The notes: generated by a model not told the origin, from the sequence alone. Positions 1 through 64,000 are shown, counted from the first letter of the stretch. The stretch is DNA of 64,000 bases from Pavona decussata (GCA_977016875.1 CDRNST010000241.1:1054001-1118000); one strand, 5' to 3'. Translations and numbers: made by a program.

Positions 1-3000
1 GCCGAGCCAGGGGAAGACGTAGAGGAGTACGTTGATGAACACGGCCAGAGGGTGAGAAGAGTTGTACGGACTTCTGTGACCACAAGTACCAAGACAGTAC
101 TGAGAGATGGGGCCTTGAAGGTTGTACTGACACCTAGAGATTCTGGTCGACAAGAGCTTGGAGATGGACCCGAAGATACTGAGCGAATTCAGATCTTCAC
201 CTCGGAGCACGGTCACCGCACACAAAAACTCACTAAGCCTACACTGAAAAGTCAGCTGAAAAGACCCACAGAATCCGTGACAGTGAAAATGCCACAAGAA
301 ATGGCCCAATCTCCAGACGATGATGCACGAGCTGAAAGGATCGAGAGAACGGTGTCTTACCCAGAGTGGCTTGTATCCGTCAAAGAAAAGCCTCCCACCC
401 CAGTCTCGATTTCCTCAATTCAGATTGAGCGACATACGCCGAAGTTACCAACAGTGCGTGATACTGAGAAACCGCATGTCATAGAGGAAGTATCGGCATC
501 TATTATTGAAAGGCATCCGCCAGTGATTTCGCTACATGCTCTTGAAGACGAAGAGGAAACTCCTGCGGTACGTGAGCGTAAAAGAGCAGAGCCTCCAGCG
601 GGTTTGCCCCAGTCGCCCGAAATACCGAGAAAAAAGGTACAAAGGGAAGTAGCAGACGATAAGGTCAGTAAGACAGATGTGTTCTTACCCACTCCTCCAA
701 CAGCGCAAAAGGCCGAAGAGGAAATGGAAGTGGAAGATGAAAAGGAAGGTGACGAACCAATGGATGAAGATGAGGAAGAGGACGATGAAGAAGAGGATGA
801 CGAATTTGATGAAGAGATCGTAATAGTAGAGGTTAAAAGGCGTCCAAGTTTTCCCAGATCGTTTGTTGTTGTCCCGGATGAACCTGAAATTCCATTCGAA
901 CCTAAAAGTCTTGCTTACCCGATGAAAACCACCCGCAGTTTTTCCCAGACAAGGAAAATGCCAGAAATGCAAGAAGACTTATCTTGTGTAAATATCGACA
1001 GAAAGGTCACAATTCCTGAGCTAAGGGAATCTGACCTTTTGTCGGCAGAAGCAGATGATCAGACATCGGGGGAGGTTGAAGAATATGTTGATGAGAATGG
1101 CGTTCGAGTGAGAAGAATTGTGAAACGAACCATCACAACAAGATCTGTAATCCGTACATCTGTTGATGGCCAAAGAGACGAGCCACAACCAAAGATATTT
1201 GAGTCAGCAGCTCCTGTTTACCTAGAGATGGACGCTGAAGATGTGGTACCTTCATTGCAAACTCGAGAAATTGTCCTTCCTGGATGGATGGTCGAATGTG
1301 AACCAACACCAGAAGAACAAAAGAAGCCTCAAGAAGAAATTTCATGGTTAGTGCTACCGTCTGAACCAAAACAAGATGAGCCTAAGGAAGAACGTGACCG
1401 CGACAGCGTGAGAGAAAGCGTTACTGCAACAAATTTAAATCGGGAAATTGTTATTCCTCAAATTGATGACATGGAAGATGAGTCAGCCCAGGAAATTGAA
1501 GAATATGTTGATGAAAACGGAGTGCGAGTAAGGAGAATTGTGAAACGAACTATCACAACAAGAACTATCAAGAGAGAAGGTCAACAGATTGAACCAATGG
1601 AGCTGACATTCCCTGTAACGCAAAGACGGGATCAGTCACCAGAGGAAGTTGAAGAATTTGTTGATGTGAATGGTGTTCGAGTGAGGAGAATTGTGAAACG
1701 AACCATCACAACAACATCTGTAGTCCGTACATCTGTTGATGACAAGAGGGAAGAACCGCAAACAAAAGTATTTGAGTCCGCTGCTCCTGTTTACCTAGAG
1801 ATGGACCCTGGAGATGTTGTACCTTCATTGCAAACTCGAGAAGTTGTCCTTCCTGAATGGATGGTTGAAAGTGAACCAACGCCAAAAGAACAGAAGAAGT
1901 CTCACGAAGAAATTTCATGGTTAGTACTGGCGTCTGAACCAAGAGAAGATGAGCGTAAGGAAGAACGTGACCGCGAGGGCGTGAGAGAAAGCGTTACTGC
2001 AACAACTTTGAATCGGGAAATATTTATTCCTGAAATTGATGACATGGACGAGTCACCTGAGCAAGTTGAAGAATATGTTGATGATAATGGAGTTCGAGTC
2101 AGGAGAGTAGTGAGACGTACCATCACAACAAGAACTATCAAGAGAGAAGGTCAACAGATGGAACCAATGGAGCTGACGTTCCCTGTGGCACAAAGACAGG
2201 ATGAGTCGCCTGAGGAAGTTGAAGAATATGTTGATGAAAATGGTGTTCGAGTGAGGCGAATTGTGAAACGAACCATCACAACAAGATCTGTAGTCCGTAG
2301 ATCTGTTGATGACAAAGGAGAAGAATCACAACCAAACGTATTCGAGTCAGCTGCTCCTGTGTTCCTAGAGATGGACCCTGGAGATGTGGTACCTTCTGTG
2401 CGAACTCGAGAAGTTGTCCTTCCTGAATGGATGGTTGAAAGTGAACCAACCCCAAAAGAACAGAAGAAGTCCCACGAAGAAATTTCATGGTTAGTGCTAC
2501 CGTCTGCACCAAGAGAAGATGAGCCTAAGGAAGAACGTGACCGCGAGGGCGTGAGAGAAAGCGTTACTGCAACAACTTTGAATCGGGAAATAGTGATTCC
2601 TGAAATTGATGACATGGACGAGTCAGCTGAGCAAGTTGAAGAATATGTTGATGATAATGGAGTTCGAGTCAGGAGAATAGTGAGACGTACCATCACAACA
2701 AGAACTATCAAGAGAGAAGGTCACCAGATTGAACCATTGGAGCTGACGTTCCCTGCGGTACAAAGACAGGATGAGTCGCCTGAGGAAGTTGAAGAATATG
2801 TTGATGAAAATGGTGTTCGAGTGAGGCGAATTGTGAAACGAACCATCACAACAAGATCTGTAGTCCGTAGATCTGTTGATGACAAAGGAGAAGAGTCACA
2901 ACCAAAAGTATTTGAGTCAGCTGCTCCTGTGTTCCTAGAGATGGACCCTGAAGATGTGGTACCTTCTGTGCAAACTCGAAAAGTTGTCCTTCCTGAATGG

Positions 3001-4983
3001 ATGGTTGAAAGTGAACCAACCCCAAAAGAACAGAAGAAGTCTCACGAAGAAATTTCATGGTTAGTACTGGCGTCTGAACCAAGAGAAGATGAGCCTAAGG
3101 AAGAACGTGACCGCGAGGGCGTGAGAGAAAGCGTTACTGCAACAACTTTGAATCGGGAAATAGTTATTCCTGAAATTGATGACATGGACGAGTCACCTGA
3201 GCAAGTTGAAGAATATGTTGATGATAATGGAGTTCGAGTCAGGAGAATAGTGAGACGTACCATCACAACAAAAGCTATCAAGAGAGAAGGTCACCAGATT
3301 GAACCATTGGAGCTGACGTCCCCTGTGGTACAAAGACAGGATGAGTCGCCTGAGGAAGTTGAAGAATATGTTGATGAAAATGGTGTTCGAGTGAGGCGAA
3401 TTGTGAAACGAACCATCACAACAAGATCTGTAATCCGTAGATCTGTTGATGACAAAGGAGAAGAATCACAACCAAAAGTATTTGAGTCAGCTGCTCCTGT
3501 GTTCCTAGAGATGGACCCTGAAGATGTGGTACCTTCAGTAGAAACTCGAGAAGTTGCCCTTCCTGAATGGATGGTTGAAAGTGAACCAACCCCAAAAGAA
3601 CAGAAGAAGGCTCACGAAGAAATTTCATGGTTAGTGCTACCGTCTGCACCAAGAGAAGATGAGCCTAAGGAAGAACGTGACCGCGAGGGCGTGAGAGAAA
3701 ACGTTACTGCAACAACTTTGAATCGGGAAATAGTTATTCCTGAAATTGATGACATGGAAGACAAGTCACCTGAGCAAGTTGAAGAATATGTTGATGATAA
3801 TGGAGTTCGAGTCAGGAGAATAGTGAGACGTACCATCACAACAAGAACTATCAAGAGAGAAGGTCACCAGATTGAACCATTGGAGCTGACGTTCCCTGTG
3901 GCACAAAGACAGGATGAGTCGCCTGAGGAAGTTGAAGAATATGTTGATGAAAATGGTGTTCGAGTGAGGCGAATTGTGAAACGAACCATCACAACAAGAT
4001 CTGTAATCCGTAGATCTGTTGATGACAAAGGAGAAGAGTCACAACCAAAAGTATTTGAGTCAGCTGCTCCTGTGTTCCTAGAGATGGACCCTGAAGATGT
4101 GATACCTTCAGTAGAAACTCGAGAAGTTGCCCTTCCTGAATGGATGGTTGAAAGTGAACCAACACCAAAAGAACAGGAGAAGCCTCGCGAAGAAATTTCA
4201 TGGTTAGTGCTACCATCTGAACCAAGAGAAGATGAGCGTAAAGAAGAGCGTGACCTCGACAGCGTGAGAGAAAACGTTACTGCAATAACTTTGAATCGGG
4301 AAATAGTTATTCCTGAAATTGGTGACATGGAAGATGAGTCACCTGAGGCAATTGAAGAATATGTTGACGATAATGGAGTGCGAGTCAGGAGAATTGTGAA
4401 ACGAACTGTCATAACAAGAACTATCAAGAGGGAAGGTCAACAGATTGAACCAGTGGAGATGACATTTCCTGTAGCACAAACACAAGATGAATCACCTGGA
4501 CAAGTTGAAGAATATGTTGATGAAAACGGCGTTCGAGTCAAGAGAATGGTAAGACAAACCATCACGACAGCTACTGTGCAGCGCCGAGGCGTGTTGGAGA
4601 CTAGCGCTCTTAAGTCGGCTGTTCCCGTTGCTACGTACAGAGTTGTCGAAGAAGCGGCTCCAGGTGCAGAAATGGCAACTTTGGAGGCGATCACACCAGA
4701 AGCTGTTCTTTTGGCGCACGCTCCACCGACGTCTCCCAGACGGGCTTCGATGCCATACGAAACAACGGTTGTTCAGCGATACCTCGTCATCATTGAAACA
4801 CTGTATCAGTACGTCTTGGAGCACAAATCGATGATTTTCATTTACAGCTCAAGGCATGTGCAGTTTAATTTCGTTTTGGAGAACTTTCTTTACTGGATGC
4901 TGGTCACGCTGAAGACGTTGAGCTGGATAAGACCAGTCTCGTGGAAGGTGGATGAGATCCAGGAACAGTTGCGACAGATAAAG
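1..4983 (+). CDS. Exon 1 of window (5' truncated giant exon): acidic low-complexity region, 190-aa tandem array, start of a spectrin-like repeat
   Basis: Frame open from base 1 (AEPGEDVEEYVDEHG...). Phase-0 donor AAG|GTATTC at 4983/4984 after QEQLRQIK, the same position at which rod exons end. Confidence 0.88.
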
Positions 4984-7900
4984 GTATTCCTCCCTCGTGG
5001 AACCTGTTTACATTTGCATGAAGGGATTGGCTGTTAACGCTGTTGACACTGAGAAATTGCATGAAACCTGCATGCCTAATAGAAAGTCATCATTTCTTAA
5101 GGTGATTCGTGATGGGGATTCGATAGGCTTGTTCTTTGCTCGTCTGTTTTGAAAAGGCGATATAGACCACTCTAGGCTTGTCTTTGAAGTTTAAAACCCT
5201 GCATGTGATTAATGGTTCGTGAAGTCTTTACAACGGCACAACCAACTGGACTGGACAACAGATGAATTTTTAAATCGTAGATTGTGTTAACTTAATAAAT
5301 AAAGATTGTGATTTCGCTGTCAAGACCTAATGTTAACGAACTACATCCACGATTGACGGCCTAAATGGAATGAACTTTTATTGCATAACTAATATTTGTG
5401 TAATGAACGCTCACGGCCTACTTTTAACGTACTGTACTAACTATATATTTTCCTGGTATTTGTTGTCAGCGAAATAAACACCATTTAAATGTAGGAAGAA
5501 AAAAAAAGAATAAACCTTATTTCTCAAGGCCTTCACATTGTGTCCATTTTCACTTGTTTGCACGGTATCACAGTTACATTGTCAGTGGCATTGTACTGCA
5601 CAAGTCGAAGGTTGGCGGTTTGTGTAATTTCCGTGATCACATATGAATGCGTTGCACGTCACCAGATCACTATCCGTGTTTATTGTCATTGCGTTTCACT
5701 TCTAATACTAACAATGTTGTATTTCATTTGATTTTCAGGAGAATTTAACCAATTAGATTTGTTGTTGTTGTTGTTGTGAAATGTTCTCCATATAATTTGT
5801 CAATTAATCACTGGTTACTCGTGCGCTCATCTATTCGTCCTTTCGCCAGTTCACTCCTTAATTCGTTTCTTCGTTCATTCCTTTGTTCATTCACTCAATT
5901 GTTAACTAGTCTGAGTAACTGGCGTTATTATTCGGGCTCTTATGGCTCTTGGGTTCGTTTTCGCGGCTCCACTGCCAAACCTGTGCCAGCGCCCGAACGA
6001 TCACGCCAGCTACACTGGCTACTTATTAAGTACTCATATGCACGCTCGAGCATTTGAACTTTTATTGCATAATTTTTCTTTCGTTAATTTTCTAATATTT
6101 TCTCATTCGTTCATTAATCATTCACTCATTCGTTCGTTCGTTCATTTATTCAGTCGTTCGTTCTGTTGGTCCAACCATCGATCAGTTTCGTTGTTGTTGA
6201 TCAATATTCATTCACCATTCCGTCATCACTCGACTGTACACGTTGAGCATTAATTTGTATCAGTCGTTCTTGAATCAGTACCTGAGTTAAACAAATAAGC
6301 TTTTTTTACTGCATGCAATATTTTTATGATGACGGTGTTTCTAAACAACTAACAAAGATCTTTACCCAGAACCAAACATGTTCTTCTCAGCCAAGTTGAA
6401 CTCAGTTGGTAAAACGTTTTTCTCAAAACTAACACACTAACTCCTCCTTTTGATACGATTAACAGATTTGATGCAACGGTAAAGGAGAAAGAGCCTTTTG
6501 CCAAACTTTTGTTCCATCGCAGTTAAAATCAGTTAAAGCAGTTAAATTTTTAACAAAACATCGTATAAACACAGGACACACGAAGACACAAACGTGACGT
6601 ACGTGCATGTTTTAATAACGGGGAGGATCATTATTAGTTGACTTTGCTTACACAAAGTTCATGTAAACAACATGACTTTAGGGGACCCTGGATAAGTCGA
6701 CAGGTTGATCAAGGTTGGAAAACCTGTTGTTCTTCGTAGCAACCTTTGCACGTTTGTAGTTATTTTGCCGCCATTTCTTTCTTAATACTCCAGGATCCTC
6801 TAACAAAGGCGAAGTGGTCGGAAACTTAGAAAAAAAATTACTTTGCCCTCACAGACATCTTGATTTCCCGCAGGACATTCAAGATGAGATTAGTGATAGA
6901 GCACCTGTCATCGAAAACTTCGCCAAAGTCAGTGAGGTCCTGGTGCAGAACGCACAACCAGGCGACAAAGAGGACCTCACTAGAGAGGTTAATCACGTGA
7001 CTGAGGCATTGAACAGCATCGTCACTAGAACCGCTGACCGACGAAAGGCTTTGGAAACTGCCGAGCCGCTGGCTAGGGACTACCACAACACTTTGGAAAT
7101 GCTTGCTGAAGTGATTGCCGAGGTCGAAAACAAATTGAATACCCAGCGTGCCTTTGGAGCTGAGCCGGAAAAGATCAATGAGGAGATTGAGGAGGTTAAG
7201 GTACGGTTAACTTTCTCAAATGTTTTTTTTTTCTGTTGACTTGGATCAAGATTTTGGAACTGTATTAGCGTTATATTTCAGAGTGGTATTATCAAGCCGA
7301 GTAGGCGAATAAATAATTTTGAATGTGGCTTGGTTTTGGATTGAAAAATGATACTTTAAATTGAGAGTCTCGAAGGCATGCTTGGACCAGTTGGTAGAAT
7401 TCAAATGTAAGTTGATGACCGGAAAATTACCATCAGGAAAACGGGGAAAATGTGGCGCAAACTGTGAAGCTGAATCAGCTGAATCCAACATGAAATGATT
7501 TTTTCAGATCTTGATTGGTGTTACAAGCATTGTCTGCAAGTAAAACAGCCTCTTACTGCTCCTTACCATTGGGTTGTTCGGCGGGGGCGTTCCCGGCTGG
7601 AAGCTGTAATCACAAAATTAATTACTTTCGATTATGCAGTATTGCTGATTGAATTTTGAGAGCCGGCAAAAGAAGAGTTGTCGAAATTTTCCTTAAAAAC
7701 CCGCGATGATAGAAATATGGTGTACATTCAAACGCTGGTTGCTTTTCGATGCCGAACTCATCGAAGTAACGAGATAATTACAACGACTGAAAATGAGTGC
7801 CAAGTTTCCTTTTATGGAAGTGTCCGTATTACAGAGTCTGTGTTAAGTTTAGCCTCCTGTGGGCCAAGGGAGTTATCAGTAATGAGGGGTCGCCAACTTT

Positions 7901-10900
7901 TGCCTTTGGAACTAAGTGAACTCCCCGCAACAATATAAAGGTGTTTATACTTCGAATGCGTCTTTAAAGGGGCACTGTCATGTAGATTTTTCTGTATGTT
8001 GGTCTAAACTGCTCAAATATTTGACTAAGAACCTCTTTTCTAACCTGAAATTACTCTTAGAACACCGGGAGGAAAATATCAAATGATTTCTCCGAGGAAG
8101 AATAAACTAATAATCAGATTTTAGCCATTTTTCCAAAATACTGAGAACGACCTTGACAAAATTGGCCGATTTTTTCAAGTTGCAATCCAGTTCCATCCTA
8201 GCCATCCGCAGCCAAAGATAAATGATACTAGCTTCTGTGGACTAGTTGGGTTATAGTTAACAAAACTGAACAATTATTTTAACGTTTACTTCGATATAAA
8301 TATATATATTTTTGGCTATTCAAATTGACACTAAAAATAGGGGACACTGCCTCTTTAAGGAGAACTTCCGTTGTACCAAACCATGACAGCCCCGACTGCT
8401 TTGTATCAACTATGAATGTGAAATCTTTTCGTGCATTGCAACGAAACAGGAACACCCAAGCAGAGCATTAAAGCAATAAAATTAAAATGTTGTTTCCTGC
8501 ACTCATATTGTCTGTCTCTTGTAACTGGGATTTTCTCACAGTTTTGCCTTCGGTCGCATGTTCCCTCTTAAGATGTTCGAGGTTTTTTCTTGTGAATTGT
8601 GATCGATTTAGTTCCTTACTGAGTTGAATTCAAGCTATCTCTCCGCCGTTGTTTAAAATCTCAACGAGCTTTGTCATCTTATAGGGTGCTATTGAAGGTG
8701 TAATTAATTTCAAATTATGCTAAAATACGGCTCTTCTCAACCGTTAATAATCCAGAAATTTCTCTGACTCATCCAGTGGTATTAAGGTTGAAAGTTTTGT
8801 GAGGTCTGGAAAGCTGTTACCGTCTAGAGGTGTTGTAAATGTTGCGATTGAAATAAATTTGATCAGTGTTTTGTTTGGAGAACACCCTAATTTGCGGCGT
8901 CAACATCGTAATGCTTATTTTTGAACTTCTTTTAGTTTGTTTAGATTTTTAATGCAAACAAATTTATTTCATTGTGTCAGTAAGCTAAAATAAAAAAATA
9001 AGAGTGCTATTAGGAGCAGAAAGTTGGTAAAATATCTGGGAACAGGTTTTTATAAAAAAAATCAAACAATTAAAACAAATTGACACGTATGTCCATATTT
9101 TCAAACTGTCCTCGTTGTATGGAATTTCTTGACGAAAGCTAAAGTGTAAAAGAATCCATTTTATCACTTCAGTTACACGCAGATGCGTTAAGAAGAATAC
9201 TATGGGTAAAATGCATTGAAAGATGCTTTTATTGAAAAGAACAAAGCAACGCACGCCTGTTCTCATTTTTTTATGTATAATTTCCCAAAGTAGCAAAATT
9301 CAAACTACTAGCACGATATATGTTTGTTATGCTTGCTAAAAATTCAGCTTTGTTTCCATCTTCACTGTTTGCATTTTATCGTTTTCCTTTGAAGATATTT
9401 TCATGTCGCGCAGATGTAATTTTCGCAAATGTATTACTTTTTCAAGTTTTTGTGTCGGCTTATATTGAAAAACAGATCACTTTTTGCTAATTTTAGTAAA
9501 ATATTTTCTTTTTATGTAAAACCTGCTGTGTACTTTTGTAATCAGTAGCAAAATTTTAACATCGCAAGTTATTACAATTTTCATAAACTTTTCTAAATGC
9601 CCATATTTACGTTTTTAAAATTATATAATATATGTAATGTGTATTCTTAGCGACACGTCAGAATGTTTTTGCTTGAAAGCGAGCTTCGAAAGAACCAGAA
9701 CGCTGGTATTGCATGATGAAAAAAAATCTGAATTTTAATTTTGGTTTTTATTGCTTGGTTGGAAGGCAAGATCACTGCTATGGGGGTTGTGTTTAGCGGA
9801 GTTCGCCGCGCGGACTTTATTGTGCAATTGTGTTGCAAATGCGGCCCTTGACAACAAAGACAGCGAGCTCATCTTAAATGTAAATTCGTTGCTGTGAATG
9901 CATAATTAAGTGGTGGTTTTTAAGAGGAAATTCAGGGACAACGGTTAGCCCGATTGTTTTGCCTAGAAATCCAAGTCGTAAGCGAGTGGTTTCCGACCTG
10001 TAGAGTTGCTGTGTCTCGCATGAAGGAACATGAAAACATTCCATCGCTCTAACGTTATAATTGGCATCGCAAGGTTATTCTGAATTTTTCCGTATATCAA
10101 ACGTCGAGTGAACGAGCAAGACGTTGTTTTCAAAACCGTGGAGATGATAATCGCCGCAACTATCTCGTGTTATATATACTTCTGCCCATAAATCATCGCA
10201 ATTAATGGTTGGCTTTCACAAATGGCCAACAAAGAGAAGCGAAATAATCTTCCAGAATGCGGATGCCGTGGTTGTATGAATTTAAAGTCAAGTCGCCCCG
10301 GGAAATACGATTGCTTCAAGTTAGATGAAGCCAGCGACATAAACAGTATACGGACACGAATAAATTCGGGATTGCGACGAGCCTCTGTGGAGTGTGCGTG
10401 CGGTTGTAAAGAACAAAATGCATCAAACGTACGGGGCAATCGAGGGACGTTTATTAAATTTACTGGGCCTACGAACGGTGCAAGTTCAAACCCTATTGGC
10501 TCGGCTTTATCGAGTAAATCATACATTCGGTCAACTAGTGGACGTTTCTTGGAAAAACATACAGACGGGAAATCTCGCAGCTTCGATATTCAAAATAATG
10601 ATGTGTCAGATAGCGTACCAGATGAATATTTTCGGTCTATAACTGTTTGGAAAGGATTTCTGGTTAAACCTGTGTATGTGAGAGCTAGAAGGGCATCTCG
10701 TCTGGTTTTACAGCAAACCGAGAGTTCAAACAATGGACCATTGGCTTCGGAATATAGTTCTTGCAACGGCGGATTGCCCTCGGAGGAAAAAAGGGTACGT
10801 AAAAGTAAAAATTCGGCGTTGCACGCTCGACCTAAGGTAGGGACGCAGATTTATTTATTCAAACCTGCGTTGTAGCATTACCGCTCGGAACAATATTCCT

Positions 10901-13900
10901 AATTTAGCCGTGATTCAGTGAGTACAATTTTTAAATTGGTTTTAAGTTGTGAAAATTGGCACTGTGTTAGTGGTTTTGTTTCTTTCGCTGATTTGACTTG
11001 GAAATCTTTTACTTGGGATTGGTTTATTAAAAACTATGCAAGTGTAATATTTTTTTTTACGACCGATCGGGAGCAGCTGTCGTCTGACATGGGAGAATGA
11101 TTTTGGAATCACTAAAACAGTTGCTGACGTCCGTCAATGGTGCAAATAACAAAGAGTCAAATTGTTTATCGTTATATGTGAGCAGCCAAGGCAAATATTT
11201 TCCAATCACGTTATTTTATTGAGTCAAAACCAGATGCCATACTCTACGCAAAAGAACAGCTCCCAGTCGCTTGCTCTGCGTGACTGGTACCAGCCGTATA
11301 AAGATAAAAACAAATCTCCAATTCGCTAAATTAAACACTTACAAAAAGATAAATACAATAAAATATAACGGTTGTTAGTGATCGCTTGGCTTATATAAAT
11401 TATAACTTTCTTCTTAACCATGGAACGCGCCTCTAACTTTTGAGTCTGCGGATGAAATCCTTAAGTATGAACGTTCATGTAAAAGCTACTGAGCTGAACT
11501 TTTGGGATGCGGTGCCGTTGGCTTTGCAATATTCGGTAATTCCACAGTGTGTGATGCGTGTTTTTTCCTGTCCGAGGAGGCAAGGGATGCTAATTTGCGG
11601 ATTTGATATCTGCCATTAAACACCAAGTCTTTAAAGCGCTTTGTTTCCGTTGCGTTTGGTCCGATTGACGTTGATTGTCTATATACGCCTGAGCAGGATA
11701 ATTTGTAATATTGGATTTAGCGGTTCATTACCACGCATTTAAGAGTTAAGTGGACAAATAGGGGCCTTTGTTATTAATGTTTTGTGTTGTTTTTTGCAGG
11801 ACTTGAACAAAGCGCTTGACGACGCATCTGAAAAAACACGCATCGCTGGCGATGCACTCTTGAGCCTACAAGACCCTTCCGCAGACATGGCAGCCGTACG
11901 CACACAGATGGATGCGCTGTCAAGTAGGGTGCATGCGTTGAAAGGCAAGATGACGCGGTTTGAGGAGCATTATGATGAGCACATGCGCAAAGCGACTGAG
12001 TTCCAGCTTGCTGTAGAACAGCTGCTTGCAAAGTTTGCCGGGAGAAAAGAACAGTTGCTTGCAGTCGAGGTTGACACCACTGATGGACAGGCGATCAAGA
12101 AGCGAATTGAAGAACTTGAGGTAAGTTTCACAAACTCCTTGAAGAATTTTCTCGTTACTCGTTATGGCCTTGCTGGCATGTTCAGTGACCAGCGTATTAT
12201 CTGTCTGCGAATAAGGAAAGAACATCTTGAACTGATAAAACCCTGGCTCTTCACGTTGGGAGCTAAGCAGGGGCTAACCACTCATTCCTATAATGGAAAA
12301 ATGGTCACAGAAATGCAGGCGAGAGATTCAAGTTTTCTGGGGGGTGGGAGGTAGGGCTCAGCTTAACTTCTGGGCGCAGTTGTTCAAAGCCCGCTGCCTT
12401 ATTTTTGACTTAGAATTTTCTTTACCATTAGCTTTAATTTAGCTATTAAGAACATTTTTATCGACCGAGGTGAAAACGTCGGTTAACTTTTAATCGGGGA
12501 TTAGCGTTAATCGGCTTTCGAGCAATCGGGCCCCGGCTGGTTACTAGAAGATTGAAACTGTTCGTACATTTTCCCACCTTTTTTCTCGGGTGATTTCTCT
12601 ATGAGCTGAAAGCTTAGTCGTAGTGAAGTAATCGAAAAGCGCCGTTGCTCATACATAACAATGTTGTTTGTTTTTGCAGGCTTTCCGTGAGGAGATCAGT
12701 AAACACAAGCCCTTACTCACCACAGCCACCTTAACTGGCGATTGGTTAATCAGAAATGCGCATAGATCCCACGCCTTGTAAGTAGCATCCTTTGCAAACT
12801 AGGTTACTAATTACCTTTAGCGCAGACGAGGCCAATAAAGTTATTGGTCTAGGACAAATTAACACTAACCCGCAGGCAGAAGTTACAAAAGGTTTTCTCT
12901 CCAAAGCGCTGTTCTCCGCTATTTTTGGACAGTAGTGTGGTGAGAAAGACCTTCCTGATGACCCGGAGCCTGTATCTCTCATACTAAGCAACACCCACAG
13001 TTCATTCATGTATGCCCAATCAAAGAAGAGCAGTGGGTATTAAATTGCCATACATCATACTGTTTCGCGGCCAAAGCAGTTATACAAATAATCTAGTCGG
13101 GGAAAAGTTGACTAAAGGAATTAAAACAGGTAGAGGCTCCTAGTTATTGGCTTTGTGACGTCACGAGGTGGGACAAAGAAAAAAAACCCCGAAGTCCCTA
13201 CCACTGAGCTACTGGGCTACCGGTGAGCTCGGCCCATTTAGAGTGGTTTTCAATCGAGAGCCGTAAACTGAGCAAAAACAAAGTTATTACTCTGACCAAT
13301 CACAACAGACATAAACAGCACAATGAACCAATTATAGTTCGAAACAAATACATTTAACCGGCAACGAGTGCGGGAAAACACGTGCGAGCGAGGCACGATT
13401 GGTTTTGGTTTGGCTTTCCTTTGATTGAGAAAATGGCGCGATCCTTTTCAACCAATCATAGAGCTCAGTAAAGGAAAAACAGCGTAAACGCGAAATTACT
13501 TTCGACACTCAATTGAAAGCCGTCACAAGTAATGCGTCTTGAATACTGCTCTAGCTTATTGATGTCAAAGTTGTCTCTTGTGGTGATAGCCTGGTCATAA
13601 CTTGTTCTGATAAGGTTTCATCGAGTGTTGGCAGGTATTACTTCATTGTAGCCCAAAGTTGCGAGAATGTTGATATTTGTCATTTACACAATTTGGGTTA
13701 ATTAAGGCGTAACATTTGTTTTAACGGCAAATTTCAGAAGCGCTGCGCACTGCGTCGTCCTTTATCGCCAAGAAAGGCGTGTTTTGGTTCAAGCTATGGC
13801 TTTTATCGCTAAGGTTTCTGAAAAAAATGTAAGGACCTTGATAAAAATTACTTTTTCGTCAATAGGTTACCAAATGGTGAACCGGAGAAGGAGGTTATTC

Positions 13901-16900
13901 CTCTCGATATCCAGGAAACATTGGATAGACTCAAGGAGAACTTCCATGATATGGAAGCGACAATTCGCCAACAGAGGCTATATCTTACTTCTCTGACGCT
14001 GCAACAGGTTAGTAGCTTTAACTCTTCATTCCTTAAAGTGCCCCTAACCCTTCAATTTGTTTTCTTTTGGTAGATTTCCATATCTTTCAAGAACTCATTT
14101 TCGAAAAAAGATTTGAGAAATATTGAATCCTTTTTTTTTTTACGAGCGCTAGAAGTGAAGGCAGTCTTGTCGATATTTTCACCTATCGTTCGCATTAGTC
14201 CCCCACTCGGCCAAATATGAAGCGTGACGTAAGAAAAGGACATCGTGCAAAAATATCCGAAGATTCGCGGTAATGCTTCAATTGTAAACAGAGAAAATGG
14301 ATGCAGCAACTCTCGAAATGTAGAGAAAGGAGTCAGCATGCATAAGAGGGGTGTCGAATGGTCCCATTCAATTTAAAAGTGCTCGCAAAAATTGGCCTTT
14401 GCTCGAATTGCTCGCAAAAATTAAACGGGTGCTCGCTTGCTCGTGCTCGCAAAATTTTTGCAACTGCTCGCATGCTCGCACTCTCGTTAACATGTACTCG
14501 ATTGCTCGAGATTTCGTTAATCCTATTAATAAAAGAGAGATTCCAGCTAGCGGAAAATTTACGAAGTGCTCGCTGCTCGCTATCTCTATTTTTCTAAAGT
14601 GCTCGCTGCTCGCCATCTGTATTTTCTAAAGTGCTCGCTGCTCGCAAGAAAAATTTGACAACTGCTCCTGCTCGCAAAAATAAACACAGTGCTCGCATGC
14701 TCGCAAATGCTCGCAAAGACCATTCGATACCCCTCATAAGATTCCTTCTGAATCCTTCTGGTGTCCTTTTCTTACGTCACAGTGTCAAATATCGGACGCT
14801 TCTCATTGGCTCGTTCCTAATGAGCCCACGAGAGAAAAATTTGTCCAGCGGGGCTTAAAGGGCGCAAAAATTTAAAAATTTCAGTAACTTTTAGCGCTCG
14901 TAAAATAAAAAGGATTCAATATTTCTCAAAAATTTTTTCGAAAATGAGTTCTTGAAAGATATGGAAATCTACCACAAGAAAACAAATTGTAGGGTTAGGG
15001 GCACTTTAAGCGCAGGAAAAGTACCCCAGGAAAGTACTGCTTAGTAGCTTCATTTGAATGATTACACTTCAGAATTTCATCCATAGACTCAAAAGTTAGA
15101 ACCATTTTCTACAGCATGATCAAACAGTACCATTAGAAAATACTGCTCGGTAGCTTTCATTTGAATGGTCACATCCCAGGATTTAATTCACATACTCAAA
15201 TGTTAGGACACCTTGTACATCATGCTGAACAGCACCACAGGTAACTCAGCTCTGTAAGTAATTATTTTTGCTTGAAAGGACATGTCTCCGATCAAGTCAC
15301 CATTTTGGTCTGACAAAACAAACATGTGGCAGGAGTCTATCAAAGTGTGATATATTGACGTTTACTTGCTTTTATTATACGTTTTGCAAAGATGATTAAA
15401 TTTCATCCTGCGATTATGTTTACTTTTTTTCTTAATTTATGCTATTAAAAAATGAAAATGAAACTATGTTAATTCACAGCATTGCACTGGAGAAAAAGAT
15501 AACAAAAAGAACCAGTGCACTGTCCAGTTTGCAGGCAAACTTTCACGACAGAACATCGTCTGTGGTGTATATTTTTTCTTCAGAGAGTAGGCGTGGGATT
15601 AGACTCAAAATGTATTTAAACACATGTACTCCTGTCAAAATTTGAGTGACAAAGTCAAACATATGATGTTCGTGTTCTCAAAATGATTTGCATAAAGTTA
15701 AACAAATTTAATTTATTACCTATAAATAATAAACGAAAAAATTAGGAAGATGAAAAGTAAAATTAAACGCAAAATTATATTTAATTTTTTAATCTTTTTT
15801 AGACGAGTTACTGAACCGAGTTGCTTTGAATTTCATTATGAAAGCGAGGCTTCGTGCAAACGAACCTAATTTTCATAAACAAATCCGCGCTATTACGGAT
15901 TCTCGCTATTAAGGACACTAACTCGCAGTCCCGAGGGTGTCCCGATAAAGGGAGTTGACTGTAGCGGAATTTATTTCAGTCAAATGTCTGTAATTTTTTT
16001 TTCGCCGGGAATTTAGCTGCTGTCCGTATTATTGGGGTGTCCGTAATAGCGAGGTGTCCGCAAAGCGAGAGTTACTGTACTGAAAGCTGTTTTATGTTAA
16101 TATTTCGGTATTTATTGCAGGAGAAAGTCTTCAATCTTCCAGTGGATCATCAGCCGGTACAGGAAGCCCTGAATCACTTCATCGCGTGGCTCTCCCGCGC
16201 GGAGGAAGTTGCTGCCAGTCATCCGCCTCTGAAAGCAGATCTCATCTCACTCAAGGAAGAAGAAATCGCTCACACGGTATGCTGCACTGTAGTACTTAAA
16301 GCAATTTATGAAACACGAAGGAGAGTGTTTAATCCGATTCCCAAAATACCGAGAAGTAAAAATTGAGGTGCACCCGAGTGTTTCTTTTTTTAACCAACTT
16401 CGAGGTGTTTAGAAATAACTTCTCAAAGGATAACTCTTGGATAACTCTTGGATAAAATAACTCTGGGAAAAAATTCAAAGCAAAAGTTCAGCAGATGTTA
16501 CGATAATTATGGTCACATTGCGAAACCTCCTTCACGTTGGGAGCGAAAGAATAAATGTGAACGCAACATTGGAGGAGGGGGAGCTCGTGATATATGGGCG
16601 AGATGTGGTTTTTTTGTGGTCTCAGTGTAGTGTTTCAACAAATTATGACTGCTATTGAAGGTATTCAGATGGTAGGCCTCGGCTTAGAAGTGTAAGTTCG
16701 TGTTTCGCGTACGGCCGTATTGTAAACAAATGCTTACACGAACTTCTTTTGGCTAGGCGACAATTAGCGGTACAATTTGAGGTTTCCCGAAGTGAAATTC
16801 AAGTCATCCCAGGTCAGCGCAAGTGTGCGCAAGTTTTGGTGGAATTGAAAAGAAGTTGAGGCATGCTCTCGACTTGTGTCTAATTGCGTTTGACGTTTAC

Positions 16901-19900
16901 CTTTTTACAGGCTGACAGACGAGATGTCCTAATGCATGAACCAAACTACAACAATGTTGTACACAAAACCACTGATTTCTTGCAATCCTCGGGGCCTGGG
17001 CCTGAGAGGGACGAGATAAGCGCTAAACTGGATGACGTCAAGATAAGATGGGAAGAACTTAAGAGAAAAACAAACGAAAGACATGCGCAGCTCGGGGACG
17101 TGTTACCGCTGGCTCAAAAGTACCACGACAACTCTCAGAACGTGAAGGACGTTGTTACGTTAGCAGAGACGGAGCTTGGATCGAACGTGGGTGTCTCTCC
17201 AGATGTGGAGATCGCAAAGCAAGAGCTGCAGAATATCAAGGTTTGAATGATGCACCTGTAGTTGTAAAACAAATGCAGTGTAAACACAAAACTTTATCGA
17301 ACGACGTTCCTTTCCGTGTTTCAGAAGATCCTTCAAAGTTTGTTTGTTGTTGTTGTGGTTTGTTTCTGTGAGCTTTGTTTACTTAATTTACTGCGTTATG
17401 AATGTGAATATATGAAAATTCATACATTTGAACTGCGGAAGAATGAATAAGTGAACCATCGTCGCAGTTATATACGCAACTTAAGCAGTTGTGAAAAAAA
17501 AAAAGCCTGAAAAAAAATTTTTGAAAAAAATTCCGGCTTGAACGGGATTCGAACCCATGACCTCTGCGATACCGGTGCAGTGCTCTACTAACTGAGCTAT
17601 TAAGCCAACTGGGAGCTGCTCATATTGTGAATTCGTAATATACCCGATAGGTGATTAGATGAAAGTGAATATATGAAAATTCATACATTTGAACTGCGGA
17701 GGAAATAATGAATAAGTGAATGATCATTACAGTTATATACGCAACTTATAACTGCGATGATCATTCACTTATTCGTTATTGGGTTGTTAACAAAAGTTGC
17801 TTGGCTTTCTCCAGGGTGTCTTGAAAGCTGTCGAGAAACGTGCTCACGACGTCAAACGGATGAACGAGCTTGGTGACGAGCTGGCTGACAGGCTCGACAA
17901 GTACAATGGGATGTCAAGCGAAGCACGCCACGATCAGCAAACAACCAATGAGCGTTACGAACGCATTCTACTGGAACTGCGCAACCGCGAGCAATTGATC
18001 GAGGCTCTTGTCAACTCCTCGGATCAGTTCACAACTGCGCTACAGGAGTTTGAGCTTGATTTGACTGGTGTGGACGCCGCCATCTTGGAGGAGACACCTG
18101 GAAATAATAGTGACACGCTAAAACGACAACTTGCTGAGCTTCAGGTACAAGGAATAGGTCACGCTTAATCACGTCAGATGACGTTAGGTCACGCTTTTTC
18201 CCCTCTATTTGTATTTGGGCTAACCAATTATAATGAATTGGAGTGGAGTGGGGATAGGTTACAGCAGGTTCAAGAGTCAGTATTTTAGTGGGCCGGGGTA
18301 TTTGTGTATTGGTGAGGTGGGGGTAGGGTTAGGTCCTTTATGCTTCAGGTGAAAGTGCTTCTTTATAAAAGTTAGGTGATAGAGCCATGTGTTTTGTCGG
18401 AGTAGGGTTAGTTACACTCTGTGTTTGAGTGGGGTAGGTTAGGGGTAGGTTGTAGTAGTTAGGTGGTAGAGCCAACTTCTTAGGAGGGTAAGGAGGAGTA
18501 GGTAGTTGTAGTTTGCATTTTAGTGGGTTGGGTTGAGTTCGGTTACAATGGTTTGCTGGTACGGACAGTTAGATCCTCTGTGTTGTAGTGGGGTAGGATA
18601 GGATAGGTTATAGCAGTAAAGGTGATAGAGCTGCAGGGTTTTAATTCAGTGGGGTAGATAGAAGAGCCCCCGTGTCTTAGATGAGTTGTGTTTTAATTGA
18701 GTGATGTAATCTGTTATGGTTATAATTTAGGTGAGGTAGGAAACAAAGCCTCCTTGTTTTATTGGTGTTGAGTAAGGTGGGGGATGGGGTTGATGGCATT
18801 TTTGGTGTAAAAGATGTTTGGTAGGTCTTTTTTAATTTATCTTTGCGCAAATCTTTTGCCAAGGTCTCCTTGTAAGTTAATCAGTGTAAATATGTTTTCA
18901 CAATGAGTTAGAAGAAGCAAATTTTGTTTCTACGCTTACCTTTTAGGTGACATTTTTTTCTTGTCTGTATAGAATTTGTAACAATTCCTTTCTCCTTAGG
19001 CTTCCAAACTTGCTCTAGCACAACGAAGACCTAAACTAGGTTCCCTTCAGTCCAGTGGACTGGCACTAATGCAGGACAACAAAGATAACGAGAAGTTCGT
19101 CGACTCAACCAAGTCCAAAGTCCAGAATGTGACAGATCTGTACTGCAGCATTGACGACAAACTCAAGGACCGCATCACGCATGTGCAAACTGCACTGTAC
19201 CGCTGCCAGGGGTTCAATGAAGCTCTGGACGACTTTGAAAGATGGTTGTATGATGCAGAGAGGCAGTTCCAGGCGCTTGGCGTGCTGTCAATCAAACCGA
19301 GAGTCATAAAGAAACAAGGGGCTGGGCTCAAGGTCAGTAATATTCAGTATTAATGGAAGAAAACAATACCTACTGTAACAAGAGTAGTTAGCCTGCGAGC
19401 AAGCTCTCTTCTTCGCCCACCGCTCTCGCTACATCCTCTCGCGGCTGACCAAATAGAGAGCTTGCTTGCAGGCTCGAGTTGTGTGCTTTTTTTCAAAGTG
19501 ATTTTAATGTTGTTTTGTTTTTGTGATAGCGCAATTTTGGTAGAAAATTGATGAAAACATACAGTTTCGGCCTTGATAGATCTTCAATTTTCGGAATTGT
19601 ACGTGATTTTTGGCACGCAATAGGTTAAAAGGTATATGCGTCATTTAATGAATGCAAAGTTATGGAAACGACCATTTCATTCTCAGGTAATAAAAGAGGA
19701 CGTTCATCTCCATGCTCCAATGTATGAAGACATTCACCAGCGAGGAATTGACATGCTAACACGCATAGACTCGGCGCCTGACAAACATCAGCTGCAGGTA
19801 AGACTACTGGATGTGGAAAACCGCTGGAAAAACCTCAAAGCGCAAATCGAGGAACGACAGAAGAACCTTGGTAGACTGGTGCCTAGTGTAGCTGGTTACA

Positions 19901-22900
19901 TGGAAGTACACGAGCAGGTGGTCACGTGGTTAAACGAGAGTGAGAGCAAGTTTGACCAGTTATTATCGGAGCTCAGTGACGTGACTGACATCACGGTCAT
20001 GGCAGATAAACAAGAACAGCTTAAGGTACAGAACTGCCGCGTGCAAATTCAAATGTGATGGTTTTGTTTTGGAGGTGGGACAAGAAGTAAAGAGTAGAAC
20101 GTATAGGGCCAGTTATTTAAACAGAGTCTAACTTAGGCCGCAGCTTAATACAATGAGCGGGCCTCCAAATTTGTTGATAAGTGGTTTATTTTGCGTAGAT
20201 AAATAGTTTTCTCGTCTGGGATGCAAGCCTTCTTGTTACTGTCAGCAGGAGACAATGTTTAGGCATGACTGTTGGCAAAATTGAAAATGACTTAGTAAGA
20301 ACGTGGTTTTGTTAAACATCGTCTAAACTGTCTTTTAATAACCGACCCATAGTGTCGGCATGTAAGACCACCGATGGACAAAGTAACAACGGCACCGACG
20401 GAAATTATAGTTTAAACGGCTTGTAGTTCAGTGGTCATACCTAAGCATTTGATCCTCAGAACAGTACCACGGTACAGTGCAGTTGATTAGTTTTAAGTTA
20501 AATGGTGACACTTCACACTCTAAAAATAGTTATCTCTAACAATGCAATAAACACTTCAACAGGAAAGTACCATTCAAAAGCTTTCATTTAAAAAGTATTA
20601 CCACACGGACTTTTGAGCTATATCTTACAACAACGTAATAAACATTTGAAATGGACATTCATCGGGAAAAAAAAGTTTATTCAAAATCAAGAGTTTTTAG
20701 ATCTGTTAATTTAAAGGTAATGTTTGGTTTTATTTTTTGAAATACCGATTTCGCGCAGTTCACATACTTCGTCAGCAATCTTTAACTAGATATTGAAGCG
20801 CGCGTTACATGCAGAAATGGGAAGGAGCTATCCCTTTGGTTAGTGCGTGTTGTGGTTGTTGAAGGATTTCATCCCCGAAATTGTAAGTTGCAACAAAATC
20901 ATACGACTTGAGGTTTGGGATTAGCAAGTTCAAAATACTATGATTGATTGATTAAAATGATTGACTTGCTGTTTGATTGACAGGCTTTGGTCGAGGCGTT
21001 GGAAAACCACAAACCTGTGTACCAGAATTTCCTTTCATCATCAGAGTCTTTGATTGGTGTGTGTCACGAGCTGTCAATCAACAATGATATTGTCATGGTG
21101 AGCAGTGGAACTGAGGAAGTTAAGAGACGCTGGGAAGCGTTCACTGCTAAAGTGCTTGGTAAAGAGAAGGAACTGAAGAATTCCAACAAGACGTTAGCGC
21201 TGGTATGTAAAACAGCTGTGTAATAAAAATTAACTACAAGTTTAGAGTCTTATATCAGCGGATACTGTATAGACAGTCGTTGGGTATGATGGGCTATAGG
21301 ATGTTCTGGTTAGCTCCCCGTTACCAAACCCCTAGTTCATATCACGCAGAAGAGATTCGCCCTTACTTTTTTCGACATACATTGGTTCTAAATATTCTTT
21401 GCAGCTAAGAATGTGGATTCAGATTGGTCACAGTACTTTGATTAAGAGTTTGTGAAAGAGGGCTGGTGGCTTTCATAAGCCGGGTAAAATAATTGATTTT
21501 GACTATTATATAATGCTCACCAGGCCAAATCATGTGGGCAGACCATCATTTTTCCATTGCAAGCACAGCCATCAATGAACCCGTAGAAAAGTAAAAAACA
21601 ACCAAGCAACTATAGGTGTTTTCGAAGCAAGGTAGAATACAAAGGAGGCGCTTCGCCGCTTGGCACTCGAAGATCACGTGATTCCTCTTTCTTGCGCAAA
21701 GTGCAGAGGCAAACTGGTAAACGCATAACCAAGGCGAGCAACATTTGATACAAGGAAACCTTCTTCAACTACACACTACATCCTCTGCTTGGTTGCGTTT
21801 TCTTAGCATTTCTATTTTCGTTGATTTTTTCCAGGTACAAGAAGTCATGCAGCCGATGCAGCAGGTGATGTCAGAAGCGGAAAGCATTCTGGCCACGGAG
21901 CCCAAGGTCGGCTTCAACATTGGACAGGCAAAGGAGGAACTCATCAAAGTCAACGTATGTAAACGCGAACATTTTGCACGGTAACAATCCTGCTGTTACG
22001 TTAACAAAGAATTTTGAACCATGGATTAAACATTTTCATTTTTCCTTGCAAACAGAAAATAATTGACGTGTTAGAAAAGACGGAAATCAAGCTGTTGCGA
22101 TTGTCCAAGCAGGTCACAAACAACGAGTATATCATCACCATCATTAAAGACAACCAGGTCATGCAGGTTAGAACGCAACTCTTTTTTTCAGCTTTTGAAT
22201 GGATCGGAGGCAGCGTGACCGAACGGTTAGGTCGCTGATTTCGCCACGTTGACGGTTGTAAGTAGCTAGCTTGTCTTCCTCCCGCCAGTTGCGGTATGTT
22301 AACTAAGTTATATTCTATTTCAAATACTTGTATGTGCCCGGTTTGTTTCATTATGCCTGAAAAGCCTCTCATAGCGAGGGGATAATTAATGGTGCTGTGA
22401 TTTCTCCACGCACATAACCCCTTTGTAAGTGCTAATCCTTTCAGTGGTTTAACGGCGTAGTGTCGTCCGGCAGGTGCGTTTGAAAGAGAGGAAGGTCAAG
22501 CTTGAGAAGTACATTCGGACCGTGGAGGTGTTCCAGGGAGCTGGGACGGAGATTGAAGTGAAGGTGATGGCTATCATGAGTTATGTGTCTGTTGAGATCA
22601 TTGTTACAGACTTGGAGAACATCCAGGACCAACTGCAACACGTACAGGTGTGTATTTGAAACGTATTAAATCAATCTTTGGTTACGTATGCCTCGTAGTA
22701 TGTACAAGCATGTATCCGCCATTGCCCAGTGGATCTGTCTCTAAAATGACGACCGCCAAATTGAAAACTTCAGCGGCTTAAAAAAACAAACCGGCACTTA
22801 AATTGTAGGCGTGCCCGTTCTGAATTTTGTAGCCGCCACACTTAAGAAAAGGGTTCAATAATCCCAACTTAAAAAAAGGAAAGTTGCTGAAAAAAACAAA

Positions 22901-25900
22901 CAAACAAGCAAACAAAAAAATTTCACTTAATAGTTCTTTTTACTGCTCATTGATGACAAATCGTTTTTTCTTGACTTTTGAACATGTTTCCAATCCCTGT
23001 TTTCCTTTACTTGTGGACGTAAGGCAAAATGTAGAAAACGAAAATGAATTCTTGTATTCTGGTAGCATGAATAGAAAAACGTTCGGAAGATTTCGATTCG
23101 TGTGCCACCATATATTCCCATTACGCCTGGAACAGGTTAAAATATAGAGGCGCTAACATAAAACGTGTTTGATTTTGTTTTTTAAGAATCTTGAGGAGGA
23201 AGTTGTAATTCATAGACGAAAGATCGACACAATGGAAGAAACTGGTGAATGGATCATCAAGGAAAATGGCGGCAATCCCGAAGTCATCAGCGAAGTTCAC
23301 TCGAACGTCAACCGAGCAAAGTCGACGATAAACGAAGTGACAGTCAAGCTTAACGACCGTCGTCGAAGATTGGAAACTGCTTTGACAGAAAAACAGCGAG
23401 TGTTTGACACCTTTGAGGACTTCGGTAAAAGAGTGGTGAAACTAGACAAGTCGCTGACGCGTGCTAAACCAGTTTCAGCCGAGTTTATTGTCATCAAAGA
23501 TCAGAGAGTTTCTCACGAGGTTAGCTAATGTTGTAACATTTTTTAATCACTCAAATTCATGTTGGTTTACCAATCAGTTAGTTCGGTTGCTCAGTAATTT
23601 GATAAATATAAGTATTTAATATTTTTGTGAGCGGTTTGGTGTCATATCCTTGAAAGCTAACAAGAGAGTAACCAGACCTCGTTAGTCAAAGCATTAAAAA
23701 CATGTCATCGCGTGAAGTTTGGAAATTCTGTGTATTCCAAGTCACGTTCCATTCTGTTTTTATCCCTTTTGGTTGAAAAATAGCACGTTTACACTGAGAT
23801 GGGTGAAGCACGCAACGTGAGTTTTAGGAACCGTCGCAAACAAAAACAAAACAACAACAACAACAGCAAAAAACACAACACACATACACAAAACAACAAC
23901 AACAACAACAACAACAACAAAAAAACAAAAAAACGTAAAGCAGACATGTTTTAACGTTCAATAGTCGATAATAAATCTCTGTTTCTCACACGCGATGGCT
24001 GCATTTTATATATATTAATTGTTTGAATTAGGACATGATATATCTTTTCAAACGTTTCTTGTTATAACCTACGTAAAAGAATAACATGTCTCACTGTTGG
24101 TTTATCTGTATTACCTTTGAACTTCCTTGATGAAGTAGTATGATTCATTACAGCTGATTTTATTTCAATTCTATTCTGTTTAGATCGTTGTCCGCGAGGT
24201 TGGTCGTTTGCGCCCGATATCCGAATACCTTTTCCCAGCAGCCGCACGCATAGTTGCTGAAAGTGAACCCGCCCCGGAGAAGGAAGTCTTTGAGAACCGT
24301 GTTCTGGCAACACGCACCTTGTGGGAGGGCGTCCGGCACAGAAGCGACAACAGACATGTTGTTATCGAGCGCGTGTTTCCTTTAGCGCAGAACTATGATG
24401 ACGCGTTCCGCGTGTTGAGCGTGTGGCTCAGAGACACTGAACAGAAGGTCATTAACTTGGCCCCAGTCCCTTGTGACACAGTCAACTTAGGCGTTCAGCA
24501 CAAGACTCTAACAGTGAGTATCCATGTTGATGGACAGGAGTGCATGTTATGTTTAAAACACGAGTAGCAGTGTTTTATCGGGATTGAAAACCACGAGGGG
24601 CAGCCGAGTGACTTTAGACCCGATAAAACACGTTTTTTGAACGGCTTCAGAAACATTCCTGAAAAGCGTGAGAAAGAGAACTCATAATAATAATGTTTTT
24701 GTGAACGTTGGAAATTAGCATACGAGAAAAACATTAAACACCGCATACTAAAAAAGGGAGGAGGTTTTAACGGGTCTTAAAACCACTACACGTGATGTTT
24801 TATCGACCATTTGATAGGTCAATGGGCTTATGAATTATTAAGGGTTTTTGAAATATCGGGGAAAATTTGTTTATATAGACATGTTTAGTAACGGATGAAG
24901 CTTGAACAAGGTAAACACAAAGACCGCAGTGATTCGATAGGTCATAAAAAAAAAAAAAATAGAAAACTTTCTGCATTTCTTTGCCAAGAAATGGTATAGA
25001 ATCACGAGCTATTTTAGAGCAGTTTTTAGTTAAGTGTCGGTAAACCAAAATCAAGGTAATTACTCTGACCAATCACAGCGGACACAAACAGCGCAACGAA
25101 CCAATCAAAATTCGAAGGAAATACATAACTGTTACCAAACGCGAAAAAGGCGTCCGAGCAAGGCACAATTGGTAGTAGTTTTGAAAGTGGCGGGAGTTTT
25201 GCAGACCAATCACAGAGCACTCAATTGAAACCCGCTCTAATAACCGCTGTTTCAGGCCACATCTTCCAAGCTTTCACGACAGTTTTCGCGAGGATTATGG
25301 GCTTATTATTCGGAACCAAGGAAAGAAAATAGGCGCTAGTCAACCTGTTTGTTTCAAAAAGAAGCCAGAGATTTGAAAGAGTTTCTTCGAGCGAAGACTC
25401 CTCGCCATTAACATTTCTGAGATATATCTAACTTATTATGCCTGTAGTTTCTTCGGAAGCTTCATAAATCATAGATACGTCATTTATTGGCGTTGCTTTT
25501 GCAGTAATTCTAGAAATAATATGGGTGACAAAAATGTAAACTTAAACATTTCGTTTGTTGTTCTGTCTTGCATAGGCTCTCCATGAAGACATTGCTAACC
25601 ACGCACCAGTGTTCGAGTATTTCATGTCAGCAGCAACAGCTCTCAACAACGCTTGCAGTGCATCAAACATCACAGATGGCTTGGAACCCCTCAAAATGCT
25701 CAATCAAGAAGTGACCAATCGCTGGCAGGTCATGTCAGCTGTTGTGAATCACAAGAAAGAGGTGATTGACAGCACTCAAAAGCAAATGCGACTGTACGAA
25801 GAAGCCGTGAAAAAGCTTACGGACTTGTTGAAGCGCACAGAAGCCACTGTGGCTGCCCAGATTGCACCAGGGACAGATGTGAACAAAGCGAAAGCCAACA

Positions 25901-28900
25901 GAGACACTTTGAAGGTGCGTGTGAATTGTGAAAGAAGATTTTTGCCCTTCGGAAACAATTGGTTTCAATACATTAAGTTTTTTTCTGTCGGAGGAACGAC
26001 CGATACCTTCGTAAAACGTAATCGGAAATTGTAGCTTCGTTCTCGTCCAACCAGTATTAAACACGCAACTCTCAGTCTTATTTAGTGAAACCCCTGCGTG
26101 AGAACTCAGTCAATTATTAGAGCCAGAAGCCGGACGGGGGGGGAGGGGGGGGGGGAGGGCGCTTGCGTGACCGCAATGGAATAATTGGTGTTTGTAAAAG
26201 TTTGTGAAAGCCCATTCTCTCAGACATGTTGGGCATGACTTAAATTTTGGAGTGGAACTCTTTAGGGAGAGTTGAAAGAAGGCAAAGATTGTAATTGCAT
26301 TTGAACAGCAGGAAAGAAAGCGTAAACTTCAAAAGCCTTTTCAGCTCCACATTTGCGCCCAAGATTTAGTGATGATTCATGCCCATGTTATTTTTTCAGA
26401 CGCTGCTGTCTGTTCTGGAGAATGCAAAGGAGGAGCTGATGGATCTGAACAGGACAGGAGACACGTTAGTACATGACGTAGATCATCAGCTGGTGAACTC
26501 AGCGCCGATACAGGATCAGCTCGCCAAACTTAATGCCACGTACAAAGAAGTACTTGATCGACTGGAGCAAGAGCAGATCAAACTTGACGCGGTAGGAGTG
26601 TGTCTGTCTCTTAGCTGTTTCTTTAGCTTCTGTAACTTTCTTAAAGACGTCATTTGAATGACCAGTGGTGCGTTTCTCGAAACCCTGGTCCCTAGAATTA
26701 TTTTTCAAGCCCATCACATGTGATGGTTGTAGTTTTTCGTGTAAACTAGCCCGATGTGTTTCTCAATCATGTAAAATTTTTTAACGTTTTTGCTTTCAAT
26801 TTTTTTTTTTTCCGGAAATTAACATTTTTCTCGTAAAATAGTTTTTCGAAGCCGACATGTGTTTGGGAATTTTGAGCAACACACGCCGAGGGCCTTTTCC
26901 TCGAAAGCCCAGATAACTCACTGGTCAGATTAGTAGTTTTGTCAAATCTGTTTTTTGATAGTTTGTCGTAATTTTTTAATCCAATTTGCCCAAAATGGTT
27001 CTTACAATTATTAGGTTTTAATTAAAATTTAGCTTTCAAAATCAATGAATAGTCAATTTCTTTTGAGGACGCTTGTACACAAAATGAATTTTAGTTTACA
27101 GGCCCAGTAAGTATCGGGACTTCAAAGAAACGGGTCGAGAGCTGTCACTGGCAGACGGTGCTGCTCAATTTTACCGTACTTGGATGCGAGTAAAAGGGAA
27201 GTTACTTTAGTGTGTGGCCTTCTCCCTCCCTCCTCAAAGGTTAATAGGAACCTTAAGCATTGACGACGGCGACGGCATCGAGAACGTCTGAAAAGAATAG
27301 TTTTCAACTATAAGGAGAACTCGGCACGTGCGTTTTACACTTTGGAACGTTCTGTTCCGTCCCACGATACGATATAATTTGGTAACTTTATTTAGACACG
27401 GTAATTCCATCGGCTTGCGGGAAACGGCAACGTGAAATGACCAAATCCAAAGTCTTACAGAGAAGGAGCACACGACGGTGAATTTTTCGTTCTCTATCTT
27501 AACTTAAACGCCATTCCTGCCTTTTGAGTTCCAGGATAGTTCGGCTACCGACATTCTCCAAGTTGAACGACGTGAAATAATTGCGAAGGATTTCAAGAAA
27601 CGTAGACTCGTATTTCAAGTGACGTTTTTTGTTGGCGTTGCTTTCTTCGTGGTTGGTTAGGTCTGGAAACTTTGTAGAGTATTTCGAGTCATGAATAACA
27701 GTGATAAACCTCTCTGCTTACTCACTGGCTTTCTGGATTCCAGATGATCGCAAACGCAGAAGAGTTCCAGGATGCTGTATTTGAATTTGAATCATGGCTG
27801 CCTTCAGTAACGAGTGCTGTTCAACAGTTTGAGCCAGTTGCCTCGGAGCCTGTTGAAATCAAGAAACAGCTAACAGAAGCAGAAGTAAGTCACTTATTTA
27901 TCGGTTTTTTATAGAGAGTAGAAATGACGAATGCGCTAAGCATATGGAAGTGAATTATATGAAATTCGTATATTTTGAACTGCGGAGGCAATGAGTGGCC
28001 TTCGCAGTTATTTACGCAACTTTAGCAGATGCGAAAAACAAATTTTGAATGGGAAGTCTTGAACGGGATTCAAACCCATGACCTCTGCGATACCGGTGTA
28101 GTGCTTTACCAACTGAGCTATCAAGCCAACTGGGAGCTGGTCATTTTGTGAATTCACAATAAACCCGTAGAGGTGAAGTCGTGGAAATGAAGTATATGTC
28201 CTTAGCATAGGCGTGCAGAAGGCGAAATGTGGTACACTAGTTATATTAAGTGGTTTAGTCTAAGCACCAGTTATGAGCTGATTTCTCGAGTTTCAAATCT
28301 TGATGGTATAATTGGACTGGACAATTAAATGCTTATGCTGTTTCTTTTCAACTCTTCCTATGTAAATTTTCATCGTCGAGCACTCGTGTTGCCGAGCTGT
28401 TATCTTCATCTATTAATGAGCATTTCAATAGGACCAAGCTTATCGTAAATAAAATGTCGTTGCAGGACTTACATGCAGTACTGGAGAAAAACAAGCCGCT
28501 GCTGCTGTCCGCCGAAGACTGCGGTCGCAGGTTGGTTGAAGGATGTGGGGAGGAGCTGGTAGCCACTCGGCTGGATCCGTTGCAGCAGGCGTTTGAGATC
28601 CTGTTTGCTGCTGTGGTGGAGCGGGAAGGACAGCTTCAGATGAAACTTGTGCAGACCCAGTCGCTAGACACTTCACTTTCTGACTTCCTACGCTGGCTGA
28701 TGGAGATGGAGCGGACGCTAAGCCGGCAAGATCCCATTGCATTGGAACCTGTCAAAGTTAACAGACAGAAAAATGACCAAGAGGTCAGTTGCGATTGATT
28801 GTCACATGTAGTATAATTACCTCCACGCTGTTTGTTTGGCCGTTTCTATTTAATCATAGTTATCCTTTTCGTTAGCTATGAACTGATGTGTGATTCGATT

Positions 28901-31900
28901 TGATTTGTTACAAGTTCAACGCTAGGATTTTGAGAAAGCCTACAGGGTGTGTGCTAGGAATTGATATTAGAACCACATTTCACTTCTGAGGTCTGGCTGC
29001 TGATGGGATGCGGGATCGGAGATTTCCAACAGGAGTGTTTAAAATCATTGAGGGCGTCTTTTATGAATAAAATTGTTGACAGAGTGCTTATTTTTGGCAG
29101 GTTTTGTGTAAAGAGGTAGCAAGCCAACAACCAGTGATTCAACAAGTTGAAAGCGAAGGTCACAAAATGCTTGAATCCATGCCTTACGGGCCTGATCGTG
29201 ATGTGCTGAAGTTTAAGTTAGCAGACATTATCCGGCGCGTTTCTACCGTCACCGAGAAAAGCACCGAGCGAAAAGACACTCTGGACTCGATCCAGCCCCT
29301 AGCAGAGCAGTACCACGATGCCTTGCATGCGTTCTTGCCTTATTTGGATGGCGCTGAGGAAAAAATGGAGTCGCTGAAAAAAGTGCCACGTGACGAACAG
29401 AGCGCTGCTCAGCACAAAACTGAGTCCCAGGTAATACGCGGACGTTGTGTTGTGTTGTTAAACATGGCGGATTTACTTGTAAACAGCTTGGTTAAGATAT
29501 GGAGTTAATGAAGCTGATATCGCATCATGTCTGAAAAGCAGCACGTCTAATAATAAAGTTATTCAGTCTATGTGGGCAATATTTGAAACTATTTTTTCTT
29601 GCTATACACATGCAATATGATTGGTGGAGTTCGCTTTCTTTTTACTAAAGTAGTGACTCGAGAGGAGTACTGGGGCGGAAGGCTGGATGTTTTAAAAGGT
29701 TTAGGGTGGATGTGTGTATACAAGTGTCTTAAGTCCTGGCATTAGGATTCGTTATTCTTCACAAGCTATAGGCCTTTTTCATAAATGGCGGCCAATTTAT
29801 TGTTCTTTTCAATATATTTTAATTAGCCCTACTAACCTCATTAACCTAATACTATTGAATTTTGGACATGCTAACGAGGCTAGGAAGGCTAATTTTCATG
29901 AAAACAAAAGAATTATTTATCGGCCGCCATTTATGAAAAAGGTCTATCCCCAATACACAGAATACCTTTGGTGCATCATCAAACGGACGCATGTTACTGA
30001 GACGCAGATTTTGAAGGAACCGCTTTGGGGCAGCCTCAAGTGAGACCAACTCGTTTTGGTTGGGCAAACGGTGATAAATATGAGCCAGCTCGCATGCGTG
30101 TTTGTGCTTGAACAAGTACATACAAGTAGTGACGGTCTTGTTTTAGAGTTTTGGGCAGTTGACTGCAGATAAATTCTTGGTATCATTATTTCTCATTTCT
30201 TTTCCACAACTGTATTTTAGGCGTTCGTAGAAGGAGTGGAAGGTCACAGAGGAGTTCATCAACTAGTCAACATGGCTTCAAAAGCCTTGATTGACTTCTG
30301 CCAGGAGAACTCTCTCAGCGTAGACACCTCGCACATCTTAGATGAAGTCCAAGATGTCAATGTACGCTATGATCGGCTGTGCAGAGTAAACTTTGATATG
30401 GAGAAGCAGAACCGAGTGGCAGAACAGAGCATGGGGCTATACCAGAAGGCTTTGGAGCCCGCACAGCAGACGTTTGTTGAGGTTGAGAGCTATCTGGAGT
30501 CTGAGCCCGCGATCGGGTTGGATGCGGAGAAAGGCAAAGAAGAATTAAGCAGAGTTGAGGTATGTGGAAGTTTTATATTTGGTAACGTGGTAAGTCGATG
30601 GAGCAAAGCAGTATCTGTAGTTTGTCTTACGTGATTTGCTCGATGAAATTTGATTGTAAATGGCGTTTAGAATGTTGAGTTTGGTAGCATAGTAAAGTTT
30701 ATTTTACGGATGCCTCTAAATCCCTTGGGTTTTATAGAAGGTTCGAGTTCTTCCGAGTGTGTAAGGTTCTGTTGTGTAACACAGCTGTCTGTGTATGTGT
30801 ACATAAATTTTGTTCCTTTTCTTAGCGTTGGAAAAGCGAGTGGAAACCATTACCGTAAATTTGGACTAATCTACACCATGTCCAAGACGTAACTTTCAAA
30901 ATAATTATTTATTTTACAGACGTTAAAGTGCTCTTACCAAAAGAACCAGAATTTAGTTATGTTACTTTAAAAGGGAAATTGTGAAAGCGGTATTGACTAT
31001 CACCGAGATAACTCAGAACCTTTCCGTGAATTACAGGAACTAATCGGCACTCTTGAAGAACAGAAAGCTGACCTTGAGGTGGTAGAAATGTCGGGCCCTC
31101 CTCGAGTTGAACAGGCTGCAGACTTGGCTGAGGAAGTGGCCACCGTGTCTCAGAAATATGACTTGAATGTTAATAAGCTGAAGCGACAGAAGGTGAGGAA
31201 CTGTCGGCTTGAGTACAGCAATCTTTTGGTTTCCTTTTATTCGAATGAGACGGCGGATTAGTGACATAGGCAATTCTACAATGAACACGTAACGCTTCGT
31301 TTTTTCGCTCGCTTTCTCAGGCGCCATCCACAAGCATAGTTACGTGTCTTGATTTGAAAAACTACTTTTTGTCGCCTTTTCTGTTGACGGTGGAAACAAC
31401 AAAGAGGTCTTTATGTGGTGTTTGGAAAAGACAACAATTTGTCGCGCCAGACTACTTACCCCTTAACAAGACTGTCGGTAGTTTTCACTTTGGTTAGCGT
31501 TTTCGAAGACAGTGTTCTGATGCAAACATTTTTTTTGTTATCGCGTGTGTTCATGAGGCCTTTTTAAGAGTCCATTTTATAACAAGAAGGAACTTAAGAA
31601 ATCAAGAGAGCGGGAAAAAAATTCCTTGGCGCTTAAGGTTAGAGGGTAGTAGTGTTCCTTAAGCTTATTCGTTGTCGTAATCGTTTAGGATTCAACTGGG
31701 GTAGAAACTAAAACGTAGAATACTTCGCGATTTTAAAAGAAATCGCTTAGTTTCTGTTGTAAAATAGGCTGTACGAGAGACTTTGACGAGATTGTGTTTT
31801 TTTAGGGAGTAAGTGACACAAAGCTGGTATTGCATTGTTATATTGAATCGAAAGTTGTTAAAAATATAACTTCTTTTTTTGTGTGAGCAACGCAGACGTC

Positions 31901-34900
31901 TCGACCGGCCTCGAGATTCATTTTCAGACCATGGATGTTAGCAATGACGTTGGAATGTTTATGTCAGCTTAAAACTTTTCATTAATGTTTTAACGTCGTT
32001 TACCAACAATTGATGGCAATCATTACTTTGACGTCAATGTCGGCTACTAAGTATTTACAAATGTTTAATAGGTTCGATTAACAAAGCACGTTGAAAAGGT
32101 GATTATGTTTATGGAGATCCATCATGAAGTGGAGGTTTGGCTCGAGCAAATGTCTGAAAAGATCAGTCGGCTATCACCAGTCAGCGAGGACAGCGAGAAG
32201 GCGAAATCACAACTGGCCAACACTAAGGTAAGGAAAGTTCAACAATTTGCGCCCCAACAGTAGCTCAAAGATTTCATCTACTGCTGTAAAAGTCAGGACT
32301 GTTTAGTACTCTGTACAGAGTAACAATCAGCTCCAAAGGAAAGAACGACTCAATAGCTTTCAACTGAATAATTATTCTTTAGGATTTTATCCACAGACTT
32401 AGTGCTTTCAGCATAAATTACCTAAACAACAGGAAATTACTTGAGTATTTTTTTATTGCGTGGTTTCAATGTAGGATTCACCCACCATCTTATATGAAAT
32501 ACCTGTTAGGTACTGTGGTTTATGAGTATTTAAACCGGGTTTACTGTGCGGCTACAAAATCGACTGTGAACACTTAACCAATAGTGACCAATGTTTAAAC
32601 TATCCTGACAACATCACTACTTAATCAAATGTTTAGGTCACGAGAATTAAGGAACTAATCACCAAAGACGAAATGTTTTCATTTTTGACAAATTCTCCCA
32701 ACGAATACAATAGAAAACGTAGAGAGAACTGTGAATACAATATACACGTTGACATTGGGGCGCAAGGGATTAAACAAGGAAGTAAATGTAGATTGAAAAA
32801 TAGAAGACGAGTTATTTCCGTCCAAATAGCCACTTGGTGTTTGTGTCCATATCCTGCGGTTTGAGCTTTGAAAATTTATAGCAAACTATTTGGGACATTT
32901 TTTTTCGTGGTTTCTACATTCTCGCGATAAAACGTTTGAAGTCAGTATAATACGGGGCACTGGTCTATTGACTACAATATATAAGGACTTGAAGTGCTTT
33001 CAAATATTGTAGTGGGAAGTTCGCAGACACTATATCGAATGGAATACAGTTCATGCGACTTCTTTTCCCATTTGTTTCCTTGGTGTCTGTAAAAAATTCC
33101 TCATTTTGGTATTTGTCTTGTTGAGAAAGCAAGGGCACTCTATTTTAGAAGATGCCCTGATAAACAATTTTTTTTTAATAAAATTAACGACACACATGAC
33201 CATTAAAAACCGTGTACTTGGCGCCTTTACAGAAGCGTGATCTTAATTGACTTTGGTTGAAATGAGTTTAATTGCTGAGAAAAAACCAAACAAAAACAAA
33301 TCGTGATGTAAGATGTTTTTCCAATACTGTGCTGAAAATATTTGCTCGTCGGACGAGTGTGATTTTGAGTTAATTTGGTAATGCTTCTTTTTTTGATTAA
33401 CAACCAATAAAATTATTTTGGTTTTACCTTAAAATGGTTAAGGTTTATAGTTTGGTGATAAAAAATTTGAGTCGGCTTTCTCGTACGGTAATTGTTGTGG
33501 ATTCATGGTTGGTAGCTTAATCGGCAAGCTTTTCGGTGTGGCACTTCTAGCAACATGAGATGCGATTTACAATGTTCTTCAAGGATTATCTTTTATTTTC
33601 GTCCACTGTATTTATAGCGATGATTGTGTTCACTTTTGTTTTAGTAGTAGTAGTTTTTAGCATTGGATGAACTAATTTGTATTTTTGGATGATGCTAATG
33701 AACCGGTCAAAAGTGACTAATCTCTTCTAGATTCTAGATTTAGATAGTAGAGGTTTACTGCTTTTAATCGTTCGCTCGTTCAGTAATGGAAACGACTACT
33801 CAATACTCTTTGTTTTCTCCCAATAATTGACCGGAAATGTTGCAGAGTTTGTTGTAACTTTTATCGTCGTCTTGTAGGATCTAAATGAAGAATTCCAAAG
33901 TTATCGCACAAAGCTTGAAGTACTTGAAGAAATCATGCACTACCTCGCCGAAAGAGAAAAGGACGACCCCGCTCTTGTTGCAGAGGTCAGGGACAAGTTT
34001 TGCACCGTAGAAGAGCCATTTGAAAAGCTTCACTCAAAAGTGCTGCAGCGACAAGCTCGTCTGCAGAACTTTGTCATTCAGAGTCAAGATTTCCAACTGT
34101 CGCTGAGAGAAGCACAAGATCAGTTGAATGAGTATGAAAGAAATATCGCCCAGCTACCGCCCATCAGTGCTATTTACGAGGAAGCTCTTCAGCAGAAGGA
34201 AGACCATGAGGTGCGTTTAGTAATTTTGAGTGTTTTGGCCAAAAGCACTTACTTACAACTTCATGAAAATGTTTTCCTCTCCAGTCTTTGTCGTGGTATT
34301 ATTCTAAGACGATTAAAGTTTGCATGTGTGTGTGAACTGCGCAAAATCATTAAACGTCGCCAATATTTTAAGAAACATGTCTAGTCTAAAACTGGTTGTT
34401 TTGATGATATTTTGTGAATGCCATATTTGACCCAGAACAGGTTGAAGGACAGCGCAAAACCTTGACTCGATTTTGTTTTTGTTTCTGTTTTTTTTTAGCA
34501 CCAAAAGGGAATAGACTCGTTCTTTCCTAGATAGTCTCTTGCTACTTTCTAACTTTCAAAATATTTAAACTAAGACTTGTTTTAATGTTGTTTTTGTCGT
34601 TTGCAGAGTCTCCACCTGGACATCTCGTTCAGAGAGGTTGTCTTCAACGAGCTTCTCAAACATGGCCGTGAAGTCTTAGAAAAGGCTGATCCCGGCCCCA
34701 ACCGTGAAGCTCTTCAAAAAGACCTGGATGACCTTGAGAGCCGCTGGACGGAAGTGTATTACAGCACCGTAGAAAGACAAGAAAAGCTTGAAGAAATCGT
34801 ACCGCTGGCTCAGAAATACTCAGAATCAACAAGTGACTTCCTGCCGTGGCTAGCAGAAACTGAACAAATGGTTGCAGATTGCCGCCAAACGATTGTTTGT

Positions 34901-37664
34901 GAAAAGCATTCGTTGACCAGGGAACAGACGTTTGTTAAGGTGGGTCTGGCATAACAATACATGGGTTGGATGCTCAAACCACGGAGCTACGGGTAAACTC
35001 GTGGCGTGCTACAGTAGGTCAAGGTTGAAATGTGACCTGTGACCTGTATGCTGCCAGGATGGGCAGTGCCGGAAGCCCCCAGTCTGGTGTACAGTAAAAA
35101 GGGTTCGACAGTAGAGACTGGTGGTTGATGAAACACTCCTAAGATAACATGAATCCTTTGTAACTCTTTTTAAGGAGGCAGTAAACTTAAAAGCTATGTT
35201 TTTCTTTCGTACATCCTTTCTTCTATTGTATCTCACAGAGGTTTCAATCAATGCAAAAAATGCTATCTGTATCACAGTCTCGTTTTCCATTCATAAAGAA
35301 GAACAAGGGGGAAGGGAGGGGCAAATAAATTTTAGAAGGAGGTGAACAAATAATACCCAGTTAGGACCCATCTTATCCTATTAAAAATTGCTCCATGAAT
35401 GCGAGTCATGGACGTATCGTTCTAAGGTTTAATACCTAAATCTCTTGGCCACTGTTCTTCCCCGAAATGAAAGCGGGCTCGCTATTGCTTTCTGCGGTTC
35501 AAAGGAAACCCTCTAATAGTTCTTGCTTCAATTAACAGTACCTACAGCAGTGTGTACAAGAGGATATCGAGGGCCACCGTCCAATCTACCGCTCGCTGGT
35601 GGACAGCTCTGATGATCTGCTGGAAAGCTGTCAAGACCTGTCTGTTACTGAAGGCGCGCCACTGATACAGAGTGACGTCAAAGACATGATTGACAGGTGG
35701 AGCAAGGTAAATCAGTTTTACCTTGAAAGGCGAAGCCAAGTGTCGGATGCTGAACATGTGGTGAAGAAATACCGGAGCTTGCTTCTGCCTATTGAGAATG
35801 AGCTGCACAGAGTAGAACGACGGCTGGAGGAATGCGAATTTGAAGGAGTTAACGCGGAAGTTGGCAAGAAAAAGCTGGAAAGTGTTAAGGTAAAGTTTGG
35901 TGGAAAGCGGATGATCTTTGACTTCTCGTAAGTTTGTTCGGCAGTTGTCTTGATGAATTTGTCTTGAAGCAGTGTTTCACTATTTAGTACTTTCACGGAT
36001 GTAGATTCTGCCACTAAATCAGTCTATCACTAGATGATATCTAGATAACTACATGAGAAAAAAACAACAACAAACAAACAAAAAAACAAACGTCACTGTT
36101 ATTAGCATTCTGTTATTTATATTATGGATTAGAAAACGATTTTTATGTTTCCATAACTGAGAGAATTAAAACGATCCAATGGCGATCAATGTTTCCACAA
36201 TTTCTTAGTTCTTCTGTGTCCAAAAAGTTTGATATTTCTTTTACGAAATAGCATTCAAGATAGGTTTCTTTGTTCCGACAGAGTTGCGTTGATTGGTGAA
36301 ATATCATTTTTGTTTTTTCACCTATCAGGGCGTGCGTAAGGTCGCGCTTATTCCAAAAATATCTTTCAGAACTCCTTGGGCGCATTCAAAGCGAACGCGT
36401 TTTTTCTTTTTTCACTTGTTTACTGGTTGATAGTCAAATGTTGCTAAATAGCAGCTGGTATGCAGTGCTGACTATTTTTATTGTTCATTTATATTACAGG
36501 CAGTTCAAGAAGAAATCAACAGCTTAGAATCACAGCTGATGTCAGTGAGCGATCAGGTCAAAGAAGAAGACAAGGATTACCTCGACCTCATGCCCATCAA
36601 ACAGCGTGTGTCTGCGCTCGATCAGCGGTGTAGTTCACTGCGTAAGGAGGCGAATGAGCAAGAGAAGAAACTGGAAAGAATCGTGAACGAGATAACAGCA
36701 TTCGATACAGCTACAGGAGAGCTGAGAGACTACCTGGGTAATGTGCATGAAAGAATTGATAGCCTGGATCCTATTCACAACGACGCAGAAGTCATTAACA
36801 AACAGCTGGCAGAAGTGAAGGTGAGACGGATGACTAAGATCAAATATTTGCTAAATTTACATTTTAAACATCCTGTTTATATTAGAACAGCTTCTATATC
36901 ACCAAGGGGACTTTAGTGAAACTAGCAATGATTATGAAAGAGAACAAAAGGCGCTAACAGACGTGACAAAATATACCTAAACTAATAGAGAATTAATTGA
37001 AGCAATATCAAAAGAATGTTTGTTCAAAACAGATTTTTCTTTAGGGAATATGCAAGGTTCTTTTTTCCTTGCCCTGGAATTTGGCACTCGCGTGATGTAA
37101 AATTGCAAAAATAATAGGCCATTTCCGAGTTGCAGTGAACCTCATTATGAAAGCGAAGCTAAGTGCAAAACATTTTCATATGAAAATAAGTTTTGTTTGC
37201 ATGTGAATGAACTAATTTTCGTAATGAAATCTTTGCACTTAGCCTCGCTTTCATAATGAGGTTCAAAGCAACTCGGAAATGGCCTATTAGCGGAACACGA
37301 TGTACGACATTTTTCAGATTATTCTAGATGTTTAAAGACAGTGCCTACTAATACTGAAGTATTTTTGTGCGGTTTATAACTATGCGGGAAAAGCAGATCT
37401 TAGCAAGGCCTATTGGAATCCAAAACGAAAATTGGGGGTAGCCACGCTTTTGTTCAGAGATAATTAAGCAATAATATCTCTATAAAGTGCCAAAATATAA
37501 AGCAATGTATGGGATTTTCTCCTAAATTGAAGCTTAATTATCTCTGAAAAATGCATGGTTACCCCCAATTTTCTTTCAAGATACCAAAAGCTCCGTATAG
37601 TTTTAAACTGCGCAAAAATATTCCTGTATTAGCAGGCACCACCCATAGGAAATCCGAGTTTCTC

Positions 37665-37715
<51 letters not shown>

Positions 37716-40700
37716 AAATGTAAACTATAAATTAAGCTAATAACTGATCGAAGCATGTCTTGTTCCGACATGAAATGTGCTGTCATTTCCTAAAAATTGT
37801 ACGTTGAAATCCAAACGACACAAGTGTACCTGACTTATTAACTTGTAGAATTCAACCGGTTGTCAAGCCGAACTCTTGAAGTGAATTTTATACAATTACT
37901 GTTGCTGTTAACAGGAACTTCAACAGGAAGCAAATTCCCAGCTTGCCGTACTATCAACCGCCGAAGTAGCTGCTGCAACCATTTGCTCTGAGAAGAAGGA
38001 CGACCTTAAAGCCACCAGTGAAGTAAACAGAGGCCTGAGTGAAGTTCAAACGCCAATGTTGGGCGTGTTAGACAAACTTCGAGCGCGTGAACAGGACCTG
38101 AGAAGCGCTTTGGAGCATCTGCAGGCATACAAGTCCCAGCTGGAGCCGGTACAGGAGGTGTTCTCTGCTGTGGAAAGCTCTGTTGAGGCCCAGGCGCCGG
38201 TGGACTTGAACAAGGGTGAAGACGAGCTCGGCAAAGTGGATGTAAGTGAATCTGTACACTCAAGCGTAAAGGGTTAGCTCAAGGAAGCTCAGTAGTTCAG
38301 ATGTCGCGTCCTCTACTTTGAATTTTTGCATCTTTTTCTGCTAAGATCAATGGAACTCGATATGTTGAGCTCATGGAAAGTATGTAGAAGTCTTGTAGAA
38401 CAATATTTTCACCTATCGACATTGAAAAAGAGTAACATACTTCAGGACTGAAGATGATTTTTCATTCTTGAAAGGACATACGTCCGAACATGTCACCATT
38501 TTGCTCGGAGAAAACAAAAATGTAGTCGGACCAGTAGTATTTTTCTTTAATTATGGTGCAAAAGTTCAATTAGGTTATTATATTTATCGGCAAAATGCTA
38601 GTCGTTGTATTAAGGGTGCGTTCGATTGACCCTATTCCGGAATAGGAATACATACGACGATGACAAGAAATCCCTCATAAGAGGTTTTAGGAGTTACTGG
38701 AGTATGAGACAGCTCTTAAATTATCATGTGTCAGTGAAAGTTTGGAGAAAGGTCTTCCCAAATTACCTAAAAAGAGAAATCTAACAGCTATTCCGCTTAA
38801 GGTCAATCGAACGCAACCTAAATCTGTCCAGACACAACGTCCGACCACAGTGAGATTTCATCGGACACGAGCCAATTTTAGTCGGACATTGTCGGATAGC
38901 CGACTGTTATTTGCAACTTTGCACTCTTTTTTACTGAGTGGGATATAAAGTGCTTGTTTTAAAGCCACCTTTTTTTTCCTTCGCTAACAGACTATGATCA
39001 AAGAAATGGAGGAAAGCAATAAACAAGTTCGTCTCATAAGGAAATCCAGTCAAAAGCTACTCCGGGTCATGGACATTCAATCGGAGCCTGGGACCGAGGT
39101 GCAAACGGAAGTGGCCAAAGTCAAGCACAGACAGCGTGACCTCAGTTCCAGTCTCCGGAAGCGCCGATCCAAGGTGGCGAAAAGCCTGCAGATGTATGGA
39201 GAGTTCCTGGAGTTGATAGAACAGGTGGATAAATGGCTCCCCGAGGGAGCAGAACATGTCAAGGCATTGGAGCTTGCGGGCGGTGAACCGGAAGAGATTA
39301 GGAAGGAGTTGGACAAATTACAGGTTCATTTTCCTCTTTTTCTACTTTTTTCTCTTTTAGCGATGATAGCTGCTTGGCAATTTGCGCGTTGTCCTTTTGT
39401 CCCAAGATTTACAAGGCTGAATTTACATCAAGCTGCATAATGGTAGCCTACCAGCAGCGTTTCAGTGATCCAGGGTGTGTACCATTTGAAAGAAAAACGG
39501 ACCTGAGATCACTGTTGAAAAATTGTGAGCTGTTTGTTAAAACAGCAGTCCATCCGAGATTTTCATTCTACGGTGACGCGTGATTGTCCCTAATAGGGTA
39601 CTGGAAACGGAAAATATGGAAGATATGGAATTTCCCGACTTTTTTTACCGTTCCGAACGGAAAAAAGAGGATTAGCTCTTGAGGTACCCCGAAAATTCCG
39701 GATAGAACTGTGGAAAATTTCATGGTCCGTTTCAATTCAAATCGAAAGTTTCGGATTTGTCTGCAATTAGTAAAGAACGCAGCTGTAATAACATATATGG
39801 TAAAAGTTCTGGGCCCAGTTGTTCAAAGCCCGATTAACCTAATCCTGGCTTGACGTGAATTTTGATTCAAATTTAATTATTAATCAATAAACATTTTTCC
39901 GAAAGATTGTTGCTCTTCAGTTTTGACTTAACTTTTCTTTACCTTTAGCTCAAAGTCAGCTTTTAAACGAGCGAGATACAAACCTCGGTTAACTTTAAAT
40001 CGGGGATTAGCGTTAGTCGGCTTTCGAACAACCCGGCCCTGGACTTTAAGAACAGTCAACTAACAACTAATAACTGAGAAATTTTCAACGACAGAATGGT
40101 ATCTCTCAGTTTACTTTAGCATGAATCGCTTTCAAGAAAACTGGCCTAGGTAGGCATCGACACAAAAAGGGGTCCGACTGGAACAAGATCTTTAAGAGAT
40201 TGAACATTTACGATAACAGCAGTATCTATTAAAGTAAAGTACACATAGAGTTGTGCATGCATAACTGTTTACATCATTCGTTGACCAAAGGTTTTGTTGT
40301 CACCTACAGGATGTGAGAGAGGAAGTGCAACAGAACGTAGCATCACTGGAGAATGCCAAGAGTTTAGCTGATAAAATCAAGGAACTCAGCAGTGAAGATC
40401 CATCCATCGACAAGGACCTTGATGAACAGGTCGAAAAAGTTGAGACACCGTTGAATGAGCTGGTCTCTGCTCTAAACGCGCGGCAGTCCGAGCTACAGAC
40501 TGCACTGCTGCAGAGTCAGGAGCTAAGGGAGTCTGTGGATGAACTTAGTAGCTGGCTGACGGCTGCTGAGAATCTGCTGAACATACAGGGACCCCTGTCT
40601 GCCAGGCACAAGGTGATAGTTGATCAACAGGACAAGCTGCAGGTTAGTTACCTTTTAATGCGATCATCTCGTTATTACTACTTAACAGTTTCTGGCTAGG

Positions 40701-43700
40701 ACAAAAGGTCATGCATTTCCTTATCTACCGCTCAACCCTTAAAGCCTCAGTAGTGACCTGCACCTCATTCATTACATCAAACGTACATGCCTTGAAAAAA
40801 TAAAAAAGGTAATTTCGACCATCGATGAAATGCCTTGATGGTTAACAAATTCTCTCAATAGGCAGCGTAAGAAATAGATGGAGATCGGTTAGGAGAATTT
40901 GCACGTTGATAATGGGGCTCCTTCATCTCACTTGTTTGCGGCTTGAAATTTATTTCGGTCGTAGCACGTAGTTGACTCGGGCGTCCTCTGAATTAAATAT
41001 GCTTCAATCGAAAATTAAACATAGGCGTAGAAAACGCCGATCTTGTTTGACAATTGTTTGCTCTGTTATGGTTGTTTGACGACTGAAGGGAAGATTTCCC
41101 AAGTCAGGCTCGTTTTATACTGAGGCTTTCTGTTTAAGATTGTAAAGGAGTAACTGGCTTGAAAACGTCGGAATAAACAGTGAAGCGCAACTATTTTTCA
41201 CTATTTCTAATGGAGATCATTTTGTTACTGCTTATATAGGACGATTTTTAATGTGACTTTTTTTGCACGATTTTAGAACAGTTGAAACGCGCGGCGTGTT
41301 CACATTTCAAGAGAAAAAATGCATCGGAAAGTCGTCGCAGAAGACGTAGTCTCATGACAAACCTAATGCGCTCATTTGTGGTTTAATGTCATGTCCTTAT
41401 GGCTATTGTCTCTGTAGGTACTTGAAAAAGATTTTGATCAGCACAAGCCAATCCACGAACACGTCCTGCAAAAAGGAGAAGATCTGCTAGAAACCATGAA
41501 ACCGGGGCGAGAGAAGGACAAATTAGAACAAAGGCTCAAAGACTTGGATACACGATGGAGCGAACTCTCTGATAAGATCAAGGAGCGCAGCGAGAAACTT
41601 CAAGAAGTAGAACCTTCTGCCAGCAAATATCTTGACTGCTCGGAACCTTTCACTACCTGGCTTTCTGAATCAGAGGAGCGGTTAAAAGATTGCGAGAAGA
41701 TCCCGGAAGATGAAGAGAGCGCCGCCCAACAACTTGAGCTATTGGAGGTGGGTTTGCTGGCCGATTTTATTATAGCTCCACAACGTTCTTAGCGTAAACG
41801 TCTCAAGTTTGTACGTAAAGGTATATAGCGGTGTTAAAGTGTGGGACACTGCCAGTTGAACGTTAACGTTTCGTTAACTTTTGGGGAACATGCTGCTTAG
41901 ACATTTTGCCGGTAGAAATTTACATAAAATAGCATGACGTTTCGACGACTATGCTGTTTTATTATCGTTAATTTTCTTGAAGAAATTTACATCTTAAATC
42001 TTTTCTTAAATATGATGAAGTAAATTGTATTTATCAAACCTTTCTTGTTTTCTTTTTGTTTTTGTAATTTTATCTGTTTATTTGTGGGCTTCCTGTAAAG
42101 TAGCTTTTAGCTAAGTGGAGTGCCACGTAAAATAAAGTTCTTATCTTGTCTTTTTTTTCTGTCCTTATAAAAGCAGATTTTCTGTTTCCTAAAAAAAAAG
42201 AAAGACGTTTTATTTTCTACACTGCCAGATTGGCTCCTCTGCAAAGTAAATCAAAGCGACCTCTCTGCGTTAATATGGATAAATGAGCGTGGTGGTCTTT
42301 ACTCTTGAGCGCATCACTTCGTCATTTACTCGAGCGCTTTCATGAAATCCACCAGAAACCTCGCTAATTTTGACATAATTTAACTTATTCATGTTGTTGT
42401 GTACAGACTCTTCAGCACGAGATTCTCCTACACAATCCTGAGCATGATACATTCCAAGACACTTCTACTCACCACACAGACCTGTGTAGCGGCAAGGACG
42501 TAACAGCTGACTTGTCCGTGTTGGAGGAAGAGGTGGCTTCTGTAGACAAACGCTGGGAAGAGTTGTGTGCTAAGGTTAGTGACCGCCTGCAGACGCTGGA
42601 AAATGTCCAGGAAGAGATCTATCGCTACCAAGTTGTCCTGCGCGTGACAGAGAAAACGCTCACTGAGATCGAGCAGGTTGTGTCTTTTGAGTACGAGTTG
42701 GTTTTGCATCCGAAGAAGGCCAAGCAAGATCTTGCTGAGGTTAAGGTGGGTGTATTTTTGAGGTCAGGGTTCAGAGCTGACCAGTTAAAAAGAATATCCA
42801 TATTGGTAATATTTTTTATGGTTAACTTTTACTGGTAGCCATTTAACCTAAAAAAAAGACATTTTTTTTTGCCTTTTCGCCTGTTTATCCACTTTGTTAC
42901 TCATTAAAAAAGAAAACCTTCACACAGCGGCAACTAAATAGCCTTTGTTAAGAGGTTCGGTTGTGTGATTACTCACAAAAGTTAAGGTGGGAGAGTTGGT
43001 TATAGCCAGTGATTCAACGGTTAGAAAATTGGACGTATTATTTTCTGTGGGATTCGAAATTGCCTTTTTCTTCGAAAATTTGCAGAATTAAAGGTAATTT
43101 CTGCTTAAGGCGAAACGAATGAAGGATAAAATGAATAAGGTAATGATTTACTCAAAATATTTTACATTACACTGAAATTAAAGTTGCATTGTTAGTGTGA
43201 ATTTTTATGGTATAATGGCTCGTATGCCATGGGCGCTAAGCCAATCAAATCCCTGGTATTGCATTATACAATGATTCGATTTTTAATAATGATAAGTATT
43301 GGTCCTTCATTTCAGAATTTCATTTCATTTCAGAAATACATCGTTCTCCTGAACAACCGGAGACCTGACCTGAAAGAGCTTGAAAAATACGGAAAGGAGC
43401 TCACAGAGAAGACAGGCTCACCTGAATGGCAGGAAAAAGCTGCTGCGGTCCACCTTAAGTTCAATGCACTAGAAACTAAGCTGCACGAGAGAGAAGATCT
43501 CATGGACAAAGTTGTTGAGTACATTGTGGTGTACACTACAAGCACAGGACACGTTGAACGCGTCATTCCCAAGGTCAAGGAGGAGATGTCCAATCAAGCA
43601 CCCATCAGCACCGAGCCAGAGGAGATACAGGAGCAGCTGCAGGAAGCAGAGAAGCTGCAGTCGAGTCTTGTTGATGATCGGTTCTCCCTCGACAGGGCTC

Positions 43701-46700
43701 AGGAGGCAGCCAATTGGCTGGATGCTAACTGTGATTGTGAACCTGAGCAGGGAGAGAGGTTAAAAGCCAGGGTGCGAGTGGCAAAAGAAGTGCTAGACGA
43801 GTTGATAGCTGTCAACAGCGAGCGACTGAATGCCCTAAAAACTGCACTGATGCAGTCCAAGGAGTTTAACTCCGCGTCCAATGATTTTATCATCTGGTTG
43901 AACACTGTGGAGGACAGGCTGTCCTCTCAGCCTGCTGTGACGTCAGATACAGACTCCATCCGGGAACTCAAGAAGGATCACGTGGTAAGCTTTGAGAACA
44001 GTGTTCAATGGTAAACTCGAATTTATAGCCTTTTCTACCTCGCTTGTTTGACAACATCATGGTGCGGGATCAAGCTCGGAAAAATTACTGCATTTTATAG
44101 TTGGAGATTTTAGGTGAATTTTTTCCCCGGCCAAAATTAACTTCCATTCATAGAGCTCAAGATGGTTCGGAAGAGTTTTGAATTTCTTTGGATACCCAAA
44201 ACTTACTTAGATCTAAGAAATGTGTTTTGAGTTTTTTCCAGTATTTATATGTTAAAATAGTTTCAAAGTTTACGTTCGCTTTTGAGGACGGTACCTCTGT
44301 GAACTCTGAATTTTCTTAAAGATGGTGTGCCTCTTTATCAAAAGGTATTTTTGCCCTTTTTTGACTGCGGGAAAAGAAGAACTTAGCAAGGGCTATTTAT
44401 TGAAATCCAAAAAGAAAACTTGGGGTTACCACGGCTTCTCCAGAAATAATTAAGCTTCAATTTCGAAAAAAATGCCATACATTGCTCTGTATTTTTAAGC
44501 TTTTTGGAATTGCTGTTGCTTAATTATCTCTGAAAAATGCGTGTTTATCCCCAATTTTCTTTCTGGATTTTAAAGGGGAAGTATTATGGGGCTTTTGACC
44601 TTTTATTGAGGAAATGGTGCGACAACACCTTCAGTTAGTTACCAAATAATTCTGGAACATCAAGAAAAAGAAATCAACTGAATTCTTCAAAGGAAAAACT
44701 CGTGACCTGCTCTAGTGCATTTTGGGAACGAAAACGGGAGAACTTGAAAACAATTAGCCCAATGTTTTCAAGTTGCAGTCCATTTAACCCAGTCCATCTG
44801 CGGCCAGAGACACTCATCAGTTGTCTTAGTACACTGGGGTGATAATTTACAAAAAATTTGAGCAACACTTTTTTAGATTTCTGTTGATAACAAAACGTTT
44901 TGGAGCTTTTGATACATGACCAAATTCCGTGATACTTCCCTTTAATAGTCCTTGCTAAGATCTGCTTCTCCCGTATAGTCGTAAACTGTGTAAAAATACC
45001 TCTGCTTTATGAGGCACCGTTATTGTTAAACAGTTGTCCCCTGTAGTTTAAGTTTAATGTTTTATTATTATTATTTTCCTCAGCCTGTCTCTGAAGACGT
45101 CCAACAGCATGAGCCTATGCTAATTGCCATTAAAAAGTCAGCGGATGAAGTCCTTCAGTCGGCAGAGCCCGGGAAAGAGCGCGACAGGGTGGAACAGAAA
45201 ATGGCGCGAATCCAAAGCAGGTGGGACACAGTGCAAAAGAATGCCTCTGACCGCAAATCACTGCTGGAGCAGATTGAGCCTGTGGCGCATGAATATGGGG
45301 AAAGCCTACAGAACATTTTGTCTTGGCTCTCTGCCGCTGAAAAGAACACAGCTATCTTGAAGTATGTTCCTTGCGATAGAAAAGGTCCTCAGAAGTACGA
45401 AGAACTTCTCAAAGAGATGGAAAGCAAGCTTGATCAGCAGCAGAGCTCTCTCGGCGAGTTAGATCAGCTTGCACGCTCTCTTTTGGAATTCCACCCGGAA
45501 GACGCTAATATCGTGAATTCGCAAGTTCAAGACGTGAAAAATCGCTTTGCTGCGCTTGAGAATATTCTGAAGGAGAAGGCGAGCAACTTGGAGAAAATTA
45601 AACAGCTCTTGGAAAACTTCACGTACCGAGTTCACGCGGTGGAGGAGTTGGTTGTACAAGGTGAGTGGTGTTAAGGTTAATGTCGACCGTATAGTTACCA
45701 AATGTTAAATACATGTTCAAATGGTTGAAAAGAGAAGTAAAAGGAAGAAGAATTGATGCGCAGGAAGATTAACACTCGGAAAGAATGACAGAATCTTATA
45801 TTAGCATGACCAGATTATTTGGATGTTCCAATAGTTTCTGTGGCGACGGTTTAGTTCCATTAAAAAATGTAAGCTTCCTGAGACTTTGCTAACGATTACC
45901 ACGTCCACTTAATGAAGGTGACCGGTAATGTATGCCATCACTCCATAATTTACGGGAGAATTTTAGGGGCAGTTTTTATGAACATGGATGACGAACAGGG
46001 CTGACCGTAATTTATTTATTTATTCGTATATTCAAGGTATGGTTCTGTGCGCCTACAAAACATCGTTCATGGACGCCGATAAAATTTCCCAGGAACTAGA
46101 GATGATAACGGAAATACTGGACGCTTTCGCTGAACAAGAAGAAGAGCTGGAAATGATTCAAAGTGTTGCAATGGATCTGCTTGATATTCTGGAGGACGAT
46201 GCACCCGACTCCGCGAACATCAGAAACCAAGTAGAAACCTTAAACACGCGATTCCGTGTAACAAGAGATCACTTGGAGAAACGAAAAGCACATTTGGACA
46301 AACACAATCAGCATCTCGTGCCCTTCAGGTACTGTATTGAGGCAGTAGATTACATGCAGTCTCTTACGTCTCTCACTAAACACACAAGAGTGCGCAAAAA
46401 AAAAGAAATTGCTTCCGCGCGAAATCTCGACGCGAGGCGATGATTGTCGCCTGGTACTCTCTTCGAGAAAAAAAAGGGTTTTTTTTTCCATGCTTAAAAT
46501 TGAATAGGGCCTCACATTACGTTAAAGTTTGGTATCTAGTCACAATGAACGAAAAGTTGTTACAATTTATTATACAAAGACAATAAACAAATAAATAAGA
46601 AAAAATAGTTAGCTATCATGCAAGGTTCTTTTGATTGTATTCAGTCGCAAGTTCGAGCAGTTTCACTTCTTCCCTGTACCACCGTTAATAAACGTGGTTA

Positions 46701-49700
46701 TACAAGAAGGCTGAAGGGAGAAACAAATCCCATATTCCAACGCAAGATCTTTCAAAATACTATCTCCTAACTGTAATGTTTGTAAAATCCACTCCTAGTA
46801 GGGTTTCCTCACAGCGGACAATCAGTTCAAAAACGTAGGCGAATCGTAGTTACCCCCTTAGGAACCTCTTGCAACCTGCATGGTTGTGTGATATAATCTC
46901 CCTCGTAACGTTTTTTTCTTTTGCATTATTTATTCAGGGAAAACATTCACGAGCTTGAAGTCTGGTTTCAAACTATTAATGAGGTTGTAGAGAGGTTAGA
47001 ACCAATCAGCACTGACCCAGAAAAACTCAAACAGCAGTTCGAGGAAACTGAGAAGTTACAGGATGAAATACAAGAGAAGGTACACCTTTTGCGAAGCGCT
47101 CAAACGGAGGGCGAATGGATGATGGAACACAGTAAGGAGGATGAAGACATGGTGATTGAGGTAGTGACTATCTTAAGCGGCTGCCAGGCCAAGATAGATC
47201 GATTAGCAGCTAAAGTGGATCAGCGACATTCTCGCCTTCAAAGCGCAGTCATCGACAGCCAGAATGTTGAGGTTACTTTCGCGGAGTTTATCGACGACTT
47301 GAGCAGAATCGAAGAGCAGCTTGCCGGCATGCGTCCAGTGTCTGTGGTGAAAGATACACTGAAGGAACAGGAGAGGCAATTTGAGGTATATTTCTCTTTA
47401 TGATAGCCTTTTAGAGGTTTAAGTCACGCTATGTTCCGTGATTTTGTCTCGCTGTTTAGCGCCATTTGTTACACTTTACCACGCTTTTCACGGATTCACG
47501 CAACTTTCCTAGTTGGCTTAAGACCTAAGTCTTATATGAGCCTCAAAATAACGGTTTAAAGTGGTAGAAAAACAAGCAAAAACAAGACAAAGGATCTCTC
47601 TGGGAATTAAAATTACATTCAAATGTTTCTTGGTGTTGCAACTTGCAGTTAGAAGTCAGCTTTGGATTGAACAGTTTCAGCGATTGTTCCACGAGTCTCT
47701 GTTTAGGCGTAGTCATGCAAGGCTCATTCACCTTAATCGACTTTTTGAGCTAGCAGGGAATTTGGTACCATTGATTGCTTGAAATTGTTCTTCATATTTA
47801 TGTTTTAGGTTATGAAAGACGATGTCAATGACTTGGACAAGCTTTCTGACGAGCTTATTTCTCGAGTGGAAAGCGTCTTGGCGAACGCTGAACCTGGCCC
47901 GGACCGCAGCGCGTTTGAAACGCGTTTCGAAGATATGAAAGCTAAGTGGGTAGATGTGAAAGAGAGAGTTGATGAGCGACAGACTGAAATTGACGAGCAA
48001 GCTCCGAAGCTATACAACTACCATGAGAAGGTAGAAGACTTTGTTACGTGGCTAACTGACTTGGAAAGCAAACTTTCTTCGTTGAGTCCCGTCTCGTGCG
48101 AGACGAAAATGATCGCTAAACAGCTCGAGAAGGTCGAGGCATTGGATAAAGATTTCAACGACCATAAACCCGACTACGAGGCCGTGAAAGAGATCGCTGT
48201 GGAGGTTATCAATAGCGAGCCGGATGATGTGTACCTTGTAGAAGCCCAATTGCAGTACATTACCAAGTTGTGGGAGAGTGTTGCATTGCGTTTGAAGGAC
48301 AGACTGGATCACGTCAACAATGTCAAGGAGATTGCCGCTGAGTATCAGAAGGCTCAGAGACCGGTTCGTGCTTTGTACGCATGGGCGGAAGACGCTGTTG
48401 TTCCGGTGGAGACGATTGGATCAGACATCGACAAAGCCAAGCAGGAACTCAACAACACTAAGGTAACTGACTCAAAACAACTCAACAAAATCTCGCCATT
48501 GAACAGCAGTTGTAGTTTTCACTTGAGTGGCCACACTTAGGAAATTTTGCCACAGACTCAAATGTTAGAAACATAAAAATAATGCAAGGTTTGGCATTGT
48601 GTTTGAAAGAGCCAACTTTCTGAATTTTGACCTTTGTTTTTATTTTGGCAATTCAAAAGGTTTTTCAACGCCTATCCTATACCTCGTCGTATTATAAGGC
48701 GAGGCATAATTTCTCACTTGATACACCCTATTGATGTTCCATTTATCAACTTGACCCTAACAGTACGTTCTTCTCTCCAAACAATTTCCAGGCATTACTC
48801 AACTTGATGGCATCTCGGGAAGCGGACATGAAGCAGGCTGTGAAACTCGGCCAGAATCTTGTGCTGAATGCAGACTCGTCTTCGCCGGAAGTATCGTCAC
48901 TGAGGCAGGAAGTCAAAGAAATACCCGACAGGTTTGACGAGCTTAAGAACCAGCTGACCGAACAACAGGCTGAACTGGAGAAGATTATCCGGGACAGCAC
49001 GGTATTCCAACATAACATCCAGGAACTTGAGTTGTGGGTGACGGAAGTGTCAGAGAGCACGGCAATGCAAGAGCCTATTAGCACCAATCCCAAGGTGGTA
49101 CACAAAAGACTGGAACGTACAGAGGTTAGTGACACATGGCCCTTAGAACAGTTTGGGTTTCTGGTTTCAATTACATATACGGTTTTTAATTTTTTTTCGT
49201 CATGTCAACTACCGTACGAATGTAGTAACCATTTATTGGTTTTAACGTTGACACAGTTGTTCTTCACGTAATTTTCACTGTTGTTAAACTCATCGGCAGA
49301 GATGAGCTTGGGGTAAGTTTGCCGGGTGGAAAGTACGCAGCAGGTAGAATCCAAATAGGCGCTTGGAGGTAACCATGGCAACGTAATCACCCCCCCCCCC
49401 CCCGCCAAACCCTCTTTATTGTTTTGTTTTATTTTTTATTTTTTTACTTGTTCACTCCTTCGTTGAGTTCGTCCGCATGTTGGACGCCCAGGCCAACGCG
49501 TTCCATTACGATGGCACTTGTATATGTAACTTGTTCATTTTGCTCTACACAACGTCTCGCTAGAGGCAGAACGTATGCTGCTTATCTTTCCACCCTGGTA
49601 CATGAGGCAATGGGTACAGATCTTCTGTTTCGCGTGAACCATCCTTCCGTTAGAAAGCAATCGGCTTCATCAGAGACAGGTGCCTCCTCAAGAGAGCATT

Positions 49701-52700
49701 TTCAACCCTCACCCCCCCCCCACTCCAGTTTAACCTAAGGTGGAAAAGGGAAACCTTCAGAAGCTAACAACCATGATTCTAACTCAGAAGTCTCATAACT
49801 TGACGAAACGTGAAATTGATCAGTTTATCAGCAATCAATTTGCGTAATGAGGAGTTCCCTGCTCTGTTCACCACAAACTCTTTTTCTCAAGTGGTGAGCA
49901 GGAATATTTAAAAAAAATTGCATTTTCTGCTCGCTTTTCTATCGATCATGTCAAAGTTTTTTTTTTTTAAAAAAATACAATTTGATGACAATGTTCAGCA
50001 CTTGGCAATGCGTTTTGCATTCAATAGTTCTGTCAATTGCCTCGTGACAAACTTTTAAACTCTGAGTTTGCACGGCTCTGGGGCTATGATTGAGACTGTC
50101 ACGGAATAATACTTAATGTATTGTTGTTTCTAAATTGATTTAAAAAAGAGCCGTAAAAGTGTGTGGTTGATAACAAATGTTTACTTAATGATCACATTGT
50201 GAAAATGCCTTTAGACTTGAACGATATCACATGAAAAACATTGTGCTCAAATTATAAACAGATCGTAATCGAGCCATCGGCAAACTTTTTGCACCTTTTC
50301 ACGAGTATTTCAGTTTTAAGTGTACTGAAATAAACGATTTAGGAACTACACTTACATCTTGACTGGCTCTCTCTTTACTAGGCTTTGCAGAATGAGATTG
50401 CCAAGCAAAGAGCAGCTCTGGACCGGACAAATGACCTCGGCAAAGTCATTATCGAGAACAGCAACGAAAATCCTCTTGTAGTGGCTGATGTCCAAGGGAA
50501 ACTCACTAAGGTACGCGTTCAGTTGGATCACCTGGACGCCAGAATCGAACAACGTCACGCTATTTTACAGAACATCCTTTTGCAGATTCAGGTGTATGAT
50601 GTGATGTTTGATGACTTTGTCACCAAGCTGGCTGAAATGGAGGATGAAGTTGCTAACTTCAGACCAATTTCTGCCGTCCTTGAAATTGTAAGTGAACAAA
50701 AGGAACACATCCAGCACAGCGTCAGTGAGAACATTGCCCGGAAACAACCCGTGTTCGAAAAGATCTTGGAAGACGGGCTCAGCATGGTGGAAAGAATGGA
50801 ACCTGGTAGCGAGAAAGACGAACAACTGGAGAAACTGGAGCAGATGAAGTCACGGTGGAATGATGTCAAGGAGAAAACAGCTGAACTGCAGAGCCGAGTG
50901 GAAGAGGTGCACGAGGCGTCACAAAAGTACGATCAGCGAGCGGCAGCCTTCAAGGATTGGCTACAGGATGCAGAGAAGAAAGCAAGCAAGATCTATCCAG
51001 TATCGTGCGATGAGAATGAGTTGAATGAAAGTCTCAAGGAACTGGAAGCAATCACCTCTGAGATCGAGTCTCACAAAAACGACTTTGATGAACTGAACGA
51101 GTCAGGTAGCACTCTTACCAACTTATGCCAAGCTGATGGTGATGTCATCAAAGCAGATTTTAACGAGATTAAGAGTCGATGGGACGCCCTGCAAGCTGCT
51201 GTTCTTGACAAAAAAGCCAAGGTACAGGAAGCCAAGGAAGCTATCGAGAAGTACCAGAGTGCATTGCGGCCTGTACAAGAAGCTTTCACTCAGGCAGAGT
51301 ATGCTCTCGCATCCAACGAACCCGCGGGAACCGATGCTGATAAACTGCGAGTAGAGTTAGAACAGATAAAGGCCTTGGTGTCAACTCTAGATGAGAGGAA
51401 AGGAGACATCAAGCAGTTGAATCAGTCTGGACAGCAGCTTCTTCAACAAGCTGAAGATGACGCTCCTTCCTCGCTGAGCGTTAAGGAACAACTAAACAAC
51501 ACGAACAATAAGTCTAAAGACCTGCCTATCAGGCTTAGCGACAGACAGAAGGAACTTGAGAAAGCACTAGAGAATACAGTCAAGTTCAATTCCCTGCTTG
51601 AGGAAATTGAACAGTGGGTTCCAGAAACTGTCGAAGCTGTTGATGCTCTAGAACCAGTGAGCTCAGAACCAGAGAAACTCCAAGAGCAGATCCGTGAGAC
51701 AGATAAACTGCAGGAGGAGGTGAAAAGGTACCTAGTGCGCGTGTGTGCAGTGGAGGAGACAGGCCAACGCTTGATAGAAGACAGCATGCAAAATCCAGAT
51801 GCTGTGTCAGACATTCAGAACAAGATCGAAAAAACTCGCCAGCCAGTCAATCAGCTTAATGCCAAGCTGGAACAAAGGAGTCTAAGACTACATAACGCCG
51901 TGTTACAATCACAAGAATTCCATGACGCTCACGAAGATTTCGCGGCTCGTTTAGGAAGCCTCTATGAAACGCTGCAAAGTCAAGAGCCTGTGTCTCCAGA
52001 CTTCCCCATAACAAGACGCCAGAAGGACGAGTCAGACGACTTGAGTGACTCCATTGCTCAGATGCAACCTGCGTTCGATAAATTGCTGGCGGCGGGGGAA
52101 AAGGTTCTAGAAGCCACGGATCCTGGAGAAGACAGAGAAAACTTGCTGCAGAAGTTGGACGACTTGAAAGAAACGTGGGACGCTTTGAAGAATGGAGCAA
52201 CCGATCGAGAGAATAGTGTAGCGTTAGTAATCCCCGATGCCAAGTCGTTCCACAGCGGAATGCAAGGATTTGACTCGTGGCTTACAGACACTGAGAGGAA
52301 ACTTGCGTCGGTAAACACCGAATCGGTAAACCCCGAAGAGCTAAGCCAGCAGGAAAAGGTATTAGAGGATCTTAAAGAAGCTATAGAGGGTCACAGGCCG
52401 GATCACCAGTCTCTGAACAGCACTGCTGAGTCTCTGAAGGACAAGTGCAAGGATAACAGTTACTTCGTGGAAGTTCAAATTAAAGATGTAAATCGGCGAT
52501 GGGAGGAATTGCTAAAAGACATCGAAGCAAAAGAAGCTGAGTTACAAACTGCAAAGGACAATTTGGATGGGTATCTTGATGCTCTCGGCATTGTGGAAGA
52601 GGAAGTACAGAAGGCTGAATCAACGCTAGAATGTCAAGAACCAACTGATCTCGACGTCTCGAAGCGCAAGAAAGAACTTGCAAGAGTTCAGCAAGTTGTT

Positions 52701-55700
52701 GATGACCTGGAGAAGTGCGAACCTCGCCACAAAGAAGTTCAAGATCTTGGTGGTAAGCTACTCGAGGGAATGAATCCGGATTCCACGGAAGCGGTAATGT
52801 TGAAGCAGCAGCTAACGAAAGTGGAACAGTCGTTTACTACCACCTTGGTCAGAGCAAGGAACCGCAAAACACGACTGGAGAAAATTATTGTCTTAATCAT
52901 AGAGTTCACGGAGAAATACGAGGTCCTGATAACTTGGACTGAGGAGATAACCATCGTAATTGAGACCATCCATATTGTGAGGGCAAATCCCACTGCTATA
53001 AAGAGCCAACTGGAAGAAATCGAACACATACAGGAAGACATTGTGAAGCAAAGATCCACTCTCGAGTCCGTGGACGATACTGGGCAGCGGCTGGTTGAAT
53101 GTTGCGATAATGAGCCCGCGGTTGTGATGGAGGTCAGCAGTAGAGTGTCCAACGGAAAAGCCTCGCTGGAGTTACTGTCAGCTAAAGTCGATGACCAGCA
53201 TAACAAACTTTCGGCTGCAGTTTTGCAATCACAGGAATTTCAAGAAACGTTGGATGATTTTGCTGCCAAGTTAGGACAGTTGGAAGGTGATGTAGCCAAG
53301 ATGGGACCCGTGTCTTCCCTGTATGATGTGTTACGCGAACAACACGTGGAAGTTGAACACGCCTCTGCGGATGTCAAGCAACTGGAACCTTTGTTCGAAA
53401 GGATCGCCAAGAATGGCCAAGATATTTTGGAGAGTCTTGACCCTGGAGAGGAGAAGGACGAACTGGAGGAGAAATTAAATGACCTCACTGCTCGGTGGGA
53501 TGCCGTGAAGACGAAGATTGACGATCGTAAATCAAAGATCGAGCAAGTCTCACCTGTAGCAAAGACTCATCATGAATCACTACAGTCTCTTCTCCCCTGG
53601 ATGAGCGACACGGAAGACTGGGTTTCTTCACTCGAGCCTGTCTCTTGTGACGAAAAGGGCATTTCAAAGGAGCAAAAGACACTGGCCACTTTATTAGAAC
53701 AACTTGCCGAACACAAGCCAGAGGTAAGTACATTGAAAACTTGTTAACACACTATCAGCTAGTTAACCCTTTCATTCAGTTATAATGGTATCAAGGTGCA
53801 GATCTGAATTTGTTTTACTCAAGAAACCATGTCAAACGATCAGTAACAGAAGAGTGCTACCGTTAAACAAAAAGCCAAAGGCTTGACTCTGGAATGAACC
53901 ATGACGCATGTTTCAGTATTGATCAAAAAATATTGTTCAGCAAATGTTCGGAGTTGTATCCATTTCGTTCAGGAGCGTTCAACATTTTGTGTAACTTATT
54001 TTGGCATTCAGGACAATATGATAGAAAGTAACAGTGGTCAAAATGTTTTAAAGAACAGTCGCTAGATTTGTTGGGCAACATGCGCTGAACAAGTTGAACG
54101 GTGTGTAGCTTACAGAGGCTTGACAGGAATTTTGAGAAAGATAAAAGGTCAAAACAACCTCAAAAGTTTGTGTCTGTGGCCCGTTTCGAGCTTTCGAATT
54201 CGATGAAAGTTGAATTTCTGTTGAGGAAGATTCTGTGTATGAAATGTTTTCACACCCGGAATGTTACCGGGCCTTACGAGAAACGAGCTCCTACTCCTTA
54301 AACTGGCTTTTAATAACACGCCCAAGGGCCTCAAGCTACAGTTTACTGGGGAGGTATTGTTTTGTTGCTTCATCTTTAAGTGAGAGTTTCTATAACTGTT
54401 TTAAATATGGCAGGTTGACGCGATAAATGACGCAGCTCGTGACCTGCCTGAACTCTGTGATGATGTGCAAGTGGTGCACGCAGAATCAAAGGATGCGAAC
54501 AAGCGATGGGAGGTTCTGACCGCTAATCTGACAGTACGACAGCAGCACCTGGACAGTGTGGCGCGGCTGATGGAACAACTGACACAGCAGCTGCAGCCGA
54601 TCGAGGAAAGGCAGGAAGAAGCACAGGCCATGGCGGATGCACCACTGACTAATCTCACGGATACCGAGAAAGGAGAAGAAGAACTCAGGAAAATAGAGGT
54701 AATAAACTTATCTGACACTTCTTTAGAGAATATCTCAACTATGGAAACTGATTGACATGTTCTCCTGTTTCTAGGCCTTGCTCTCAGTTCTAAAAGGCCA
54801 GGAGCCTGAGCTAAGCGAAGTCAATGACAACCTGTCAATCCTGATGCAGCAAGTCGACGAAAAGACTCCTCCCGCCACCCAGGTCAGGGCTGACGTGTCA
54901 CAGGCAGACCAGAAAAACAAAGACCTCATCGACAAACTTAGCGTGCGCAAAGCCAACCTCGAGGAAGACGTAAAGGACGCGCGCGTGTTCCAGGAATCAC
55001 TGGCGGAAATAGAGGCGTGGTTACCAGAGGCAACTGAACGTGTATCAGCTCAACAGCCAATCAGCACCGACCCTGAGACGGTCAAAAAACAACTGGAGGA
55101 AGCAGAGGTTTGTTTAATATCACTGCTGTTCATAACCTCGTTGGCAATTTTTCTTGTGGGCTCGCCTCGCGTTCTTCCCGCAGTTTGCTAAGATTTTCAC
55201 ACCGTAAAAGCTTAGAACAAAGCTGGAAAAAACTTCTTACTCTTTAGTTTGCATTATAATGAGAAGCAAGTAACATCATAGGAAAGTATTGTTCAGCAGT
55301 TTTCATTTGAACAGTCACACTTTAGGATTTTATCTACAGACATAAGAGTTAGAACCACCTTGTACAACATAATAAACAGCACCACAGGAAAGTACTGCTC
55401 AGTAGCTTTCATTTGAATGGTCACACTTGAGGATTTCATCCATGGGAAAGTAGTGCTTGGTAGCTTTAATATGAATGGTCGCATTTCAGGATTTCATCCT
55501 AGGAAAGTACTGCTCAGTAGCTTTCATTAGAATGGCCACACTGTGGAGTTTCATCTATTGACTTAAAAATGGTAATGTTAATAATGTTATGTTAATAATG
55601 TTAATAATGTAATGTTGACATAATGTTAATGGTGGCACTTTAGGATTTTATCCACTACCTCAAAACGGCTAGAACCGATTTCATGATGTCAAAGTTTGAC

Positions 55701-58700
55701 TCCGAGTTTTTCGTTGTGGCTATTAAAAAATTTAGTGTGTTGTACCTGTTTAATCAATTGCCTGTTGGGTTTCGTGATAAAAAAAAATTAAGACACTTGC
55801 GAACAGTTATATGTCTAGGTTGAAATCTCAGTTTTTTGCTTTTCAGCCAAAATTCGTTAAGAAATTAAGGGCAAATAAAGTGGCTGCTCAGTTATATCCA
55901 ATCAGTTGTCAAGATATTGTATGCCTGTCTGCTTGGGTTCAGGTTTAATGGAATTCGCACGAACTAAACGCATTCTTTTCTTATCAATTGCAGAATATTA
56001 TTATTAAATGAAGTACGTGCAATAGAAATACTTCCTCTTTTGGGTGTTTTGGCAGGCAACCAAAACCGCGCTTCGTTGGAGGTTAAGGCCAATGATTTAG
56101 CATATTAGGGCGGCAACGGTCTGCTGAAGGTAATCCTTTCTAGAGCAATATCGTTAGGTTCGTTCAACGACAGTTTTATTATCACGGCAACGAGAATTTT
56201 ATTTTATCAACAGTAATTTGGCCACCTTAGAGAGATTAGAGAGTTGACATTCGTTTCTACTCTCCACCGACGCAGCACTACGGTTAACACCTTATCTCTT
56301 TATTATTCAGCGATTTATACGTCATCATATTATCCGTTACTCCTGTTAGAACAGAAAAACCGCTTGATCTCGTGCAACAGATTTGTTTGCGATGGACTCC
56401 TGCGCTTTTAATTGGCGATCCTTGTTTCCTGCTGTAGTTATTTTTATTGTTCATTATGCTGCTCTATTTAATCTCGATGCAAATTACAAACAATTTTAAC
56501 AAAACTTGTTGACACACAAGGACGTCGCAATCTGTGACAATTTTACCACAATGCATAAACATTACGTGGTTTGTGAATGCTTCAGTGACTTTAGGAATTT
56601 GCATGTTTCTGTGTGTTCAAATTCTGTTTAGGAATCTGTCCTTTAACGTTTCATTATACAGTTATAGTTGAAACATGTTCGGTGGTTTTAACGTCAGGTC
56701 TGTGAATATCATGAAACTTTACTTTCCAATAAAATCTTTTGAGCAGTTTTGAGGTGGTCTTACTTGAAAGTTGGGGTCGAAAACGCTAGCATTATGATTC
56801 TTTGATTATTCGCTTGGTTTAAGGTCCTTGGAGACCGCTTTTGTATTGGCACCAGTAATAATTAAATGCTGAAACAGGTATCTTATTGTTATATCTATCC
56901 CACATTTGTAAAATGACAAGACACTGCATTTCATTAATTATTCAAAGCACTAACAGTTTGAAAAGTCTGCTATAGTCAAACCTATCGAAATTTCGTGCCA
57001 AAGCAAATACATAACGAACTCGATCGCCGTCAGACTGCGGAGAGCTTAACTATGCATGCAAACGGGATGCGAAGAAATCGATTCCAAGACAGGAAATCAC
57101 GTAGAGTTCGTGGAGAAGTTCTTGTTGTTCCCTCCAACTTGGTTCCCGGTGTCGGCTTAATCCGTGAAGATTTCATCTTGGTAATTATAACTTTGCAATT
57201 GTTGTTGAGGTTTGGCCAAGATTGGTGTGGCACTAAGCCTCTTGTTACTCGCCGTCAAAGTTGTTAACTCACTGCCTGTGGTTCACCAAGGTGAATGAAA
57301 CATTCACGAATCACAGCGGCCGGCGGCGTGTCGAATACTCACGTTTATAGTGTCAAGGAATGCAGTATTTTCTGGAGCATTGTGTAAAGACGATTAATTT
57401 TTGCTCATCTCCAGTATAGCTTCGTATGTGGGAGATAACATTTATTTGAAGTTCAATAGTTTTACTTGTATCACTCGTGCTAACGTTACCTTATTGTCAC
57501 GGTGATACACACAGGTGTCTGGTGTTACGATTTCGTGACATTTTTATGTGACTGAGCTGTTTAATTGTCTTACTGTACGAACAACACATCGTATTGCGCC
57601 AGTTTGTGCGTGTTTACATTGCTTCAAGTTGTTTTCACTTTGTTGTCATCTTTATCATTACTTTTGGGGCGGTTTTTAAACTTATGACCCCACCCAGATA
57701 AAAATATCTACAATGCGGCATGCAGAAGCTCTATCTTGGTTGTATCACAGCGCCGATCGATTGGAAGAAGGAGCTATCATTCTCAATTTCGCATAGGCGT
57801 CTCCTCAAGTTTGCGGTTTATAGGTTCGATGACTTCATGTCAACATTCTTGGGAAAAAAAAAACTTTATGGAACTATTTATTATTTGGAATTTATTCTTT
57901 TGTAAGGAGATTGATTCTCGCTAGTTAAATTTCATTTTTAGAGTAGCATGCGTTTTCTCTTGTGGTAGACCATAAGTTTCAAATCGACAGCGCAAAACAT
58001 TTTTTTTCATTTCAGGTTCGAAATGTTCAACATTTGTCAGAACATTTCACCACTATAAACACAAACAGGAGAAAACACCTGCCATTTGTGTCTCCCGTCT
58101 ACTAGTTCAGAGACGACTAATGAGTTAATACTTGTAGCACTTTACAGCTAGTTTGGTAATTTGCGTGTTTGTTTCTTGGCAAAGGTTCTGAAAGATGACA
58201 TTGCAAAGCACAGGGCGCTGCTGCAAACGGCCGAAAATGCGGGACAAAGGTTGATAGAGAGAAGCCAAGAAGACCCGGCAGTGGTGGCTGATGTCTATAG
58301 CAAACTGTACAAGGTTCGAACGGCACTGGACAAGCTGTCAGCCCGGGCAGACCAGCGCCTGAGTCGCCTTCAGCATGTCTTACTGCAGAGTCAAGAGTTC
58401 CAAGTATCATTTGATGAGTTTCTTGAGAAACTGGGTCGACTGGAAGAAAATGGTGCTCTCCAGGCTCCCGTGTCTGGAGTGTGCGACACGGTCAAAGAAC
58501 AGAACCAACAGCAGAAGGTGGGATAAGTTAATGTCTGTCATTTGAATGTTCACATTTTATTGTTTTATGCTGAGCCAAAACTTGTAAACACCTTGTACAG
58601 CGTAATAAACAGCGTAGCAGAAAAGTACTGGTCAACAGCTTTCATTTCAATGGTCACAGTGAAGGATTTCATCCACAGACTTAAAAGCTGGAATCACCTT

Positions 58701-61700
58701 GTGTAGCATAATAAACAGTACCACAGGAAAGTACTCCTCATTAGCTTTCATTTAACTGGTCACACTTCAGGATTTCATCCACAGACTTAGAAGTTAGAAC
58801 CATCTTGTACAGCATAATAAACAGCATCTCAGGCAAGTACTGCTCAGTAGCTTTCATTTGAATCGTCACACTTTAGGATTTCATCCACAAACCCCAAAAA
58901 TAGAACTGACTTGTGCAGTACTGACTTGTATAATAAACAACACCACAGGAAAGTACTGCTCAGTAGCTTTCATTTGAGTAGATAATGACATTAAATGGTC
59001 ACATTTCGATTTTCTATGGACAGATTTAAAAGTTACGAGTAACAGAAATTAAATGAGTATTTTAGTTTAGAAACATTGCATCATTGTTATTCCTGTTTGC
59101 GTGTACACCAGTATAACCCAGTAAAAGCGAGCTTTCCTGACCTTTTTTTGATTTTCTTCAGTGAAGGTCGAAAAATGGAAGCAAGAGACGACAGCTTTCG
59201 GCGCAATTTGTTATTTAAACCGACGTAACTCTCGTTTAAGAGGTTGGCTTGTTATTAATGTATATTCTCTGATTCTTTCTTAGGTTGTAAACGACACCAT
59301 TCAGCAACAAGAACCTTTGTTTGAACAGCTTGTTCGAGCAGGAAGAAACATTTTGGAAACATCTGAACCAGGTCCAGACAGAGACGCTTTGGAGAGTAAA
59401 TTAAGTGATACTACACAACGGTGGGACTCAGTCAAAAAGCAGACCGCTGAGCGCCAAGAACAGCTTAACCAGGTGCTACCTCTAGCTAAAGATTTTCACG
59501 GTGAGATGCAAGATATTAAACCGTGGCTAAGTGATGCTGAGAAACGCCTCCAGAGTGTTGAGCCAGATGTGTGTGATCAGATATCTATTGACAGGCAGCT
59601 TGAAACATTAGGTGAAATTAGGAAAGAGATTACCGAACGCAAACCGGTTGTTGATGCCGCAAAGGACACCTCTTCGTCCCTTACGGACAGCTGCAGTGCA
59701 GACAAGTATGTGATCGAAGGGGAAGAACAAGATGTTAGAAAACGCTTTGATAATTTGTCTGGTGAAGTATCACGGCTTGAAGACAATCTGGTGACCTTAA
59801 AAGAAGCTTTAGAACAATATAACAAGGCATTGACCCCAGTGGAAGAACTACTGGAGAGCACTGAAAAGACATTGGCCTCCTGCGAACCTACTGGAATAAA
59901 TGTTGAAAAAGGTAAACAGCAGCTAAAGACGATTGAGGATCTGTTATCGGCGCTTATAGCGCATGAACCTGATGTTAACGATTTGACAGACGCTGGAGAT
60001 AAGCTCGCATCTTCTATGGATCCTAAATCAGCAGAAGTGCCTCGTGTCAAGCAGGAGGTGGAAGGTGTGTCTAAACGATATCACGATCTGCTGGAGAGCT
60101 TGAGAAACGAGAAAGATCAACTTGAGAAGGAGACAGAAAAAGCGCTGAAATTCCAGGATGCTTTGCGCAAATTGGAGGAATGGTTACCCAGCGTTGAAGA
60201 CGCTGTAGCGGCTCAGGAACCAATTAGCAGCGACCCGGAAGTGGTCAAACAGCAGCTCCAACAGGCAGAGGTGAGTTTTTGTTCCTGTTACCTTATTGTG
60301 TTTCGTTCTTCTGATTGTAGCTTGCTTCATGTTAAACTTCGATTAATACGCGTGAAAAGCATTGTTTCTTTTTACAATCAGTACAATTCCAGACAATTAG
60401 GTTATCACTGAGGAAAATTCATCGACGAAGGCAATCAAATTTAGGATCTGAAGGTCGGTGGTTCGAGGCCTACATGTAGTCTCTGCCTTCGTGTTGTGTC
60501 CTTGTGTCCTTAGGTAGGTACTGGCGACATGACTAGGGAGAGCAGCAATGCTCGCAGTTGCTTTATGCTACATAAACCCGGTTAAGCCTCAGCTCTGTGG
60601 GCGACTTGTGGCTTTTCAACGACATTTTTAGGCAGTAAAGGCATTAGTAGTTAATTTGGCGCACGTGCTAACCCTGCCCGTGGTCCTTATTATTAGTCAT
60701 GTCCGTAGCTTTAACTTCTTTCTTTTGCCCTGGCAGGCTCTGCGAGATGAAATAGCACAAAACAAAGCGCTTGTGGACACACTGGAGGATACAGGCAAGG
60801 ATATAATAGCAGACAGCAGTGAAGATCCTCAAGTGGTGAGAGACGTGCGGGGAGAACTGAACAAGATCGTTGCACCCGTTGATGTCATCCTACGTAAACT
60901 TGCTGAACGTCAAGTTAAGCTTCAGAACGCTCTGCTCCGCTCACAAGAGTTCCAGGTTAGTCTGGTCACAATTGCATTGTCCAGGCTTCTCGAAAATTAA
61001 TTAAAGGTTTACCACGATTTCTATGACAAGAGAAGGCTTGAACGTGATCGGTTAGAATTGTAGGGTTGTTGGTGTGGCCGTCTGTTAGAATAATAACTCA
61101 TACAAATCCCTCAAAGATCTTTACGAATGTCCAACGTTAATCGAGCTGTTAATTTCTCATATAAGAAAAGAAACTGGCTAAAACAAAACGGAGAAAATTT
61201 TCATGGTTATTCTTTGTTCAAGTTGGGAAGAAGTCAAAGCAAAAACGCGGGACAAAAGTGAAGCTATTCCAGGAGAAACTTGAACGTGACTTTGGGTGAG
61301 AACGCCGGATAGCAGATGGAATACAGACAATATACGTCGGACTTCAGCGGACGGCCAAAGAAATTGTCCCCTCATTTTTCTGTCATTTGGTTTCAGGTTT
61401 CTTGTGATGACTTCATGGGTAAGCTAGACGCATTTGAAGAACAGCTGACGAAACAAGAACCCATCTCAGCTGTGTATGAAACCGTACAAACTCAGCGACA
61501 AGAGAATGAGGCGTTACAGAAAGAACTGGCACTGCAGGATCCAGTACTCGAGAAACTTGTTCAAAATGGACAACAAGTCGTTGATGCACTGGAAGACGCG
61601 CCAGAGAGGGAAGCTATGGAACAAAAGATCAATGAACTAAAGACAAGATGGCAGGCGGTGAAGGCAAAGGCTGATGACCGTCAGAATCAGCTCGATAAGG

Positions 61701-64000: not shown

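Follow-up and report, generated by a model that had tools for sequence, protein, structure and literature searches.

Spectraplakins are built from CH, plakin-domain, plakin-repeat, spectrin-rod and EF-GAS2 modules. The origin of the plakin-repeat module has been placed in Bilateria (PMC9145010), and the long isoforms of Drosophila Shot include a giant plakin-repeat exon (PMC2173965). Vertebrate ankyrins, small ankyrin 1.5 among them, possess obscurin-binding motifs (OBDs) that dock to the non-modular C-terminus of obscurin. These occur in one or two copies, as a pair, within a C-terminal segment of about 76 aa reported to bind plectin and filamin C besides obscurin (PMC3575540). In invertebrate obscurin/UNC-89 the ankyrin-binding region is reportedly absent (PMC12812942).

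We analysed a window of 64,000 nt of one strand from the stony coral Pavona decussata, whose left edge cuts a giant exon; negative positions denote sequence upstream of the window. Like the plakin-repeat exons of the bilaterian spectraplakins Shot, MACF1b and BPAG1b, this exon is a single, very large one that is included in only some transcripts and sits, by orthology, where the plakin domain gives way to the rod; it may likewise provide a third binding region on an actin-microtubule linker. It differs from them in content, as the exons of Shot, MACF1b and BPAG1b encode plakin repeats, whereas the coral exon encodes an acidic, predictedly disordered array of short motifs. Plectin repeats gave no Pfam match in the giant exon, in agreement with PMC9145010, and no PF00681 match was obtained anywhere in the genome, the latter being a weak negative.

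Host gene and the giant cassette exon

The gene had been proposed to be of the spectraplakin type, and judged by its domains it is a spectraplakin. On the 3' side of the array, plus-strand exons between 6814 and 62227 encode a spectrin rod (PF00435 matches with E 1e-71, 3e-29, 9e-18 and others), and a GAS2 match (PF02187, 77 bits) was found on the same strand at C241:1141154-1141273 (+), 23 kb past the window end. Profile searches of the own genome, which are weakened by split exons, disclosed neither a CH domain on C241 at E<=1e-5 nor a match to SH3_10 or Spectrin_2 on C241. The Nematostella orthologue P0120 contains CH (E 1e-45) and SH3_10 (E 4e-26), both upstream of the array, and in P0120/P0065 the array comes behind both of these domains, SH3_10 marking the plakin domain, and ahead of the rod. 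This order agrees with the earlier claim that the array precedes the spectrin rod. Moreover, the exons upstream of the giant exon are colinear with the sea anemone protein P0085. A position of the coral array between plakin domain and rod is thus supported by orthology with Nematostella. The upstream exons themselves matched only dystrophin/utrophin spectrin repeats among the PDB sequences, and therefore did not permit typing of a plakin domain; a filter by composition over the 90 kb upstream was uninformative. In all sequence searches the exons were used singly rather than as a joined protein model, and the frame across junctions was checked locally. The following features were assigned:

-593 to 4983 (G000:C241:1053407-1058983), plus strand: whole giant exon, 5,577 nt, 1,859 codons, phase 0/0
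1 to 4983, plus strand: part of the giant exon inside the window; the open frame runs off the left window edge
22 to 102, plus strand: motif copy 2 of 15, EEYVDEHGQRVRRVVRTSVTT
307 to 891, plus strand: unique 5' region with YPEWLVSVKEKPP, PPVISL, an acidic run (766-815; acidic tandem repeat) and DEFDEEIVIVEVKRRPSFP; homologous by hhalign to a coral protein of about 500 aa
1060 to 1479, plus strand: half unit, one B-type motif (1078) and a 139-aa spacer
1480 to 2049, plus strand: tandem unit 1 (190 aa), A-type motif at 1498 and B-type motif at 1651; spacer with FESAAPVYLE, LPEWMVE, ISWLVL and NREIVIPEI
2050 to 2619, plus strand: tandem unit 2, motifs at 2068 and 2221
2620 to 3189, plus strand: tandem unit 3, motifs at 2638 and 2791
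3190 to 3762, plus strand: tandem unit 4, motifs at 3208 and 3361
3763 to 4335, plus strand: tandem unit 5, motifs at 3781 and 3934
4336 to 4599, plus strand: terminal partial unit, motifs at 4354 and 4507, without the long spacer
4600 to 4983, plus strand: exon tail, a linker followed by helices opening the next spectrin-type repeat (RYLVIIETLYQYVLEH...RPVSWKVDEIQEQLRQIK)
4984 to 6873, plus strand: intron, GT..AG, with a high-copy repeat at about 5948-6315
6874 to 7201, plus strand: next constitutive exon (spectrin repeat; Pfam Spectrin E 6.8e-7), joined to 4983 or -2936

All motif copies lie inside this single 5,577-nt exon, as had been suggested. The predicted acceptor is TTTAG|G at -593 and the donor AAAG|GTATTC follows 4983; the open frame passes position 4580, at which the first-pass annotation had ended the array, and the true 3' end of the exon is 4983. 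The anticipated splice to 6874 was recovered as a GT..AG joint (4983 to 6874) in a contig of run X1. A 6.8-kb contig of run X5 joined the exon ending at -2936 straight to 6874, skipping the giant exon; the 27 letters before 6872 in this contig correspond to L004:7036-7062, directly at a GT donor. Both joints are in phase 0. Since the giant exon is both joined and skipped in spliced contigs, it is a cassette exon. This evidence consists of contigs from public runs whose RNA nature was guessed, with one contig per junction and a short side of 27-29 nt. Within the intron, the stretch 5580-6867 had zero contig cover in three RNA-like runs; the DNA-like run X15 covered every bin.

The product of the giant exon has a mass of 214 kDa, a pI of 4.7 and a net charge of -145; D and E account for 22.6% and P, E, V and K for 40.7% of its residues. 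Inclusion of the cassette thus adds about 1,860 very acidic residues, predicted to be mostly disordered, between the plakin-domain side and the rod.

The motif array and its relatives

By help of the regular expression EE[YF]VDx[NH]GxRV[RK]RxV[KR], applied to the frame-1 translation, all 14 motif copies reported before were recovered, with matches at exactly the codons 22, 1078, 1498, 1651, 2068, 2221, 2638, 2791, 3208, 3361, 3781, 3934, 4354 and 4507. A 15th, more divergent copy, EEYVDDEGRRVKRISK, resides at -119 in the same exon upstream of the window and is counted as copy 1. Over some 27 residues, the motif runs from an acidic strand, EEYVDE, through an NG turn into a basic beta-branched strand, VRVRRIVKRTITT, the second strand having a net charge of +4 to +5. 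Five full tandem units of 570 or 573 nt (1480-4335) share 88-97% DNA identity, and each contains two motif copies 51 aa apart followed by a 139-aa acidic, Pro-containing spacer. The spacers harbor four more conserved short motifs (FESAAPVYLE, LPEWM, ISWLVLP and NREIVIPEI). Evidently, the motif copies are not independent chance events.

Orthologous exons were identified in other stony corals and in sea anemones, with 4-32 copies per predicted protein; the query of the word search for orthologues ran 21 nt beyond the true donor. The unit length in orthologues is either 51 aa or 51+139 aa, and relatives exhibit regular arrays with a 51-aa period and up to 32 copies. Column conservation in 27 orthologous proteins was 0.80 for the motif versus 0.68 for the rest, and the spacer blocks are conserved across orthologues as well. 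Within the coral array, pN/pS is below 1 and lower in motif codons (0.41) than in spacers (0.59). The exon tail is conserved in distant orthologues, and the same tail ends P0025, P0027, P0070 and P0074. As the motif is kept in orthologous exons with an overall identity of about 26-50%, sequence comparison indicates that it is not merely a product of recent duplication.

These data bear on the reading that the array is a coding minisatellite which expanded recently and neutrally within a tolerated disordered insert and has no specific function. The tandem units are young, as indicated by their DNA identity, and part of the copy number may therefore reflect neutral expansion; pN/pS within the array is only moderately below 1 (0.41 for motif codons, 0.59 for spacers), and the exon can be skipped in frame. 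However, stony corals, sea anemones and more distant relatives have all retained the motif as well as the tail and the position of the exon, which reads open through all of its 1,859 codons. We regard an array devoid of specific function as very improbable.

A profile of 59 diverse motif copies yielded 47 matches at E<=0.001 in a library of 1.84 billion proteins. Those members that could be placed belong to the spectraplakin exon family or to a family of coral proteins of about 500 aa. The low-scoring matches P0076 and P0093 (FFDEHGRRP repeats) were judged unrelated, and so were P0092 and P0094 (YVDENGN and FVDENGKE repeats), whose repeats presumably resemble bacterial MucBP-type strands. P0096 is a repeat protein bearing DGRRVVTKTITTTTYE that received no family placement. 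In the genome of P. decussata, the motif occurs only in the giant exon and in two neighbouring paralogous genes (C318). Pfam disclosed in the giant exon nothing but sub-threshold noise (Prefoldin_2, SpoIIID), a PDB sequence search with the motif profile gave no match even at E 10, a feature search of the ESM Atlas gave no usable match, and the motif strings did not occur in a text search of papers. Several orthologues are listed with PF27288, a weak match to the cyanobacterial family Alr2735 that was taken as spurious. The repeat is thus a type without family annotation in Pfam, PDB and Atlas.

The coral proteins of about 500 aa are true homologues of the unique 5' half of the giant exon, according to hhalign (probability 99.6%, E 1.6e-23, 156 columns) with the exon orthologues (A4) and the paralogue family (A5) as inputs. 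Only the profile-profile comparison revealed this homology; a pairwise BLASTP comparison of the paralogue with the 5' half of the exon did not reach significance (E 4.1). Both share, in common order, the hairpin motif, PEWM, P(V/D)ISL, an acidic run and DEFEEEIVVxEVxRxPRFP. Unlike the exon, the small proteins stand alone, carry an N-terminal CCCPCC cluster and contain one or two motif copies; the tandem 190-aa units of the exon and the spectrin repeats of its host gene are missing from them. The Cys cluster is possibly palmitoylated and may serve as a lipid anchor. In Montipora foliosa, the protein bears the automatic name 'starmaker-like'.

Comparison with the ankyrin obscurin-binding motif

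The first-pass annotation had related the coral motif to the OBDs of ankyrins. Both have an acidic stretch with an aromatic residue, D-E-x-G and alternating basic and beta-branched residues, and both occur in closely spaced pairs, the ankyrin ones docking cytoskeletal giants (PMC3575540). They differ in number, as ankyrins have one or two copies whereas the 1,859 aa of the coral exon hold 15 and relatives reach 32, and in their hosts. Ankyrins contain ANK repeats, ZU5-UPA and a death domain, whereas the host of the array has spectrin repeats, GAS2 and, in the orthologue, CH/SH3_10.

The peptides of ankyrin-B and ankyrin-1, as quoted in that annotation, scored 16.2 and 9.3 bits against the motif profile. 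Both values exceed the null maximum of 6.9 bits (261,000 residues, six-frame, own genome), yet neither comes near significance on the scale of the library, where a copy scoring 10-16 bits would necessarily have missed the threshold of E<=0.001 in 1.84 billion proteins. No recognisable ankyrin was encountered among the 47 library matches, as judged by sequence, length and context, nine of them being scanned with Pfam, and a significant profile link between the OBD and the coral motif did not emerge. In the own genome there was no motif match near any ZU5 locus; the matches are confined to the exon and its paralogues, and hence none lies in a coral ankyrin tail. These searches did not support the claimed kinship, and the resemblance is a sub-significant lead.

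A true homology to the vertebrate OBD, through which the spectraplakin would dock to an obscurin/UNC-89-like or other OBD partner, is in our opinion improbable. The two peptides do align to the profile core (eEYvDEnG..V...V.r), and the members of the OBD pair lie at a distance comparable to the 47-51 aa that separate paired motifs in the coral array. The motif profile has no counterpart in the PDB, the own-genome matches stay within exon and paralogues, and the ankyrin peptides are those quoted in the first-pass annotation. Furthermore, the pattern is short and compositionally simple, so that convergence is plausible. The obscurin/UNC-89-like partner suggested earlier is unlikely because invertebrate obscurins reportedly lack the ankyrin-binding region (PMC12812942). 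In a literature search, the part of plectin that binds the ankyrin segment could not be located.

It is conceivable, but distinctly unlikely, that the EEYVDxxG-basic-strand hairpin represents an ancient cytoskeletal docking peptide. Vertebrate ankyrins would then have retained it in their obscurin/plectin/filamin sites, while cnidarians would present it in multivalent form both in the cassette exon of their spectraplakin and in a small protein anchored to lipid, and the exon would be a functional forerunner or counterpart of the plakin-repeat exon. If true, a conserved receptor domain for the peptide would be indicated.

Predicted structure and candidate function of the array

The proposal of a beta-hairpin array stood in part. 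AlphaFold2 placed a strand-turn-strand at every copy, though with low confidence only: mean pLDDT was 38 when one sequence was given and rose to 53 when an alignment of 55 rows was supplied (pTM 0.19), and local values at the hairpins were about 55-71. The strands extend past the motif. No globular fold was predicted for the array, neither from the single sequence nor from the 55-row alignment.

We tentatively favour, with somewhat less than even confidence, that the array is an isoform-specific multivalent docking array in the disordered acidic linker encoded by the alternatively spliced spectraplakin exon. In the exon-included isoform it would serve as a docking platform, each motif folding into a beta-hairpin or being captured as one by a partner, for example through strand addition to a beta-sandwich domain or through charge-patterned contacts. 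One spectraplakin may thereby bind many partner copies, or one polymeric surface with high avidity. In favour of this reading are the conservation of the motif at variable copy number, its rarity in other proteins, pN/pS below 1, the strand-turn-strand predicted at each copy and the homology to the small coral protein; against it speak the low confidence of the hairpin prediction and the youth of the tandem units. Since the exon occupies the slot of the bilaterian plakin-repeat exon, which binds intermediate filaments, cnidarians probably obtain from it a third linkage that differs from the bilaterian one and is specific to their lineage. The small CCCPCC protein may bring the same binding activity to another site.

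The locus shows that in anthozoans the alternatively spliced plakin-repeat slot is taken by another module, which lacks an annotation, is conserved between stony corals and sea anemones, and is common to the spectraplakin exon and a small, possibly membrane-anchored protein. The question thus raised, what the third arm of a pre-bilaterian cytolinker binds in animals that are not known to have a classic cytoplasmic intermediate-filament linkage, is tractable since Nematostella has the array. Binding screens can draw on a defined peptide, some 27 aa long, and on the 190-aa unit.

Alternatively, the array might self-associate, the acidic and basic strands of hairpins in the same or different molecules zipping into beta-sheets or driving condensates and so bundling spectraplakin. 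The charge split of the hairpin, an acidic strand facing one of net +4 to +5, would suit such zipping, as would the 51-aa-period arrays of up to 32 copies in relatives and the predicted strands reaching beyond the motif. The model does not show confident packing between hairpins (pTM 0.19), however, and the standalone paralogue has just one or two copies. We consider self-association rather improbable.

Docking must also be weighed against a mechanical role, in which the insert would be an entropic spring or spacer like titin PEVK/poly-E that determines how long and how elastic the larger isoform is, the motifs making weak reversible intramolecular contacts. Titin PEVK, too, is a very large insert in a giant cytoskeletal protein; it is subject to alternative splicing, consists of charged, disordered repeats in variable number, and is made up to roughly 70% of P, E, V and K. 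The extreme composition of the coral exon (D+E 22.6%, charge -145, pI 4.7), the lack of a predicted globular fold and a copy number free to vary between species (4-32), as expected for a length-tuned element, fit this reading, which we hold to be unlikely but worth serious consideration. The P+E+V+K content of the exon (41%) is far under that of PEVK, and the Pfam scan disclosed no PPAK-type repeat. In contrast to titin PEVK, the coral array contains sequence-specific conserved motifs with predicted strands; the motif and the four spacer blocks, none of which a pure spring needs, are conserved to distant anthozoans, and the same modules are present in the small protein, which is not a spring.

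The repeat array and its cassette exon

A pattern scan recovered the motif (approximately 27 aa, comprising an acidic strand EEYVDE, an NG turn and a basic beta-branched strand) at exactly the 14 codon starts listed in the first-pass annotation. Frame 1 was open over window positions 1-5037 and extended beyond the left edge. The window corresponds to G000:C241:1054001-1118000; in the upstream DNA of the same contig, a 15th copy was found at -119 and the acceptor of the giant exon, TTTAG|G, at -593. The exon has a length of 5,577 nt (1,859 codons), and its product a mass of 214 kDa, a pI of 4.7 and a net charge of -145, the second strand of every motif being strongly basic.

Segments of the array (window positions)
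1060-1479, half unit ahead of the tandem units
1480-4335, five full tandem units of 570/573 nt each, mutual identity 88-97%
4336-4599, partial unit after the tandem units

In each tandem unit, the A-type motif and the B-type motif lie at a distance of 51 aa and are accompanied by a 139-aa acidic spacer. The array was absent from the output of Tandem Repeats Finder, where the longest period allowed was 500. At position 3927, a single contig of the public sequencing run X1 passed from a stretch similar to the pre-array segment (~1050) into the motif at 3934; the probable cause is misassembly across the repeats or variation in copy number among individuals.

Contigs of three RNA-like public runs (three studies) spanned the giant exon, ended at 4981-4984 and restarted at 6872-7201, leaving 5580-6867 without cover; in the DNA-like run X15 all bins were covered. 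As the first-pass annotation had predicted, the exon is spliced to 6874: in X1 the GT..AG joint resolved to 4983->6874, with the donor AAAG|GTATTC. Skipping was revealed by a 6.8-kb contig of run X5, in which the 27 letters before 6872 differed and were identical to L004:7036-7062 (upstream DNA), where the preceding exon terminates immediately before a GT donor (window -2936). Every junction was supported by one contig with a short side of 27-29 nt, and the runs were guessed to be RNA, intron-less joints implying cDNA. Since all three boundaries are in phase 0 (use of the acceptor at -593 being deduced from the sequence) and the length is 5,577 nt, both forms preserve the reading frame. Thus, the giant exon is a cassette exon, included or skipped in frame.

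Within the intron, window 5948-6315 is a high-copy repeat, with a summed contig depth of ~1,000-fold in X15 versus ~15-30 elsewhere; it harbors an 8-nt tandem repeat at 6103-6163.

Host gene and position of the array

The assignment to a spectraplakin-type gene was borne out by downstream + strand exons encoding spectrin repeats (PF00435, E-values as low as 1e-71) and by a GAS2 domain on the same strand, 23 kb past the window. A second giant exon of the gene (50385-53747) is uninterrupted over 1,120 codons and contains at least seven spectrin repeats. Plectin repeats were detected neither in the giant exon nor in the genome, the genome-wide negative being weak evidence. This result agrees with a paper in which the plakin-repeat module is dated to Bilateria and the coral Stylophora is credited with a true spectraplakin (PMC9145010).

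A word-based search with the giant exon yielded 27 proteins, all of identical architecture. The closest relatives showed 86-88% identity, and the best named one, an incomplete sequence from the stony coral Montipora foliosa, 46%; the window is accordingly assigned to a stony coral. According to a local HMM, the orthologous proteins possess 4-32 motif copies with periods of 51 aa or 51+139 aa. Distant orthologues retain the motif, FES..PVYL and LPEW(M/L), and the helical tail (...RPV(S/T)W...IK) is also kept in the related proteins P0025, P0027, P0070 and P0074. Judged by sequence comparison, the array is conserved across Anthozoa; a neutral expansion seems very improbable.

The orthologues also disclosed the position relative to the plakin domain. 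In Nematostella A7SF37 (P0065) a spectrin repeat comes after 27 copies, while the neighboring model P0120, whose scaffold is equal in length, comprises CH domains, SH3_10 (plakin SH3), spectrin repeats and then nine further copies at its end. In the anemone protein P0085 the array directly follows spectrin repeats, and residues 138-680 are colinear with exons 3-16 kb upstream of the giant exon. This layout places the array between the plakin-domain side and the rod. The plakin-repeat exon of Shot and MACF1b occupies the same slot, but encodes plakin repeats, whereas the coral exon is devoid of plectin repeats.

In a more distant relative on two metagenome contigs (L026:8092-15662 and L027:7367-14982), the motif region, located downstream of a spectrin-like exon, is broken up into several successive open frames and includes a distinct ~97-aa sub-array (PVEEFTDDQGRVVRVVIIRTIVTRTVIKNG...).

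Distribution, ankyrin likeness and possible function of the motif

A profile of 59 diverse motif copies (A2) was searched against 1.84 billion representative proteins and matched 47 of them at E<=0.001. Those that could be placed were either cnidarian spectraplakin orthologues of the exon or belonged to a single further coral family; a few matches of low score appear unrelated. P0096 (L029:3879-5891, E 1.2e-4) is a different repeat protein with a basic-strand variant (E..VD.EGRRIVTKTVTTTTYE...DGNIV) in ~190-aa units, surrounded by very large open frames (>3,300 aa) without Pfam match. The repeat of the giant exon gave no family match in Pfam, PDB or Atlas. We rate this module as new, the giant cassette exon of spectraplakins being of a known kind.

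The motif had previously been likened to the obscurin-binding motif (OBD) of ankyrins, whose description is supported by the literature: muscle ankyrins carry two OBDs within 76 aa, and the segment also binds plectin and filamin C (PMC3575540). This kinship could not be established. Among the 47 matches no ankyrin was recognizable, which says little because a 10-16-bit copy lies below the reach of the threshold. The ankyrin-B and ankyrin-1 peptides, as quoted in the first-pass annotation and compared post hoc, scored 16.2 and 9.3 bits against A2, both above the best unrelated match (6.9 bits) in 261,000 residues of a six-frame null from the coral genome. By a rough estimate from HMMER statistics, ~0.1 chance matches per proteome are expected at the ankyrin-B score, which is therefore suggestive, not significant. 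The ankyrin-binding region is missing from UNC-89 and fly obscurin (PMC12812942), making the proposed obscurin-type partner unlikely in the coral. Homology to the OBD is kept as a lead of low probability, as is its combination with such a partner. ZU5 domains are strongly expanded in the coral genome (39 matches), so that a true ankyrin gene is hard to single out quickly.

ZU5 tandem
G000:C77:639244-816312, - strand, seven ZU5 matches in tandem; others on further contigs

AlphaFold2 yielded mean pLDDT values of 38 for the single sequence and 53 with a 55-row alignment (pTM 0.19), and no globular fold in its models. The hairpin claimed earlier reappeared as strand-turn-strand at every motif, with local confidence among the highest (~55-71), but the models as a whole were of low confidence; a hairpin is compatible with them and weakly supported. 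Altogether, the earlier inferences on splicing and structure were confirmed or strengthened. The motifs are charge-split and embedded in an acidic disordered context. In this setting a PEVK-like spring or spacer is conceivable, though rather unlikely, and an array that zips onto itself or condenses is less likely still. We tentatively favor a multivalent docking array, whose motifs would bind some partner.

Paralogous proteins with a cysteine cluster

In the coral's own genome, A2 matched only the giant exon and three sites on contig C318.

A2 matches on C318
2882558-2883979 (G000; = L019:4558-5976), + strand, paralogous gene starting with a CCCPCC cluster
2871778-2873001, - strand, head-to-head neighbor gene
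2897532-2897780, + strand, truncated duplicate

The head-to-head pair encodes acidic proteins of ~400-500 aa. The + strand gene contains one hairpin motif, PEWMEERKSP, a poly-D/E run and EFEEEFVVMEV, and the CCCPCC cluster is possibly a palmitoylation site. Members of this family (~500 aa, CCCPCC start) often reside on short contigs, consistent with transcripts; Montipora relatives carry the automatic name 'starmaker-like'. Profile-profile comparison revealed homology of giant exon residues 301-495 to the C-terminal half of the C318 proteins (probability 99.6%, E 1.6e-23). Both have the motif upstream of this region, which makes the order of modules colinear. The giant exon and the small Cys-cluster protein share an unannotated modular composition.

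Two long tracts ~13 kb apart (G000:C318:2888302-2890484 and 2901606-2902446), open in several frames with Pro/Ser/Phe-rich repeats (PSSHPLFSPQVPTPF...), are each located close to one copy of the paralogue motif exon, a pattern suggestive of a segmental duplication accompanied by a satellite.
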